DNA from: an uncultured delta proteobacterium | GTDB taxonomy: Bacteria; Myxococcota_A; Polyangia; Polyangiales; Polyangiaceae | DNA length: 64,000 bases | Direction: 5' to 3' | NCBI GenBank assembly: GCA_963850305.1 | Contig: CAWKKR010000007.1 | Coordinates: 992,001-1,056,000, forward strand | Shown: one piece after another, positions 1 through 64,000 of the stretch | How positions within the stretch are numbered: the first letter of the stretch is position 1 | Layout of the letters: every line of letters starts with the position of its first letter | Translations under genes and position numbers: made by a program | The notes under the pieces: model-generated | The model's database searches: none | What the model saw: only the letters and a program-made list of their open reading frames with translations | What the model was told of the DNA's origin: nothing

Positions 1-50
1 GCTCGTTCTTCGACAGCGTCGCCAGTGGCGCGACCATTCTTCCCTATCGC

Positions 51-893
51 GTGAAGCGGCTCTCGCAGCAGCTCGTGTCGCTCGCGGACTCGGGCGACAC
101 GGCGCTTCTCGGCCTCACGGCGATGGGCAACGCCGAGCGCGACGACGCGGGACGCGCGGTCCTCTCTGCGATCCTAGCGCTCGTCATCGGGCGTCAGGTC
201 ACGACCGAGCGCGTCGCGCTCGCCCGCCTCACGATGGCGGCACTGATGGCCGACGCGGGGCGGATTCGCGTCGCGGGTCCCGAAGGCCGCGACGTGCTCA
301 TGGAGCTGACCGAGGACGACGAGTGCAAGGTCCCCGCACTCACCGCGACCGTGTGCGTCGCCACGGGCGGCGTGAACGTCCCGAACGCCCTGCGCACCGT
401 CGTCACGACCGAGACCACCTGGCTCGAGCGCGAACAGCTGCTCGGCGCCGTCTACCAGCGCGAGATGGCGCCACTGGTCGAGGCGCACATCCTTCGCCTG
501 GCGCGCGCGCTCATCGACCACCTGGCTCCGCGCGATGCGGCGGTCGGCACGAAGTCCCCTCTCGACGCGCTCGAAGCCGTCGCCGCGACCCCGGGCATCG
601 ACCCCGTACTCCTCCGGCTGTTCATCGGCGCCGTCGGTCTGCTCCCCACGGGCAGCGTCGTGGAGTTCGAAACGGGCGAGTGGGGCGTCGTGGTCGGCCC
701 TTCGAAGAGCCCTGGCGCTTTCGAACGCCCCGTCGTGCGGCTCGTGACCGATCGCCACGGCCGAGCCATGAACCCCCCGCGCGAAGTCGACCTGGGCGGT
801 GCGGTGCCCGGGAGCCGCGTCTTCCCGCGCATCGCGAACGTCGTGCCGCCCAAGCAAGCGCGCTTCAACGTCACGCGAGTCTTCCTGAGCTGA
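51..893 (+). CDS. C-terminal part of a degenerate HD-GYP-like protein (probably starts upstream of the window)
   Basis: SPLDAL...IDPVLLRLFIGAVGLLPTGSVVEFETGEWGVVV...RPVVRLVTDRHG resembles HD-GYP C-termini; the HD position reads LMADAGR. Confidence 0.55.
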   Translation: MKRLSQQLVSLADSGDTALLGLTAMGNAERDDAGRAVLSAILALVIGRQVTTERVALARLTMAALMADAGRIRVAGPEGRDVLMELTEDDECKVPALTATVCVATGGVNVPNALRTVVTTETTWLEREQLLGAVYQREMAPLVEAHILRLARALIDHLAPRDAAVGTKSPLDALEAVAATPGIDPVLLRLFIGAVGLLPTGSVVEFETGEWGVVVGPSKSPGAFERPVVRLVTDRHGRAMNPPREVDLGGAVPGSRVFPRIANVVPPKQARFNVTRVFLS

Positions 894-1068
894 ATTCGAC
901 GCAGAGCGGCGCGACTGGGAGAACGAGCCTCCTACGCGGAAGTCCGCGATCCGGCACGCTTCTTGTTGACACTCGGGTGGCCGGAAGGTACTCGTGGCGG
1001 GCGTTTCCATCGAGGGATCACGGGGAGAACTTCGCCCGAACGTGGGCTCGATCCGCCCTAGACAGTCC

Positions 1069-2068
1069 ATGAGAATCGGAAGACCGTTTACGGGGATCGC
1101 GTTCGTAGCGGGGCTCCTCTCGCTGGGAGTGGACGCTCACGCGCATCCTCCCGTGGATGACTTTCTGAACCCGCAGCCCGCGGCGCCGCACCTGACCCTG
1201 ATGCCCTTCGTCGGTCCGGGCTTCCGCGCCATCTACGACCATCGCTTCCAGATCGAGAAGGACATGAGCGAGGTCCGCACTCAGCTCATGGGCACCGTTG
1301 CCGTCCCCTTCTCCGAGGTGAGCGCCAACATCGACGCCCGCTTCTTCCTCATGAGCTTCGGCGCCAGCGTCGGTTTCCACGACGAGTGGCACATGCTCCA
1401 GTTCACGCCGGATCCGCAGACCGGCAGGGACCGCGCCGGACAGCCCCAGGTGGACGCCGTCGCCCCGCTGACGGACACGACGCCGACGTTCAACGATCTC
1501 ACCCTCAATGCACGCGCCGTCAAAGATCAGAACGCCGACGAGAAGAGCAAAGCCTGGGCGTGGGAGGAGCTCCGCTGGGGCTTCGTGTGGCCCGGCTACA
1601 ACTTCATGGGCGTCTCGAACCTCGCGTTTCGGCACGACGGCCGCCCGAACGTCACGTACGACTGGGAGAACGGCACCGTCCTGAACGGCGGCTGGAACAT
1701 CCGGTGGGAGGGGTACGCGCTCCTCCGCAGTCGGAACATCGGGTTCATCGGACCTGCCTTTCGCGCGCTGATCGTGCCGCGGAATCGCACGCTCGAATGA
1801 CTTCACGACTCCGAGCGGGGAAGTCTTGCCGGCCGACAGCGCCTGCCAGGTCGGCGTCGTCGCCGGCCTCGTCTGCGCGCAGACGCACGAGTTCGAGTTT
1901 CAATACGGCATCCTCGCCGGAATGCGGCCGAACTGGGTGAACAGCGCCGACACGCTCCTCCTTCGCGCCTACACGACGTTGGGGTTGAAGAACGACCTGT
2001 TCGGCACGCAGGCGTTCCGCCTGCCGCTGCAGATCCTCGCCGCGTACATGGTGGACATCGACTTCTGA
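1069..2068 (+). CDS. Secreted/outer-membrane hypothetical protein, apparent frameshift near 1797
   Basis: Signal peptide (..LGVDAHA); ORF 994..1800 continues in frame 1826..2068, ending in beta-barrel-like YMVDIDF. Confidence 0.55.
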
Positions 2069-2078
2069 GGCCGAGCGG

Positions 2079-3734
2079 ATGAGAACCCTCCACGCACAGC
2101 GCACGATTCTCGCGGTCCTGATCGGCGGCGGCACCGTCTTCGCCGCGCCGCGCGCGCTCGCGAGCAACCCGCTCGAGTATCCGGACAACGGCGCGGCGGC
2201 GTTCTCCCGCGGCGGCGCGTGGCTCGCGGTCGGCAACGAACCGATCGCGGCGCACTACAACCCCGCGGCGCTCGCCACGCAAGGCAGCGGTTTCAGCATC
2301 GAGCAGCAGCTCAATTTCGACAAGGTGTGCTTCACGCGCGAGTCGCCGGGCGGGGGACCCGCCGGGCCCGCGCCGGCGTCTTCGGACAGCTCCAGGAGAC
2401 GTATCTGCCGGCGTGCGAGAATCGCGGGTCTTTCCCGAGCACCATTCCGTCCATCTCGATAGCGTGGCGGGCGACCGACAAGCTCGGATTCGGCTTCGCG
2501 ATCGTGCCGCCGGCGACGTACGGGCTTCCGGAGAACGCATTTCCGGCGACCGCGCTCGGGTACAACAACGCGACGAAGACGTACGTCCAGATGCCGTCCC
2601 CGTGGCGGTACATGTCGCTGAACCAGCAGTCCACGATCCTCTTTCCGACGTGGAGCGTCGGCTACGAGCTCGTGAAGCACTTTCGAGTCGGCGTCGGGCT
2701 CGTGTCGGGGATCGCCACCATCAACACGCAGGTGGCCGGATTGACCTCCGTCACGTCCGGCACGGACGCCAGCGACAACAGCAGGTACGACGCGCTGACG
2801 ACCCTCCGTACGAACGACCTGTTCGTCCCCGGCGTCGTCGGGTCGATTCATTGGTCCGTCACTCCGCAGATCGACGTGTCGGCGTGGGGCCGGTGGATGG
2901 ACAGCGTGCGCACCGATCACGGCGACGTGACCGCCTCGTACGACGTCTATGGCGAACCGCACCGGCCTCAACCCGACGTGCCAGGTGGCCAGCCTGTCGG
3001 CCGCCACCGGATGCGGCGGCGCGATCGTGAACAACTTTCCGGACGCGGCCCAGGGGCACAAGAACGTGCTGACCCGGTTCGTGTTCCCGATCCCGCCGGA
3101 AGTCCGCCTCGGCGCCCGGTTTCACCAGCCGCGCTCGAAGGCGGGCGTCGCCATGGACAACGCGCGGGTGTCGCGCGATCCGCTGCATGACGACCTGTTC
3201 GACGTGGAGGTGGACGGCAGCTGGGCGATGAACAGCAAGGCCAACACCGTCGAGGTGCGCTTCGACCCCACGCAGTACGTCGATCCCATCCACGTGCCTT
3301 TGCCCGCCAACGCCGACAGGTGGAACGGGTATATCGACTCGTACGGCCTTCGCGTGGGCGGGCAGTGGAACATCATCCGGGACAAGCTCGGCGTGCGCGC
3401 CGGAGGCTGGTTCGAGACCCGCTCAGTGGATCCGGCGTGGCTCAACGTGTTCCCGGTCGGCGCGTTCCGCTACGGCGGAGGCGGCGGCGTGGTCTTCCGG
3501 CAAAACTTCATCGATATCTCGATCGGGTACCAGCATCACGAGTCGCTCGGTCTCGACAACGACGGCAACGGCCTGCTGCGCGCGAGCACGGGAGTCCTGA
3601 CCCCCTCGATCGTCGACCCGCCCGGGACACCGGCCAGCAAGCTCCAGGCGGATCGCAGCGTGCACACCGTGAACGGCGGTAAAGTGACGCAGAGCGCAAA
3701 CGCCTTCACGCTGGGCGGCACGGTTCGATTCTAG
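2079..3734 (+). CDS. FadL/TodX-like outer-membrane hydrophobic-compound transporter, two apparent frameshifts (~2390, ~2950)
   Basis: GAAAFSRGGAWLA...AAHYNPAAL N-terminal FadL motif; continues in ORFs 2219..3190 and 2949..3734, ending GGTVRF. Confidence 0.7.
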
Positions 3735-3984
3735 GCAAGCGCTCGCCCGCCGCCCTCGAACGACGCTCGAACCCCCCTCGAACGAAGGTCGGCGAGACTG
3801 CCCCGGGTGCGGCGGAGGATTTGGGCCCGAGTCTCGCTGCTGCGAGCAGCGCTGGAGCTCCTTCTTCAGCCTTCGCCGAACCGGTCTGGTCTCTCTGGCT
3901 TCAGGCCGAGGCTCGGTTCGCCGAGCCCCGAGACTCGCGCAGCTCGACGAAGAACGAACGCCCTCGGACGCAAAGCAAGCGTGA

Positions 3985-4260
3985 TCACGTGTCCGGTCCG
4001 TCGCGTCAAGCGCGCGGTGAGCGGTCGTAAGTCGCTCACAAGCCGACTCCCGCGCGTGGCGCGCGCGATCGCGCGTCCGGTTCGCCATCCCCGGTCTGCG
4101 GAGCGCGCTACCCGGTCTGCGGAGCGCGCTAGCGGCCGTTAGTGTCGCCTACTCGCGTGTCCGGTTCGTCGCGCCACGCGCTCGGGGCGCGCTACCCGAC
4201 GCATGGCTCGCGCTTCCGCGCGCTGGTGTCGCCTTGCCACGTGTCCGGTACGCGGACGCT
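3985..4260. repeat. Degenerate 21-bp periodic array with an 84-bp higher-order period
   Basis: G(T/C)GTCCGGT at 3989, 4073, 4157, 4241; GTGTCGCCT at 4142 and 4226; exact tandem CCCGGTCTGCGGAGCGCGCTA x2 near 4090-4131. Confidence 0.7.
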
Positions 4261-4439
4261 GGCGCCGGTGACGCAGACACTCCCCTCCCACACTCCCACG
4301 ACGCGTCGCGGAAACTGCGGCGAATGGAGCTCGCGAGCGGCCGCCCGGCGCTGGAACGCCTTGCAGCGAGGCTGACCATCGGGTAGGAGGCGAAGTCTCT
4401 TGCGGCGATAGAACCTGCCCCATTTGCACCAGAGGAAAC

Positions 4440-5567
4440 ATGAACCGACTTCAACATACTAGCCTGCTTGGTGGTCTCCTTCTCGGCGCTTGCGCTCTTT
4501 CAGCCTGTGGCAGCAGCAGCAACAGTCCACCGAGCGGAGGTACTGGCGGCGGTCAGGGCTTCGGAAGTGGCGGAGAGACCTCTGGCGGCGGCAGTGGACA
4601 GGGGTCGGGTGGTTTCGACACCACCGGCGGCGGTTCGGGGAATGGCGGAGTGAGTGAGTCGGGCGGCAGCAGCAACGGCGGCTCGTCCGCGGGTGGCGCT
4701 TCCGCAGGCGGCGGCGCCGCCACCGGGGGCGCGGGCAGCGGCGGCTGCGACACGACGACGGGAACCTGGGCTATCGACTTCAAGACGAACGTGTCCTGGG
4801 CGGGAACCCTGGTGCTTGTCGCGGGCAGCGGCAGCCAGGAGCTGAAGATGCTCTCGCACCGCACCGCGAGTGGTACGACGGTGACCGACGCAGCCCAGAT
4901 CTGCTCGGTAACCATTCCCCCGTTTCCGATCCTCGGGGGCATCGACCAGATCAAGATCGTCTTCCCGGCTGCGGCGTTCGGCGGTCCGCCGATCAACACG
5001 ACATTGACTACCACGGTGAGCGGCAGCGGTGCTGGCGCCACATTCACGAGCGCCGATAGCGCCGTGCTCGTCGGTGGGAATCTTGCGAAGCCTCTGACCG
5101 ACCCTTGGCCGTGCTTCGGCACCACGGCTGGCTGCGGGCAGACCTATCCGGGTGCGCCGACCAATGTGACGGTCTCGGCCTTCAGCGTGGACGCCGACGG
5201 AGACTCGAAGCCCGGCGTGACAGCAACGGCGACGCCCCCGGGCGGGAGCTGCTCCAATTGCACCCTCGTGCCAACCTCCGCCGGGCCGACTGCGGACGAA
5301 CTCTATCTCGCATTCATCACGATCGCGAGCGCGTCGGGTACCATGGATTCATGCACCCACGGCAGCGGACCACTCGATCTCAAGTCGATCAACCAGTCCA
5401 TCCTCGGCTGCCACAACAGCGACAACAGCGGCGATTGCGACCAGGCCCAGGTGCAATACGTGAACGACAACTCGCCCGACTGGGTGCCGGCAACCGGCGG
5501 CACCATCACCATGGTGAAGCTCGCGGACGGCGCGACGTGCGCGGACGTGGCGACCGCCGCGTTCTGA
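4440..5567 (+). CDS. Cys-containing lipoprotein with Gly/Ser linker
   Basis: RBS GAGGA, lipobox LSAC, Gly/Ser-rich linker, then a beta-rich domain. Confidence 0.8.
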   Translation: MNRLQHTSLLGGLLLGACALSACGSSSNSPPSGGTGGGQGFGSGGETSGGGSGQGSGGFDTTGGGSGNGGVSESGGSSNGGSSAGGASAGGGAATGGAGSGGCDTTTGTWAIDFKTNVSWAGTLVLVAGSGSQELKMLSHRTASGTTVTDAAQICSVTIPPFPILGGIDQIKIVFPAAAFGGPPINTTLTTTVSGSGAGATFTSADSAVLVGGNLAKPLTDPWPCFGTTAGCGQTYPGAPTNVTVSAFSVDADGDSKPGVTATATPPGGSCSNCTLVPTSAGPTADELYLAFITIASASGTMDSCTHGSGPLDLKSINQSILGCHNSDNSGDCDQAQVQYVNDNSPDWVPATGGTITMVKLADGATCADVATAAF

Positions 5568-5587
5568 GAGCGGTCACTGTTCGGTGG

Positions 5588-5622
5588 CGGGCGCGGCCGG
5601 GAGGCCGCGCCCGTTTTCGTTT
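5588..5622 (+). terminator. Rho-independent terminator
   Basis: CGGGCGCGGCC-GGGA-GGCCGCGCCCG followed by TTTTCGTTT. Confidence 0.75.
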
Positions 5623-5786
5623 CACCAATGGTCGGCGAGGTCGGCGACCGGACGCACCGTCCGATCTCGCGATCTTTCGAAGCGTTGGCGGATTGTCGTT
5701 GCGATACCTGAGGCAGTCGGGATGCCTGGATGCAGCGTGGCCACCATCCGATAGTCCGTGCGTTCGGCAGGATTACACCACTGCCA

Positions 5787-5828
5787 GAAACACGAAACGC
5801 CGACGACCCCGAACGGGGCCGCCGGCGT
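5787..5828 (-). terminator. Rho-independent terminator of the minus-strand lipoprotein gene
   Basis: Minus strand CGCCGGCGGCCCC-GTTC-GGGGTCGTCGGCG followed by TTTCGTGTTTC. Confidence 0.6.
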
Positions 5829-5849
5829 CGCGTCGCCGCGCTCGGCGAA

Positions 5850-7373
5850 TCAGTTCCCCGTCGGCGTCCCCGTCGTGCTCTGCACGTCGCAGGTTCCGTC
5901 CGCGATGTTCGTCGCGGCGAACGCCTGGTACGCGATCGTCCGGTAGGCGTCGTGGCAATCGCCATGCGCCGCGGTATCGGTGCTCGAACACCAGTCGCCC
6001 GTGGGCATCCCGTTGACGGGGTCCATCGCGTTCCACTTGGGGTTCACCCGGCACCGGGCGTCATTCGAGGTTCCCCACCCGCCCGCGATCGAAACCGCGG
6101 GCGTCGGGTAGAGGTAGCAGAGCGTCTGGCTCAGCACGTTGCTCCAGATCTGCTCGAGCTCAGCGATGAGGAAGTAGCCCTTCGTGACTCCGGGCGCGGT
6201 GCCGTCGATGGTGGTGGCGCTTCCCCAAGGGTTGCTCGGGCCCGCGGACGTGGTGTTGGTGGTGGCGCCCCCCGGTGCGCAGCCCACCGTCGCGAGGGCG
6301 TCGCCGTGGAAAGTGCCGACGCAGTTCGGATGAGCGGGGTCGTTGAACGTGCTGTTGATCTCCGCTTCCCGGATCGGGATGAGCTCGTACGCCGTCGGCA
6401 CGAGCGTGTCGTAGAGGATCTGCCAGCCGACGGGCGAGTAGCCGTGGGACTGCTTCGTCGTGTCGTCGTAGAAGAAGACGCCGGTGAAGCCCTGTTTTCC
6501 GAGATCGCCGGTCGTCTTGTCCAGCCGAGCGAGGATCTGCTCGCGCTGGGTGGTGTATTTGCCGATCCCGGCGTCTGCGCCCTCGGGGGCGATGGCGGGG
6601 TTCGGCGCGGCCGTCAGGTCGAAGTCCACCGGCAGGCGCTTGGCGAACGCGGGGGCCACGTTCCACGGCTGCGGCATGGGGTTCGTGAGACCGACCGGAT
6701 ACGGGGGCAGCGTTGCCGCGAGGCCCTGTCCCGCCACGTAGAGCTGGGAGATCCCTAGGCTGCCGCTTCCCGAGGCTTCCTTGTAGGAACCCGTCCAGCT
6801 GCTCGCCGTCGCCATGCAGAGGCCGTTCTTGAGCGAGTTCTGCACGGAGGTCGTCACGGTGTCGCTCGACGACCCGTTGCTCAGCGTCTGTAGCAACGTG
6901 CTGAACCCGACGCGCGACGTACCGGCGTTGAGATCGAAATCGACGAGCTCGATGTAGCCGCTGTCGCCGCTCAGGCCACAGGTGCTGTCCGGGATCGTCG
7001 TGAACGCGTTGAGCGTCTGATACACGACGGATTCCTGGAGCCCGGCGGGCGAAGTGGGATTCACCCACATGTTGCGCATTTGAATGCGCTTCGGGGTGAG
7101 CGTGTTGTCGCGTGTCGCGAGGCACTCGGAGCCCGGCGAGCCGTTGCCGGAGCTCGTGGAGTAGCAGCTCGGGTCGGTCGGGCAGCAGGCACCTTCGCAT
7201 TTGGTGTTGCCTCCGCCGTCCGTCGACGAGACCGCGCCGCCGCCGTCCGCGCCTCCGGCGCTGGTGGCTCCGCCGGCTCCGCCGGTGGACGACTTGGACG
7301 TTCCACAGGCGGTCACGCCCATGAACGCGCACGCCCCTGCCGCAATAAGAAATCCCATTCCGTAACGAATCAT
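5850..7373 (-). CDS. Cys-rich lipoprotein of unknown function
   Basis: RBS AGGAGG, lipobox VTAC, Gly linker, many cysteines. Confidence 0.8.
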   Translation of the reverse strand: MIRYGMGFLIAAGACAFMGVTACGTSKSSTGGAGGATSAGGADGGGAVSSTDGGGNTKCEGACCPTDPSCYSTSSGNGSPGSECLATRDNTLTPKRIQMRNMWVNPTSPAGLQESVVYQTLNAFTTIPDSTCGLSGDSGYIELVDFDLNAGTSRVGFSTLLQTLSNGSSSDTVTTSVQNSLKNGLCMATASSWTGSYKEASGSGSLGISQLYVAGQGLAATLPPYPVGLTNPMPQPWNVAPAFAKRLPVDFDLTAAPNPAIAPEGADAGIGKYTTQREQILARLDKTTGDLGKQGFTGVFFYDDTTKQSHGYSPVGWQILYDTLVPTAYELIPIREAEINSTFNDPAHPNCVGTFHGDALATVGCAPGGATTNTTSAGPSNPWGSATTIDGTAPGVTKGYFLIAELEQIWSNVLSQTLCYLYPTPAVSIAGGWGTSNDARCRVNPKWNAMDPVNGMPTGDWCSSTDTAAHGDCHDAYRTIAYQAFAATNIADGTCDVQSTTGTPTGN

Positions 7374-7530
7374 GTGAGTGCCTCCTGAATGACGACCACG
7401 TTAGAAAACCAAGAGTGTGACCGCCGCGAAGCGGACATCCGTCACTTTATCGCTCGAGCGCGACTTCGCCCGTCCCTGCGGCGCTGACGGCGGAGGGAGG
7501 AGTAACAGCGCTTCGCACCCGGCGTCAACG

Positions 7531-7544
7531 TGACTCACGGGTCA
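7531..7544. promoter_or_regulatory. Putative TetR operator TGAC-N6-GTCA
   Basis: TGACTCACGGGTCA next to a minus-strand TTGACG -35 hexamer (7523-7528). Confidence 0.55.
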
Positions 7545-7619
7545 TCCCTCACACTCGTCCCGCGTCGCAACGCGTTGGTCCCGCGGTCCGATACGGCGCG
7601 CCGCGACGCATCACGTGCG

Positions 7620-7660
7620 TTGACGCCGGTGCGGGCGAGTGTAGTCTGACGCGGGCGTCA
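7620..7660 (+). promoter_or_regulatory. sigma70-like promoter of tetR overlapped by operator TGACGCGGGCGTCA (7647-7660)
   Basis: TTGACG-16bp-TAGTCT immediately followed by the palindrome. Confidence 0.6.
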
Positions 7661-7679
7661 AGTTTGGACGCTCGTCCGG

Positions 7680-8390
7680 ATGTCTCCCAAAACCAGCCGA
7701 AATGCGGCACCCGTGAAGGGCGCTCGCCGGAAGCGCGCCGCGCCGCGGGTGGACGTGGACCCCGCGGACGGCAAGCGCGAGCGCAACAAGGCGCAGAATC
7801 GGCGGGATATCCTCGTTGCGGCGCGTGAGGTCTTCACCGAGCTCGGCTACGACGGCGCGACGGTGCGCGACGTCATCCGGAAGACGCGGCTCGCGTCGGG
7901 GACCTTCTACAACTACTTCCCGGACAAGGAGTCCGTGTTCCGCGCGCTCCTCGTCGAGAGCGAAGAGCGCCGCCACGAATGGCTCCGCAAGGTCGAGCGC
8001 CGCGACGGGGACTACGAAGAATATCTCCGCGACACGTTCCGCGCGTACTTCGAGTTCGTCATCTCCGATCGCACGACGTTCGATCTGATGCGCAGGAACG
8101 CCGCGACGATTCGCGCGTTCGCACGAGACCCGGTCATCATCGACGAGCGCGCGCGCCTGAGCCGGGCCCTCGGCGCGGCGATGGACAACGAGCGCCTGCC
8201 GCACTCCGATCCGGAGTTCCTCGCGAGCGCGATCCTCGGCATTGCGTTCGAAGTAGCGGTCCTCATGGTCGATCGGGATCCGATCGACGACGTTCGCGCG
8301 ACGGAGTTCGTCACGGACTTATTTCTTGGGTTCTTCGCCCGCGTACGCCGCGGCGAGGCCATGGCCGCGCCGCGTACGCGAACGGCGTGA
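7680..8390 (+). CDS. TetR/AcrR family transcriptional regulator
   Basis: ILVAAREVFTELGYDGATVRDVIRKTRLASGTFYNYFPDKE HTH. Confidence 0.95.
   Translation: MSPKTSRNAAPVKGARRKRAAPRVDVDPADGKRERNKAQNRRDILVAAREVFTELGYDGATVRDVIRKTRLASGTFYNYFPDKESVFRALLVESEERRHEWLRKVERRDGDYEEYLRDTFRAYFEFVISDRTTFDLMRRNAATIRAFARDPVIIDERARLSRALGAAMDNERLPHSDPEFLASAILGIAFEVAVLMVDRDPIDDVRATEFVTDLFLGFFARVRRGEAMAAPRTRTA
8262..8384 (+). repeat. 123-bp direct repeat, copy 1 (3' end of tetR)
   Basis: Identical to 8974-9096 except G8357/A9069. Confidence 0.95.
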
Positions 8391-8486
8391 GTCGATGCGT
8401 CGTCTCTATCGCGCATCCAGCCCTCATCGGCGAGGCTCACGACGCGATCGGCGAACGATCGCGTCGTGATCGGCAACGATCCCGCC

Positions 8487-8696
8487 GAGGACGGCAACAT
8501 CCGCGTCGAGGATGGCAACGTCCGCGTCGAGGATGGCAACGTCCGCGTCGAGGATGGCAACGTCCGCGCCGAGGATGGCAACGTCCGCGCCGAGGATGGC
8601 AACGTCCGCGCCGAGGATGGCCGCATCCGCGCCGAGGACGGCCGCATCCGCGCCGAGGACGGCCGCGTCCGCGCCGAGGACGGCCGCGTCCGCGCC
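8487..8696. repeat. Tandem array, 10 x 21 bp (GAGGA(T/C)GGC(AA/CG)C(G/A)TCCGCG(T/C)C)
   Basis: Units read directly; substitutions form a gradient along the array. Confidence 0.95.
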
Positions 8697-8973
8697 GTGA
8701 TTGGCGACGATGTCGCCGAGGACGTCCACGATGCCGCCGAGGACGCGTGCGTCCTCACTTCGGATACGGCCGTCCTCGGTCCGACTACCTGCGTCCTCGC
8801 CTCGGGGACTGGCGTCGAGGACGTCTCAGGTGCGATTCATGTCGAGGCCTTCAGGTCGTCGCGGCGCGCCGTTCGCGTCCTTCCGGCGAGACGTCACAAA
8901 GTCGCACCAACAACTTCCCTCGAATCGAACGTAACACTAGCGTCACTTTTTGAGCATCGGTCGAGTCTAGCTG

Positions 8974-9096
8974 CTCATGGTCGATCGGGATCCGATCGAC
9001 GACGTTCGCGCGACGGAGTTCGTCACGGACTTATTTCTTGGGTTCTTCGCCCGCGTACGCCGCGGCGAAGCCATGGCCGCGCCGCGTACGCGAACG
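8974..9096 (+). repeat. 123-bp direct repeat, copy 2 (orphan tetR 3' fragment)
   Basis: Matches 8262-8384 at offset 712. Confidence 0.95.
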
Positions 9097-9202
9097 ACGA
9101 TGCGACCGTTCTTCACGTGGGCCTTCAGCGCGCTCATCGACGAGAACCCTAGCGCAGTTGCTAAATGCGGCCCAGTGAGGGGGGGCCAGGGTCGACTCGA
9201 AC

Positions 9203-9218
9203 GTGACACCGGCGTCAC
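9203..9218. promoter_or_regulatory. Putative TetR operator upstream of the acyl-CoA dehydrogenase operon
   Basis: GTGAC-ACCGGC-GTCAC; decayed copy GTAACACTAGCGTCAC at 8931-8946. Confidence 0.6.
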
Positions 9219-9414
9219 CTTTTGCTATTACGGCGAAGTCGACGAGCGCCGGTTGGCCCTCGCGGCAAAAATGGCCATAAGGCCAAATTGAGCGACGACA
9301 CTGTCTCGAGGGTCTGTTAAACGCGAGGACTCTCGATCGTGGCCCCCCAAGGCGCAAGCGGCCATCTCGCGGAAGCCGACTCGGCGCCTCAACGCAGCAA
9401 CAAAGGGAACCCGC

Positions 9415-10521
9415 ATGTACTCGTTCGAACCCACCGAAGAGCAGCAATCGATCATCGATACGGTGCGTGATTTCGCGAAGGCCGAAATGCGCCCGAAGAG
9501 CATGGAAGCGGACGAGAAGGACGCGCTCCCGGATGGCTTCCTGCAAAAGTCATGGGACCTCGGCCTTGCCGTCGCGGCGATCCCGGAGGCGTACGGCGGC
9601 AGCGGCATCGAGCGTTCGGCGGTGACCGGCTCGCTCCTCGCGGAAGAGCTCGGCTACGGGGACGTCGCGATGGGCCTGGCGACGCTGGTGCCCGCGCTGG
9701 TCGCGTACCCGATCGTGGATTACGGGACGGAAGAGCAGAAGAAGAAGTACCTGCCGCTCTTCACGGGAAGCGCGTTCCCGAAAGCGACCGCCGCGGTGGT
9801 CGAGCCGAGCATGGACTTCGATCCGACGGCGCTCACGACGACCGCGACGAAGAAGGGCTCGGGCTACGTGCTCTCGGGCAAGAAGTGCCTCGTGCCGCTC
9901 GGGAGCTCGGCCGAGCTCTTCCTCGTGTACGCGAGCGAAGGCGGAACGGGGTTCGACCACGTGCAAGCGTTCCTCGTGCCGCGCGGCGCGAAGGGCCTCA
10001 CGGTCGGTGAAAAAGAGAAGAACATGGGCATCAAGGCGCTCGACACCGTGCACCTCACGCTCGACAACGTCGAGGTGCCCGCGGACGCGAAGCTCGGCGG
10101 GGACAAGGGGATCAACTTCGAGAAGATCATGAGCTATTCGCGGGTCGCGCTGTCGTCGCTCGCGATCGGCGTGTCGCGCGCGGCGCTCGAGCATTCGACG
10201 ACGTACGCGAAGGAGCGCACGGCCTTCGGCGAGCCGATCGGGCAGCGCCAGGCGGTCGCGTTCATGATCGCGGACATGGCGCTCGAGATCGACGCGATGC
10301 GCGTGCTCGTGTGGGAGGCCGCGTGGCACCTGGACAAGGGCGGGCCCTCGACGCAAGAGACGTATCTGGCGAAGATGTACTCCGACAAGAACGCCCTGAA
10401 GGTGACGGACAATGCCGTCCAGGTGATGGGCGGGCACGGGTACATCAGAGAAAACCCGGTGGAAGGCTGGCTGCGCCACGCGCGCGGCTTCTACACCCTC
10501 GACGGCGTGGCCCTGGTCTGA
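9415..10521 (+). CDS. Acyl-CoA dehydrogenase, probable non-catalytic subunit (FadE24-like)
   Basis: ACAD motifs (YAKERTAFGEPIGQRQAV, VQVMGGHGY); truncated C-terminus without the xEG glutamate. Confidence 0.9.
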   Translation: MYSFEPTEEQQSIIDTVRDFAKAEMRPKSMEADEKDALPDGFLQKSWDLGLAVAAIPEAYGGSGIERSAVTGSLLAEELGYGDVAMGLATLVPALVAYPIVDYGTEEQKKKYLPLFTGSAFPKATAAVVEPSMDFDPTALTTTATKKGSGYVLSGKKCLVPLGSSAELFLVYASEGGTGFDHVQAFLVPRGAKGLTVGEKEKNMGIKALDTVHLTLDNVEVPADAKLGGDKGINFEKIMSYSRVALSSLAIGVSRAALEHSTTYAKERTAFGEPIGQRQAVAFMIADMALEIDAMRVLVWEAAWHLDKGGPSTQETYLAKMYSDKNALKVTDNAVQVMGGHGYIRENPVEGWLRHARGFYTLDGVALV

Positions 10522-10549
10522 GCGAAAAGGTTCAAAGGAGAAACGAGCG

Positions 10550-11812
10550 ATGGCAATCGATTTCGAACACCACCCGGTAGTGGCTCAGACGGCGATGATG
10601 ATCCAGCAGATGGCGGCATCCATGATGCGCCCCGTGGCGCGTGAAGTGGACGAGCACGAGCACAGCGATCCCACCGCGTACATCAACTTCATGTGGGACA
10701 TCATGAAGAGCGGCGCCGGCGGCGCTGCCGCGACGCAGTTCACCGGCGGCGCGAAGAAGAGCAAGGAGCCGAAGGATCCGAACGCGCCGAAGAAGCCCGG
10801 GTTCGGCAACGTGCTCGGAGCGGTGTCGATCGAGGCGATGTCCTGGGGCGACGCGGGCGTCTATCTGGCAACCCCGGTTGCCGGACTCGGGGGCGCGGCC
10901 GTCGCGGCCGCCGGCACCGACGAGCAGAAGGAGAAGTTCCTCGCGCGGTTCCAGGAAGGCGAAAAGCCGATCTGGGGCGCGATGGCCATCACCGAGCCGG
11001 GCTGTGGCTCGGACTCCGCCGCCATCACGACGACCGCCACGAAGGACGGAGATTTCTACGTCCTGAACGGCCACAAGATCTTCGTCACGAGCGGCAAGCG
11101 CGCAATCAAGGACTCGAACGGGTTCGTGGTCGTGTGGGCGACGGTCGACAAGAGCGCGGGCCGCGCGGGCATCAAGTCGTTCGTGGTCGAGGCGGGGACG
11201 CCGGGCATGACGCTCCTCGGCTGCGAGAAGAAGCACGGCATCCGCGCGTCGGACACGGCGCAGATCGTGTTCGAGAACTGCCGCGTGCCGAAGGAGAACC
11301 TGCTCGGTACCCCGGAGGTGGACCTGAACAAGGGCTTCAAGGGCGTCATGGCGACGTTCGACGCGACGCGCCCCGCGGTCGCGGCGAGTGCGATCGGCAT
11401 TGGCCGCGCCGCGCTCGAGTTCGTCAAGGAAGAGCTCGACAAGGCGGGCGTGAAGCTCCGCTACGGCATCACGCCGCACAAGCTCACGTCCCGCGAGCGC
11501 GACGTCATGGAGATGGAGGCGAATCTCAAGGCCGCCTGGCTCCTAACGCTCAAGGCCGCATGGATGAGCGACAACAAGAAGCACAACAATCTCGAAGCGA
11601 GCATCTGCAAGGCGAAGGCCGGCCTCGCCGTGACGCACATCACGCAGAAGGCCGTCGAGCTCATGGGCCCACTCGGCTACTCGCGCGACATCTTGCTCGA
11701 GAAGTGGATGCGCGACGCGAAGATCAACGACATCTTCGAAGGCACGCAGCAGATCAACATGCTCATCATCGCCCGCCGCATCCTCGGCTACGGCCGCGAT
11801 CAGCTGAAGTGA
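10550..11812 (+). CDS. Acyl-CoA dehydrogenase, catalytic subunit (FadE23-like)
   Basis: AITEPGCGSD, LNGHKIFVT, WMRDAKINDIFEGTQQI. Confidence 0.95.
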   Translation: MAIDFEHHPVVAQTAMMIQQMAASMMRPVAREVDEHEHSDPTAYINFMWDIMKSGAGGAAATQFTGGAKKSKEPKDPNAPKKPGFGNVLGAVSIEAMSWGDAGVYLATPVAGLGGAAVAAAGTDEQKEKFLARFQEGEKPIWGAMAITEPGCGSDSAAITTTATKDGDFYVLNGHKIFVTSGKRAIKDSNGFVVVWATVDKSAGRAGIKSFVVEAGTPGMTLLGCEKKHGIRASDTAQIVFENCRVPKENLLGTPEVDLNKGFKGVMATFDATRPAVAASAIGIGRAALEFVKEELDKAGVKLRYGITPHKLTSRERDVMEMEANLKAAWLLTLKAAWMSDNKKHNNLEASICKAKAGLAVTHITQKAVELMGPLGYSRDILLEKWMRDAKINDIFEGTQQINMLIIARRILGYGRDQLK

Positions 11813-12077
11813 GCCCATAGCAACGCAGAGCGCGCCGATGCCCACCCCCGTCGGCGCGCAACGCGCCGCCGACCCCTCCCAAATCGCGCGCTCCGCGCGC
11901 TCAGGGAGGGATTGGTGGACGCCCGCACGCGATTGACGCGATGGGTCACCGAAGCCGCCTTGACGGCGGGCGTCGCCCTTCGTAATCGTGGCGCGATTCA
12001 TCGGCGCGAGAGTGACGCGAGCTGCCGATGTGGTTGAACCAATCGCGTGCGGCGCTAGCGCCGAAAGGGAACAGAAC

Positions 12078-12503
12078 ATGGCTGAATTCGAGGCAAGCTC
12101 ACCAGAGGAGCTGCGAGCATTGATCGAAGGTAGGTCGGACGACGAGATCAATGCGGGGCTCAAGGCAGGCGGCACGGCCGCCGCGCTCGACAAGGTTTTT
12201 CAGGGGATGGTCGACGCGTTCCTGCCGGCCAAGGCAGGGGGCCAGAGCGCCGTCATTCAGTACGACGTGACGGGTCCCGACGGGAAGCACTCGTATCAGC
12301 TCAAGGTCGCCGACGGCAAAGCACAGCTCCTGAAGGGAGCTCCGGAAAGCGCGAGGGTGACGCTGTCGCTCGCCGCGCCCGATTTCCTGCGCCTCGTCAC
12401 TGGCAAGCTGAATGGTCAGACGGCGTTCTTCCAGGGCAAGCTGAAGCTCTCGGGCGACATGATGTTCGCCCAGACCATGCAGTCCTGGTTCAAGATGGTC
12501 TGA
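12078..12503 (+). CDS. SCP2 sterol/lipid-binding domain protein
   Basis: DFLRLVTGKLNGQTAFFQGKLKLSGDMMFA SCP2 signature. Confidence 0.9.
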   Translation: MAEFEASSPEELRALIEGRSDDEINAGLKAGGTAAALDKVFQGMVDAFLPAKAGGQSAVIQYDVTGPDGKHSYQLKVADGKAQLLKGAPESARVTLSLAAPDFLRLVTGKLNGQTAFFQGKLKLSGDMMFAQTMQSWFKMV

Positions 12504-12523
12504 ACGCCGAAGGTCCACGGACG

Positions 12524-12557
12524 ACGGGCAGCCCGCCAGGCTGCCCGTTTTCTTTTT
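12524..12557 (+). terminator. Rho-independent terminator
   Basis: ACGGGCAGCC-CGCCA-GGCTGCCCGT followed by TTTCTTTTT. Confidence 0.85.
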
Positions 12558-12581
12558 GTGCGCCCTGCCGGGGCGCTGCGC

Positions 12582-13592
12582 TCACTCGACCTGCTCGAAC
12601 CCGCGGATCTTGAGGACCTTGTTCACGAGCGCCTTGTCGAAGGTGCCGTACGCGAGACCCCGCACGACCTTCTTGAGCAGCGCCTCCCACTCGTCCCGCT
12701 CGGCCTGGGTCATCTTGACGAGCGTCATCTTCGTGAGGAGCCGGTCGTACGCCTCGGCGTCCAGCTTGCGGATGCGATCGAGCTGAACGCTCGAGGCTCG
12801 AGCCTGGAGCTCCTCGAACGTCTGCAGAAGGTCGGCCGGCAGGGATTCCAGCGTTCCGTTCCTGAAGACCATCCCGCCGATGGCGCAGACGCTCACCTGG
12901 TCGCTCACGTGGTCGAGATAAGGCGTCCACTGGAGTTGTTCGGCCGCGAGCGCCGGGGCATTGATCGAATCGATGCTTCCCGCGCGGAGCGCGGGCAAGA
13001 CTTCCATCGGATCGACGATCACCGGGACCACGCCGCCGATCGCGGAATACACAGCGGGCCCCATCGGCTCGTTGCGCCACGTCGCGGGGTGACGATTCTT
13101 GAGGTCCGTGGGACGGCGAATTTCGAACCCGTGGCTGAACTGGCGCACGAGACCGATGTCTCCCCAGCCGACGACCCGGAACCCGGCACGCTTGAGCCCC
13201 GCTTCGATGTCCGGCTGAAGCGCGTGGCGGACCTCGTCCAGCTGGGCCCAGGTGGTCATCACGCCAGGCATCTGGAGGACGAGCACGTCCCGGTAGATGT
13301 ACGAGAGCCCGACGGAGGTGAGAGCGGCGCCATCGAGCTCGCCGGTCTTCATCTTGCTGACCATGGCGTCCTCGCCACCCTGGACGCCGTTGAAGAACAT
13401 CTGCACGTCGAGCCGGCCGTCGGTCTTCTTCTCCAGTGCCCTTTCCCAGACGTCGTACACCTTGCCCCACGACGAATTCTTCGGCGCGAGGCTCGCTATA
13501 CGGAGCGTATGCTCGGCGGCGTGGGCTCGCGGCGCGAGCGTGATTCCGAGACCGAGAGCGGCGAGCGCGGCGAATCGAAGGAGGGGCTTCAT
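12582..13592 (-). CDS. dctP: TRAP transporter solute-binding protein (DctP, TatP-like)
   Basis: Signal peptide; LRIASLAPKNSSW...KTDGRL...GGEDAMVSKMKTGELDGA. Confidence 0.85.
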   Translation of the reverse strand: MKPLLRFAALAALGLGITLAPRAHAAEHTLRIASLAPKNSSWGKVYDVWERALEKKTDGRLDVQMFFNGVQGGEDAMVSKMKTGELDGAALTSVGLSYIYRDVLVLQMPGVMTTWAQLDEVRHALQPDIEAGLKRAGFRVVGWGDIGLVRQFSHGFEIRRPTDLKNRHPATWRNEPMGPAVYSAIGGVVPVIVDPMEVLPALRAGSIDSINAPALAAEQLQWTPYLDHVSDQVSVCAIGGMVFRNGTLESLPADLLQTFEELQARASSVQLDRIRKLDAEAYDRLLTKMTLVKMTQAERDEWEALLKKVVRGLAYGTFDKALVNKVLKIRGFEQVE

Positions 13593-13657
13593 GGCGGCAC
13601 GTAATGTGCCCGGTCGCCGGGCCCTTGTCGAGGGACGGATGAATCCGCCGTGCCGCG

Positions 13658-14101
13658 TCACGCAGCGGGACGCGGCACCGTGATGACCGGGACGTCGGAG
13701 TTCCTCACGACGCGCTCCGCGACGCTGCCGAGCAGCAAATGTTCGATCCCGGTGCGCCCGTGGGTCCCCATGACGATCAGGTCGGCCTGGACCTCGCTCA
13801 CGACTCGCAAGATTTCCTGGTACGGGATTCCTTCGCGCAGCGAGCCGTGGATCTCCACGTCGTGCTCGCGCTTTGCCCTGGCGAGAAACTCGTCGAACGC
13901 TTTCTGGCTCTGATCCCGGAACTGCCCCACGACGATCGGCCCCGGCAAGAGCGGCGGCGCCACGAAGGCGCTCGCCGGGTAGACGTGGACGAGATGGAGG
14001 GACGCGCCGAAGCTCCGCGCGAAGCCAGTCGCATAGGCTAGGGCACGCTCCGAGTGCTCCGAGAAGTCGACTGGAACCAGGACTTTTTCCACCTTCGGCA
14101 T
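13658..14101 (-). CDS. Universal stress protein
   Basis: VLVPVDFSEHS...[12 protein letters not shown]...LGSVAERVVR. Confidence 0.95.
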   Translation of the reverse strand: MPKVEKVLVPVDFSEHSERALAYATGFARSFGASLHLVHVYPASAFVAPPLLPGPIVVGQFRDQSQKAFDEFLARAKREHDVEIHGSLREGIPYQEILRVVSEVQADLIVMGTHGRTGIEHLLLGSVAERVVRNSDVPVITVPRPAA

Positions 14102-14130
14102 TGGATCCTCGTTGGGCTCGTCGTGTCTTT

Positions 14131-14146
14131 CGCAAGTCGCGAGCCC
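14131..14146 (-). promoter_or_regulatory. Putative sigma54 -24/-12 promoter of the USP gene
   Basis: Minus strand GGGCTCGCGACTTGCG (GG-N10-GC). Confidence 0.55.
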
Positions 14147-14223
14147 GGCCAGCCCGGTCGCGGCTCTACCAGTCCATCATAGCCGGCTCGTCGAACCGCG
14201 TCGGTGCCGGAGACGCCTCGCGG

Positions 14224-15321
14224 TCAAGGACCCGGAAGTTCGGGGAAAGCCTCTGCGACGTCGGCGTTGACGATGCGCCCCTTGTGCAGATTCAGTGCCG
14301 ACGCGCGTCCACGGTCCTGGGCGACGAACGCTTCCGGACCGATGCGGGCCAGCTGCCGCACGTAAGGCAGCGTCGCGTTGCACAGGGCGTGCGTGCTGGT
14401 GCGGCCGACGGCGCCCGGCATGTTACCGACGCAGTAATGCACCACGCCGTGCACGACGTAAACCGGATCATGGTGCGTCGTGGGACGCGACGTCTCGACG
14501 CAGCCGCCCTGGTCGATGCACACGTCGACGATCACCGCGCCCGGTTTCATCTTCGCGACTATCTCGGCGGTCACGAGCCGGGGTGCGCGTCGACCAGGGA
14601 CGAGAACCGCACCGACGACGAGATCGGCTCGCTCCGTGTAGGCGGCGATGGCGTGGGGGTCCGAGTACACGGTCGTGACGTTCGCGGGCATCAACGCATC
14701 GAGGTCCCGGAGCCGATCCAGATTCACGTCCATGAGGACGACGTTGGCACCCATGCCTGCGGCGATGCGCGCGGCGTTGGTTCCCACCACTCCCGCGCCG
14801 AGCACCACGACGTTGGCCGGTTCGACGCCGGGAACGCCGCCGAGCAGCACTCCGCGCCCGAGCATCGGCGTCTCCAGGTGTTTGGCGCCCTCCTGGATGG
14901 CCATGCGCCCGGCGACCTCGCTCATCGGCGTGAGCAGTGGCAGGCGGCCGAGGGGGTCGGTGAGCGTCTCGTACGCGATGGCCGTGTAACCCGAAGCGAG
15001 CGAGCGCTCGGTGAGGGCGCGCGACGCTGCGAAGTGAAAATAGCCGAAGACCGTGTGCCGCGGCTGCAGACGGTCGAGTTCCGACGCCAGCGGCTCCTTC
15101 ACCTTGACGATGAGCTCCGCTTGTTCGAAGACGGCTTCGGGCCCGTCGACGATGCGCGCTCCGGCGCGCTCATAGTCGTCGTCGGAGTGGCCGCTGCCGC
15201 GCCCGGCCCCGCGCTCGATGAACACCGAGTGGCCATCATGCGCGAGCAAATCGGCCCCAACGGGGCGAAGTGCCACGCGATATTCGTCGTCTTTGATCTC
15301 CTTCGGAACACCGACTCTCAT
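14224..15321 (-). CDS. ald: Alanine dehydrogenase
   Basis: [44 protein letters not shown]. Confidence 0.97.
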
Positions 15322-15345
15322 GAAGCGGAGCCTCCGAGAGGAGCA

Positions 15346-15361
15346 TGGCACGGGCGTTGCT
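15346..15361 (+). promoter_or_regulatory. sigma54 promoter of the hsp20-usp genes
   Basis: TGGCACGGGCGTTGCT, near-consensus TGGCACG-N4-TTGC. Confidence 0.8.
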
Positions 15362-15414
15362 CGTGGACGAGCGCCAGCCGGAAGAGCTGGGGACACTTAA
15401 CGGAGGAGTCACGC

Positions 15415-15933
15415 ATGGCAAATGTCGCGGTCGTCAAGGGCAATGGTGAGCGCGCGCATCGCGCGCCGCTCGCGCGGGCTCGGCAGCGTAACGAAGAAGA
15501 GGCGCGGGAAGTCGCCTGGGACCCGCTCCGCACGGTGAAGGAGTTCATGCGGATGGACCCCGGGGAAGGGCTGCTCGCACCGCTGTGGGACAAGGTCTCT
15601 TCGTCGTTCGTTCCCGCCTTCGACGTGCGCGAGACCAAGGAAGCATTCGAGTATCGCGCCGACGTTCCGGGCGTCGATCCGAAGGACCTGGACGTTCGTG
15701 TCACCGCGGATCGTCTCATCGTCACTGGCAAACGCACGGCCGAGAAATCCGAGCACGGGGACACGTACTACACTTACGAACGCTCGTACGGCTCCTTCAC
15801 GCGGAAATTCAGGGTGCCGGATGGAGCAGAGCCCGACGCGGTTCAAGCGCGGCTCAAGGACGGCGTTCTCAGGATCGTGCTTCCCAAGAAGCCGGAAGCA
15901 AAGCCGCGCCACGTGCCCGTGAAGAGCATCTGA
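15415..15933 (+). CDS. Hsp20/alpha-crystallin small heat shock protein
   Basis: FVPAFDVRETKE...ADVPG...ERSYGSFTRKF...LKDGVLRIVLPK; RBS GGAGG. Confidence 0.95.
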   Translation: MANVAVVKGNGERAHRAPLARARQRNEEEAREVAWDPLRTVKEFMRMDPGEGLLAPLWDKVSSSFVPAFDVRETKEAFEYRADVPGVDPKDLDVRVTADRLIVTGKRTAEKSEHGDTYYTYERSYGSFTRKFRVPDGAEPDAVQARLKDGVLRIVLPKKPEAKPRHVPVKSI

Positions 15934-15969
15934 GCCAGGCTCCGAGGAGCTCGGCGCGAGTTTCGGGAC

Positions 15970-16437
15970 ATGGACAGCGGCTTTCACGTTCGAAGGATTC
16001 TCGCCCCCGTAGATTTTTCGCCGTCCTCTCGGCTGGCCTTCGAATGCGCGCTCGCCCTTGCAGAGCGGTTTGGTGCGGGCATTCACGTGCTGCATGCGTG
16101 GGAAATCCCCGTCTATCTGCGGCCCGATCTCACCGTGTGGTCCGGCGAGGTGAGCGCGACGCTCGCGGATCATACGCGCGACGAGGCGGAGCGTGGCCTG
16201 CGGGCGTTTCTGTCGCAGGGGGCCGGCGCCGGACGCGCGCGTCTGACGTCCGAGGTCGCCGGGGGATCGCCGTACGCGGTCATCATGGACGCGGCAAAGC
16301 ACGGCCAATTCGACCTGATCGCGATGGGCACGCACGGACGGACGGGGCTATCGCACCTCGTCCTCGGGAGCGTCGCGGAGAAGGTCGTTCGGCACGCGCA
16401 CTGTCCGGTGCTGACGGTGCGCGAGAGAGTCGGATAG
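15970..16437 (+). CDS. Universal stress protein
   Basis: [12 protein letters not shown]...[27 protein letters not shown]. Confidence 0.95.
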
Positions 16438-17889
16438 TCCCGAGGGCAAGGTGTCTCCGGGTCGCTCCGGGTCAGGACTGTCGAACGCGGAGGGAGCCGG
16501 GGTTTTTCGGTCCGAATGAACCGCCGGAACGCGACTCTTCGGAGCCGCACCGAACTCTTGCAGCTTGTATTGGATCTTGCGGACGCTGATTCCGAGGACA
16601 TCCGCGGCCTTCGTAGTGGAGCCCGCGTTCACCTCGAGAGTCTTCAGGATCGCGTAACGCTCGATATCGGCCATCGTTGAACCCGGGATCTTGGGGCCTA
16701 TCTGCTCCCGGGGTAAGGGAGACACGTCTGGCGGGAGGTGTTCGACGTCGATGGCGTTCCGGTCGCAAAGGACCACCGCTCGTTCGATCACGTTCTCGAG
16801 CTCGCGCACGTTGCCCGGCCACCCGTAGCCGATGATTCGCTCGAGCGCGGCGTCCGAGAATCGGTCGATCGTCTTTTCGTTTTCCTGGGAGTATTTGTGC
16901 AAAAAATGCATCGAGATGAGGGGAATATCCGAGGTCCGTTCGCGGAGCGCCGGCATCCGGACGTTCACGACGTTGAGCCGGTAGTAAAGGTCTTCCCGAA
17001 ACGTCCCCGCGCTCACCATCGTTTTCAGATCGCGATTGGTGGCCGCGATGAGGCGCACGTCGACCTGAACCGTCTGGTTGCCTCCCACGCGCTCGAACTC
17101 GCGCTCCTGGAGCACTCGCAACAGCTTCACCTGTGTCGCGGGCGAGATTTCGCTGATCTCGTCCAGAAACAAGGTTCCCGAGTTGGCGTTCTCGAACCGT
17201 CCCTCGCGGCGTCGCTCGGCCCCCGTGAACGCGCCGCGTTCGTGCCCGAACAGTTCGCTCTCGAGCAGGTTCTCGGCGAGCGCCGCGCAATGAAGCTTCA
17301 CGAAGGGCCCGGTTGCCCGCGGTGAGCGATGATGTATCGCGGCGGCGACCAGTTCCTTGCCAGTGCCGGACTCTCCCGTGATGAGGATGGTGGCGCGACT
17401 CTGTGCCACCTGGGCGATCGTCTTGAAGACCTGCTGCATCTCCGGAGACGAACCGATGATGTTCTCGAATCGGTACCGCTCGTTCAGGCGATCGCGGAGA
17501 TCTTTCGTTTCGCGGCGAAGCTTCTGTCGCTCGAGCTCGCGTTCGATCACGATGAGCAGCTCGTCGGTGTTCAGCGGCTTGGTCAGGTAATCCGATGCTC
17601 CGGCGCGCATGGCGGCCACGGCGGTATCGACCGCGCCGAAAGCCGTCATCACGATCACGCCGACGTCGCGGTCCGTTGCGCGGACCTTTCCCATGAACTC
17701 GATGCCGTCCATCCCCGGCATCTTCAGATCGGTCAGGACGAGGTCAGCGGCAAAGTCCTCCAGTTTTCCCAGCGCCTTGAAGCCGTCGGCGGCCGTCTCC
17801 ACGGAATAGCGCTCCTCCCGCAGGATCTCGGCGAGCGCGTTGCGCGCGTTGGCTTCGTCGTCGACTACGAGTACGCGGGCACGGGTCAC
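16348..17889 (-). CDS. sigma54-dependent response regulator (NtrC/AtoC-type enhancer-binding protein)
   Basis: Receiver domain, [24 protein letters not shown], Fis-type HTH. Confidence 0.97.
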
Positions 17890-17934
17890 GGGTCACCAAC
17901 CAGTGTGAAGGCCAATTCAACCTGCAGGGCAACA

Positions 17935-17950
17935 AGCACGAAATGTGCCG
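17935..17950 (-). promoter_or_regulatory. Putative sigma54 promoter of the enhancer-binding protein gene
   Basis: Minus strand CGGCACATTTCGTGCT (GG-N10-GC). Confidence 0.55.
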
Positions 17951-18093
17951 GCCGGTCCGACGAAACGAGCATACCGTCGGATGCCCCAAACGCGGGTCGC
18001 GCCACGCGGTCGATATTGAAGATCGTCGGCCCCGGACGCAAGGAGTTCGACGCGTCGCGCCCCGCGGCGCAATAACTGCGCATTCTGCGCGGG

Positions 18094-19503
18094 CTAGGAC
18101 GACGGTTGCGGCAGGCTCACCGAGAAGAGCGTTCGCCCGGGCCGTGACTCGACCTGAATACTGCCGCCGTGCTCCGAGATGATGCTGTGCACGAGCGAGA
18201 GCCCAAGCCCGGTACCGCGTTCCTTCGTCGTGTAGAACGCGTCGAAGATCGGTGCGGTCTCGGGAAACCCAGGGCCCGTGTCCTCGACCTCCACTCGGAC
18301 GAATCCACGGACGTCCGCACCGTGGGAGCTCACCACGAGGCGGCCGCCGCCTTCCATCGCTTCGATTCCGTTTCGGACGATATTCAAGAACACCTGCCGG
18401 AGCCGTTCCTCGTCCGCGTGAATGCGTCCAACCGTTGGCTCCAGCGCGTTCTCGAGAGCGACTCCTGCAGTCTCGCATTCGGGGCGCACGAGGTGAACGA
18501 CGCCTGCGAGGATGTCATTCAATGCCACGGGGCGGAGATTCAACGGCATCGGTCGCGCGAACGCGAGAAATTCGCTCACGAGTCGGTCGAGCCTCCGGAT
18601 CTCGTTGTGAACGATGTTGACGCCGTTCTGAATCGCGTCGGGCCGCGCGTCACCGCGCGCGAGCCGCCGCTCGATCACCTGAAGCTGCAGCGAAGCCGAG
18701 TTGAGCGGATTTCGAACCTCGTGCGCCAGGCCCGCCGCCAGCGTCCCCATGGCGACGAGACGTTCGGTGCGCGCCGCGTGACGCTGGGCCTCCCTTTCTT
18801 CCGTCACGTCGACGCCGACCGCGAACGTCAGCGGCGGCTCGTTCGGTGAAACGGTCACCTCCGATCGGCGCCACCGAACCAGCCGATGGCCGCCACGCTT
18901 CAGCGGCAGCCGGAGGTCTCGATCCACGCCCCCGATCAGGCCGACGCCCCGCTCGCCGATCATTTCGTCGCGGGAGAAGCCCGTTACCTGCTCCAGTTGA
19001 CGGTTCCAGAGAGCGACGTTTCCGTGACCATCGAGGGCGACCACGAAGGCCGGAACGCTCTCGAGCATGTTTCGATGGCGTCGCTCGGATTGCTCGAGCT
19101 TGAGCTCGAGCGCGTGGTGTTCCCGGAGAAGGTGCGCTCGTTCAATCGCGCGCGCGACCTTTTCCAGCAGCTCGTTGGTGGAGAACGGCTTGAGGACGTA
19201 GCTGAACGCCCCGCGATCGATCGCTCCGATCGCACTCTCGATGGAAGCGTCTCCAGTGACGATCACCACTTGAACGAACGGCGCTCGCTCTCTCAGATCG
19301 CCTATGAGCTCGACGCCGTCAGCATCCGGTAGATGGAGATCCACGAGCGCGACATCGAGGTCACTCTCTGTTGCGGCGCACGCATCTGCCCCAGTCGTGG
19401 CCATGCGGCAGACGAGGTCGGGTACGCCGGCGCGCAGTTCCTCGACGATGCGGTCCGCCAGGGGCCGCTGATCTTCGACTACCAGCGCTTTGCTCGGGGC
19501 CAT
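18094..19503 (-). CDS. Hybrid receiver-PAS-histidine kinase
   Basis: Receiver (LVDLHLPD), PAS-like segment, LAHEVRNPL H-box, DTGPG and GTGLGL. Confidence 0.92.
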   Translation of the reverse strand: MAPSKALVVEDQRPLADRIVEELRAGVPDLVCRMATTGADACAATESDLDVALVDLHLPDADGVELIGDLRERAPFVQVVIVTGDASIESAIGAIDRGAFSYVLKPFSTNELLEKVARAIERAHLLREHHALELKLEQSERRHRNMLESVPAFVVALDGHGNVALWNRQLEQVTGFSRDEMIGERGVGLIGGVDRDLRLPLKRGGHRLVRWRRSEVTVSPNEPPLTFAVGVDVTEEREAQRHAARTERLVAMGTLAAGLAHEVRNPLNSASLQLQVIERRLARGDARPDAIQNGVNIVHNEIRRLDRLVSEFLAFARPMPLNLRPVALNDILAGVVHLVRPECETAGVALENALEPTVGRIHADEERLRQVFLNIVRNGIEAMEGGGRLVVSSHGADVRGFVRVEVEDTGPGFPETAPIFDAFYTTKERGTGLGLSLVHSIISEHGGSIQVESRPGRTLFSVSLPQPSS

Positions 19504-19709
19504 CGTGCGCGTTTTCGCGACCCAAGGCCGCTCGTCAATCCTGGCGAAAGGCACTCGATGGATCACGACTTTTCTTCTGCGGGAGCAGCCGCCGAATGCA
19601 TTTCGGTCAATAGGTCCGAAAAAACGATGAGGGGCTCCGCGCTTGATACTGGCCACGGAGAAGTGAGCTTTTCACTCAGAGTATCCTCGTGTCGCCTCGT
19701 CGCAAGGCC

Positions 19710-19724
19710 GCAGGCTCGGTGCCA
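19710..19724 (-). promoter_or_regulatory. Putative sigma54 promoter upstream of the kinase gene
   Basis: Minus strand TGGCACCGAGCCTGC (GG-N10-GC). Confidence 0.55.
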
Positions 19725-19769
19725 CGGCCCCCCGGGTCTTTGGCGAGGAGCCTTCCCGCTTGTCTCCGG

Positions 19770-19843
19770 TCGGGGCGGGGAGATTCGAACTCCCGACCTC
19801 ACGGACCCGAACCGTGCGCGCTACCAAACTGCGCTACGCCCCG
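19770..19843 (-). tRNA. tRNA-Pro (anticodon CGG), CCA not encoded
   Basis: CGGGGCGTAGCGCAGTTTGGTAGCGCGCACGGTTCGGGTCCGTGAGGTCGGGAGTTCGAATCTCCCCGCCCCGA cloverleaf. Confidence 0.97.
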
Positions 19844-19929
19844 GAGGTTTCTCGTCGCGGTGGGCGCGGGACAATGGGCTTTGAGGCGCCGCGTGTCAAG
19901 GGCTGTGGTAGTGGTGCGCGGAGCCGAAA

Positions 19930-21534
19930 ATGGCCCTCGTCACTGACTACCTGGTGCTCGGCAGCGGCGTCGCTGGGCTTTCTTTCGCACTCACGGCGGC
20001 GAGGTGCGGCGAAGTCACGGTCGTGACCAAGCGCGATCGCGACGATTCTGCGACGCAATGGGCTCAGGGAGGGGTGGCGGCGGTTCTGGCCCCCGATGAC
20101 TCCTTTGCACGTCACGCGCAGGATACCCGCGAAGCTGGCGCGGGCCTCTGTCATGAGGTCGTGGTGGACCTGTGCGTACGCGAGGCGCCGGACGCGATCC
20201 GGTGGCTCACCGAGGTGGGAGCCGCGTTCTCGCTATCGGGGGAGGGCACGCTCGATCTCGGCAGGGAGGGGGGACACACGGCGCGTCGGATCGTCCATGC
20301 CGGGGACATCACGGGCCGGGAGCTCCAGCGAGCGCTCTCCGCGGAAGTCGCGCGCCACCCGAACATCCGCGTGCTCGACTGGCACATGGGGGTGGATCTG
20401 ATCACCCTGAGCAAGTTCGGCGGACCCGACTATTGCGCGGGCGCGTACGTCCTGGACGAAAAGGGCGGCGCCGTCGAAAAGATCTTGTCGCGGGCCACCG
20501 TGCTCGCGACGGGGGGAGCCGGCAAGGTCTACCTCATCACGACGAACCCGGACGTTGCCACCGGAGACGGCGTCGCGATGGCCTACCGAGCGGGTGCCGA
20601 GATCGCGAACATGGAATTTTATCAATTCCATCCGACGTGCCTCTTTCATCCCTCGGCAAAGAATTTTCTCCTGAGCGAGGCCATGCGAGGCGAAGGTGCC
20701 GTGCTGCGGCTGCCCACCGGAGAAGCTTTCATGAAGCGGCATCACGAGATGGGCGATCTCGCTCCTCGCGACGTGGTGGCGCGCGCCATAGACTACGAGA
20801 TGAAGCGCACGGGTTCCGAGTTCATGCTGCTCGACATGACGTCGAAGAGCCCGGATTTCGTGCGTGAGCGCTTCCCGAACATCCACGCCGAGTGTCTCGG
20901 CCTGGGCTTCGACATCACGACGACCCCGATCCCGATCGTTCCCGCGGCGCATTACATGTGCGGCGGCGTGACGTCGGATCTTCACGGTCGCTCGTCGCTT
21001 CCCGGTCTCTGGGTCATCGGTGAGACGGCGTGCACGGGCCTTCACGGCGCCAACCGTCTGGCGTCGAACTCCCTTCTCGAAGGGTTGGTCTTCGGGCGCC
21101 GCGCGGCGCTGAAGCTCGCGCAAGACGAGCCGCGCGGGGCGTGGCCCGTTCCCGACGTCCCCGATTGGGAGACAGGCTCCGCCGTGCAGAGCGACGAGGC
21201 CGTGGTCGTCACGCACAACTGGGACGAGATCCGCCGGTTGATGTGGAACTACGTCGGCATCGTGCGGAGCACGGCACGGCTCCGCCGAGCCTCGCGCCGC
21301 GTGGCCCTGCTGGAAGAAGAGATCCGCGGCTATTACTGGAAGCACCTAGTCACGCGTGACTTGCTCGAGCTCAGGAACATCGCGCTGGTCGCGGAGCTGA
21401 TCATCGCGTCGGCCGCGACGCGGCACGAGAGCCGCGGGCTGCACTTCACCATCGACTATCCCGAAACCGACGAACACTACGCCTCCGACACGGTCGCGAA
21501 GCGAGGCGTCGCACCACACCTCCGTCGCTCGTGA
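19930..21534 (+). CDS. nadB: L-aspartate oxidase
   Basis: GSGVAGL, WAQGGVAAV, REGGH, QFHPT, GLHGANRLASNSLLEG, ESRGLHF. Confidence 0.97.
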   Translation: MALVTDYLVLGSGVAGLSFALTAARCGEVTVVTKRDRDDSATQWAQGGVAAVLAPDDSFARHAQDTREAGAGLCHEVVVDLCVREAPDAIRWLTEVGAAFSLSGEGTLDLGREGGHTARRIVHAGDITGRELQRALSAEVARHPNIRVLDWHMGVDLITLSKFGGPDYCAGAYVLDEKGGAVEKILSRATVLATGGAGKVYLITTNPDVATGDGVAMAYRAGAEIANMEFYQFHPTCLFHPSAKNFLLSEAMRGEGAVLRLPTGEAFMKRHHEMGDLAPRDVVARAIDYEMKRTGSEFMLLDMTSKSPDFVRERFPNIHAECLGLGFDITTTPIPIVPAAHYMCGGVTSDLHGRSSLPGLWVIGETACTGLHGANRLASNSLLEGLVFGRRAALKLAQDEPRGAWPVPDVPDWETGSAVQSDEAVVVTHNWDEIRRLMWNYVGIVRSTARLRRASRRVALLEEEIRGYYWKHLVTRDLLELRNIALVAELIIASAATRHESRGLHFTIDYPETDEHYASDTVAKRGVAPHLRRS

Positions 21535-22352
21535 CCCAGAAGCTCCCCTTCAGCTATTGGCTCGCCGTTGGCTGGACGCTGGGCGCGGCCTCATGCCTTC
21601 TGTGGTTGCTCCAACTCTCGGTTGCTCTGAGACCTTCGTCGGCGAACGATGTGGTCCAGCTCGGCGCCATCGAGGCCCTCGTGTTCGTCACCGGCGTGCT
21701 CGGCGTGCTCTTCGTGCATGGCAAGGAGACGACCTTGACCGCGTCGCTCGGGATTCGCCCGACGCATCCAGCACTGTTCTTGCTCGCCATCGCACTCGGC
21801 ATCGTCGCCCATTTCCCGGCCGAATCCGTCGATTCGCTCGTCGCGAAATTTTTCCCGGAGTCTGCCGCGGATCTGCTCGCCGAATCGACCCTCCTGGCGG
21901 CTGGGTCGTCGCTGAGGCTCGTAGTCGTCTTGCTCGTGGTCGCCTGCGTCGGTCCTCTAGTCGAAGAGCTATTCTTCCGGGGAGCGATCTTCGGCGCTCT
22001 CCGGCAAAGTCATTCGCTCGCCGGTACGGCTTCCGTCACGGCCATCTGCTTCGTGATTGGACATCTGAATTTCCGGAAGTGGCCCGCCCTCATCGTCGTG
22101 GCGTTCGCGCTCACCTATCTACGCGCCGCGAGCGGTTCTCTATTGCCGTCGCTGGCGATGCACGTCGTGTTCAATGCCGTGAGCGTCCTCGCGTTTTTCT
22201 TGGGAGATGTGTCGCCTGCCAAGGGCCGGTCCCTCAGCGTCACCCAGGGGGTCCTCGGTACGCTGGGCACCGTCGCAGTTCTCCTCGTGGTCCGCTTCGT
22301 CGCAAACCGCGCGCCCTCCGCGCAACTCGCGCGTGCGGAGGACACACAATGA
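21531..22352 (+). CDS. CPBP/Abi family intramembrane metalloprotease
   Basis: EELFFRG, FVIGH, HVVFN motifs with multiple TM segments. Confidence 0.9.
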   Translation: MTQKLPFSYWLAVGWTLGAASCLLWLLQLSVALRPSSANDVVQLGAIEALVFVTGVLGVLFVHGKETTLTASLGIRPTHPALFLLAIALGIVAHFPAESVDSLVAKFFPESAADLLAESTLLAAGSSLRLVVVLLVVACVGPLVEELFFRGAIFGALRQSHSLAGTASVTAICFVIGHLNFRKWPALIVVAFALTYLRAASGSLLPSLAMHVVFNAVSVLAFFLGDVSPAKGRSLSVTQGVLGTLGTVAVLLVVRFVANRAPSAQLARAEDTQ

Positions 22353-23419
22353 GGCCGAAGATCGCGCTCTGCCTGCCGGGCGGTGGCGTGACCGGTGCCA
22401 TGTACCAGATTGGCGCGCTCGCCGCGCTGGAAGACAGCGTCGAAGGTTTCGACGCCAACGACCTTTCTCTTTACGTCGGAAGTTCCAGTGGCGCGAGCGT
22501 CGCGTCGGCGCTTGCGGGCGGTATTCCCGTACAGCGAATGTACCGGGCACTCCTCGACCCGGCTGACGTATTCTTTCCGCTCGAACGACGCCATCTGCTC
22601 CGTGTGGACGTCGGTGAGTGGACCCGTGCCGTCGGCACCCTCTTCGGTGCCGTGCGGCATGGCAGCGCATCCGTCTTTTCGCGAAGACCCGCGCCGACCC
22701 CGCAAGCCCTGTGGGAAGAGCTGGATCGTCTCTACGATTCGCTGCCTACCGGCGTGTTCAAGCTCGAAGGGTACGAACGCTTCCTCGAGGATTTCTTCGC
22801 CCGCCGGGGCGTGCCGAACAACTTCCGCGCCATCCAGCGCCCCCTCCGCATCCTGGCGCACGACCTGGACAGCGGGGAGCCGGTCTTCTTCGGAGACACA
22901 GGTACGGATTACGTGCCGGTGTCCCGCGCCTGCATTGCCTCGACGGCGCTTCCGCCGTTCTTTTCGCCGGTACGGATCCGCGACAGATTTTACATCGACG
23001 CCGGGGCCGCGCAGGTTGCTCTTCTCGATGCAGCGCTCGCGGTGGGCGCGGACGTGCTGATCATCGTGAACCCGATGGTCTCGGTGCGAGTGGAAATGGT
23101 GCCCACGGGTCACGGTCACCGTTCGAGCGTGCGCGACAAGGGCTATCTCTGGGTTGCGAACCAGGCGATCCGCATCGGGATGCACGCGCTTCTGCGCGAG
23201 TCCATCGCCCGGATTCGCCGCGAGGGAAAGGCGGACATCCTCTTGCTGGAGCCGGACGCCACGGACGGCATCTTGTTCATGTTCAGCCCGGCGAGCTTCA
23301 CCGGGCGCCGGAAGATGCTCGAGTACGCGTATCGCACGACGCGCGACAAGCTCGCAGACCTCTTTTCCTCGGGGAACGAATCCGTTGTCAGGGCAGGATG
23401 GACGCGTCGCGCGGTCTAG
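22349..23419 (+). CDS. Patatin-like phospholipase
   Basis: LPGGGVTG, GSSSG nucleophile, YIDAG. Confidence 0.9.
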   Translation: MRPKIALCLPGGGVTGAMYQIGALAALEDSVEGFDANDLSLYVGSSSGASVASALAGGIPVQRMYRALLDPADVFFPLERRHLLRVDVGEWTRAVGTLFGAVRHGSASVFSRRPAPTPQALWEELDRLYDSLPTGVFKLEGYERFLEDFFARRGVPNNFRAIQRPLRILAHDLDSGEPVFFGDTGTDYVPVSRACIASTALPPFFSPVRIRDRFYIDAGAAQVALLDAALAVGADVLIIVNPMVSVRVEMVPTGHGHRSSVRDKGYLWVANQAIRIGMHALLRESIARIRREGKADILLLEPDATDGILFMFSPASFTGRRKMLEYAYRTTRDKLADLFSSGNESVVRAGWTRRAV

Positions 23420-23421
23420 CC

Positions 23422-23904
23422 GTGTCGAGGGGGGCCATCGCGGCCATCGTGCTTGCGGCGTCCCTGCTCGTGGCATGCGGAGACGATTACCGCATCGGCG
23501 AATACGTCTGGGTATCTTGGGACGGACGCGACTATCCGGCGTACGTCATCGATCATCGCAGCAAGTCACGCTATCGCGTTCACTACGACGGCTACGACAC
23601 GCGCTGGGACGAAGACGTCACGCTCGACCGCGTCAAGGGTCGGATCAAAGGAACAGTCGTTCCCCCGCCGCCGCCGGCCAAGGTGGCGCGTGCCATGGGG
23701 CTCACGCCGCGGCCGAGCGGTTCCGCGGGGGCGCCGAGCGAGTTTGCCGTCGGAGATCGAGTTCGCGTGCGCTGGCGAGAATCCGTTTACCTCGCCACCG
23801 TCGTGAGCCTCGCGGGAGCGGGCCGCGTCCGCGTGCACTACGATGGATACGGAAGCGAGTGGGACGAAACCATTCCGGGGGATCGCATCCTCGGTAAGCG
23901 CTGA
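23422..23904 (+). CDS. Lipoprotein with two chromo-barrel/Tudor-knot-like domains
   Basis: Lipobox LVAC; twice the motif W...Y.A.V....RVHYDGY...WDE. Confidence 0.75.
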   Translation: MSRGAIAAIVLAASLLVACGDDYRIGEYVWVSWDGRDYPAYVIDHRSKSRYRVHYDGYDTRWDEDVTLDRVKGRIKGTVVPPPPPAKVARAMGLTPRPSGSAGAPSEFAVGDRVRVRWRESVYLATVVSLAGAGRVRVHYDGYGSEWDETIPGDRILGKR

Positions 23905-23942
23905 AGTTGGCCGCTGGGCTCGCGCTCCGATATGCGTGAGAC

Positions 23943-24389
23943 ATGCCGAGTGGTCGAAGAACCGTAGTCTTCGTTGCAATCGTCGGCAGCGTGGCAACTC
24001 TGGCAGGACAGGTGGACGCACGGCGCCCCACCATCGCGATTGGCGAAGTCCGCGCCCGCGTTCACGGGGCTGACAGGGCGATGGAAGCGACGCTGCGCAC
24101 CCTGGTCTCCCAGGAGATCGCTCGGCTCGACGTCGACCATGTTCGTCACGCCGATTCCTACGTGTTCTCGGCGTCGCTCGTTCGAATGGACGCGGAGTCG
24201 TCGCGCCAGGGATCTCGCGCGAGCTGCGTCGTGTCCGGCGTGTTGCGGCGCGCTCACGAAGGCGCGTTGCTCGCGGTGACGCGCGGGAGCGGCCTCGTCG
24301 AGGACGAGCGCTTCCTCGACGTCGCGAAGGAACAGGCTCTCGAAGCCGCCGTCCACGGCGCAGTCAAACGCGTGCCCGACGCTCTTTAG
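23943..24389 (+). CDS. Secreted hypothetical protein
   Basis: Signal-like N-terminus; fits the operon. Confidence 0.6.
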   Translation: MPSGRRTVVFVAIVGSVATLAGQVDARRPTIAIGEVRARVHGADRAMEATLRTLVSQEIARLDVDHVRHADSYVFSASLVRMDAESSRQGSRASCVVSGVLRRAHEGALLAVTRGSGLVEDERFLDVAKEQALEAAVHGAVKRVPDAL

Positions 24390-24495
24390 ATTCGTCGCTC
24401 GGCCGGGTCGATCACCGAGACAGTCGGCGTCAGGGATCGGATCGTAGCTGGAGCGAGCGCTTTGCCCCGCCTGGCCCGGCGGGCGGGTCTCGGGC

Positions 24496-26166
24496 TCAAG
24501 CTCCCGCCACCTCGATCAATTCCGGCGCCTTTGCCGATCGCTGGAGCACGACGGCGATTCGCTCGACCAGGCGCTGTTCCGCCCCGGGCTGGGTCGCGCT
24601 GAGAACGATCGCGGCGGACACCCCGTCGAGGGCGGCTCGGTCATCAGGGTCGAGCCGGTCCGCCTTGTTGTAGATGCGAAGGCGGGGAATACGTTCGAGT
24701 TCGAGCTCGGCGAGCAGATGCTCCGTGGTCTCCTCGTGTTCCTCGCGCTCGTCACTCGACGCGTCCACGACCTCGAGCAAGAGATCCGCATCGGCAATCT
24801 CCTCGAACGTTGCGCGGAACGCCGCGAACAGATCGCGGGGCATGTTGCGGATGAAGCCGACCGTGTCTGTCACGACGGCGTGCGAGCCGTCCGGAAGGCG
24901 TAACCGGCGCGCGCGCGTATCGAGGGTGGCGAACAGCTGGTCTTCGGCGCGTACACCGGCCCCGGTGAGCGCGTTGAGGAGCGTGCTCTTGCCCGCGTTC
25001 GTGTAACCGACCAGCGCGACGACGGGGATGTTGCTCGAGACGCGGCGACGTCGTTGCTCGGTCCGCTTTTTCGACAGCTGCGCCAGCTCCTTCTCCAGCC
25101 GGGTGACGCGTTCGCGTGCCCGACGACGACCGATCTCCAGCTTCGTTTCTCCGGGCCCTCGGCCGCCAATGCCGCCCGTTAGCCGACTCAGCGAGTCGTC
25201 GCGAGTTCCAAGGCGCGGGAGCGCATATTTGAGCTGCGCGAGCTCGACTTGAAGCTTGCCGTCCGAGCTTTCGGCGCGCTGCGCGAAGATATCGAGGATC
25301 AGCTGCGTGCGGTCGAGCACCTTGAGATCCGTTTGTGCCGCGATCCCGCTCGCCTGCGACGGGCTGAGCTCCTGGTCGAAGATGAGCGTCTGCGCATCGA
25401 GATCGATGGCACGGAGGATCACCTCTTCCAGCTTGCCGCGTCCGAGTACGAATTTCGGATCGACCTGTTCCCGGAGCTGCACGATCGAGTCCACGACGTC
25501 CACGCCGGCGGTCTCCGCGAGCGCTTGAAGTTCGGCAAGACCCGAGCGTGCGCGGTCCCCCGCTCGGGTCTGTCGGCGACTTCCGACGTGCACGAGGATG
25601 GCGCGCCCGTCCTTGGCGATTTCCCTCGTGCGGCCGCGACGCGCAAACTCCTGCTCGAGCGACTCGATCAACTCGCCGAAATTCGGCTGCGGGTGACCGT
25701 ACGGGACAGGCCCTTCGATGCGATAGCCCGCACCGCCATCGACGACCGGAACGTTATAGGCAAACGTCATGGATCGCGGTTCGCCCTGCGTGTCCAGCAC
25801 GATGGCCGAAACGAGATCGAGGCGTAGGCGCGTCAAGTCGGTGAGGTCGTCTCGGGTCAGAGGCTCTCCGTAGAGATGCGTGTGCACGAGGCGTAGTGCG
25901 CGAAATCGTCCCTGTGCGGCGCGGAGCCGTCCGATGTCGGGCAGCATGAGTCCGGTCGCCGTGCCGACCACTACGTAGTCGACAGCGCCCGATCGGTGGA
26001 CGAGAGCGCCGACTTGACGCTTCGCCTCGTGTGAGGCCTCCACGAGCGAACGGACGAGTTCCGGCGTCGCGATCCGATCGAGAGGGACGCGCCTACGGTA
26101 GATGCGCTCGAGCGCCCTCTGGGCTTGCGGGCCGAGCCCCGAAGTGTTCCCATAAATCTCCGGCAT
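24496..26166 (-). CDS. hflX: GTPase HflX (long form)
   Basis: LILDIFAQRA, GIGGRGPGETKLE, GYTNAGKST, DTVGFI, NKAD. Confidence 0.97.
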   Translation of the reverse strand: MPEIYGNTSGLGPQAQRALERIYRRRVPLDRIATPELVRSLVEASHEAKRQVGALVHRSGAVDYVVVGTATGLMLPDIGRLRAAQGRFRALRLVHTHLYGEPLTRDDLTDLTRLRLDLVSAIVLDTQGEPRSMTFAYNVPVVDGGAGYRIEGPVPYGHPQPNFGELIESLEQEFARRGRTREIAKDGRAILVHVGSRRQTRAGDRARSGLAELQALAETAGVDVVDSIVQLREQVDPKFVLGRGKLEEVILRAIDLDAQTLIFDQELSPSQASGIAAQTDLKVLDRTQLILDIFAQRAESSDGKLQVELAQLKYALPRLGTRDDSLSRLTGGIGGRGPGETKLEIGRRRARERVTRLEKELAQLSKKRTEQRRRRVSSNIPVVALVGYTNAGKSTLLNALTGAGVRAEDQLFATLDTRARRLRLPDGSHAVVTDTVGFIRNMPRDLFAAFRATFEEIADADLLLEVVDASSDEREEHEETTEHLLAELELERIPRLRIYNKADRLDPDDRAALDGVSAAIVLSATQPGAEQRLVERIAVVLQRSAKAPELIEVAGA

Positions 26167-26337
26167 TCCGTGAACGGTTCTTCGAGGAGAGTAACCGCGA
26201 CATCACGCATCCGCAACCGGTCCTCCACGATTCTGCATCGTCCCAACCGGTCGAGAGGGGACGGCGCGATGCGATGGATCCGCGCCATCACGTGCCTCTC
26301 GCCCTTTTTCGAAGGATGGTGTACCTCGGCCACGAAA

Positions 26338-27300
26338 ATGGGAAGGTTCACGGTGCTCTCGCTCGACGACGCGAAGCGGCTCGCTGCGACGTTCGGCGTC
26401 GACGTGGCTCGAGTCGAGGCATTGTCCTCGGGGTCGGTGAACTCCAACTTTCGCCTCACGGACACCGCGGGGGCGGCCTACTTCGCACGCATCTACGAGG
26501 AACAGGCCGAGGATGGCGCTCTCGCCGAGCTCAGGCTGCTCCGCGAGCTCGCGCGTGCTGGGATCCCGACGACCGTGCCGCTTTCGCCGCAGGGCTCGTC
26601 TCAATCGGGGATGCCGGCTCTCGGGGGTAAGCCGTTCGCGATGTATCCGTGGGTCCACGGCGAGATCCTGTGTCAAGCGCGCGTCACACCCAAACACTGC
26701 CAGGCCGTCGGCGAGACGCTCGCGCGACTGCATCTGGCGACGGCTCACGTCACGCCGCTTGCCGGCGGGCGTTTCCGCATCCAGGACCTGGTGGATCGGC
26801 TCGAGCGGATCGAGCGTGAGAGTCCGGAACATCGCGACGCGGCGCTGCACATTCGGCATCGACTCAGGCATCACGCTGCGCGTCGTGACCCGTCGTTGCC
26901 GACAGGGCTAATCCACGGAGATCTGTTCCGTGACAACGTGCTCTGGTCCGGCCAGGACATCGCTGCTGTCATTGACTTCGAGAGCGCGGCAACGGGCTCG
27001 TTCGCGTTCGACGTCATGGTGACGCTGCTTGCTTGGTGTTTCGGCGACGCCTTCGGAGCGGAGCTGATCTCGGCTCTCCTTTTGGGCTACGAGACCATCC
27101 GTCCCCTCGAGGCGCGCGAATGGGATGCCCTGCTCACCGAGGGCGCCATCGCGTCTCTCCGCTTCGCCACGACTCGTATCACCGACTTCTCGATGCGAGC
27201 TTCTCCGGGAACGGCGCCACTTCGCGACTATCGCCGATTCCTCGAACGTCTCGAAGCGCTCGAGGGAGGCGTGCTCGATCTGCACCGCGCAGAGGCCTGA
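26338..27300 (+). CDS. thrB: Homoserine kinase type II (APH fold)
   Basis: GSVNSNF, LPTGLIHGDLFRDNVL, IDFE, LRFATTR. Confidence 0.85.
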   Translation: MGRFTVLSLDDAKRLAATFGVDVARVEALSSGSVNSNFRLTDTAGAAYFARIYEEQAEDGALAELRLLRELARAGIPTTVPLSPQGSSQSGMPALGGKPFAMYPWVHGEILCQARVTPKHCQAVGETLARLHLATAHVTPLAGGRFRIQDLVDRLERIERESPEHRDAALHIRHRLRHHAARRDPSLPTGLIHGDLFRDNVLWSGQDIAAVIDFESAATGSFAFDVMVTLLAWCFGDAFGAELISALLLGYETIRPLEAREWDALLTEGAIASLRFATTRITDFSMRASPGTAPLRDYRRFLERLEALEGGVLDLHRAEA

Positions 27301-27414
27301 CCCCAAAGATCTCGTGGGCCGCGAACACATCAGCGGAGCCCCGTGAGGGGCGACGTTTTGGCCAGGTGCTTCATTCTGGTTCCGGGTGGCTGACCGCCGC
27401 TCTACGATGCGGGC

Positions 27415-28797
27415 ATGACCGTCGCGAGAGGCGGGCGGCTTTCGCCCGAGATCAGTGGTTCGATGCAGGAGCTCAATACGAGCGTCCACGTGGATCGCGA
27501 GCTTTGGAGGGAAGACATCACCGGGTCGATCGCACACGTGCGCGGGCTGGAAGCGGCGCGGGTGCTCACGGCGAGCGAGGCGAATCTGCTCGTCGAAGGC
27601 CTGGAGACGGTCGCTCGAGAAATCGAGGCCGGCAAGATGGCGTGGGATCCCGCACGCGAAGACGTGCACATGAACGTCGAGGCGAGGCTCGCGGAACTCG
27701 TCGGACCCGTCGGCGGCAAGCTGCACACTGGCCGCTCGCGCAACGACCAGGTTGCGACGGATCTGCGGCTCTGGACTCGGCGCCGCATCGACGAGGTGCT
27801 CGTAGCGGTCGACGAGTTCGCGCGCGTGCTCATAGATGCCGCAGAGCGGGAAATCGACGTTCTCATGCCCGCGTACACGCACTTGCAGCCCGCTCAACCG
27901 AGTCGGCTTTCCCATCACCTGCTCGCGTGGCAGGAACTCCTTCACCGAGATCGCGGACGGCTGGTGGATGCGCGGCAACGAGTCAACGAATCGCCTCTCG
28001 GGGCCGGCGCCGTCGCCGGGACGGGGTTTCCAGTGGATCGCGAGGCGGTCGCGAGATCTCTAGGGTTCGAGCGAGCCATGCGTAACTCCATCGACGCGAC
28101 AGGAAGCCGTGACTTTTTGATGGAGGTTGCCGGCGCGCTTACGATTCTCGGAGTGCACCTGTCGCGGATAGGGGAAGAAGTCGTGATCTGGTCGACGATG
28201 GAGTTCGGCTTTCTCACGCTTTCGGACGCGTTCTCGACGAGCTCCTCGATGATGCCCCAGAAGAAGAACCCGGACGTGGCGGAGCTCGTTCGAGGCAAAT
28301 CAGCGAGCCTGATCGGCTGCGTGACGACGCTCTATACGCTCGAAAAGAGCCTCGCTTTCGGCTACGGCCGCGATCTCCAGGAGGACAAGCGGCCCATTTT
28401 CGACGCGTTCGAGGCTGCGCTCGTGAGTTTGCGTGCGCTCGCAGGCGCCATCGCGACGGCCACGTTCAACAAGGACAGGCTTCACGCGGCGCTCGAGCGC
28501 GGGCACCTTTGTGCGACGGACCTCGCGGATTATCTCGTGAATCAGGGCGTGCCGTTCCGGGAGGCACATCACGTCGTCGGCGCGCTCGTCGCCGTTGCGG
28601 AGGCCGGCGGCGTACAGCTCGGAGAGCTGTCGCAGGAGACGCTCGTTCGGGCGCACGGGAGCCTCGGTTCGCCGGAGGTCGCCAAGGTGCTCGATCCCGC
28701 TGCTGCGGTGGAGCGACGACTGGTGCGAGGGGCGCCTGCTCGAGTGCGCGTTGCCGAAGCAATCGGGGAAGCGCGCGTACGCTGGAACGCGTCGTAG
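27415..28797 (+). CDS. argH: Argininosuccinate lyase
   Basis: EDVHMNVE, LHTGRSRNDQVATD, SSMMPQKKNPD, PFREAH. Confidence 0.97.
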   Translation: MTVARGGRLSPEISGSMQELNTSVHVDRELWREDITGSIAHVRGLEAARVLTASEANLLVEGLETVAREIEAGKMAWDPAREDVHMNVEARLAELVGPVGGKLHTGRSRNDQVATDLRLWTRRRIDEVLVAVDEFARVLIDAAEREIDVLMPAYTHLQPAQPSRLSHHLLAWQELLHRDRGRLVDARQRVNESPLGAGAVAGTGFPVDREAVARSLGFERAMRNSIDATGSRDFLMEVAGALTILGVHLSRIGEEVVIWSTMEFGFLTLSDAFSTSSSMMPQKKNPDVAELVRGKSASLIGCVTTLYTLEKSLAFGYGRDLQEDKRPIFDAFEAALVSLRALAGAIATATFNKDRLHAALERGHLCATDLADYLVNQGVPFREAHHVVGALVAVAEAGGVQLGELSQETLVRAHGSLGSPEVAKVLDPAAAVERRLVRGAPARVRVAEAIGEARVRWNAS

Positions 28798-28808
28798 GCG
28801 TATCCGGG

Positions 28809-29897
28809 TCACTGTGAGGGTGGCGGGGGCACCCAGACGAAGGTGTCTTGCGGGCGTCCGTGTCTTTCGAACGCGCCGGTCTCGATCAGAATGATGCCGC
28901 CGCCAACGATGGCCGTGACGGCAGCGGCGGTCCACGGGATCCACGCTCTTCGGGACGGCTCGGGCCAGGGCGGGTGAACCGGCAGCTGGAACGCCTCACC
29001 CCAATCACGGTGCCAGGGCAAGAACGCGCCGCACGAGGCCTTCCAGCAAATGGCGACCTCGATCCCGTCGGTCGCGGGCCGCGCGACGACGAAGTGTGGA
29101 CAGAGCACCTCGCCTCGGAACTGGGGTCGGTCAGCCGTCATGACCGCGGTTCCGAGATCCGTCTCGTCGCAGGGGGCAGGGGGCGGTATGGGTAGCGTCG
29201 TCGGTGATTCCGCGGCGTCGACCCAGCCCGACCACGCGACTTGCCCCTCGCGAAGCACGCGCACATGGTGGGTTCCGCGCGCCACGGTCGGCGGATACCC
29301 GACCCGAGTGCCGTCAATCTCCACCTCGTCGCCAGGCCGCGCGCCCTGGAGAGCAACCGTCGTTGCGGAGCTTGCGGTCGAACTCGTGACGCCCGGCCCA
29401 GACCCGGCGCCCTGCCGCGCTTTTGCGGGGCGCGACATCTTCGTGACGGCCGGCGTTTCGGCAAACGACGGCGCTCGTAGTCCGTCAATCGTCGCCGCAC
29501 GCTGCTCGAGAGCGACCGCGGTCGCCGTGTCGGTTGGTCGCACGGCCTCCGCACGGGCACGCCAGGTTTCGGCCATCAGAAACCCTGCCTCGGGAAGCGC
29601 GGGGTGAGCCCGGAGCAGGGCTTCGGCGTCATCGAGAGGAGCGGTCGACGCGGCCGGATCCGCGGAGTAAGTCGCCGTCCGCGCTTCCGAAAGAAGAGCC
29701 TCGACGCGTAGCGCCAGAGCGTCGTCGTGGGTCGCAGGCTCGAGTCCGCCCGCGGCTGTTGGCTCCTCGATCTCGACCATGCGAGAAGACGCCCAGGATT
29801 CCAGGTCCGGTTCGTGGCTTTCGCGAGTCCCCGCGGAGCCGAGCCAGAGGACGACGAGGGCGGCGCTCACGGGCCTCCCGGGAGTGGCCCCTGACAA
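28809..29897 (-). CDS. Hypothetical membrane-anchored protein (PEGA-like segment); start uncertain
   Basis: VEIDG...RGTHHVRV segment and a C-terminal TM helix. Confidence 0.55.
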   Translation of the reverse strand: MSGATPGRPVSAALVVLWLGSAGTRESHEPDLESWASSRMVEIEEPTAAGGLEPATHDDALALRVEALLSEARTATYSADPAASTAPLDDAEALLRAHPALPEAGFLMAETWRARAEAVRPTDTATAVALEQRAATIDGLRAPSFAETPAVTKMSRPAKARQGAGSGPGVTSSTASSATTVALQGARPGDEVEIDGTRVGYPPTVARGTHHVRVLREGQVAWSGWVDAAESPTTLPIPPPAPCDETDLGTAVMTADRPQFRGEVLCPHFVVARPATDGIEVAICWKASCGAFLPWHRDWGEAFQLPVHPPWPEPSRRAWIPWTAAAVTAIVGGGIILIETGAFERHGRPQDTFVWVPPPPSQ

Positions 29898-30011
29898 TCT
29901 TGGATCAGAACGGCAGAAACCGCCTTAAGCTGACGATTCGCTAGCGTTCCTCCGCCGGGTTTGCCGGTCGGGAGCGCCCCGACGAGCCAGAGGGCTCGGG
30001 AGACGAACCGG

Positions 30012-30740
30012 GTGCAGCTCGATTTTGCCGCGCGCGAACTCACCGTAAAGCTCGTGTACTACGGTCCCGCGCTCAGCGGAAAGACCACGAACCTCCAGGC
30101 GCTCCACGACGCGACCGACCCGGCCGCCACCGGTCGCCTGATGACGCTCGAGACCAAGGACGATCGAACCTTATTTTTCGATCTTTTGCCCCTCACGTTC
30201 AAGGGGCAAGGAGACTTGTCGGTTCGAATCAAGGTCTTCACCGTGCCGGGCCAGGTCATTCACTCCTCCACCAGAAGGCTCGTGGTTCAGGGCGCGGATG
30301 GGGTCGCCTTCATCGCAGATTCCCAGACCGAGGAGACGCAGGCGAACGCCGAAGCCTTCGTGGACCTTCGACAGAACCTCAAGGCCAATGGTCTCGCGCT
30401 GAAGCAGATGCCGCTCATCATTCAGTTCAACAAGCGGGACTTGAGGGACGTCCGGAGCGATGAGGAGATTGCAAACCTCGCCGCTCAAGGCCGGGAGCCC
30501 GTGTACCTCGCTGTTGCCACGCGGGGCGAGGGCGTGGTCGAGAGTTTCATCGGTCTTCTTCATTTGACGTGGAGCGCGCTCGAAGCCGAGCACGAGCTCG
30601 GCAAGAAGTTTGGCTTCGACTCGACCGCATTTCTCGCCGAAGTGGCGCACAAGCTGGGCAACGAGAAGACCCTTCCGGAGATCCTCGCGACATGCGTTGG
30701 GGGCGCCCTCGACGTTCTGCGGCCGGAGACACAGCCGTGA
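30012..30740 (+). CDS. MglA-family small GTPase paralog
   Basis: KLVYYGPALSGKTTNL, DRTLFFD, TVPGQ, NKRD. Confidence 0.9.
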   Translation: MQLDFAARELTVKLVYYGPALSGKTTNLQALHDATDPAATGRLMTLETKDDRTLFFDLLPLTFKGQGDLSVRIKVFTVPGQVIHSSTRRLVVQGADGVAFIADSQTEETQANAEAFVDLRQNLKANGLALKQMPLIIQFNKRDLRDVRSDEEIANLAAQGREPVYLAVATRGEGVVESFIGLLHLTWSALEAEHELGKKFGFDSTAFLAEVAHKLGNEKTLPEILATCVGGALDVLRPETQP

Positions 30741-32167
30741 CGGACGTCGCGCCGGCCCGTGAGCGCACGCTCGACGAACTGACGCTGGGCTCGTCGGTAT
30801 CGCTGGAAGAGCTCGTCGATCGAAGCGCCCTGAGCGAGATGGCGACGAGCTTTCACGGGCTATTCGGTGTGCCGCTGCGCATCTTCAGCGAAGCCGGGGT
30901 GCTCCTCGCCGACGCGAGCATCCAACCGGAGGCGTACGAATACCTCATCGAGAATCACAGGCGGGCGAAGGCGGCGCTCCAGGAGGTTGTCGCCGCCGTG
31001 AAGCGTGTCGATGCGGGAGCAAATGGAGAAGCCTCCTACACGTGCTTCACGGGCGCCGTGTATCACGTGGTGTCGATTCGTTACGACAATCGCCCCCTCG
31101 GGCGCATGGTCCTGGGTCCCTTTCTGCCGCCGTCGATTCGCGACGTGCCGCCGACACTGCTCGCGGTCGAACCGGATGTGGACGTCGCGAAAGTGAAGGA
31201 GCTTCTCACCAAGATGCCGCGCGCGCGCGAAGAAACGGTGCGCCAGATCGCGCGCCACGTGCGCGGGACGCTCGATCTCATCTTGTTCAGTGGGCACAAG
31301 GCGCTCCTGACGAGCAGCATGCATCTCGCGTCCGTCCGCGAGAGCTTCCGCGATCTTCAAGAGAAGAACACGAACCTGCAGGAAGCGTACGACAGGCTGA
31401 AGGAGCTCGATCGGCTGAAGAGTAACTTTCTGGCGACGGTGTCGCACGAGCTTCGGACACCCCTCACGTCGATCATCGGTTACAGCGAAATGCTGGCCGA
31501 GGGGATCGCCGGGGAGATGTCCGCAGAGCAGCGCGACTTCGTTCGTACAATCCACGAGAAGGGCGAGCAGCTCCTCGAGCTCATCACGGGTCTGCTCGAC
31601 CTGTCGAAGCTCGAGAGCGGCACGCTCGCCATGCGCAAGATGGAGGTTGCCGTGGAGCAGATCGTCATCGACGTCATTCAGACCGTCTCTCCGACCGCGC
31701 GGAAGCGCAACGTCCAGGTCAAAGGAGACTTCGGCGAAGCGCTGCCCAAGCTTTGGGCCGATCCAACGCGGCTCCGGCAGATCATCCTCAATCTCACGGA
31801 CAACGCGTTGAAGTTCACTCGCGAGGGTGGCGTAGTCGTCATCGGCGTGAAGGCGACCTCGATCGATGTGCAGCCGCCCGACGATGAAGGCGGTCTGGTC
31901 TTGCTCCGGACGAAGCAGCCAGCCGTAGAAATCCGGGTCAGCGACAACGGGATCGGCATACCGGACGCCGAGAAACAAAAAGTCTTCGACGCATTTTACC
32001 AGGTCGATTCGAGCTCGACGCGGCAGGTCGGTGGGACCGGACTCGGCCTCTCCATCGTGAAGCGGCTCGTGCAAGGGCACGATGGTCGAGTCCACATCGA
32101 GGACAACAAGCCTCAAGGCACGACGTTCGTCGTGACCCTGCCGTGCCGTCGCAGCACCCTGTCGTGA
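30737..32167 (+). CDS. Histidine kinase with PocR-like N-terminal sensor
   Basis: YTCFTGAVYHVVSIRYDNRPLGRMVLGPF; FLATVSHELRTPL; GGTGLGL. Confidence 0.88.
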   Translation: MTDVAPARERTLDELTLGSSVSLEELVDRSALSEMATSFHGLFGVPLRIFSEAGVLLADASIQPEAYEYLIENHRRAKAALQEVVAAVKRVDAGANGEASYTCFTGAVYHVVSIRYDNRPLGRMVLGPFLPPSIRDVPPTLLAVEPDVDVAKVKELLTKMPRAREETVRQIARHVRGTLDLILFSGHKALLTSSMHLASVRESFRDLQEKNTNLQEAYDRLKELDRLKSNFLATVSHELRTPLTSIIGYSEMLAEGIAGEMSAEQRDFVRTIHEKGEQLLELITGLLDLSKLESGTLAMRKMEVAVEQIVIDVIQTVSPTARKRNVQVKGDFGEALPKLWADPTRLRQIILNLTDNALKFTREGGVVVIGVKATSIDVQPPDDEGGLVLLRTKQPAVEIRVSDNGIGIPDAEKQKVFDAFYQVDSSSTRQVGGTGLGLSIVKRLVQGHDGRVHIEDNKPQGTTFVVTLPCRRSTLS

Positions 32168-33159
32168 AGCGTTCGCGGAAGCGGTCGGAGCTCCCTCCCG
32201 AAGATCGGCTGGTCGAACATCTCGCGCGTTCTTTCGGTTCGGCGTGCGCTCACGAAGGGGTTCTGGTCGGTATTGGCGACGATGCTGCCGTTCTTCGCCA
32301 CGGGAAGGGCCGGCTCGTCTGGACAATCGACACGTCTGTCGAGGGGGTGCATTTCGAACGAAGATGGTTGTCGCTCGCGGAAGTCGGCGCCCGTTCGTTT
32401 CACGCCGCGGTGAGCGACGTAGCTGCGATGGGGGCGCGCCCGATCGCGGCGCTATCCAACGTCGCCGTTCCGGCCGCGCTCGGCGAGCGCGCGATCCGCG
32501 CCATAGCGTCAGGGCAGACGAGGGCATCGAGGGAGCTTGCGTGTCCGGTCGTCGGTGGCAATTCGTGTCGTGCGCGAGAGATCAGCGTCACCACGACGGT
32601 TCTCGGCGAGGTGGCGAAGGCCTTGACGCGCGATGGAGCTCGGGCCGGTGACGATATCTGGCTCCATGGCGACGTCGGGCTCGCCGCGGCGGGTTTGCTC
32701 TGTTTACGGGAACCGGCGCGTGTGGCTGAGATGGGCCGAGCGTCGCGACGAGCCGTCGCGGCTTGCATCCATGCCTGGCGGCGACCTCAGGCGCTCCTGG
32801 CAGAAGGCCGCGCGCTCCGCGGCCGCGCGCACGCCCTCATCGACGTCTCGGACGGACTCGCGACGGACGCGGCGCGCATCGGTCGCGCAAGCGACGTCCG
32901 CATCGTACTTGAAGAGACCCTGATTCGTGCCGTACTGCGCCCCGAGCTGATTGCCGTCTCCGACCTGCTGGGAGTCGATGCCCTCACGCTCGCGCTGGCG
33001 GGGGGTGAAGACTACGCACTCATTGCGACCGGTCGCACCAAACCGCTCGCTGGTTTTGCCAGGCGCATCGGGCGTATCGAGAAAGGGCGCGGGCTACGTC
33101 TCGAAATGTCCGGCGGCCGCACGCGACCCGTGCCGCGCGGCTTCGACCACTTCGATTGA
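32164..33159 (+). CDS. thiL: Thiamine-monophosphate kinase
   Basis: GIGDDAAV, EGVHF, SDVAAMGA, IDVSDGL, GGEDY, GFDHF. Confidence 0.95.
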   Translation: MKRSRKRSELPPEDRLVEHLARSFGSACAHEGVLVGIGDDAAVLRHGKGRLVWTIDTSVEGVHFERRWLSLAEVGARSFHAAVSDVAAMGARPIAALSNVAVPAALGERAIRAIASGQTRASRELACPVVGGNSCRAREISVTTTVLGEVAKALTRDGARAGDDIWLHGDVGLAAAGLLCLREPARVAEMGRASRRAVAACIHAWRRPQALLAEGRALRGRAHALIDVSDGLATDAARIGRASDVRIVLEETLIRAVLRPELIAVSDLLGVDALTLALAGGEDYALIATGRTKPLAGFARRIGRIEKGRGLRLEMSGGRTRPVPRGFDHFD

Positions 33160-33177
33160 CGCAGAGCGCCCGCCGAC

Positions 33178-33422
33178 GCTGATGGCGAAGACCGCGGGGT
33201 CAGATCGGCGGGCAAGGCGCGGAGGCGTACGAAGGTACGCCGAGCACCGAGAGCGTCGAGATGGCCCCGTGCTCGAAGCCAGGGGGGAGACGGAGTCAGC
33301 GAAGTGCTGATGGCGAAGACCGCGGGGTCAGATCGGCGGGTAAGGCGCGGAGGCGTACGAAGGTACGCCGAGCACCGAGAGCGTCGAGATGGCCCCGTGC
33401 TCGAAGCCATCAGCACTTCGCT
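33178..33422. repeat. Tandem pair of ~104-bp MITE/REP-like structured repeats; second copy has 17-bp terminal inverted repeats
   Basis: 33178-33281 vs 33306-33409, 1 mismatch; AGCGAAGTGCTGATGGC (33298-33314) / GCCATCAGCACTTCGCT (33406-33422); internal GGCGTAC-GAAG-GTACGCC hairpin. Confidence 0.85.
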
Positions 33423-36400
33423 CAGGAGCAGCCCATGGAGTTGCCGCAGTTCAGACACTTGTAGCAGGCGCCGTTCCGAACCGTGATGTGCCCGCATCCG
33501 TCGCAAACCGGAGCATCGCCCATCATCTCCTCGAGTTGTGCGTCGAGCGCACCGCGCTGGCTCCCGGCGCTGGTCGTCGAAGACGCTTTTTCCTGGAGTC
33601 GGGGCGCCTCAACGGTTCCCGCGGGCTCCTGGAAGCGTGGGGTCATCGGATCATCGATGGCAGCCGTGGGGGCCAAGCTAAAGCTCGTCCCCGTCGATTC
33701 CGCGGGCTGAACCTGTGCGAAGTCGTATCGCTTCAGATATTCGACGCCCAGGACCCGGAAGATGTAATCGACGATGGACGTCGCGAACTTCAGATTCGGA
33801 TGCCCCTCGACCACGCCGTGCGGCTCGAAGCGAGTGAACGTGTATTGCTCGACGTACGTCTCGAGCGGTACGCCGTACTGAAGCCCGATGGATACGGCCA
33901 TGGCGAAACAGTTCATCAGAGAACGAAACGCCGCGCCTTCCTTGTGCATGTCGATGAAGATCTCGCCGAGAGCACCGTCATCGTATTCGCCGGTGCGCAA
34001 GAACACCTTGTGTCCCCCGACACGCGCCTCTTGGGTGAAACCGCGCCGCTTCGTGGGCAATCGAACCCGCCCGCCAGCGGGACGCGCCGAGGTCGCGAGA
34101 GCGGCGCTCGTCCGCGCGGAAGCCTGGCCTTCCTCGGGAGTGGCACTGTCGCCGCTCGACGTGCTGAGCGGCTGTGAAGCCTTGCACCCATCACGGTAGA
34201 GCGCGACGGCCTTCAACCCGAGCCGCCAACCCTCTTCGTAAATCTGGCGGACGTCGTCGGTCGTCGCCTCGTTTGGCAGGTTTACGGTCTTGCTGATGGC
34301 ACCGGAGAGAAACGGCTGCGCAGCGGCCATCATCCGAATGTGGGCCATTGGTGCCAGGAACCGCTTGCCCGTGCGACCGCAGCGGTTCGCGCAATCGAAC
34401 ACGGCTTGGTGATCGTCTCGCAGGTAGGGCGCGCCCTCAATCGTCATGCGACCGATGATCACGTCATTCGCTTCCTCGATCTGAGTTGCCGGGAACCCGA
34501 GGTGCTTCAGGAGCGAGAACCCCGGCTTGGACATCGACGTGGCGCTCACGCCGAGGCGTTCGTACGTTTCTTTGCCGAGCACCCATGGTGCAAACGCGAG
34601 GTGCAAGTCGAACACGCCAGGAATGGCGTCTTCCACCTTTTCGAGATCGTCTTCAGTGAGGCCGGCGGCCTTCAAGGTTCCGCGGTTCACGTGCGGCGCG
34701 CCGAGAAGCGTGTTCGTTCCCGACACGTATGCGACGATCTCTTGCACTTCGGCTTCCGAGTAGCCGAGCTTGCTGAGTGCGTTGGGTACGGACTGATTGA
34801 CGATCTTGAAGTAACCCCCGCCCGCGAGTTTCTTGAATTTTACGAGCGCGAAGTCAGGCTCGATGCCCGTGGTGTCGCAGTCCATCAGGAGGCCAATCGT
34901 GCCAGTCGGCGCGAGGACGGTTGCCTGCGCATTGCGGAAACCGTGGGCCTCGCCCAGGTGGACGACATCGTTCCAATCTTCCACTGCGGCGCGCCACAGT
35001 GCGTCCGGACAGGCGTCTCGATGAATGGCGTACGCCGCTTCCTGGTGCATTCGCATCACGCGAAGCATGGGCTCGCGATTTTTTGCGTAGCCCTCGAACG
35101 GGCCCTTCGATGCGGCAATGAGCGCACTCGTACGGTAGGCGTGCCCGCACAGGATCGCCGTCAAAGCACCGGCGACGGCGCGCCCTTTTTCCGAGTCGTA
35201 CGGAATGCCGAGCAACATGAGCAGTGTTCCGAGGTTCGCGTAGCCGAGTCCGAGCGGACGGTAGTCGTGCGAGTTCTTGGCGATGGGCTGCGTCGGGTAA
35301 GCCGAAAGGTCCACCAAGATCTCCTGGGCCAGGAAGAACACCGCGACTGCGTGACGGTACCCCTCGACGTCGAAAACGCCGTCCGCGCTCAGGAACTTCG
35401 TCAAGTTCAGCGATGCGAGGTTGCACGCTGAGTTGTCGAGGAACATGTACTCGGAGCAAGGATTCGACGCGTTGATGCGCGCGGTGTTCGGGCACGTGTG
35501 CCACCGATTGATCGTCGTGTCGTATTGAAGACCGGGGTCTGCACAGCGCCACGCCGCGTCCGCAATCATGTTCCAGAGATCGCTCGCGTTGTACGTGTCG
35601 ATGACTTCACCCGTCGTGCGCGCGCGTGTCTCCCACTGGCCGCCCGCGAGAGCGAGTTTCATGAAGTCGTCCGTCACTCGAATCGAGTTGTTCGAGTTCT
35701 GGCCGCTGACGGTCTTGTAAGCGTCGCCGTTGAAGTCCGCGTCCATCCCCGAGTCGATCAGGATCTGCGCCTTGCGTTCCTCGCGCACCTTCCACTGGAT
35801 GAAGTCCGCGATCTCGGGATGATCCATGTCCAGGCAGACCATCTTGGCGGCGCGCCGCGTGGTGCCGCCACTCTTCGTCGAACCCGCGGCGCGGTCGAAC
35901 ACCTCGAGGAAGCTCATGAGTCCGCTCGAGGTCCCTCCACCTGAAAGCTTCTCTTGTCGCCCGCGGATGCAGCTGAAGTTCGTCCCAGTGCCCGACCCGT
36001 ACTTGAAGAGGCGCGCCTCGGCCTTCATGAGGTCGTAAATCGACATCAAGTCGTCTTTTGCTTCCTGGATGAAGCATGCCGAGCACTGCGGACGAGCATA
36101 GGCGTTCGCCGTTTCCGTTATCTGGTCGGTCGATGGGCTCCAGGCCCAGTTGCCTCCGGAGCCCTCGATGCCGTACTCGTGGAAGAGTCCGCAGTTGAAC
36201 CATACGGGGGAGTTGAATGCCCCGAACTGGTTTACGAGGAGATAGGAGAGCTCGTCTTCGAACGCGTCGGCGTCTTTCTTCGTCGCGAAGTATCCGCCGA
36301 ACTGCTCGCCCGCCGTACGAATCGTGTGTGCGATGCGCGTCACGACCTGGCGCACGCTCGTCTCGCCCTTCTTGGGATCGCCGTTTATCCCGGCCTTCCT

Positions 36401-36691
36401 GAAATACTTCGAGACGACGATGTCGGTCGCCAGCTGGGACCATCCGGAAGGGATCTCTGCTCCCTCCATCTTGAAGACGACCGAGCCATCGGGATTGTTG
36501 ATGACGCTGCGGCGGCGCTCCCAGACGACCTCGTCGAGCGGTGCAACCCCGGCGGTGCTGTAGCGACGGTCGACGACGATGCCTTTGCGCTTCTTAGCGC
36601 GCTGTTTGGCATCTGCTCCGGTGGCCTGAGACGCTTGTCCCTGAGCACTCTTCATCGATCTGACCTGCCCCACGATCTCTGATTGCGCCAT
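33422..36691 (-). CDS. nrdJ: Class II (B12-dependent) ribonucleotide reductase
   Basis: [33 protein letters not shown]-terminal TSCPD-like domain and CxxC..CxxC ribbon. Confidence 0.97.
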
Positions 36692-36974
36692 TTTTCCTGC
36701 CTCCGTCCACAAAAGTGGGGACACACTTCCCCGCTGGAACCCGACGGCCACGCCGCCCTCCGTACACACACCTGGGTCGTTTGGCTGGTCGTGAGACCCG
36801 CCCTGCTTCTTTGCCCGGTGGATGGGGCGCCAAACGGCGCTCCACCTTCGAGACCTGGACTACCCGCGAACTACCCTGACCGACGACTCCGCTTTCTCTG
36901 TCGCGCAGTGATTTCCGATTAACGAAGTGACCTGCTTCGATGATCAGGCGTCAACCGAGCGAGCTGCCTTCGTA

Positions 36975-37021
36975 CCCCAACTTATTGGGCGGCGACAAGA
37001 AAAAACCACTACAGATAGGGA
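36975..37021. promoter_or_regulatory. Tandem NrdR boxes
   Basis: CCCCAACTTATTGGGC (36975-36990) and CCACTACAGATAGGGA (37006-37021), 31 bp apart; fit acaCwAtATaTwGtg. Confidence 0.75.
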
Positions 37022-37272
37022 AGTCCTCACAAACACTGAACAATCCTGCACCGTCTCCACAGGGTCTTCGGCGGCGCCTCGAGCTGAACGCAAGCTCTCC
37101 CCCGAGAGCCCTCAATCTCTCCCGCGGGTAGCCACGGTTTATCCCCAGGAAGCGAGCGTTTCGACCCGCCGCCGGGTGCGAGGGCATAGGAAAGGGGGCC
37201 TTGGCTGCCTTGCCCCCGCGGCTCGCTTCGCGACCGCTCCCCCGCCGCCTTCGGCGCGCTCGCTGCGCTCGC

Positions 37273-37329
37273 GTAGTTCCGCGGCTCTTTGATCCCTCGG
37301 GGACGACGTGCTCGTCGATGCGGAACTAC
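37273..37329. repeat. GTAG-bounded REP-like inverted repeat forming the IS110 target flank
   Basis: GTAGTTCCGC (37273-37282) / GCGGAACTAC (37320-37329), with internal GACGTGCTCGTC hairpin. Confidence 0.65.
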
Positions 37330-37338
37330 TAGGAAGCT

Positions 37339-38571
37339 CTACGCCGCATGAGGTTTGATCTCGACTTCGCAGCCGAGGTCGGTCAAGCGGCGGACGAGGC
37401 GTTTGATGGTCTTGCTCTGGTCGCGGCGGTCGAAGTGATGGGGTCCGAGGTCGCGGTAGGGAGTGCCGTCGCGGAGCATGTAGAAGGCGGCGGTGAGCAT
37501 CGATGCGGCGACGGCCAAGATCGCCTTCTTTGCTCCACGGCGGGACTTGAGCCGGAGAAACTGGGCTCGAAGGTAGCTTTCCTTCGTGCGCACCGCGGCC
37601 CAGGCGGATGTGACGAGCGTCGTCTTGAGCCAGTTGGCGCTCTTGCGGACGCGCGTCGAGCGACGCTTGCCGGCGCTCTCGTCGTTGCGGGGGCAGAGGC
37701 CGGCCCAGGACACGAGGTGTCCCGCAGACGGGAAGCGCGACATGTCGACGCCGATCTCCGCCACGATCACGTTCGCGACGATGTCACTCACTCCCGGCAT
37801 CGTCGTCAGGATCTCGGCGTGCGCCCGGATCGGCTCCAGCGCTTTTCCCGCAGCTGCATCGATCTCGGCCAGGGCCCCTTCGAGCGAGCCGATGACGCCG
37901 AGATGCAGCTTCAGCATGGCTCGGTGATGAGGGGTAACCCGCCCGCGCAGCGCTTCGATCAAGTCGGCCCTCTTCTTGCGCGCGGTACCGACCGCGAGAT
38001 CGGCAAGGCGCTCGGGGTCATCTTCTCCGGCGATGAGAGCGGCGAGCATCGCCCGGCCGCTGGTCCCGAGCACGCTGGACAGGACGCTCGCGACCTTGAT
38101 GTTCGAGTCCTCGAGCGTTTTCTGTATGCGCAGCGTGTGCTGGGCGATTTCTCGCACGAGCTGCTTGCGCGTTCGAGTGAGATCGCGCAGCTCCTGGATT
38201 CGCGCAGGAGGCACGAAACTGCTGCGGATCAGCCCGTGCGCGAGCAGATCGGCGATCCACGTCGCGTCGTTCACGTCGGTCTTGCGCCCTGGCACGTTGC
38301 GAATGTGCTGGGCGTTCGCGAGCACGAGTTCGAAGCTCCCTTCGAGCATGTGCCAGACCGGCTTCCAGTACACGCCGGTGGCCTCCATCGCCACGTGGGT
38401 CACGCCGTGCTCCTCGAGCCATTCCGCCAGCTCGAAGAGGCTACGTGTGGTCGTGCCGAACGTTCGGACCTCGCGCCGCGTTGGTTCGCTGACGCAGCGC
38501 ACGCAGGCAACGACGCTATCCTTGTGGACGTCGAGGCCCGCGCAACGGGGATACATGACTTCCATGACCAT
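37339..38571 (-). CDS. IS110 family DEDD recombinase/transposase
   Basis: GLDVHKD, MEATGVYW, KTDVNDA (DEDD RuvC-like) and ESAGK serine motif; RBS AGGAGG. Confidence 0.97.
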   Translation of the reverse strand: MVMEVMYPRCAGLDVHKDSVVACVRCVSEPTRREVRTFGTTTRSLFELAEWLEEHGVTHVAMEATGVYWKPVWHMLEGSFELVLANAQHIRNVPGRKTDVNDATWIADLLAHGLIRSSFVPPARIQELRDLTRTRKQLVREIAQHTLRIQKTLEDSNIKVASVLSSVLGTSGRAMLAALIAGEDDPERLADLAVGTARKKRADLIEALRGRVTPHHRAMLKLHLGVIGSLEGALAEIDAAAGKALEPIRAHAEILTTMPGVSDIVANVIVAEIGVDMSRFPSAGHLVSWAGLCPRNDESAGKRRSTRVRKSANWLKTTLVTSAWAAVRTKESYLRAQFLRLKSRRGAKKAILAVAASMLTAAFYMLRDGTPYRDLGPHHFDRRDQSKTIKRLVRRLTDLGCEVEIKPHAA

Positions 38572-38582
38572 CTCCTCCTTTC

Positions 38583-38737
38583 GGCGCGTCGAGAGGAGCC
38601 CTCGTCATCGAAGTCTACTAGGCGTGCTCCCGGATCTTTCGACCCGCGGTCACAATTCGGGGTGCTCGCAGGGCTCCGGGTCCATCTACTGAACGGGTTC
38701 TTGGCACCAAGTCACGGCCGACCTCGTTCCCGACGCC
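38583..38737 (-). ncRNA. Putative IS110 bridge/seek RNA
   Basis: Closing stem GGCGTCGGG/CTCGACGC; stem GGAGCCCT/AGGGCTCC; two parallel loops with TCAGTAG (target) and CCTAGTAGA (circle junction); TATCCT -10 candidate at 38743-38748. Confidence 0.75.
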
Positions 38738-38837
38738 GCGGCAGGATACACTCGACTCCACCGTCCACGCGACGACCCGAGCTTCATGCTTCGGGGAAGG
38801 CGCTCTCGCCGATGGGCATCTACTGAGCCTGCCGAGA

Positions 38838-40442
38838 TCAGGTGCCTTCGACGCGCGGGAGCTCGATGGCGGCTGTCGGATCCTGGGGGATGGTGGTTTT
38901 CGTGACGAACTCGTGTTCGGCGTCGACGATCTTGACCGTGCCGAAATGGCTGAGGGGCTTCCCGAGCCGTGCAGCGTCGCCTGCGACGACGATGAGCGCT
39001 TGGTTCTGTTTGAAATACTGACTCGAAAATTCGAAGACGTTGTTCTTCGTGATGCCGCGAACCGCCTCGCGGTACGTGTCGTAGTAATCGACCGGTAAGT
39101 CGAACACGCCCAGATCGCTCGTGAGGCTCGCGATCGAGGACACCGTGTCGACGCCGACGAGGAACACGTCCGACAGATAGTGCGTCGCGATCTCGACCTC
39201 GTCGTCCGTCGGCGGCGCCTTGCCGATCGCGTCGAAGTGAGAAAGGAGCGCGTCGAGAGTGAGCCCGGCCTTGGCCGTCTGCGTCCCTGCGGACAGGACG
39301 ATCGGCACGGGCCCGTGAGCGAGCGGTTCGACCGTCGAGCGTGTGCTGTACGCGAGCGATTGCTTCTCACGCACATCGAGGAACAAGCGTCCCGCAACGC
39401 CGCCGCCGAGGATCTGGTTCGTCACGCGAAGAGCGGGCCATTCGGGGCTTTTCCGCTCGGGCCCAAGTGTCGCGACGAAGACGTCCGCCTGCGGACTCGC
39501 CGGTCTATCGACGAGGAAAACCACGGGCGCGGGCGGGCGCGGGAGCGGAGGTGCAAAAACCGGCGCGTCGGGCGCATCGCCGGACCACGTCCCGAAGGCG
39601 CGCTTGGCTTCGTCGCTGGCCGTCTTCTCATCCACGTCACCGGCGAGGACGAGGAATGCGTTCTTGGCGGTGAACTGGCGCTTGTGCCAGTCCTTGCAGT
39701 CGGCGAGACGTATCCCATCAATCTCCTTCGCCGTCGCGTCGTACCGCGAGTAGGGGTGCACGCTCGTGGGCAGGTCGAAAAGTTCGCGGTAAAGCACCAT
39801 CGACGCGACCCAGCCCCCGCTGGTGCGGGCGAGGCTCGAGACGCGGTCCATTTCGCGCCGCTTCAGCTTCTGGAATTCGCCGAAGTCGAACCGTGGCTTC
39901 AGCGCGACCGCCGCGAGGATGTCCATCGCTTCCGGGAAGTGGTCCTTCGTGACCGCCATCGTGATGCGTGTGGAGTCGCGATCCGTCGTGACGTCGAGAT
40001 CCGACCCGAGCGACTCGGCCGCGTCGAGGAGCGCACGACTCGGCCACTTGCCGGCACCACCGGCCTTGAGCAACTCGCCCGCGACCGCCGCGAGTCCTGG
40101 CTTCGAACCGTCCGTCGCCGAGCCGCTCCTCACCACCAGCTCGAGCTGTACGAGCGGTAGAGCGTGTCGCTCCACGATTCGCACGAGAAGTCCCTTGTCC
40201 AGGGTCACGTCCTTCACGGCCGGGAACTTCCAGTCGGGGGTCACACCCGGCGGGGGAACGGTGGCGAGCGGATCGGGCGCCGTCGCCGTCGGTGCGACCG
40301 GAGGGACCGCGCTTGCCACCGGCGGGGAAGCAGGTGTCGGCGGCGCTGCCGGCGGCCGCGAGGGCGCTGCCGAACAGCCCGTGAGCATCAACGTTGCGGC
40401 GACCCGTCGAAAGGTCGAGGCGGTCGTGGGCCAGCGTCTCAT
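38838..40442 (-). CDS. M16 family peptidase, non-catalytic subunit (lipoprotein)
   Basis: M16 fold without HxxEH; RLFLDVREKQSLAYS; lipobox LTGC. Confidence 0.9.
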   Translation of the reverse strand: MRRWPTTASTFRRVAATLMLTGCSAAPSRPPAAPPTPASPPVASAVPPVAPTATAPDPLATVPPPGVTPDWKFPAVKDVTLDKGLLVRIVERHALPLVQLELVVRSGSATDGSKPGLAAVAGELLKAGGAGKWPSRALLDAAESLGSDLDVTTDRDSTRITMAVTKDHFPEAMDILAAVALKPRFDFGEFQKLKRREMDRVSSLARTSGGWVASMVLYRELFDLPTSVHPYSRYDATAKEIDGIRLADCKDWHKRQFTAKNAFLVLAGDVDEKTASDEAKRAFGTWSGDAPDAPVFAPPLPRPPAPVVFLVDRPASPQADVFVATLGPERKSPEWPALRVTNQILGGGVAGRLFLDVREKQSLAYSTRSTVEPLAHGPVPIVLSAGTQTAKAGLTLDALLSHFDAIGKAPPTDDEVEIATHYLSDVFLVGVDTVSSIASLTSDLGVFDLPVDYYDTYREAVRGITKNNVFEFSSQYFKQNQALIVVAGDAARLGKPLSHFGTVKIVDAEHEFVTKTTIPQDPTAAIELPRVEGT

Positions 40443-41869
40443 TTGGTTTTCTCCTTCGCCTTGCCGGAATCAGCCGTGTTCGATGGCTCCACGATCACGG
40501 TGCTCGCCTTGTCCTTCGTCAGGTATTTCCGCACGGCGTCCCTGACTTGCGCGCCCGTGACGGCCTTGAAGCGTGAGACTTCGCGCGAGAGCAGACGCGC
40601 GTCGCCCCAGAACAGCTCGAACTCCCCGAGCTCGGTGGCGCGATGCAGATTGGACTCGAGCCCGAACAGGAACTGCGAGGAGATGCGCGTCTTGGCCTTG
40701 GCGAGCTCCTCCGCGGTCGGGGCCGTGGTTGCCAGACGGGCGATCTCGGAGTCGAGGACCGCATCGACACCCTTTGGCTTCGCGCTGTCGCTGAGCACCG
40801 CCTGAATGACGAAGAAGTCCGGGCCGCGCTGGTCGTTGGTCCAGACGGCCACGTTTTGTGCCTTGGAATCCGTCCGCACCAGGCGCTGGTAAAGCCGCGA
40901 GCTCTCGCCGTCTCCGAGGATGTACGCCGCGACCTCGAGCGCATAGTGCTCCGGTGTCCGATCCGGTGGGATGACCCAGCCCTTCAGCACCGCCGGCGTT
41001 TGCGCGTTCGTATCCGTCACCTCCGCTTGTCGGGGCGCTGTCTGCGGGGGAAGGGGGGGCGGGCCGTAAACCGGTGGCTTCTTCTGGTTCGCGCCGATGC
41101 CGCCGAAGTCCTCGCGCACGAGACGCATGGCCTCGTCCGGGTCGAAATCGCCCGCGATCGTGAGAACGGCATTTTCAGGCGAATAATACTCCTGGTGGAA
41201 GGCCGCGACCTGTCCGAACTTCGCGGCGTCGAGATCCGCCATCGACCCGATCGGGTCGTGCTCGTAGGGAAAGTAACCCTGGAAGGCGAGTGCGCGGAGC
41301 TTGATCAGGCCCTCGGCGTAGGCCTGATTCGAGACGCGCATCCGGTATTCTTCCTCGACCACCGCGCGTTGATTTTCGACGTTGGCGGGCGTGACGGCGA
41401 GGCTCTTCATGCGATCGGCCTCGAGGAACAAGGCGACGGGCAACTCGCTCGAAGGCAGCATCTCGAAGTAGTTCGTGCGATCCGTGCCCGTCGTGCCGTT
41501 CAGGGTTCCGCCGCGCGCGGTGATGAGCTTGAAGTGTTCGCCCTTCGCGACGTGTCCGCTTCCCTGGAACATCATGTGCTCGAACAGGTGCGCGAAGCCG
41601 CTCTTGCCCGGCTCTTCGTTCCGCGAGCCGACGTCGTACGTCACGCAGACCGCGACGTTCGGCGCGTCGTGGTCGACGTTGAGAACGACGCGCAGGCCGT
41701 TCTCCAGCATCACGCGCTGGATGGACAGCGCGAGATCCCCCGTCCCGGAGTCCGATGGTGACGGAACGGCAGCCTTCGCCGACGGGGCTCCGGCAAGCCG
41801 CACCCCCGCGACCATGCCGGCGATGACGGGCGCAAAGAGCCGAGCTTTCGAGCGTGATGGATGCGTCAC
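40439..41869 (-). CDS. M16 family zinc peptidase, catalytic subunit
   Basis: GFAHLFEHMMFQGS inverted zinc motif. Confidence 0.95.
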   Translation of the reverse strand: MTHPSRSKARLFAPVIAGMVAGVRLAGAPSAKAAVPSPSDSGTGDLALSIQRVMLENGLRVVLNVDHDAPNVAVCVTYDVGSRNEEPGKSGFAHLFEHMMFQGSGHVAKGEHFKLITARGGTLNGTTGTDRTNYFEMLPSSELPVALFLEADRMKSLAVTPANVENQRAVVEEEYRMRVSNQAYAEGLIKLRALAFQGYFPYEHDPIGSMADLDAAKFGQVAAFHQEYYSPENAVLTIAGDFDPDEAMRLVREDFGGIGANQKKPPVYGPPPLPPQTAPRQAEVTDTNAQTPAVLKGWVIPPDRTPEHYALEVAAYILGDGESSRLYQRLVRTDSKAQNVAVWTNDQRGPDFFVIQAVLSDSAKPKGVDAVLDSEIARLATTAPTAEELAKAKTRISSQFLFGLESNLHRATELGEFELFWGDARLLSREVSRFKAVTGAQVRDAVRKYLTKDKASTVIVEPSNTADSGKAKEKTK

Positions 41870-41976
41870 TTCAGGTGGTCTCCGTCTGTCCTACTTGTGC
41901 CTACATACCCTAAAGTGGAACGCGGATGTTGTCGCGTCGCGGCTGCTCTGTAAATCTGTGAGTCGCTCGCAGAGCC

Positions 41977-43554
41977 ATGCGCACCCTCCAGGAGATCCAG
42001 CCGGGCCAGACCCTCGGACGGTACGAATTTCTCGTTCCGATCGCCGAAGGCGGAATGGCGTCCGTCTGGGCGGCGCGACTCAAAGGTTCGCGCGGCTTCT
42101 CGAAGACCGTCGCGGTGAAGACGATGCTGCCGAGCGTGTCGGACGACCCGCAGTTCGAGCAAATGTTCCTCGACGAGGCGCAGCTCGCAGCACGCATTCG
42201 GCACCCGAACGTCGTCGAGATCCTGGATCTCGGAGAAGAAGAAGAGGTTCTCTACCTGGTGATGGAATGGGTGGATGGCGAGCCCCTGTCGAATCTGCGG
42301 CGGGCGGCCGCAAAGCAAGGAGGGATCCCTCGTTCCATCGCCGTCCGCTGCGTTGCCGACGCTTGTGCGGGGCTTCACGCGGCACACGAGCTGAAAGACG
42401 AGACAGGCCAGCTCGTCGGTCTGGTCCATCGCGACATTTCTCCGCAGAACATCCTCGTCACGTTCGACGGCGTCGTGAAGATCGTCGACTTCGGAGTCGC
42501 CAAGGCCGCGGGCAGATCTGCCGGGCAAACGACCGCCGGTCAGGTCAAGGGGAAGCCGCCATACATGTCGCCCGAACAGGCCCTCGGGGAGCCGGTCGAT
42601 CGACGCACGGACGTTTTTGCGCTCGGAATCATCCTTTATCAGCTGACGACGGGAAAGCACCCATTCCGGGGGGAGAGCGACCTCGTGACGCTGCAGAACA
42701 TCGTCTCGGACCGGCCGATCGTACCCCCTCGCGCGCACGACAAGCAGTACCCCCGCGGGCTCGAAGCGCTCGTCATGAAGGCGCTCGATCGCAAGCGCGA
42801 GCTGCGCTTTCAGTCCTGCGCGGAGCTCGAGGGGGCCATCGACGAGATCTTCGGCACGGAGATCACGCGCGCTCGGACCGAGGACGTGGGCAAGTTCGCA
42901 CGCGAGATGCTCGGGTCAAGAGGCGAGCTGCGACGAAAGGCGCTCACCGATTCCATCCGCGCCGCGGACGAACGAAGCGCCGGTCGCGGAAGCCTCGCGG
43001 GCGTACCGAAGTCGCTCGGCTCGCTCACACCGGCGACCGGCACGCACCGCGCGATCGACGGAGTGGGTTCGACGGACGTTCCGGGCGCGGGTACCGGGAC
43101 GGACCCGCATGGTCACCCGATAACGCCGTTCGGCGCGACGATCCCTGCGCCGATCGGACCGAAGGGGCGTCGGCTTCCCTTCGCGCTGGCGGGAGCCGCG
43201 ATTCTGGCCGTCGTCGTCGGCGCACTCTTCGCGATGAAGCCCGGGTCGCGACCCGAGGGCTCGCCCGCAGCCGGCGGTCCCGTCGCGAGCGCGTCGAGCC
43301 CCGTCGAAGCGCCTCCGCCCGTGGCGAGCGTTGCGTCGGCGCCGACCGTGATCTCCGAGCCGGAAGCGACGCCTTCGGCAACCGCGGTCGCTCCCTCCGT
43401 CGAACCACCGCACAGGAAGCCTGCCCGGCGAGTCGCGCATTTCGTCGTGCCTCCGCGAGCTGGGCCGGTTGCGTCGAAACCCGTTCCAGCACTGCATGAG
43501 GCGAAGACCAAGACGGGCTTCGTGCCACCCCCGGTGTCGGATCCTGGCTTCTGA
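41977..43554 (+). CDS. Membrane Ser/Thr protein kinase
   Basis: EGGMASV, VAVK, HRDISPQN, DFG, YMSPE; TM helix; Pro-rich tail ending DPGF. Confidence 0.97.
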   Translation: MRTLQEIQPGQTLGRYEFLVPIAEGGMASVWAARLKGSRGFSKTVAVKTMLPSVSDDPQFEQMFLDEAQLAARIRHPNVVEILDLGEEEEVLYLVMEWVDGEPLSNLRRAAAKQGGIPRSIAVRCVADACAGLHAAHELKDETGQLVGLVHRDISPQNILVTFDGVVKIVDFGVAKAAGRSAGQTTAGQVKGKPPYMSPEQALGEPVDRRTDVFALGIILYQLTTGKHPFRGESDLVTLQNIVSDRPIVPPRAHDKQYPRGLEALVMKALDRKRELRFQSCAELEGAIDEIFGTEITRARTEDVGKFAREMLGSRGELRRKALTDSIRAADERSAGRGSLAGVPKSLGSLTPATGTHRAIDGVGSTDVPGAGTGTDPHGHPITPFGATIPAPIGPKGRRLPFALAGAAILAVVVGALFAMKPGSRPEGSPAAGGPVASASSPVEAPPPVASVASAPTVISEPEATPSATAVAPSVEPPHRKPARRVAHFVVPPRAGPVASKPVPALHEAKTKTGFVPPPVSDPGF

Positions 43555-43600
43555 GTATCTTCCGTGTCCGCACCAAGACCATGAACAAGCCGGAGAGTCG

Positions 43601-44632
43601 ATGAACCGTCGCGTGTCCGAACAGAGGCTGATGAGGGTCGGCGCCAGCGCCGCATTGAGCGTCGCAGTGGGGCTCGGCGTCGCCACGGTTGCCGAGCCCG
43701 TTTACGCGCAGAGTCAGCAGGATCTCGAGCGTGCGCGGTCCCTGTTCGGCGAGGGCTTGAGTCTCGAGGCGGCGGGAAACTGGGCGGCGGCGCTGTCGAA
43801 GTTCGAGGACGTGGGCAGGGTCAAGCTCACGCCTCAGGTTCGGTTCCACGCGGCGCGCTGCAACGAACAGCTCGGTCGATTGAGCGAAGCCCTCGGCGAC
43901 TATCGGCTGGCCGAGTACGAGGCCGGGCAAGAGGGGTTGTCGGATCTCTCCGCCATCACCCAGGCGCGCCAGGCTCTCGAGATGCGCATTCCGAAGCTCG
44001 TGATCCGGCGAGGCAAGGGCGCGGAGACGGCCCATATCCAGCTGGACGGTGTGGATCTCGGCGAGGCTCAGATAGGACAGCCCGTCCCGGTCGACCCAGG
44101 CCCTCACACCGTGACCGCGCGCTTGACCGCGGACCGGCAATTTCAACAGTCCACCCTGGTGAAGGAGAGCGAAACGGCGCAGATCGTCCTGGTCGCGCCG
44201 GCGGCCCTCGTGACTCAAGGTGCGCCTGCATCGGCTCCAGTCGTCGCCGCGGCGTCTGCACCGATGTCAGACCAAGGCGCCTCTCCGGAGGCGAGCCACG
44301 CCTCGCCATTGCCGTGGATAGCCGGCGGCGTCGGCGTCGCGGGTCTCGGCGCGGCTGGAGCGTTTTTCCTGATGCGATCGAGCGAAAAGAGCGACCTCGA
44401 CGCCGTCTGCCGCGGAGACGTCTGTCCGAAGTCCGCGGAGAACGATCAGACCAAGGGTCAGCTCTACTCGACCCTGTCGGCGGTCTCGCTCGGCGTGGGC
44501 GTGGTGGGCCTTGGCGTCGCCACGTACCTGTTCGTGAGCCAGCCCTCGGGCGGCGATCACGTAGCCTTCGTTCCGATCGACGTCGCGGCGGGTCCTGGCG
44601 GCGGCTCCGTCACCGTCCGCGGCAGATTCTGA
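43601..44632 (+). CDS. TPR + PEGA-like membrane protein
   Basis: ARSLFGEG..NWAAALSKF TPR-like helices; VDPGPHTVTA; C-terminal VRGRF. Confidence 0.8.
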   Translation: MNRRVSEQRLMRVGASAALSVAVGLGVATVAEPVYAQSQQDLERARSLFGEGLSLEAAGNWAAALSKFEDVGRVKLTPQVRFHAARCNEQLGRLSEALGDYRLAEYEAGQEGLSDLSAITQARQALEMRIPKLVIRRGKGAETAHIQLDGVDLGEAQIGQPVPVDPGPHTVTARLTADRQFQQSTLVKESETAQIVLVAPAALVTQGAPASAPVVAAASAPMSDQGASPEASHASPLPWIAGGVGVAGLGAAGAFFLMRSSEKSDLDAVCRGDVCPKSAENDQTKGQLYSTLSAVSLGVGVVGLGVATYLFVSQPSGGDHVAFVPIDVAAGPGGGSVTVRGRF

Positions 44633-44637
44633 GTTAC

Positions 44638-46599
44638 CTACGGCGTGGCCTGGCAGCAAACCGTCACGGGTCCGGTCGGTGACGGCTGTCCCTGCGGGTT
44701 GCTCGCCGTCGCGGTGCAGACTGGCCCCGCATTCAAATATTTGTACGAGCGCGTGTCCTGCTCGGTCTTCACGCCGCCACAGCCGGCGGAGCTGAATATC
44801 TGGGTCGGGTCCGCCGGGACTTCCGTGCAGGCGTTCACCTTGCTGAAGTCCAGCGTCGTGGCGCCCGCCGTGCAAGCGTTGTCGGTGTAGGTCGTGATGG
44901 TGCCGCCGCAGCCGACGCTGCACGAGCACGCGGTGCACGAGCGACCTTCCGTCACACCTTGATAATACTGTTCGGCGGGACCTGGCTCCTCCGTCGGGTA
45001 GTCGCTCGGACACGTCTGGATCCCTGAGCGCCAGATACAGAGTGGCGCGCCGAACGGCGCCGCGGGCTTGGGCACGCAAAGCCCACCGCTCGAACAGCCG
45101 CCACCCGTCGTCACGCTCGTCGAGCACCCGACCACGTCGGTAGTCCAGCTCGTCGAAGGGAATGCCGGCGTCCCCTGCGTCGCGGTGCAGCTTCCGTGGA
45201 CGTACGCCCCGGGTGCCTTTTCGAGCAGCGCGCTCTCCGCGCTCGGCGTCGCCTCGCAGAGGCCGAACGTCTGGCACTCGGTCGTCGAAGTGTTCGGGGC
45301 GAACGGTTGCGGGTTCCACGGACTCTGATTCGTGCACGTCTTCGATGTATCGAAGATGAACGTGAGGTCGTCGCAATAGGACGACGGGGCCGTCGTGCAG
45401 CCGCACGCGGGACAGGCGTTGCCCGGCGGCGGAACGACGAGCCCGCTATTCGCGACGAAGGCGTTCCCAGGAAAGCCGCCCGCTGCCCCACAGCTCGGAT
45501 CGGTGCCGGCCGCGCCCGACCAGAGCGCGATGGGACCGTTCCAGCCCGCGGGGGTCGTCCCGCAGGTGTAGCCCGCGGTGCAATCCGGATCCGCGCAGTC
45601 GACGAGGTTATCGCCGTCGTCATCCACGCCGTTCTGGCAGTTCTCGACGAGCTTCTTGCAAGCGCTGTTCACGCAGGCGTAGCCGGACGCGCAGGGTTTG
45701 CCGCAACCATTGCAATTCTGGTTGTCGTTCGTCGGGTTCACGCACGTGGAGGACGCGCCAGTCCCGCATGCGATGAACGGGAAAGAGCAACTTGCCTCGC
45801 AGTTGCCTCCGGCGCAAACCTCGCTGGAGGTCTTGCAGTTCGTCGAGCAGTTGCCGCAGTACTGATCGTTGCTGCTCGTATCCACGCACTGGCCGTCACA
45901 GCGGGTGAGCCCGTGGCAATCCACCAGGCACTGGCTGCCTTCGCACACGAACCCGGCCGGGCACGGCCTGTTGCAGTCCTGACAGTTATTCTCGTCGCTC
46001 GTCGTGTCCACGCAGACGCCGGTCGTCGTCCCTGTCGGCACGCACAGCTTCAGAGTGCCGGCGCAGGGCGGCGCGCAGGCCGTCTTGGTGCCCCCATCTG
46101 CCTCGTGGGTGGTGCATACGTCGGAACCCGTGCACCTGGCGTCGCAATCCCCACAATTGTTCTTGTCGCTCAGCAGATCGACGCATGCGCCGCTGCAATC
46201 GGTCAGACCGACTCCACAATGTGGCCCCGAGTCCATGGCGCCCGCTCCCGCTCCCGCCTCCACGGCTTCGCCGCCTCCGCTCCCGCCCGAGCCCGCGTCC
46301 ATTCGTCGCACGCCGCCCTCGCGTTTGCCGGCCGTGGTGCCGCCCTCGCCAAACACGCCCCCGCCCCCGAGCCCGCCCCCCGAGCTGCCGGCGAAACCTG
46401 CCGCGCCGGAACCGCCCGCAGAAGCGTCCGCACCGCTGGTCGCATTCCCGCCGGAGCCCGCGTCCTTCTTCCCCTTGCCGTAAAAGACGCTGTCGTCGAC
46501 GAACGTGTGGTCCGGAAAGCCGCAGCTTTCAGCCATCACGACGGTCCCGAGCGTCAGGAGACCGAGCGCGATCCCTCTTTTAAGCACCTTCGAGCGCAC
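44638..46599 (-). CDS. Secreted Cys-rich protein with Stig1-like repeats
   Basis: Repeats CVD..SD..NCG.C...C; ENCQNGVDDDGDNLVDCADPDC. Confidence 0.8.
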   Translation of the reverse strand: MRSKVLKRGIALGLLTLGTVVMAESCGFPDHTFVDDSVFYGKGKKDAGSGGNATSGADASAGGSGAAGFAGSSGGGLGGGGVFGEGGTTAGKREGGVRRMDAGSGGSGGGEAVEAGAGAGAMDSGPHCGVGLTDCSGACVDLLSDKNNCGDCDARCTGSDVCTTHEADGGTKTACAPPCAGTLKLCVPTGTTTGVCVDTTSDENNCQDCNRPCPAGFVCEGSQCLVDCHGLTRCDGQCVDTSSNDQYCGNCSTNCKTSSEVCAGGNCEASCSFPFIACGTGASSTCVNPTNDNQNCNGCGKPCASGYACVNSACKKLVENCQNGVDDDGDNLVDCADPDCTAGYTCGTTPAGWNGPIALWSGAAGTDPSCGAAGGFPGNAFVANSGLVVPPPGNACPACGCTTAPSSYCDDLTFIFDTSKTCTNQSPWNPQPFAPNTSTTECQTFGLCEATPSAESALLEKAPGAYVHGSCTATQGTPAFPSTSWTTDVVGCSTSVTTGGGCSSGGLCVPKPAAPFGAPLCIWRSGIQTCPSDYPTEEPGPAEQYYQGVTEGRSCTACSCSVGCGGTITTYTDNACTAGATTLDFSKVNACTEVPADPTQIFSSAGCGGVKTEQDTRSYKYLNAGPVCTATASNPQGQPSPTGPVTVCCQATP

Positions 46600-46756
46600 G
46601 GCGGACAAAGTGCGCCCAGGATAACACGGTCGCATGACGCGGCGGTTTCGATCGATTCCAGCGTTCGCCCGGGTCTCGCGCACCTTTGCCTACCCGTGCT
46701 CCGGTCCGCCGCGTGTGCGCTCCCGCCGGGTCCGTCAGGGCTCAGAACGACGCATC

Positions 46757-46840
46757 GCTCGGCCCGAATCGGACGTTGCTCGGCTCGAGTCGGTGGTTGC
46801 TCAGCTCGAGTCGGTGGTTGCTCGGCCCGAGTCGGACATT
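46757..46840. repeat. Tandem array, 4 x 21 bp (GCTC(G/A)GC(C/T)CGA(G/A)TCGG..)
   Basis: Units at 46757, 46778, 46799, 46820. Confidence 0.85.
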
Positions 46841-46992
46841 GCGCAGCGTGAGGAGGCCCGCTCCACGACTGAGTCACCGGCCCTTCGCCGATCATTTGAT
46901 GGTGGCGCGGCCGTGGCTCGTAGCATTGTACGGACTAAAGCCGATCAGTCGATGAGGCCCGCCAGATCTGGCGTCACGACGGGAAGGGACGG

Positions 46993-48942
46993 ATGGCAGA
47001 AGGAGCGCTTCTCTGGGAACCGACGGCCGAGGTCGAGGGTCGAAGCCGAGTTCGTCATTACATGCGATGGCTGGAAGCGAAGATCGGACGTCGCTTCGTT
47101 TCGTACGACGAGCTGTGGCGGTGGTCGGTTACCGAGCTCGAGAGTTTCTGGGCGACCCTCTGGGAGTATTTCGACGTGCGATCGCGCTCGCCCTACGAAC
47201 GCGTTCTCTCGTCGCGAGCCATGCCGGGGGCGGAATGGTTTCCCGGCGCGACGTTGAACTACGCGGAGCACTCCCTACGTTACGAGGGGTCGGGAACGGC
47301 CGTCCTGTTTCGATCGGAAGACGGTCGCGGGGGGCAGCTGACGCGGGACGCACTCCGAGACGCCGTCGTGCGCGCCCGCGCCGGGCTCTCGCGCCTCGGA
47401 GTGAGGCGAGGGGACCGGGTCGCGGCGATCTTGCCCAACGGTCCGGAAGCGGTGATCGCGTTTCTGGCGACGGCAAGCCTCGGCGCGATCTGGTCATGCG
47501 CCGCTCCCGAGTTCGGGGTGGAGGCCGTGCTCGATCGGTTCCGGCAGATCGCGCCGAAGGTTCTCATCGGCGTCGACGGCTACCTGTACGGCGGCAAAGC
47601 TTTCGAGCGCAGCGCCGAGCTCGAAAAGATCGCCCAAGGATTACCGTCGACGGAGCACGTGGTGCTGGTCTCGAAGCTGGGCGGTTCCGTCGAGGGCTCG
47701 ATCGCGTGGAGCGAACTGCTCGCCACACCGACGTCGCTCGAGTTCGAGGCCGTGCCGTTCGCCCATCCGCTGTGGATTCTTTATTCCTCGGGGACCACCG
47801 GGCTCCCGAAGCCGATCGTTCAGGGGCACGGCGGGATTCTTCTCGAGCACCTGAAGGCGCTGGCTCTTCACTGCGACCTCGGTGAAAAGGACCGCTTCTT
47901 CTGGTTTTCGACCACCGGCTGGATGATGTGGAACTTCCTGGTCAGCGGTCTCACCGTAGGCGCGACGATCGTTCTCTACGACGGCAACCCGGGGCATCCG
48001 GACCTGTCGGCGCTGTATCGATTTGCGGATGAAGAGCGCGTGACCTATTTCGGGACGAGCGCGTCGTTCCTGCTCGCGTGCAAGAAGGCGGCGATCGTAC
48101 CGAAGAAGCTGGCGAACCTCGACGCACTTCGCGCGATTGGTTCAACCGGTTCGCCGCTGCCCTCCGACGGTTTCGAGTGGGTCTACGACAATGTGAAGCG
48201 CGACGTGCTCCTCGGCTCGATCGCAGGCGGCACGGATGTCTGTACGGCGTTCGTGGGCTCGTGTCCGCTTCTGGCCGTTCATTCCGGGGAGATCCAGTGC
48301 CGGGCGCTCGGGGCAAAAGTGGAAGCGTTCGACGACAGTGGAAGGTCCCTTCTCGGGGAAGTCGGCGAGCTCGTCGTGACCGAGCCGATGCCGTCCATGC
48401 CGCTCTACTTCTGGAACGACCCTGACGGAACGCGGCTCCGCGAGAGCTACTACTCGGAATTCCCGGGTGTGTGGCGCCACGGCGACTGGATCCGGATCAC
48501 GCCGCGAGGCTCGTGCGTGATTTACGGTCGCTCGGATTCGACCCTCAATCGCGGCGGAGTGCGAATGGGCACCGCCGAATTTTATCGGGTCGTGGAGGCG
48601 CTGCCGGACGTACTGGATTGCTTGGTGGTCGACACGGGCTCGCTCGAGCGAGAAGGTAAGCTATGGCTTTTCGTCGTCCCTGTCGCACCCACGCTCGGCG
48701 AGGATGCAATCCGGAGAATTCGCTCCGCGCTGCGCGCGTCCGTCTCGCCGCGACACGTCCCGGACGAGATCATCGGTATTCACGACGTCCCCCGGACGCT
48801 GAGTGGAAAAAAGCTCGAGGTGCCCGTGAAGCGCATCCTCATGGGAGTACCGCCCGAGCGCGCGGTGAATCCGGGCACGCTCGCGAATCCAGACGCCATG
48901 CGCGAAGTGCTTGACGCCGCGCGCCTCATCCGAGGGAATTGA
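46993..48942 (+). CDS. Acetoacetate-CoA ligase
   Basis: [48 protein letters not shown]. Confidence 0.93.
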
Positions 48943-48951
48943 GGTGCGCCC

Positions 48952-49869
48952 TCATGTGGCGCTTGCCGTCGTGATGCGCTTCCTCGCGATCTGGCATGCA
49001 AGCGGACTGATGTCGATGCCGACGGAACGGCGGCCGAGACGTTCCGCGGCCACCACGGTCGTGCCCGACCCGCACATCGGATCCAGAACCCGGCTCTGTG
49101 GCGACGTCGCTGCCCTCAGGATTCGGTCCAGGAGCGTGAGCGGCTTCTGGGTCGGATAACCCGTCGTTTCTCGGGTCAAGGGGGTGTTCGCGTTCATCGC
49201 CGGGCAATCCGTCCAGACGCTGCCGAGACGACGGCCCTGGTCCGCGTAGTATCGATACGCCTTCCCGCCGATCACGCGCTCACGATACCTTCGGCCCGAA
49301 GGGTCTTCGTTCTGAAAATGCATCCGGAGGCTCGTGTCCGCGAAGGGTTCGCGCAGTGCCGGGTCGGAGGCGTTCCAGAGCATCTCTCCGCGCGAATACA
49401 CGAGGATGGTCTGATGCGTGACGCTCGGCCCCTTGACGCGTCGCGCGCCATTTCCGGGGACCCAGACGATCTCGCCTCGAAAGGCGACGCGGCCGAAGAC
49501 GCGATCCGCCATCACCTTGACGTCATGGACCGCGCGAAAGTCGAGATGGAGAAACAGGCTTCCTCCGGAAGTCATGGTGTCACGCACGCCCGCGAGCCGC
49601 GGTTCGAGCATGGTCAGAAACGAGTCGAGGCCGCCCCAGGCGTCCTTGTAAGCGACTGGCCCCTTGGTCCGCTCCCCCGAACCTTGCCTCGCAGCGCGTG
49701 TCCCGCCCGCGTTGAACGGGGGATCGACGTACACGAGGTCGAACGGACCGCCTGCCGCCGACATGGCGTCAGGGAGCCGCTCCAGGCAGTCGCCCTCGAG
49801 GATCGTGGCGCGCTTCGGTTTCGCGGCGCTGTGCGGCTTGGCAGAGCGGGCTTCACCCCGACGGCTCAC
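48952..49869 (-). CDS. Orphan beta-class N6A/N4C DNA methyltransferase
   Basis: DPPF motif IV precedes YPTQKP and DPMCGSGTT motif I. Confidence 0.9.
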   Translation of the reverse strand: MSRRGEARSAKPHSAAKPKRATILEGDCLERLPDAMSAAGGPFDLVYVDPPFNAGGTRAARQGSGERTKGPVAYKDAWGGLDSFLTMLEPRLAGVRDTMTSGGSLFLHLDFRAVHDVKVMADRVFGRVAFRGEIVWVPGNGARRVKGPSVTHQTILVYSRGEMLWNASDPALREPFADTSLRMHFQNEDPSGRRYRERVIGGKAYRYYADQGRRLGSVWTDCPAMNANTPLTRETTGYPTQKPLTLLDRILRAATSPQSRVLDPMCGSGTTVVAAERLGRRSVGIDISPLACQIARKRITTASAT

Positions 49870-50692
49870 CGTTCGACTCCAGCGCTGTGACGACGGGCGG
49901 ATCGCGGTCGATTTCCCCGTAGAGCGCGTCTTCGGACTGACGTAGATTCGGAAAGGGGGGGAGCCACTCCCAGCGTGGACCGCCGCCTTCGCAGCCGAGC
50001 ACCGCCTCGTCGGGCGTGCACGCGACGCGGAGGTGGATGTGGTCGTCGTGCTTCAAGCTGTCACTCGGCTGCATGAGGACCGTTTCCGCGCGCCACACGA
50101 GTTCGTCCGGCTCGCCGCGGGCGCGCGCGTAGTCGATCAGCAGGGCTTCGACGTCGCGTGAACAGAACATCCACTCCACGTTGGTCACGCCGAGGAGCGT
50201 CTTCACGAGGAGCCACTCCCGGGGCACGTCCAGGCGAACGAAGGTGTCCGTGCCTTCGATCGGAGCAAGACCATCCGGTCCCATCGGGATGAACCCCGGA
50301 TTTCGCACGGGCGTCCCGTCGAGGGTCGTGACGAACCAAGGCAGATCGACGTCGCGCCCCGTGCGGTGTGATTCGTGGCGCGCGATCCTTCCGCCGGTCC
50401 TGGCGGACAGATCGCCGACGGTAAGCGGCGCCCCCCCGGGGATCTCGTCATGAACGGTCCGCGCGGCGACCTCGACGGCGCGTACGAGCCGAGGATTTCC
50501 CCAATGGTTCGCGCCGAACTTGCGATAGCGCACGAATCCAACACCCTGCACCGGGAGTTCCTCGGCGATGGTGAGGACGCCGTGATACGGCGCACCGACG
50601 GATCCGGCCAGTCCGGGTGCGAGCGGGCTCGGGGTTCCGAAGCAACCGACGCACATTGCCGCGCCCGCGAGGACGCCCGCAAGGCACCTCAC
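49853..50692 (-). CDS. MepA-like penicillin-insensitive murein endopeptidase (lipoprotein)
   Basis: VGDLS..GG...HESHRTGRDVD and HDDHIHLR LAS-family motifs. Confidence 0.85.
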   Translation of the reverse strand: MRCLAGVLAGAAMCVGCFGTPSPLAPGLAGSVGAPYHGVLTIAEELPVQGVGFVRYRKFGANHWGNPRLVRAVEVAARTVHDEIPGGAPLTVGDLSARTGGRIARHESHRTGRDVDLPWFVTTLDGTPVRNPGFIPMGPDGLAPIEGTDTFVRLDVPREWLLVKTLLGVTNVEWMFCSRDVEALLIDYARARGEPDELVWRAETVLMQPSDSLKHDDHIHLRVACTPDEAVLGCEGGGPRWEWLPPFPNLRQSEDALYGEIDRDPPVVTALESNGEPSG

Positions 50693-53304
50693 TCGGGAAC
50701 CTCGCGATCGATCGAGGCCACCACGAGGGCTTCGGCAGCACGCACCGCCTCTGCGGTGGGAGTGACGAGCTCGAGCTTTCCGTCGACGTTTCGGATGACT
50801 CCCTGATCGAGCAAGGACGCGAAAGCGTTCTTGAGCGTAGGCTGACTGACGGCTTCGGGGCGCTCCACTTCTCCAGTGAAGAACATGCGGTGGCCCGTGT
50901 GCAAGGTCTTCCTGACGAGCTCGCGCTCGGGCATGGGCCCCTTGAGCAGTGCGCCGAGTCCGCGCGCGGCGACTCGATACGCCTCGAGGAAGTTTCGGAC
51001 GAATGCCGCGTAGGTGAGGAGCCACTCACGGCCACTCCAGCCGAGCCGTCCGGGTCCGGGCGAAAGCTGCCCTCGGTCGTCCGTCACCACCTCGCCGGCG
51101 CGCTGCATGCGGAGGAGGGTCTCGTCGAAGATCTCCGCGAACGGCGCGTCGGCGCGGAATCGAAACTCGTGCTTGAAGAGACGCGAAAGCTTTTGCACCC
51201 GGTCGCGGACGCCGTCCCGGGACATCGGCGAACCCGGGTTGGCGAGCATGGCGACCGAGACCAGGCTCCGTTCGACGAAGAAGTGCACGATCATGTTCTT
51301 CGACGTGTCGAGCTCGAGGCGCTTGGAGTCCGGGATCGTGTAGATCGTACCGGGACCAACGGTATGGGGCCGGGCTTCGGTGTCGACGTCCGCGGGTGCG
51401 TGGGCTTCGATCAGGTCCGCGTCCGTGAAGAGTTGCGCCGCTTCGCGGATGGCCTCGGGCCTGAGATTACCGGAGGACGTCGCCATGCTCGGGGTCATTC
51501 GCGCGCCGAGCTCACAGAGCACCGTCACTAGGCGCCCACAGCGCTCGACCAACTCGTCGTGCGGAAGGCCCCGGTAGCCGTGCGAGAGCAGAGCAAGGGC
51601 CGTGATCGATCCCGGCGTGGCCGCCGTGACGCGATTGATCTCGTCCATGACGCGGTTGCCCAGCCGTGTGACGACGGCGCGTCGCTGCGCGGGGCGGAGA
51701 TCCGTTTTGCGAGGCAACCCGAGATCGTCCCGGAGGTCGTCGAGCGTCAGGATGGTCCCGAATTGAAGATTGATACGGCCGTAGCGGTGCCGCAGAACGT
51801 CCGTGGACCGGAGCAGGCCGGCGGCGTCCTCTTTGACCTTTTCACCGCCCGAGAGCTCGCGACCGTACGCTCCGGTCTCCACGATGCGTTCGTAGCCAAT
51901 ACTGATGGGCACGAAGCACGCCTGACGTTGCGGGACCGACAGCGCGGCTTCGACGATCATGCCGAGCAGGCCGAATTTCGGCGCCAGGAGCTTTCCCGTC
52001 CGGCTTCGTGCCCCCTCGACGAAGAGCTCGATCGGAAACCCGTCGCGGATCAGCCGGCGGATGTACGTATCGACGACGGAAGAGTAGAGCCGGTCTCCCT
52101 TGAACGATCGGCGGATGAAGAAGGCGCCGGCGCGACGGAAAATCGGACCGAGCGGAAAGAACGACAGGTTGTCTCCCGCCGCGATGAGCGGAAGCTGGAT
52201 GTTCTCGTCGTTGAAGACGTAGCTGAGGATCAAGAAATCGATGTAGCTCTTGTGGCTCGGGAGCAGCACGACGGAGCCCTCTTTGCTCGCTTCGCGCACG
52301 CGATCGAGTCCCTCGCGATCGACGTCGATCCCCGCGTAGATCCGATGGAACACGCGGTCGAGGAGCATCGCCAGGGCGCCGATCGTGGCGCCGTCCGGGA
52401 CGGCCTGGAGCTTCCGGAGCATCCCGAGCGCCTTCTCCGTGAGATCGAGTCGATTCTCGGCTGGCGTTTCGGCAAGCTGCTTGATCGTCGCCTGGAGTTT
52501 CGGACTCCGGACGAGCTCTTCACGAACGCGGTCAGGGGGTTTTTCTGCGGGGCCAATGACACTCCGGCGTTCTCGCTCGAGGCGTCTGAGGACGGCATAA
52601 ACAATCCGGCGAACGTGGTTCTCGTCGGAGGTCGCGGGGGCCGTGTCCAGGTACGCGCGCAGGTCGAGTGGCTCACCCGCCTTGAGCTCCACGTGCCGGT
52701 AGTTCGCGAGGAACTGCCCGACGGTGCGCACCGGGCTCGGCCATTCTCGGGGGCCTAGCAGGAAGTCGAGCGCGCGGGTGCCGCGAGTGTCGGGTCGTTT
52801 CGTCCACACGAACACTTGCGGCAAGAGCAGGATCCGGTGCGACGGATTGGCGCGCTGCACGTCGAGCAGCGTGCGGATGAGCTCATCGCCCTCTTTCAAG
52901 CCCCGTCCGCCCGTCGCGCCCGTCGCGACGTCGAGAACTCCCGGTGGTCGTTTCAGAAACAGGGCAGCAGAGCCGCCATTCTCGATTGCGTTCCGGAGCT
53001 GGGCCGCAGGTGAGCCTGAAGGCCCCGGAATGAATGCCTTCATGAATCCCTGACCCATCCAGGCGCCCAGGTCATTCGCGAATTTGATCTCCGGGAGACC
53101 GAAGCGTTGAGTCAGGCGATCGAGCGCCAGGAAGTCGACGAAGTTGAGGTTTCGAAGCACGTAAACGACCGTCCCGCCCGCGGCGAGCCCGCGCACCGAG
53201 CGCATCCACGCTTCATCGACCTGGATGGAGTCGAAGAACTTGCTGTAGACGGCTTGAAGTGCGAGCGTGGGCCGATAAGTCGTGCTGGTCGCGCGTTTCG
53301 CCAT
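50689..53304 (-). CDS. plsB: Glycerol-3-phosphate acyltransferase
   Basis: HKSYID, GAFFIRR, FVEGARSRTGK, PISIGYE. Confidence 0.93.
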   Translation of the reverse strand: MAKRATSTTYRPTLALQAVYSKFFDSIQVDEAWMRSVRGLAAGGTVVYVLRNLNFVDFLALDRLTQRFGLPEIKFANDLGAWMGQGFMKAFIPGPSGSPAAQLRNAIENGGSAALFLKRPPGVLDVATGATGGRGLKEGDELIRTLLDVQRANPSHRILLLPQVFVWTKRPDTRGTRALDFLLGPREWPSPVRTVGQFLANYRHVELKAGEPLDLRAYLDTAPATSDENHVRRIVYAVLRRLERERRSVIGPAEKPPDRVREELVRSPKLQATIKQLAETPAENRLDLTEKALGMLRKLQAVPDGATIGALAMLLDRVFHRIYAGIDVDREGLDRVREASKEGSVVLLPSHKSYIDFLILSYVFNDENIQLPLIAAGDNLSFFPLGPIFRRAGAFFIRRSFKGDRLYSSVVDTYIRRLIRDGFPIELFVEGARSRTGKLLAPKFGLLGMIVEAALSVPQRQACFVPISIGYERIVETGAYGRELSGGEKVKEDAAGLLRSTDVLRHRYGRINLQFGTILTLDDLRDDLGLPRKTDLRPAQRRAVVTRLGNRVMDEINRVTAATPGSITALALLSHGYRGLPHDELVERCGRLVTVLCELGARMTPSMATSSGNLRPEAIREAAQLFTDADLIEAHAPADVDTEARPHTVGPGTIYTIPDSKRLELDTSKNMIVHFFVERSLVSVAMLANPGSPMSRDGVRDRVQKLSRLFKHEFRFRADAPFAEIFDETLLRMQRAGEVVTDDRGQLSPGPGRLGWSGREWLLTYAAFVRNFLEAYRVAARGLGALLKGPMPERELVRKTLHTGHRMFFTGEVERPEAVSQPTLKNAFASLLDQGVIRNVDGKLELVTPTAEAVRAAEALVVASIDREVPE

Positions 53305-53341
53305 GAGATGGCCGCGCGACCTTACCGAGAGCTGACCCTCC

Positions 53342-54737
53342 GTGACAGGCCGAGCGACGTGGCTCCTTCTCGTACTAGTGTCGTCGCTGTTGCCGTCGGC
53401 GTGCAAGCGCGCTGTCTCCCGGGTGGCGAAGCCGGTCTCCCAGGTGGTCCCATCGGACTCTGCCGCACCGCCGCCGTCCCCGCCCGAGGAGCGCTGCGTC
53501 CCGGGCGAGCGCGGGCTCTTCTCGCTCGGGCACCCGACGCGCCCCAGGGTCGGCGACGAGCTGGATGATGACGGGGTCGAGCTGCCGTTCGCTCCGGAGG
53601 TCGGTTCTGCGACGGCGTTTACGGGTGGCTTCGCAGTCGGGGCCCTGGAGCCGGACCGGAAGTCGACGAACGCCGTGCTTGTCGTGTTCTCCTTGTCGCC
53701 TCCCGGCGGAAAAAAGATAGACCTCGGAGCGGTCCACGGCGACGTCTTGCCGCCGAGCGTTGCGGGGGAAGCCGGCTTCCTGGTCGCCGCCGTGCCCGAC
53801 GGTGCGCCTAATGGAGCGCTCCTCCGCCTGGTCCGCGTCGACGACCCGACCGGATCTGCCCGGATCACGTGGGGTGCGGTCACGCAGGTTCCGCGTAATG
53901 ACTCGGACGTCTATGCAATCGACGTGGCGGGGACCACGGGTCTCCTCGCGTGGGACGCATGGGACTCCGGCGGAGATCACGGCATCATTCGCGCGGTCTC
54001 CTTTGCATCCATGGACATCATGAAGACGAGCCCGCCCGTCGTGTGGTCCGACGCGCACGATGACGCGGAGGGGCCGATGCTCGCAGCTCGGACGGGGGGA
54101 TTCTGGGCGGCATGGATCGTCAACGTGAAACGCGCCCCGTCCAGGAAGGAGCGGGACGAATCCACGGGTGCCCCGGAAGTCGTCGACATGGGGCCGCGGT
54201 ACGTGATGCTGGCGCCCCTCGATGAACTCGGGCGCCCGAGCGGAACTCCCGAAGCCGTGACGCCCAAAGACGGGCACGTTACCGGTTTCGATTCTCGCGT
54301 CACTCCCCGACGGAAGTGCGATGGTGGCCTGGCGCGACGATCTGACGGCCCCGGGAACGCCCGGCGGCGTCGTGCACCTGGTGGTCGCGCGGCAAGGGGG
54401 GACGGTCGAGTCGCGAGTCGTCGCCAACGATGACGTGACCGTGGGCACGCCGTCGTTGCTCGTCGATGCGACGCCGACCAGCGAAGTGGCCGGATGGCTC
54501 GAGCTCACCGACGAAGCGGACGCCGCCAGACTCGCCGCACTCGACGGGGATGCGCGCGTCGTCGATACGCTCGGCGTCGAACGCAACGTCGGCACCGGCC
54601 AGGCCCTTGCCGTTCGCGGAGGGCGCGTGCTCGTTGCGTGGCCGCGCGGAAAGGGTGTTGAGTTCGGTGTCCTTGCATGCAACAAGGGACGCGGCGGCGC
54701 TCCGGCGCCCGGCGCCGGCGGGAACCCCGTGCCGTGA
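53342..54737 (+). CDS. Hypothetical lipoprotein, apparent frameshift near 54300
   Basis: Lipobox PSAC; ORF 53342..54433 continues plausibly in 54321..54737. Confidence 0.55.
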
Positions 54738-54739
54738 CC

Positions 54740-55357
54740 CTACTCGACGATCCTGATTCCAGGGCCCCCTCGTGGGCGGGTCATGCCGAGGGTAGACGCC
54801 ACACTCTCGGCTTGCTTTTTCCCGAGGAACACCTCGACCAGATGCAGCGCCGCGTCCATCGCGCCGAGCGGCGTCGCTGCCGTGAGGGCCTTGCCGGCCT
54901 CGCGGAACCGGGAATCTCCGTCCGCACGTGCCGTCGGGGCAAGCTCTGCCAGGCGTTCCTCGACGTCGCCCCGGACCGAGACGTCGAGGCCGTCGAGCAC
55001 GCCCGCCTTCGCGAAGGGTAACACGCCGTTCCCGATTCCGACCAGTCGAGTTGCCGAAGCGGACACCGCTCGGAGCCAGGCAATCAGCCGATCGTCGGTC
55101 AGAGCCCGGCGCGCGCCGTATCCGCCGGGTACGACGACAACCTCCGGGGCCGGACAGTCGTCGAGGGGACCGGCGTTCAAGGGAAGCTGATTGCGCGTTG
55201 CAACGAGCCCCGGGACGGACGAGACCGTGAACAGCTTGAAGGGACGAAAGTTCCAGTTCCGCCCGGCAGTGGTCCAGACGGAGACCGGTCCGGCGACGTC
55301 CAGAATCTCGACCTCGTCGAACAACACGATCGCGACGGAGCGGGAACTCGTCCGCAT
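54740..55357 (-). CDS. DJ-1/PfpI family protein
   Basis: VAIVLFDEVEILDVAGP, VVVPGG, AGVLDG; the usual Cys position reads GIGNG. Confidence 0.85.
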   Translation of the reverse strand: MRTSSRSVAIVLFDEVEILDVAGPVSVWTTAGRNWNFRPFKLFTVSSVPGLVATRNQLPLNAGPLDDCPAPEVVVVPGGYGARRALTDDRLIAWLRAVSASATRLVGIGNGVLPFAKAGVLDGLDVSVRGDVEERLAELAPTARADGDSRFREAGKALTAATPLGAMDAALHLVEVFLGKKQAESVASTLGMTRPRGGPGIRIVE

Positions 55358-55443
55358 TCACCTCCACGGTACCCGATGACGCATCGGACCACCCGAAAAG
55401 CGGCGTCCCGCCAAAAACTCGAGACCGCGCTCGGTTCTCAAGC

Positions 55444-56208
55444 TCAGGGGAAGGGCGCTGCCTTGACCGGGGCGAGCCTCACCCGCGGCTGCAAGAACCG
55501 GTCGATGTAGCCGCTGAGGGCCACAGTGCCGCTCGCGTTAGTCGTCACCTGGATCGCGCTCGTGCCGTTCAGGTGCCAGCCTTCGGTCAAGGTGTCGAAC
55601 TTGTACGTCGAAAGCGGCGGAAGCGTCACGGACCTGAAGTCCGTCGACGAGAGGTTCGAGAAGTCGATCTCGAACGGGTAATCGCTCTGGCTCGTGACGA
55701 CCATGACGACGCGAAGGGTGCCGTTCAAGTAGGGCACGCGATAGGAGCCGCCCGTGAAGACGCTGCCTCCCGTCGAGAACAGTGCCCCTCCGTACTGCAC
55801 GTACGTTTGAAATACGGACTGGTCGGTCTCCGCGGTCGACTGGAGAAGGATGGTACCGTACCCGCCCGCGAAGGCCGAATTCAGCAGGTTGACGTCGTGC
55901 TCGACGGTTGCCTCTGCCGGGACGTTGACGGTGCTGACGAGGACGGGTGCTGCGGCCGTATGTGTCGTATCCGTCGTCTTGTCGCCGACGTAATAGATCT
56001 GCACCGTGACGGGGTTCACGTCGGTGGTGAGCGTCACCGTTGCAGATAGCGTGTCCACCAGATTGATGATCGTATTGTCCGCGAACTGCGACTTCTGCGT
56101 GACCGCTCCGATGGCGTCGTTGCCCGGAGCTTCCGTGCCCGACAGATCTTGTCCCCCGGAGCAGCCCGCCAAGAGTGCGAGACTGGCGATCAGCGTGTAC
56201 GACCTCAT
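55444..56208 (-). CDS. Beta-rich lipoprotein of unknown function
   Basis: RBS AAGGAGG, lipobox LAGC. Confidence 0.75.
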   Translation of the reverse strand: MRSYTLIASLALLAGCSGGQDLSGTEAPGNDAIGAVTQKSQFADNTIINLVDTLSATVTLTTDVNPVTVQIYYVGDKTTDTTHTAAAPVLVSTVNVPAEATVEHDVNLLNSAFAGGYGTILLQSTAETDQSVFQTYVQYGGALFSTGGSVFTGGSYRVPYLNGTLRVVMVVTSQSDYPFEIDFSNLSSTDFRSVTLPPLSTYKFDTLTEGWHLNGTSAIQVTTNASGTVALSGYIDRFLQPRVRLAPVKAAPFP

Positions 56209-56496
56209 GTGCTTCCTCCTTATGTGACGTGCCGAGCGCAAAGATCGGCAGACTTCACAATCTTCCCGTTCGGGGCGATGGCCAAGAACATTCGAAGGCG
56301 CACCTTCGCTTCGCGAAGTAGGCGCACGTCCGTGCATTCGAGGGACGTGTGGCCGTTCGAAGATCCGGTATGAATCAGGCCAGATCGTCATGCGCTGGAG
56401 CGTCGAACCTGAGATACTCACCCACAGGAAGCGCGACACTCACACGCCGTCGCTTTGGTGTTGGGAAATGTGTGCTCCGGTACGCGCTTCTCGCGA

Positions 56497-57513
56497 TCAC
56501 ACGTGTGGATTCCAACACGCGACGCGATGCCCGCTGCCCCGATCGGTCTCGCGAAGCCGGGGGAGCTCGACGTTGCAGGTTCCGGCGAGGGCGCGCGGAC
56601 ATCGGGGATGAAACGCGCAGCCACGCGGCGGGTCCAGCGCATCTCCCGGCTCACCGTCGAGCACGATTTGGAGCTTCTTTCGGGAGGGAAGCGCGGTCGG
56701 GGTCGCGCTGATCAGCGCCCGTGTGTATGGGTGGAGTCGCCGCTCGAACAACGAGGCAGTCGGACCGGTTTCCACGATCCGTCCGAGGTACATCACCGCG
56801 ACGCGCTGGCTCATGAATTCCACGACCCGGAGGTCGTGCGAGACGAAGAGATACGAGAGCGCCAGCTCTTCCTGGAGGTCGAGCAGAAGATTCACCACCC
56901 GCGCCTCGACGGAAGGGTCGAGGGCGCTGACGGGGTCGTCGCAAACGATGAAGCTCGGTTCCGCGGCAAGCGCGCGAGCAATTCCGATTCGCTGTCGTTG
57001 ACCCCCGCTGAATTCGTGGGGGCGACGGTGCATGTCATCCGGGCGCAACCCCACCTTTTCCAGCAATGCGGTCACGCGGGCATCGATGGCCCCTCGATCG
57101 GTGACCAGGCGATGAACGCGGATCGCCTCCGCAATCGTGTTGCCCGCTGTCATCCGCGGATCGAGTGAAGCGTTCGGGTCTTGAAAGATGATCTGCATGC
57201 GCCTCCGGAGTGGGCGGACTTCATGCTCCGTCTTCCGGGTGATCTCGACGCCGTCGAACACGACGCGCCCGACGGTGGGTTCGACGAGACCAAGGATGGT
57301 CCGGGCAAGCGTCGTCTTGCCCGAGCCACTTTCGCCGACCAGGCCGAGGGTCTCCCCCCGTCGAACGTAAAGCGAAACGTCATTCACGGCGCGCAGCAGG
57401 TTCTTCCCCGAGAGCGGAGAGGTTCGAACCTCGAATACCTTCGTCAACCGATCGACACGGAGGAGCGGTGCTGCGCGGTCCGGCAATCGACCATCGTCGT
57501 CGGCGAGGGTCAC
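56497..57513 (-). CDS. Oligopeptide ABC ATPase (OppF/DppF-like), Walker B E>D
   Basis: GESGSGKT, FSGGQRQR, IVCDDP, HPYT, C-terminal Cys motif. Confidence 0.93.
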   Translation of the reverse strand: MTLADDDGRLPDRAAPLLRVDRLTKVFEVRTSPLSGKNLLRAVNDVSLYVRRGETLGLVGESGSGKTTLARTILGLVEPTVGRVVFDGVEITRKTEHEVRPLRRRMQIIFQDPNASLDPRMTAGNTIAEAIRVHRLVTDRGAIDARVTALLEKVGLRPDDMHRRPHEFSGGQRQRIGIARALAAEPSFIVCDDPVSALDPSVEARVVNLLLDLQEELALSYLFVSHDLRVVEFMSQRVAVMYLGRIVETGPTASLFERRLHPYTRALISATPTALPSRKKLQIVLDGEPGDALDPPRGCAFHPRCPRALAGTCNVELPRLRETDRGSGHRVACWNPHV

Positions 57514-58517
57514 GCGCTGGGGCTCCCGAAATGACAGCGCACGCTCCGACCCGGAGAGAGCTCGGTCATCGCAGGTTCTGCGTCGCGGCAGCGATCATTC
57601 CCGTCCACGCCCGATTGTCTCAGCGAGCAGCGTTCCGCGAACCGGCAGCCGCCCCCGAGCCGAGCCAGATCCGGGGCGGTCCCGGCGATGGCGTGCAGGC
57701 GCCGCGGACGGCCACCCGGTGGTGTGCGAGCGTTGAGGCCGCTCGCGAGTAGCTCCCTCGTATACGGATGTCGTGGGTCGAAAAAAATGGATTCGACCGG
57801 AGCCGACTCCACTACTCGACCGGCATAAACGATCACTACTTCGCTGGCAAACTCTGCCACGACCCCGAGATCGTGGGTGATGAACAGGATTGCCATGCCG
57901 AGTTCGGCCTGCAGCCGCTTCAGGAGCTCCAGCACTTGCGCTTGACTGGATACGTCGAGCGCCGTGGTGGGCTCGTCCGCGATGAGCAGGGCGGGGCGAC
58001 ACGCAAGTGCCATAGCGAGCATCACGCGTTGCCGCATCCCATCCGACAGCTCGTGTGGATACGCATCGGCTCGAGCCTCGGGCGTGGAAATACCGACGCT
58101 CGCCAGCAACTCGATCGCGCGCTTGCGCGCACCGCTACGAGTTTCAGGCTGGTGGAGACGGATGACCTCCGCAATCTGGGATCCGACCGAATAGACGGGG
58201 TTCAGCAGCTCCTTCGGTTCCTGGAAGACCATGGAGATCCCGGGGCCCCGAACCGCCCCGAGCTCCCGGTCGGACATCGCCAGGAGGTTGGAACCTGCGA
58301 ACGAGACTTCCCCGCGTTCGATGGATCCCGACGGCGACGCAATGAGTCGCAAGATCGACAGGGCGATGACGCTCCTGCCCGAGCCGCTCTCTCCCACCAG
58401 CGCGACGGTCGTGCCCGGATTCACGTCGAACGAAACCCCGTCGACGGCCCGCAAGGGGCCTCTGCCCGTGTCGAAGCGCACGGTGAGGTCCCGCACCCGG
58501 AGCAACGGCGCATTCAT
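57510..58517 (-). CDS. Oligopeptide ABC ATPase (OppD/DppD-like), Walker A K>R, signature LSDG
   Basis: GESGSGRS, LSDGMRQR, ADEPTTALD, HPYT. Confidence 0.93.
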   Translation of the reverse strand: MNAPLLRVRDLTVRFDTGRGPLRAVDGVSFDVNPGTTVALVGESGSGRSVIALSILRLIASPSGSIERGEVSFAGSNLLAMSDRELGAVRGPGISMVFQEPKELLNPVYSVGSQIAEVIRLHQPETRSGARKRAIELLASVGISTPEARADAYPHELSDGMRQRVMLAMALACRPALLIADEPTTALDVSSQAQVLELLKRLQAELGMAILFITHDLGVVAEFASEVVIVYAGRVVESAPVESIFFDPRHPYTRELLASGLNARTPPGGRPRRLHAIAGTAPDLARLGGGCRFAERCSLRQSGVDGNDRCRDAEPAMTELSPGRSVRCHFGSPSA

Positions 58518-58541
58518 GCGACGACGTTACCACGCGCCCCG

Positions 58542-59192
58542 CTACCGGTTCGGGTCCGACAGATACACATCCAGGCGCGGCGGGGCGCCGCCGCCGAGGC
58601 CCGTGAGGAGCGCCACCTCGTCGCCACCCGCTCGTGCAGTGACGGCAATGCCCGAATCACTTTCGCGGCGGGCGAGGGATCGAACGATCTCCGTGACGTC
58701 GACTCGCGCCAGCATCGCCGGGCCCGCTCGCGCAAAACCCCTGGCTTCGGGGGCCAGCAAGGGTGGACGCACCCCTGCGGCGATCCGTTCGGGCGACCAG
58801 GGAGCTCCCAGGGTCCAGACCGAAAGCGCGACGTCGTCGGAGGCGGGCATTGTATCCGGGGACGGTTCGAGGAGAAGGAAAGCCGCCGCCACATGGCCCC
58901 TGGGCTTCCAGTTCGAATCGAACTCGAGATAGAGAACCGAGCTACGCCGGCCCCCCAGCAGGACCGTCGCCGCCCGCTCGCCACCGTCTCCTCCCACGGT
59001 TTCGATGATCGGTTCGAGCACGATTCGACGCACCTGTGCCGGAACGGGCTCGAAGCCGGCCGTGACGCATCGGTCGGCAAGACACTCGTGCCCCTTCCCG
59101 CACGTCTCGCCGAGGCAGGGGTTGCCGAGCGGCGAACATCCGAGCGCGGTCAGCGCTACGAAGAGCAGCGATGTCGAGCGGAACCCAGTCAC
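58542..59192 (-). CDS. Hypothetical lipoprotein
   Basis: Lipobox ALGC followed by a small Cys knot; ends PPRLDVY. Confidence 0.6.
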   Translation of the reverse strand: MTGFRSTSLLFVALTALGCSPLGNPCLGETCGKGHECLADRCVTAGFEPVPAQVRRIVLEPIIETVGGDGGERAATVLLGGRRSSVLYLEFDSNWKPRGHVAAAFLLLEPSPDTMPASDDVALSVWTLGAPWSPERIAAGVRPPLLAPEARGFARAGPAMLARVDVTEIVRSLARRESDSGIAVTARAGGDEVALLTGLGGGAPPRLDVYLSDPNR

Positions 59193-59233
59193 GGTGCCTC
59201 GAGTCTTGCTCGTTGATCCGCCGGCGACAACGC

Positions 59234-62200
59234 TCACCGCCTCCGCCGCCGTCGTTCGAGCACGGCTTCGGCGCTCGTCGGCCTGGACGGCGGTGGGGCG
59301 TCCGGGTCTCCGTGAGGCAACGATGGCGCCGGAGGCTCCCCGGTTCCCGGCCATCGTCGTGACGCGACCGACAGGAGCAGAGAAAAGGCACCTGCGACGA
59401 CGAGCCACGGCGTGAGAGGACGGGTCGCGTGGCCCGGCTCCGGACGATCGAGAAAGAGTCGACCCACATTCGACAGCGTCTTGCCGCCCGTCGTCCGCGC
59501 GATCCGCGAGAGCGTTCCGCGATCGGTTCCTCCGGAGAGTTCGTCACCGGCCGACAGGTAGGCGCCCGCTGTACCGACCACTGAATTGGTCATATCGTCG
59601 CGCACGACCGTGAGGTATGCGCCTGGATGTGGCAGACGCACCTTTGCGGAAAACGAACCGGGGCCGTCGGCTTGCATGGGCGCGCGACTCGAGAAGCCTT
59701 TCGGGCCGGCGACGAACGCAGTGAGGCCATGAAGGGCGTCGTCGTTTGCCGTCCTCGTCGTGTCCCGCAGGAAAAGCGAGCCCGATGACGCATCCGCTTC
59801 GAGTGCGATCCCCGAGTCGTCGGGGCGCCGGGCGAGGACGCGACCGAGTTCCCCAAAGAGTCGGGCTGCGTCGCGCCAGTTCACCCAGGACGCTCCCCAT
59901 TTTCCACCGTAGTCGCTGGTGAACGCGCTGACGCGTCCGAGACCGACGGACCACGTCGCGAGCAGGGGGTCGCCGTCTGCCGCGAGCAGCGGGACCGTGG
60001 CTCGGAGTTTCGGCATGGTCACGACGTAGCCGGAGAGCAAGGGTGCCAGGGAGAAGTCGATTCCCCGCGTGAACGGGCTCGGGGCGCCCGGCGCCGCCCG
60101 AAACGGCATCTCCCGGAGCGCGTCTCCGCGTGCGAGCGTCGTCTCTTCCGCGAAGACGGCCGGAAGCCGGCTGGCGTCTTCGATGAGGTAGAAGCGGCCT
60201 CGGCCTTCGCGCGAAAGGCGTTCGAGGGCGGCGAAATCCTTGCCTCGACCGAGAGCAACGACGCTCGTCGTGATGCCTCGGTCGACTGCCGCGCGGGTCA
60301 TTGCGTCAGCCCGCTCCCTGTTTTCGGCATCGTCGCCGTCGGCAAACAGGAGGAGGTGCTTCGTCTCTACGGGCTGCCCGTCGAGCGCAGCGTACGCGGC
60401 CATCAATGCCACGTCGATGAAAATGCCGCCCCCACCAGGCCCTGCTTGCCGGATGCGATGTTCGACGTCGGCGGCATCCGTCAGTTGCGCAAGCGGGACG
60501 GTCCACCTTGCGTCTGTATCGACGTGCTCGACGCCGATACGATCGATGGCTCCCAGCAGCGCCGCAGAGCGGGCAGCGGCTTCATTGGCCAGAGCGAGTT
60601 TCGTTTCACCCCCGGCAGACGCAGACATCGAACCCGAAGAGTCAATCGCGATGACTTCGGCCAGGCGTGCGCGCCGTTGCTCGTTCGGCACCTCGAAAGC
60701 GACCGGGCTCACCTCCTCGACGGGGGTCTTCGCGTAACCGCCGGGCCCCAGGCTTCGGTCTCCGCCGAACAACATGAGGCCGCCTCCGAGATCGCGGACG
60801 CCGGACCCCAGCGCAGCCATCTGAGATACCGAAAGATCTTCGGCCGGGACGTTGCCCAGGACGACGAGGTCGGGGGCACCGAACTCGTCGAGCCCTAAAG
60901 GGGCCTCGGTCGCGGATTTGACATCCACCTCGAACCCTGCCGCCAGAAGCGCTGCTCGGATGGGTGTCGCGCGCGCAAGGTTGCCCTCGAGTAGCAGCGC
61001 GCGCGCCCGATCTCCGACGCGAACGAAGACGGATGCGCCGTCGTCCTCGGGGACGGAGTCGGATGCCGGGTCCTTTGGCCTCAGGTTCACATCGTAGCGG
61101 TGCAACCCCCCTCCGTCCGCGCGTTCGCGGATCCAGAATACGTCGGCGCCCGCGTGCAGGACGCGGCGGCCCTGGCTTCGCGGCGTTCCGTCCCTGTCGA
61201 CGCGAATCTCCACCTCGGTGTCTCGCGTCGCCTCGGTTGTCACGCGTAGGTCGATCGATTCATTTTCCGCTGCGTGTCGAGGGGCCTTCAGTGACACGAG
61301 CCGAACGTTCGGCGCGGGACGTCGCTCCCGCGGAACCACGTCCACGGGGATCCCAGCGAGCGCCGCCGCGAGCGCCGCATCGTCGGTGTCGCCGCGCGTC
61401 GCATCGCCGTCGCTCACGAGAACGATGCGGGCGCCGTCGCCGCGCGGAACCGCTGCGAGTGCGCGGCGGATCCCTGCCGCGATGTCCGTTCCGTCTCGAT
61501 TCACGATGGCTCGCGCGGAGGCGCCGCCGCCTCCACGTGGGTGAAGAGGTTCCTCGAGCGCCGCATCCGAGCCGAACGCGACGACCCCGAGCTGGTCTCC
61601 GGGCTTCATGCGCTGCTCGGCCCGCTGGATCTCTCCGTCGATGGTCGGCCCCTGGACGAGATCCATGCTGCGACTCCGATCGACGGCGACGACGATCGAC
61701 AGGCGATCGAAGCCCACGACCAGCAGTGGTCCCGCCAAAGCGATCCCCAGAATCAGTGCCGCCAAAATGGATGCTGTGTCGACCATGGCGCGACGCACGA
61801 GGTGCGGCGCAGCGGGTGCCAGAAACGCCACCACGGCTGCGAAGGTTGCGCTCGCTACGGCGACGAGCGTCCACAGGGGACGCTCGAACGTCAACCAGTG
61901 AGCGTCGGGCGAGTCACGGGTGAGGACGGCGTAGGTCGCCACCGCGATGCCGATCATGACGAGGGTGGAGCCGACGGTGAGCGACGGCACCGACGTCACT
62001 CTCGGTCTGCGACGACGCATGAACCATAGCGACTCCGCCAGAATGCACGAGAGGGCCAGGACCAACAGAAATGGACTTGCGTCGGAGCCTTCGCGCGGTT
62101 CCGAAGGAAAGGTGGCATTCGTGAAAGCCGCGGAGGGGCTTGAAGTTGCGGGAACGTGGCGAAGGTCGCTTTCAACGCCGGGTTCCAAATTGACCGCCTT

Positions 62201-63878
62201 CGACGCGATGACGATTCCGTCGGGGCCCAGCGCTTCGTAGATGCCGGCCTTGGATACGGGCGGCTCGATTGCGACACCATCCACGGCTCGCGCCCGGACG
62301 TCGCCCGACGGGCCACGAATCGTGACCATCGACGTGCCTGACGCGACAGGGATGCGGAGAATGTCGTCCGTCCACGCGGGCGACCCCAGCGCCCGCTGGC
62401 GATCCGAGCGCGCGAGCTCGGCGATGTTCCGGACGAAGAGGACGAACGAAACTCGAAGCGGCCAATCACTTTCGGTCGGATCGAAGGAGACGAGCGTCCC
62501 CGTGCGGCCGGCTAATGACAGATCCGAGAATCAATGGGGTCTCGCCGGAGGTGAGGAGGGCCGCCATCCGCGGAGCGACGAGCGAACGCGCGAGGTGCAC
62601 GTGCAGGTCGGACAGAGCTAGAAATCGAAACCGTGGGTCCCGATCCGACCAGGTGGTAATTGGCGGGTCGCGCACCACGTCGCCCACGCCGACACCGAGG
62701 CAGTCTCCCGGCGGCGGGTCGATAACCAGGAGATCCGCGAGAGGCGGGGCTACGGGGCACACGCCGACACTCACGACCAGGGCACCTTCGGGTACGCGCG
62801 CCGAATCCAGTGCACCCGGCGGTGCCTCGAACAACTCGACGCCGGGATCCGCTGCGAGCGCGCGTCGCAGCCAGGGGCCGCGGCCGGGCGGGGTGATGAC
62901 GACCGGGAGCGTAGGGCCCGGCGGGAGCAGGGCGAACGCCCGATCGTCGACGGCGAGCGCATCGCTGGGCGTCACATCGACGAGGATTCCTTTGCCCGTG
63001 TCCTTCGGCTGGACGGTGAACGAGAGAGTCGCGTAGGCGCGCCCGCCCGGCTCGATGTCGAGTTCCCGTGAACCGAGGAGGTCGCCTCTGGCAGAGCGCA
63101 CCGACACGAGGCGTGTCGTGTGACGCGCGCCGAAGTTCCGTGCCGCAACGAAGACGCTCGCCTCGTCGTCATGCGAGCTCGGATCCGACGTTCGACGAAC
63201 CGTCACTCCGTCGATCCCGACGTTGTCGTCGAAATTGCCAACGCGGACGATTTGGGTCGGCGCGCGGTCGGTGAAGGGTACATCGCCGTTCACGTCGGTA
63301 ACCACGACGACGCGCCGCGAGCCTGCGCCCTTGCCGAGCCTGTCCAGCGCTAGCACGAGGGCACTCGGAAGGTCCGAATGTCCCTCGCGCACGCGAAGTC
63401 GATCCACCATTCGACCGAGCGTTCCCCGGTCACGCGTGAAGGCACCAAGAGGGGCGGGCTCCGCCGCTGCGTCGACGATCGCCGCCTCGGTGCGCGCGGG
63501 CAGGCGACCGAGGTAGTCGTGAATCCACGCGCGGGCGAGCTCGAAACGGATCGCGCCATTCGTGGTGGCCGCCATCGAGGCGCTGGTGTCGACGACGATG
63601 ACGACGCGATCGTCCACGGGCGACCCCCCACGACGCACGGGGCCCGACAGCGCGAGCGCCAAGAAGACCAAGGTGACGCCCTCGAAGAAAAACGTCACGT
63701 CCAGCAAGACCCGCCGCAGCGAGCTCGTCGCAGCCCTGTCGTCCACGGCCGCGCGAAACAAAACCAGGGACGAGACGACCCGGCGCGTGCGTCTCGAGCG
63801 AAGGAAATAGAGCGCCGCCAGGGGTCCGAGCAGCGCGAGGAGACAGAGCCCGCTAGGATTGCTCAGCGCGAACGGCAC
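59234..63878 (-). CDS. Large membrane protein BatA-vWA ... vWA-GATase-like-vWA, apparent frameshift near 62520
   Basis: BatA-like N-terminus (LYFLR..VSSL); MIDAS motifs DTSAS, DRSRS, DSSGS; GGGLMLFGG..GGY..TPVEE; frames 62466..63953 and 59234..62329 join via GTLVSFDPTESDWPLRVSFVLFVRN. Confidence 0.75.
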
Positions 63879-64000
63879 GGGTTCTTTGCCACGCCGCGTA
63901 CGACGCTGCTCGGTCCGCCCGGATCGAGGCGAGACGCCGGTCGATTTCGGCAACCCCCACCCGCTGGATCGTCTTCAGGTTCGTTCGCGCGATGCGTTCG

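What the first reader, a model, noticed from the sequence alone, without database searches (positions are those of the whole stretch)
37326..38824. IS110 element whose non-coding end encodes a two-loop guide RNA with readable target and donor guides
Seen in sequence: an intact DEDD+Ser recombinase, with CTACT repeated at both junctions. The reconstructed empty site is GGAACTACTGAGCC and the circle junction is GCATCTACTAGGAAG (plus strand). The upstream non-coding end, read on the minus strand, has two parallel modules: GTGA-C[hairpin]G-AACCCG-TTCAGTAG-A and GTGA-C[GAAA hairpin]G-AGCACG-CCTAGTAG-A. The first guide equals the target left side plus core (CTACTGA, 38686-38692). The second equals the circle junction (TCTACTAGG, 38614-38622). 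Established: IS110 recombinases use bridge/seek RNAs that pair with target and donor DNA. Inference: this is an RNA-guided, potentially reprogrammable recombinase. Its guides sit on the 3' side of each loop inside a closed multibranch fold, unlike the IS621 layout.
Basis: partly seen in the sequence, partly recalled or inferred. Interest (0 to 1): 0.85.

Follow-up and report, generated by a model that had tools for sequence, protein, structure and literature searches.

The report
RNA-guided transposon reading folded DNA
A bacterial jumping gene of the known RNA-guided IS110 family whose guide RNA appears, from sequence comparison alone, to recognise the element's own ends as one DNA strand folded back on itself instead of as a double helix, and which also seems to spread dozens of small parasitic repeats.

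Summary
A real IS110 element (1,494 bp, 8 copies, DEDD+Ser intact) with an upstream bridge RNA. They are IS621's right guides plus handshake: the loop layout is IS621's, the core is 2 bp, and the DNA site is inverted relative to the gene.

It matches a site 23-29 bp inside the left end, on the same DNA strand as the other donor guide (96 of 125 positions, null 60; replicated in new loci). That site lies between a hairpin starting at about +8 and a covarying 5-7 bp inverted repeat shared with the right end. Folded, one strand rebuilds IS621's 14-nt donor bubble. I infer a fold-back single-strand donor. There is no RNA data or experiment, and the searches found no paper describing it.

The parts
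38820..38826 (-). Left junction: target half TCAGT plus core AG (CT-ACTGA on +). Read by the target loop's 3' guide
   Evidence: 7 of 8 genome copies have this 7-mer; covariation
38813..38819 (-). Left end +1..+7. The first two bases match the target-loop handshake; predicted unpaired top arm of the folded donor
   Evidence: handshake equals LE+1,+2 in 72 of 75 rows; AC/AC and TG/TG in multi-copy elements
38799..38810 (-). Left-end hairpin (GGCG-AGAG-CGCC), predicted left flanking stem of the folded donor
   Evidence: stem of 4 bp or more at this register in 18 of 25 clusters, null 2.6
38791..38797 (-). Displaced donor site (LE+23..+29), same-sense match to the donor loop's 5' guide
38779..38785 (-). 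Left arm of the subterminal inverted repeat, GAAGCTC (LE+35)
   Evidence: perfect 5 bp with the right end in 35 of 36 rows; positions 4-6 covary
38743..38748 (-). -10-like hexamer TATCCT just upstream of the RNA (inferred internal promoter)
   Evidence: TAnnnT in this window in 55 of 65 homolog RNAs against 1 of 65 in the adjacent window
38583..38737 (-). Predicted bridge RNA: an outer helix closing two arms, each with an internal guide loop
   Evidence: no Rfam match
38710..38718 (-). Target loop 5' guide GCCGTGA plus core CT (IS621 LTG position); pairs partly with the flank beyond the right end
   Evidence: 100 of 200 complementary positions against 50 by chance
38684..38692 (-). Its DNA is itself a target, filled by a MITE in 2 of 8 copies
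38657..38663 (-). Donor loop 5' guide ACCCCGA (IS621 LDG position)
38613..38621 (-).
37339..38571 (-). IS110 recombinase, 410 aa, D14/E63/D99/D102 and S299
37333..37339 (-). Right arm of the subterminal inverted repeat, GAGCTTC, touching the stop codon
37326..37332 (-). Right end CTAGT plus core AG
   Evidence: identical in 8 of 8 copies
37187..37325 (-). MITE. Its left end resembles the IS left end (hairpin 55 of 61, displaced donor site 45 of 61 at 6/7); its right end is like the IS right end, cut short in this copy

Best explanation
An IS110-group bridge recombinase system with IS621's loop architecture but a different donor. SHOWN by comparison: four guides covary with DNA. The target is ordinary duplex DNA, read strictly by the 3' guide (TCAGT plus core, pairing with the + strand) and loosely by the 5' guide (pairing with the - strand). 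Both donor guides are same-sense with the gene strand, so both pair with the + strand: one at the right end, the other 23-29 bp inside the left end, between a hairpin and an inverted repeat whose partner is at the right end. INFERRED: that strand folds back, as a single-stranded circle or an extruded junction. The inverted repeat and the hairpin form the two flanking stems. The top arm is 7 nt + CT + 5 nt, the 14-nt window of IS621, and the bottom arm presents the displaced site. The recombinase then cuts and exchanges only this strand at CT, helped by the handshake, and replication completes the insertion (copy-out, paste-in). INFERRED: because only the strict half-site matters and it is regenerated at every left junction, elements stack. 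A MITE that kept the hairpin, donor site, inverted repeat and right end is moved in trans. The IS re-inserts at MITE left junctions, and MITEs insert into the RNA gene's own guide.
For: Long guides; ends fixed independently by multi-copy elements. IS621 register; handshake 72 of 75. Donor 5' guide: same-sense 5.84 against 4.93 in 25 clusters (p 5e-5), complement test null; fixed register 96 of 125, null 60.1, maximum 80, shifted registers 29-59; no RNA-RNA partner above z 3.3. In 27 rows not used to find the pattern: p 1.5e-4, complement null. Inverted repeat: 35 of 36 rows, positions 4 and 5 covary 35/36 and 36/36 against 19.7 and 22.5; predicted from the right end and found at +31..+39 in 17 of 21 new rows. 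Hairpin: 18 of 25 clusters and 48 of 59 rows (nulls 2.6 and 5.8), with stems of different sequence that start at +7..+10 and end at the donor site. The repeat pairs in the folded junction in 28 of 36 own pairs against 8 of 36 crossed pairs. MITE: filled and empty alleles inside the RNA; the only PF02371 matches in the genome are these 8 copies. Single-strand or top-strand-only steps are reported for IS621 and CazIS110-1.
Against: All comparative; no RNA, circle or activity was observed. The donor 5' match is imperfect: 3-4 of 7 in 6 of 17 new rows at fixed register, and 3-5 of 7 by eye at a different spacing in six ISPpu9-like loci. In ISPpu9, mutating the A-box palindrome did not stop circle formation, so the hairpin may be dispensable for excision. 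Folding energies do not tell the strands apart (28 against 28). The bottom arm is 2 nt shorter than in a duplex. There is no replication-strand bias of insertions (25 against 22, 15 unclear). CazIS110-1 preferred a double-stranded donor about 20-fold at one junction. MITE right flanks follow the donor handshake (A in 10 of 20) and not the 5' target guide (T in 1 of 20). Homologs are related, so row-level p values overstate.
Confidence: 0.62

Rival explanations
1. The same contacts, but on duplex DNA. The donor 5' guide opens the displaced site in a looped or second duplex, the protein binds the inverted repeats as in IS1111, and a normal Holliday-junction reaction follows.
For: IS621 excision substrates bind across both loops (passages). 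CazIS110-1 favours a double-stranded donor. The ISPpu9 palindrome mutant still circularises.
Against: The site is about 25 bp from the core in the wrong orientation, which is too short for a duplex U-turn (general knowledge). It does not explain a hairpin that starts at +8 and ends at the site in 18 of 25 clusters.
Confidence: 0.17
2. An ordinary bridge RNA working by half-match on the right end alone. The left-end features are RNA-level regulation, for example an antisense RNA like ISPpu9's Asr9 that pairs with the donor loop.
For: Half-match recombination is reported. Asr9 exists in ISPpu9. The match is weak in some homologs.
Against: The inverted-repeat partner lies about 1.45 kb away at the other end and covaries. 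The left-end features lie upstream of the conserved -10. The register reproduces the 14-nt window. MITEs keep these features.
Confidence: 0.13
3. The same-sense match is shared ancestry or gene conversion between the left end and the loop, without function.
For: A same-sense identity can arise by duplication.
Against: Only guide columns 92-96 track the site; the neighbouring variable columns 89 and 98 do not (23 of 60 against 22.3, and 9 of 60 against 9.1).
Confidence: 0.04
4. On the MITE only: IS and MITE move together as one composite, as ISPpu9 does with ssr9, rather than the IS inserting at MITE junctions.
For: 7 of 8 copies are adjacent to a MITE. Those MITEs are more alike than random ones (5.3 against 10.5 differences, p 0.004). 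A 95%-identical relative also has one.
Against: Adjacent MITEs differ by 0-12 of 84 nt and in length, while the ORFs are 99.76-100% identical. The two copies with the same insert inside the RNA differ in having an adjacent MITE.
Confidence: 0.3

Closest known systems
IS621 bridge system (PMC11208160, PMC11208158, PMC13626964)
   Same: DEDD+Ser recombinase (E 1e-12 to 8wt6); RNA upstream of the gene; target loop before donor loop; L7+core / spacer / R5+core+handshake register; CT core; AT at donor positions 6-7.
   Different: 410 aa against 328 aa. The site is inverted relative to the gene. The long guide is on the 3' strand. The RNA is closed by an outer helix. The promoter looks internal. The donor 5' guide reads a displaced site on the same strand; IS621's reads the opposite strand next to the core.
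ISPpu9 / MITEPpu9 (PMC12288879)
   Same: AG core on the gene strand; a 43-bp left box with a palindrome and a 16-bp right box; an internal promoter; an adjacent MITE with the same ends. Its protein motifs resemble this clade by eye. My reading of its table: the A box ends in a 6-mer complementary to the B box, 5 nt from the core.
   Different: Its guides were not mapped in the text I searched, and the authors say the group lacks inverted repeats. It has 8 MITE copies against 69 here. I did not obtain its RNA.
ISfinder cluster ISAfe3, ISAisp4, ISAzo28, ISCARN97, ISCla1, ISCsa3, ISGka2, ISSto4
   Same: The representative's domain sequences in Durrant Supplementary Table 1 are close to this protein by eye, so the clade is catalogued.
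   Different: I found no RNA or donor model for them in the supplements I could search.
IS1111 group seekRNAs (PMC11187229)
   Same: Subterminal inverted repeats; the top-strand match precedes the bottom-strand match in the RNA.
   Different: Their RNA is downstream, their repeats are longer (7-17 bp) and their proteins are 330-350 aa.
IS200/IS605 peel-and-paste elements and integron attC sites (recalled, no call)
   Same: A folded single strand as the recombination substrate.
   Different: Different enzymes and no separate guide RNA.

Membership tests
IS110 family | RuvC-like DEDD domain plus Tnp domain with catalytic serine | tested here: met
IS110 family | Short core shared by both junctions and a specific target | tested here: met
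   AG core; TCAGTAG at 7 of 8 copies
IS110 group | Long left end holding the RNA, short right end | tested here: met
   248 nt against 13 nt
IS110 group | Subterminal inverted repeats absent, or short and imperfect | tested here: inconclusive
   a 5-8 bp perfect, covarying, asymmetric repeat is present; longer than the 2-3 bp, shorter than most IS1111 repeats
Bridge RNA (IS621 type) | Two internal loops, with guides covarying with target and donor | tested here: met
Bridge RNA (IS621 type) | Handshake dinucleotide tracks partner positions 6-7 | tested here: met
   target loop 72 of 75; donor loop weak, 8 of 25 against 6.0
Bridge RNA (IS621 type) | Left and right donor guides pair with opposite strands next to the core | tested here: not met
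   complement test null; same-sense match at a displaced site
Bridge RNA (IS621 type) | RNA is expressed, binds the recombinase and is required | not testable with these tools
   needs RNA data or experiments
IS110 family | Circular intermediate | tested here: inconclusive
   no IS end-to-end joint in four low-coverage contig sets
IS1111 group | Downstream non-coding region, 330-350 aa protein | tested here: not met
IS110-dependent MITE | Non-coding, shares both IS ends, filled and empty alleles exist | tested here: met
IS110-dependent MITE | Moved by this recombinase in trans | not testable with these tools
   inferred from shared ends and target, and from the absence of another IS110 in the assembly

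The most novel reading that the evidence does not exclude
The long-transposase branch of IS110 (this clade across several phyla, probably ISPpu9 and perhaps IS110 itself) uses its bridge RNA to recognise a folded single-stranded donor. That would make it an RNA-programmable integrase of single-stranded DNA into duplex targets, and a bridge between RNA-guided recombinases and peel-and-paste transposons. The fold, not just 14 bases, would define what can be mobilised, MITEs included.
Probability: 0.5. Interest if true: 0.9.

Novelty: new variant of a known kind. Interest (0 to 1): 0.76.

Why it matters
Whether IS110 elements move through single- or double-stranded intermediates is under debate. 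If both donor guides read one strand, this clade is built for a single-stranded donor, and the question can be tested with four compensatory mutations. It would also predict that standard 14-bp donors fail for this branch, and that junction-centred mining (25-nt windows, four guide sites required) would miss its fourth guide. Working members are available in cultured bacteria. Separately, the genome shows a bridge recombinase apparently feeding 69 MITEs and disrupting its own guide gene.

Tried and rejected
Single-sequence folds are no better than shuffles (z -0.69, +0.69) and were not used as evidence. Rfam gave no match. No RNA holder was listed. Four contig sets gave no IS circle joint; one tandem- or circle-type MITE joint came from another organism. 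The orthologous peptidase locus in 6 congeners is not syntenic downstream, so no host empty site was found. A junction-anchored scan (LE+1..+16) found no donor 5' guide; it appeared only when anchored on the inner motif. An RNA-RNA partner for that guide was rejected (best z 3.3). Replication-strand bias: none. Covariation of the repeat's first base among MITEs: 5 of 22 against 0 of 8, too few to call. The sister repeat in G129 has other ends, and its 4 IS110 matches have long shared downstream regions and no hit to my RNA model, so the test was inconclusive. The 5' target guide explains the preference for MITE junctions only in part: 9 of 44 empty sites score as well. The sigma-70 scan found nothing. 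Dropped rows: 13 of 108 loci without anchors, 2 mis-anchored, 8 of 77 repeat hits without the left-end pattern, L035 and L085, L114. Literature searches that found no same-strand donor or inverted-site description. Subscription papers, patents, figures, one scanned supplement of PMC11208160 and the preprint supplements (notably Fig. S12 of 10.64898/2026.10.21.760802, 86 RNA models) were not seen and may bear on novelty.

Full report
Observation. The window holds an intact IS110 gene (410 aa; PF01548, PF02371, NF033542) whose DEDD and serine residues are invariant in 25 aligned homologs. The genome has 8 copies, 99.76-100% identical over the ORF, one with a 1-bp insertion, and no other PF02371 match. 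Seven of 8 have TCAGTAG directly left of the element; all end in the same right end.

The neighbour is a MITE. Seven of 8 copies are followed by a repeat whose left end resembles the IS left end and whose right end resembles the IS right end. I counted 69 left ends among 77 repeat hits: 54 solo, 7 beside the IS, 6 in tandem, 2 inside the IS RNA gene. The last two give a filled/empty pair, since the other six copies have the uninterrupted guide. Of 56 solo or in-RNA copies, 34 match TCAGTAG at 6 or 7 of 7. Of 68 TCAGTAG sites, 44 are empty, 11 hold a MITE, 7 an IS and 6 are the RNA guide. Seven of 8 IS copies at MITE junctions is more than a uniform choice would give (p about 0.001). The repeat also occurs in a congener and beside a 95%-identical IS. 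ISPpu9 with MITEPpu9 is the precedent (PMC12288879: abstract, sections 4, 13, 17, 18 part 1, passages, supplement passages).

The RNA. From 121 fetched homolog loci plus congeners, 108 had enough upstream sequence, 95 could be anchored and 93 were kept, in 30 clusters. An alignment of 54 supports an outer helix closing two arms, each with an internal loop: 92.4% of cells paired, 25 of 38 pairs with double changes, far above shuffled and slid controls (the structure was derived from this alignment, so the controls flatter it). A TAnnnT hexamer sits just upstream in 55 of 65 RNAs against 1 of 65 in the adjacent window, suggesting an internal promoter.

Each loop's 3' guide matches its own DNA: 22 of 26 clusters perfect for the left flank (null 0.9) and 19 of 29 for the right end (null 1.4), with crossed controls null. 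Multi-copy elements in Alicyclobacillus and Variovorax fix the ends without using the guides and agree. The two bases after the core in the target loop equal the first two bases of the left end in 72 of 75 rows, including AT/AT here, and AC/AC and TG/TG elsewhere. This is the handshake of IS621 (PMC11208158: passages and section 12). The 5' strand of the target loop is complementary to the flank beyond the right end at +1..+4 in 100 of 200 positions against 50. Laid on the IS621 template (PMC11208160 supplement file 7), the loop fits L7-core-spacer-R5-core-handshake exactly if the DNA is read on the window + strand, where the core is CT. So the layout is IS621's, with the site inverted relative to the gene. 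In the seekRNA paper's terms this is the IS1111-type order in an element with an upstream RNA (PMC11187229: passages and section 6).

The fourth guide. Nothing in the donor loop's 5' strand is complementary to the left end next to the core. Instead it matches, same-sense, a site 12 to 6 nt before a GAAR motif at LE+30..+42. The best-match test gave 5.84 against 4.93 in 25 clusters. At fixed register it gave 96 of 125 against 60.1 (maximum 80 in 20,000 permutations), falling to 29-59 on shifting. Flanking variable columns do not track it, and no RNA column explains it. In 27 rows not used to find the pattern it replicates (p 1.5e-4, complement null), though 6 of 17 score only 3-4 of 7 at fixed register. 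The GAAR motif is one arm of an inverted repeat whose partner abuts the 5-nt right-end guide site: perfect over 5 bp in 35 of 36 rows, positions 4-6 covarying (positions 1-3 were the anchor), and found from the right end alone in 17 of 21 new rows. Between the core and the displaced site lies a hairpin of unrelated sequences in different clusters, starting at +7..+10 (mode +8) and ending at the site: 18 of 25 clusters, null 2.6. MITEs keep the hairpin (55 of 61 with the motif) and the site (45 of 61 at 6 of 7).

Mechanism (inferred). Both donor guides must pair with the + strand. If that strand folds at the inverted repeat and the hairpin, it forms a bubble with a 7+2+5 top arm, IS621's 14-nt window, and a 12-nt bottom arm carrying the displaced site. 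The same pairing could join the two ends of the linear element on one strand for excision. One-strand cutting and exchange, finished by replication, follows naturally, and has been reported for other members (10.1101/2025.10.25.684509: abstract, sections 5, 7, passages; 10.64898/2026.08.31.748434: abstract, sections 8, 9). The characterised systems I read place the two donor guides on opposite strands. One-sided strict targeting explains the stacking seen here and the tandem arrays in homologs.

Against. Nothing was observed at the RNA or activity level. The ISPpu9 palindrome mutant still made circles. CazIS110-1 preferred duplex donor at one junction. Insertions show no replication-strand bias. 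Folding cannot choose the strand. In six ISPpu9-like loci the RNA fold (24.8-52.7 bits), the 3' guides, the hairpin and the repeat are present by eye, but the 5' donor match is weak and nearly invariant. MITE right flanks do not follow the current 5' target guide.

Comparison and novelty. The clade is catalogued in ISfinder, and bridge RNAs are predicted for most IS110s (PMC11208160: abstract, sections 12 and 43 part 2, passages, supplement rows). An IS110 with readable guides is therefore ordinary. I found no description of a displaced same-strand donor guide. Also seen: 10.64898/2026.08.14.744561 (abstract, section 9), 10.1101/2025.05.14.653916, PMC13626964 and 10.1101/2024.06.21.599552 (passages), 10.64898/2026.03.19.712850 (abstract, passages), 10.64898/2026.10.21.760802 (passages, sections 8, 37), PMC13604230 (one irrelevant passage). 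Figures, patents, subscription papers and preprint supplements were not seen. The likeness to IS200/IS605 and attC is recalled.

Verdict. A member of the IS110 family that works like IS621 on the target side and fails the IS621 donor test: a new variant. Interest 0.76; fold-back donor 0.62 likely.

Noticed in passing
G000 C5:149215 and C8:718271 (L001, L009): The same 129-nt MITE sits in the target guide of two IS copies and leaves the donor sequence beside the loop's closing stem. The two copies differ at ORF positions 406-407 and in having an adjacent MITE, so one or two events cannot be told apart.
   Followed up: partly
G000 C6:104327, C1:546052, C8:1022309: Three MITE loci carry the same non-consensus core-proximal variant at both ends (AGCAG, AGGAG, AGTAC), which a 2-bp core does not predict. 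Other loci with such variants do not show it.
   Followed up: partly
G000, several MITE right ends including window 37187-37194: Many right ends stop after CCTAG or CCTA, suggesting a crossover at the first AG, or loss within TAGTAG.
   Followed up: no
L167/L186/L190 (Variovorax plasmid): Tandem IS array in which each internal junction carries 14 bp of target, as if the circle formed at an upstream AG.
   Followed up: partly
L134-L151 (G129): A repeat family with the same internal unit as the MITE but other ends (GAG at both junctions); no matching recombinase was found in that 91%-complete genome.
   Followed up: partly
L168-L171, L213-L217: Caballeronia copies sit at one site inside an IS3-family element. 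Several ISPpu9-like elements target an A-rich site; their flanks look by eye like transposase sequence.
   Followed up: no
window 37273-37282: The MITE has an inverted copy of its first ten bases, able to fold back over its whole left box; the IS lacks it. It might favour IS insertion at MITE junctions, as a target stem-loop does for ISPpu10.
   Followed up: no
window 33422-36769 and 38838-41869: Neighbours are a class II ribonucleotide reductase and two M16 peptidase subunits; the insertion is intergenic.
   Followed up: yes

What the first reader, a model, noticed from the sequence alone, without database searches (positions are those of the whole stretch)
37289..38819. Target flank mimics the IS left end, with a covarying DNA hairpin and a distal CCCCGA motif also present in the guide RNA
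Seen in sequence (minus strand, after the GTAG core): the left end reads ATGCCCATCGGCGAGAGCGCCTTCCCCGAAGCATGAA and the target flank reads TTCCGCATCGACGAGCACGTCGTCCCCGAGGGATCAA. These match at 26/37 positions without gaps. Both carry a hairpin at the same place with a compensatory change (GGCG-AGAG-CGCC vs GACG-AGCA-CGTC). CCCCGA(A) lies 23 nt from the core in both (38790-38796; 37297-37302), and CCCCGAA recurs on the 5' side of the RNA donor loop (38656-38662). I found no contiguous reverse-complement right-hand guides. Inference: recognition may be split between the core-proximal guide and a distal guide across an extruded DNA hairpin, with one guide serving both donor and target. Alternatively, the IS inserted into a relic of a related left end.
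Basis: partly seen in the sequence, partly recalled or inferred. Interest (0 to 1): 0.8.

Follow-up and report, generated by a model that had tools for sequence, protein, structure and literature searches.

The report
IS110 guide reads a distant end
This RNA-guided jumping gene sits beside a tiny hitchhiking copy of its own ends, and across its relatives one of its RNA guides matches a DNA word beyond a hairpin and on the unexpected strand, which suggests it grips its own end as folded DNA.

Summary
The 26/37 match is real but is not target mimicry. The flank is the left end of a ~140-bp non-autonomous mini element (71 copies called) that shares both ends and the insertion consensus of this IS110 (8 copies, 7 abutting a mini). 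MITEPpu9 is the published precedent, and this scan noted IS110 minis before on other DNA. The target loop is canonical: a reverse-complement right guide exists (z=9.5, 63 homologs).

In 79 dereplicated homologs the donor-loop 5' 7-mer matches, same-sense, a left-end 7-mer beyond a covarying hairpin: 6.20/7 versus 4.65±0.09 permuted; 28 versus 0 of 39 nearest pairs (11 ties). The canonical position shows no signal, nor do target flanks. The motif is in register with a 5-bp subterminal repeat, not with the core.

Both donor guides would therefore pair with one strand. Best model, inferred and untested: that strand folds back into a bubble mimic. I found no description in eight library searches. 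Against it: mutating the ISPpu9 left-end hairpin did not stop circle formation, and strand-asymmetry tests were uninformative.

The parts
38820..38826 (-). Left target half TCAGT plus AG core (38820-38821)
   Evidence: consensus of 65 outer left junctions is T-C-A-G-T-A-G
38812..38819 (-). First 8 nt of the IS left end, ending in conserved CAY
   Evidence: Prefix is 7-9 nt in 74 of 75 parsed homologs
38799..38810 (-). Left-end DNA hairpin (4-bp stem, 4-nt loop)
   Evidence: Outer 4 pairs 87% Watson-Crick vs 50% with permuted arms, n=72
38791..38797 (-). Distal donor motif, same-sense to the donor-loop 5' guide
38781..38785 (-). Left-end subterminal repeat GAAGC, 5 nt beyond the motif
   Evidence: Perfectly complementary to the right-end 5-mer in 62 of 63 homologs
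38743..38748 (-). Possible -10 box TATCCT (by eye only)
   Evidence: Position; the sigma-70 scan found no promoter
38583..38739 (-). Predicted bridge RNA: closing stem, target loop, donor loop
   Evidence: Consensus fold of 31 homologs, 93% of cells paired, 17 of 26 pairs with compensatory change; expression not tested
38710..38716 (-). Right target guide (5' side of target loop), reverse complement of core plus right flank
   Evidence: 2.48 vs 1.31 of 5 permuted, z=9.5, n=63
38686..38693 (-). Left target guide (3' side of target loop); two other IS copies carry a mini inserted here
38657..38663 (-). Donor-loop 5' guide, matching the distal left-end motif in the same sense
38615..38622 (-). 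Left donor guide (3' side of donor loop), same-sense to right end plus core
   Evidence: right ends were picked using this match, so not an independent test
37339..38571 (-). IS110 recombinase, 410 aa; D14, E63, D99, D102 and S299 invariant in the alignment
   Evidence: PF01548 and PF02371; NF033542 over cut-off; alignment; model matches IS621, 20% identity
37326..37337 (-). IS right end: subterminal repeat GCTTC, 5-nt left donor, AG core
37185..37325 (-). Non-autonomous mini element: IS-like left end (hairpin 37304-37317, motif 37297-37303, repeat 37287-37291), GC-rich internal hairpin unit, IS-like right end (37187-37194) that lacks the last GTAG in this copy
   Evidence: 71 left ends called in the genome

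Best explanation
Shown: an IS110 element has inserted at the left junction of a mini element built from the same two ends, so the flank resembles the IS left end by descent. Shown statistically: the target loop pairs canonically with both strands, while the donor-loop 5' guide covaries same-sense with a 7-mer (often with a 1-nt DNA bulge) that lies beyond a variable hairpin and 5 nt from a subterminal repeat. [quoted passage not shown] Inferred further: the bottom strand of the joined ends folds back. The two 5-bp repeats form one stem and the hairpin the other, and the internal loop presents left donor plus core on one side and the distal motif on the other, imitating the DNA bubble that IS621 binds. 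The donor would be single-stranded or extruded DNA, and minis would move in trans because they keep these features.
For: Guide vs motif 6.20/7 against 4.65±0.09, 0 of 10000 permutations as high, n=79, with a register-free mutual-information diagonal anchored on the subterminal repeat. Own beats swapped in 28 of 39 disjoint nearest pairs, 0 reversed, 11 ties. At guide position 7, RNA G faces top-strand A 12 times and the reverse once, as G-T wobble with the bottom strand predicts. No signal at the canonical position. No RNA column explains the guide by internal pairing (best z 3.7-4.8). Core-to-repeat distance on the left varies 27-51 nt, while the motif ends 5 nt from the repeat in 68 of 79 and 6 nt in 11. 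Repeats covary in homologs, and minis use a different but self-complementary 4-5 bp repeat. Mini mobility: insertion into the RNA guide with AGTAG duplicated, left-flank consensus equal to the left target guide, tandem arrays, no PF01797 transposase and only this IS110 in the 94.8% complete assembly. Single-strand circles or single-strand transfer are reported for IS621 and CazIS110-1.
Against: In ISPpu9, whose ends have a similar layout by eye, mutating the left-end palindrome still gave minicircles by end-point PCR; its relation to this clade was not tested. Wobbles in the DNA hairpin do not favour either strand (8 vs 6). Computed repeat-stem probability is equal on both strands (0.68 vs 0.66). 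The repeat is only 5 bp and does not clearly extend (position 6 z=2.5). 16 of 33 minis with both ends called have a C-C mismatch at its inner position. Some subclades match the guide at only 5 of 7 (17 of 79), and position 6 has 9 non-pairing U:G-sense differences. CazIS110-1 prefers double-stranded donor for one junction. No RNA, circle or activity data exist for this element.
Confidence: 0.5

Rival explanations
1. The guide pairs with the distal motif, but on duplex DNA: only the small hairpin extrudes as a cruciform, the duplex makes a U-turn, and the subterminal repeats are read by protein.
For: Same covariation data. The hairpin has few wobbles on either strand (8 and 6 of 297) compared with 44 of 488 cells in three variable RNA helices (counted by hand). 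The first three repeat bases are invariant in 63 of 63 (partly forced by the parser). The protein has about 85 residues more than IS621.
Against: It does not explain why the motif sits the same 5 nt from its repeat as the core does from the other, or why minis changed both repeats in complementary fashion.
Confidence: 0.25
2. The covariation reflects RNA-RNA pairing between the donor loop and an antisense transcript of the left end (as Asr9 in ISPpu9), or another regulatory role, and donor recognition rests on the left donor guide alone (half-match).
For: Antisense RNAs exist in ISPpu9 and ISPpu10. Half-match recombination is reported for IS621. The hairpin was dispensable for ISPpu9 circles.
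Against: Minis lacking any bridge RNA keep hairpin, motif and repeat spacing. The register to the subterminal repeat has no reason under this model.
Confidence: 0.15
3. One reading: targets mimic the left end and one distal guide serves donor and target.
For: 7 of 8 IS copies sit at a mini left junction; about 7 of 17 mini sites against 1 of about 45 other TCAGTAG sites, p about 2e-4 with hand-entered counts. ISPpu9 targets carry a palindrome like its A box.
Against: One copy has no left-end-like flank, nor do 91 of 95 homolog loci. There is no donor-guide signal in right flanks. The canonical right target guide pairs 4 of 5 with the mini start counting wobble, which 1 of 44 free sites reaches.
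Confidence: 0.05
4. The repeat is a GTAG-type REP/REPIN moved by a RAYT transposase, and the IS merely targets it.
For: It starts with GTAG and has a 10-bp inverted repeat. It occurs in 5 of 6 congeners searched, of which 2 of 5 show any IS110. Mini right flanks do not match this IS's right target guide (1.23-1.5 vs background 1.33).
Against: No PF01797 match in this assembly. Both ends copy IS-specific features, a congener copy begins with the same 10 nt as the IS, and two IS copies carry a clean insertion with core duplication.
Confidence: 0.05

Closest known systems
IS621 / ISCro4 bridge recombinases (Durrant 2024 PMC11208160; PDB 8WT6-9, 9T56)
   Same: DEDD plus Tnp recombinase fold, left-end RNA with two guide loops, 2-nt core, target loop reading both strands.
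   Different: 20% protein identity and about 85 extra residues; AG core; guide order reversed (top-strand guide 5'); 5-bp rather than 2-3 bp subterminal repeats; donor 5' guide matches a distal motif on the same strand as the other donor guide, whereas the IS621 right donor guide pairs next to the core on the top strand.
ISPpu9 with MITEPpu9/ssr9 of Pseudomonas putida (PMC12288879)
   Same: AG core, ~43-bp left box with a palindrome, short right box, a hitchhiking mini with both boxes found behind the IS (5 of 7) and alone; target flank with a similar palindrome.
   Different: In the parts I read no guide is assigned to the left box. MITEPpu9 has 8 copies and carries an sRNA; here 71 left ends were called, with a GC-rich hairpin cargo, and the IS copies entered different minis. 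Protein relationship not tested.
ISPpu10 target stem-loop gate (bioRxiv 10.64898/2026.03.19.712850)
   Same: A DNA stem-loop contributes to recognition by an IS110 recombinase.
   Different: There the stem-loop is in the target and outside the guide pairing; here it is in the donor end, between core and guide-matched motif.
IS1111-group seekRNA elements (PMC11187229)
   Same: Top-strand match precedes bottom-strand match in the target loop; subterminal inverted repeats present.
   Different: There the non-coding region is downstream and the repeats are 11-13 bp, close to the ends; here the RNA is upstream and the left repeat lies 29-53 nt inside.
IS200/IS605 single-strand transposons (recalled, no call)
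   Same: Ends recognised as folded single-strand DNA.
   Different: HUH chemistry and DNA guides; unrelated protein. An analogy only.

Membership tests
IS110 family | DEDD RuvC-like domain plus Tnp domain with catalytic serine | tested here: met
IS110 family | Short shared core at both junctions, no long terminal repeats | tested here: met
   AG core at 8 copies and in homologs
IS110 family | Non-coding end encoding a structured two-loop RNA | tested here: met
   (structure only)
IS110 family | RNA expressed, bound by the recombinase; circular intermediate | not testable with these tools
   No RNA holder listed
Canonical bridge RNA (IS621 type) | Target loop pairs with bottom strand left and top strand right of the core | tested here: met
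   order in the RNA is reversed
Canonical bridge RNA (IS621 type) | Right donor guide pairs with the top strand next to the core | tested here: not met
   No excess at offsets 0-4
IS1111 group | Long non-coding region downstream of tnp and 7-17 bp subterminal repeats | tested here: not met
   RNA upstream, repeats 5 bp
IS110-dependent MITE-like element (MITEPpu9 type) | No ORF, both ends of the cognate IS, many dispersed copies at the IS target consensus | tested here: met
   a right end was called in 33 of 71 (after one doubtful call was dropped)
IS110-dependent MITE-like element (MITEPpu9 type) | Circle formation or movement dependent on the IS recombinase | not testable with these tools
   Indirect only: insertion into the RNA guide
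GTAG REP/REPIN-RAYT system | Y1/RAYT transposase in the genome | tested here: not met
   0 matches in a 94.8% complete assembly

The most novel reading that the evidence does not exclude
A large, phylum-spanning branch of IS110 recombinases recognises its donor as a self-folded single strand. Both donor guides read one strand, the subterminal repeats act as an intrastrand stem, and mini parasites exploit this structure. Such recombinases would be natural RNA-programmable integrases for single-stranded cargo.
Probability: 0.45. Interest if true: 0.87.

Novelty: new variant of a known kind. Interest (0 to 1): 0.72.

Why it matters
Whether IS110 intermediates are single- or double-stranded is openly disputed. 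This branch gives a sequence-encoded, directly testable prediction. It also gives a design rule: the donor for these recombinases needs about 45 nt of left end, not a 14-bp site. Published covariation screens use core-anchored 25-nt windows, which would blur a motif at variable distance, so the feature may have been overlooked. The mini family and the IS preference for it illustrate parasite-of-parasite dynamics, but that part has precedent.

Tried and rejected
Rfam scan: only two chance-level hits. Sigma-70 promoter scan: none. Sequencing runs: no RNA holder listed; no reads were laid. Canonical donor right guide: rejected. Distal guide acting on targets: rejected. Internal RNA pairing partner for the guide: none convincing. 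Strand of folding by hairpin wobbles or folding energies: uninformative. CAY/AYG variants (33 CAC-ATG, 2 CAT-ACG, 2 CAC-ACG of 79) would pair by wobble only on the bottom strand but may equally be protein contacts; not used as support. IS plus mini always moving as one unit: not favoured, because the 7 IS-linked minis are at most 93-98% alike and scattered on a tree while IS copies are 99.7-100% identical. A first regex parser missed many loci and was replaced by alignment anchors. Per-position z values use registers chosen on the data and are biased upward; I rely. The ISPpu9 RNA was not obtained, so its guide was not tested. No empty-site comparison was made.

Full report
Observation. The two 37-mers match at 26 positions and the hairpins and CCCCGA positions are as described. 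The ORF at 37339-38571 is an IS110 recombinase whose model resembles IS621 at 20% identity. The genome holds 8 copies at 99.7-100% identity and no other IS110.

What the flank is. The flank begins a repeat with 71 called left ends in this genome. Simple units are about 130-148 bp and longer ones contain tandem ~70-bp hairpin units. The left end keeps every conserved feature of the IS left end. Where a right end was called (33 of 71) it reads like the IS right end. The 65 outer left junctions (minis and IS together) give the consensus T-C-A-G-T-A-G, equal to the left target guide. Two IS copies carry an identical mini inserted into that guide with AGTAG duplicated. Related repeats occur in 5 of 6 congeners and weakly in 1 of 34 other relatives searched; one congener copy starts with the same 10 nt as the IS. 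No PF01797 transposase was found. I read it as a non-autonomous mini element of this IS or a close relative. Against a tidy picture: mini right flanks do not match this IS's right target guide, and GTAG is kept at 25 of 33 left but 18 of 33 right junctions. Seven of 8 IS copies abut a mini. The canonical target guides suffice to explain this: the mini start pairs 4 of 5 with the right guide counting wobble, against 1 of 44 free sites.

Homolog set. 154 loci had a tblastn hit. I kept 119 with at least 44% identity and enough upstream DNA, after removing seven own-genome duplicates and two unusable loci. 95 had a well-scored left end, 79 remained after dereplication, and 63 had a right end. Left ends were chosen by target-guide match and ATGAA-like motifs, not by the donor 5' guide.

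RNA and guides. A closing stem and two loops are supported by compensatory changes in 31 sequences. RNAalifold also drew a 3-bp helix of nearly invariant bases around the donor 5' guide, which I left out. In the target loop the 5' segment is the reverse complement of the true right flank (2.48 vs 1.31 of 5, z=9.5), so the target loop is canonical, with the IS1111-like guide order described in PMC11187229. In the donor loop the 5' 7-mer shows nothing at the canonical position. It matches, same-sense, a left-end 7-mer: 6.20 of 7 against 4.65±0.09 with the same freedom of register in permutations, best with a one-base DNA bulge in 31 of 79. Fixed-register mutual information gives a diagonal counted from the subterminal repeat. 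In 39 disjoint nearest pairs with different guides, own beats swapped 28 to 0 with 11 ties. Between core and motif lie about 8 nt and a hairpin of 10-33 nt whose arms covary (87% vs 50%). A more distant group (33% identity; L168-L182) shows the same layout by eye, with visible guide-motif resemblance in roughly 9 of 14 plasmid loci; this was not tested statistically.

Mechanism. In IS621 the right donor guide pairs with the top strand next to the core. Here both donor guides have top-strand sense and so can pair only with the bottom strand. The right end is repeat, 5 nt, core; the left end is motif, 5 nt, repeat. Folding the bottom strand so that the repeats pair puts the motif opposite the core side of an internal loop closed by the hairpin, which copies the geometry of a duplex bubble. 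In IS621 the strand paired to the 3'-side guides is cut first; if that geometry is conserved, the folded strand is the transferred one. This fits reports of single-strand circles and single-strand transfer but is inference. I put guide-motif pairing at about 0.8 and the full fold-back at about 0.5. Evidence against is listed under Best explanation; the strongest is the ISPpu9 hairpin mutant that still circularised.

Literature seen. PMC12288879: abstract, introduction, sections 13, 17, most of 18, passages, and supplement Table S2 passages. 10.1101/2025.10.25.684509: parts 1-3 of 5. 10.64898/2026.03.19.712850 and 10.64898/2026.08.31.748434: first part only. 10.64898/2026.10.21.760802: passages and sections 2.4 and 4.26. 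PMC11208160, PMC13626964, PMC11187229, 10.64898/2026.08.14.744561 and 10.1101/2025.05.14.653916: passages. Eight searches showed no description of a distal same-strand donor guide, and only the ISPpu9 paper held IS110, MITE and bridge RNA together. Figures, preprint supplements and subscription papers were not visible and could hold prior assignments. The names LTG, RTG, LDG and RDG follow; the IS200/IS605 analogy is recalled.

Verdict. The mini element is a new member of a known kind. The donor-guide architecture is a well-supported, apparently undescribed variant of bridge-RNA recognition with an untested mechanism. Interest 0.72.

Noticed in passing
G000 C11+250357, C8-161729, C4+424819, C11+64636, C1+409746: The mini's internal hairpin unit also follows a different left-end-like head (CAT, hairpin, another 7-mer, GAAAC-like repeat): probably a second mini family whose cognate IS110 was not found in this assembly.
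   Followed up: partly
G000 C5:149077-150705 and C8:718133-719760: Two IS copies have their left target guide split by a mini insertion: the RNA gene contains its own target site.
   Followed up: partly
G000 C8:866349 and C8:789153: One IS copy has three extra bases at its left junction; another has a variant that completes the bottom pair of the left-end hairpin.
   Followed up: no
L017, L019, L066, L089, L129: Homologous IS110 copies in head-to-tail tandem, i.e. a right end followed directly by a left end.
   Followed up: no
L016-L019, L031, L032: Several homologs insert into REP-like hairpins of their hosts.
   Followed up: no
window 33178-33409: 128-bp tandem repeat, 1.8 copies, 99% identical, just downstream of the B12-dependent ribonucleotide reductase gene at 33422-36769.
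   Followed up: no
window 8454-8745, 4090-4131, 46757-46842: 21-bp tandem repeats, up to about 11 copies.
   Followed up: no
window 37342-38571, residues about 160-210 and 370-410: Helical stretches that appear to account for the extra length over IS621; candidates for hairpin or repeat contacts, not tested.
   Followed up: no
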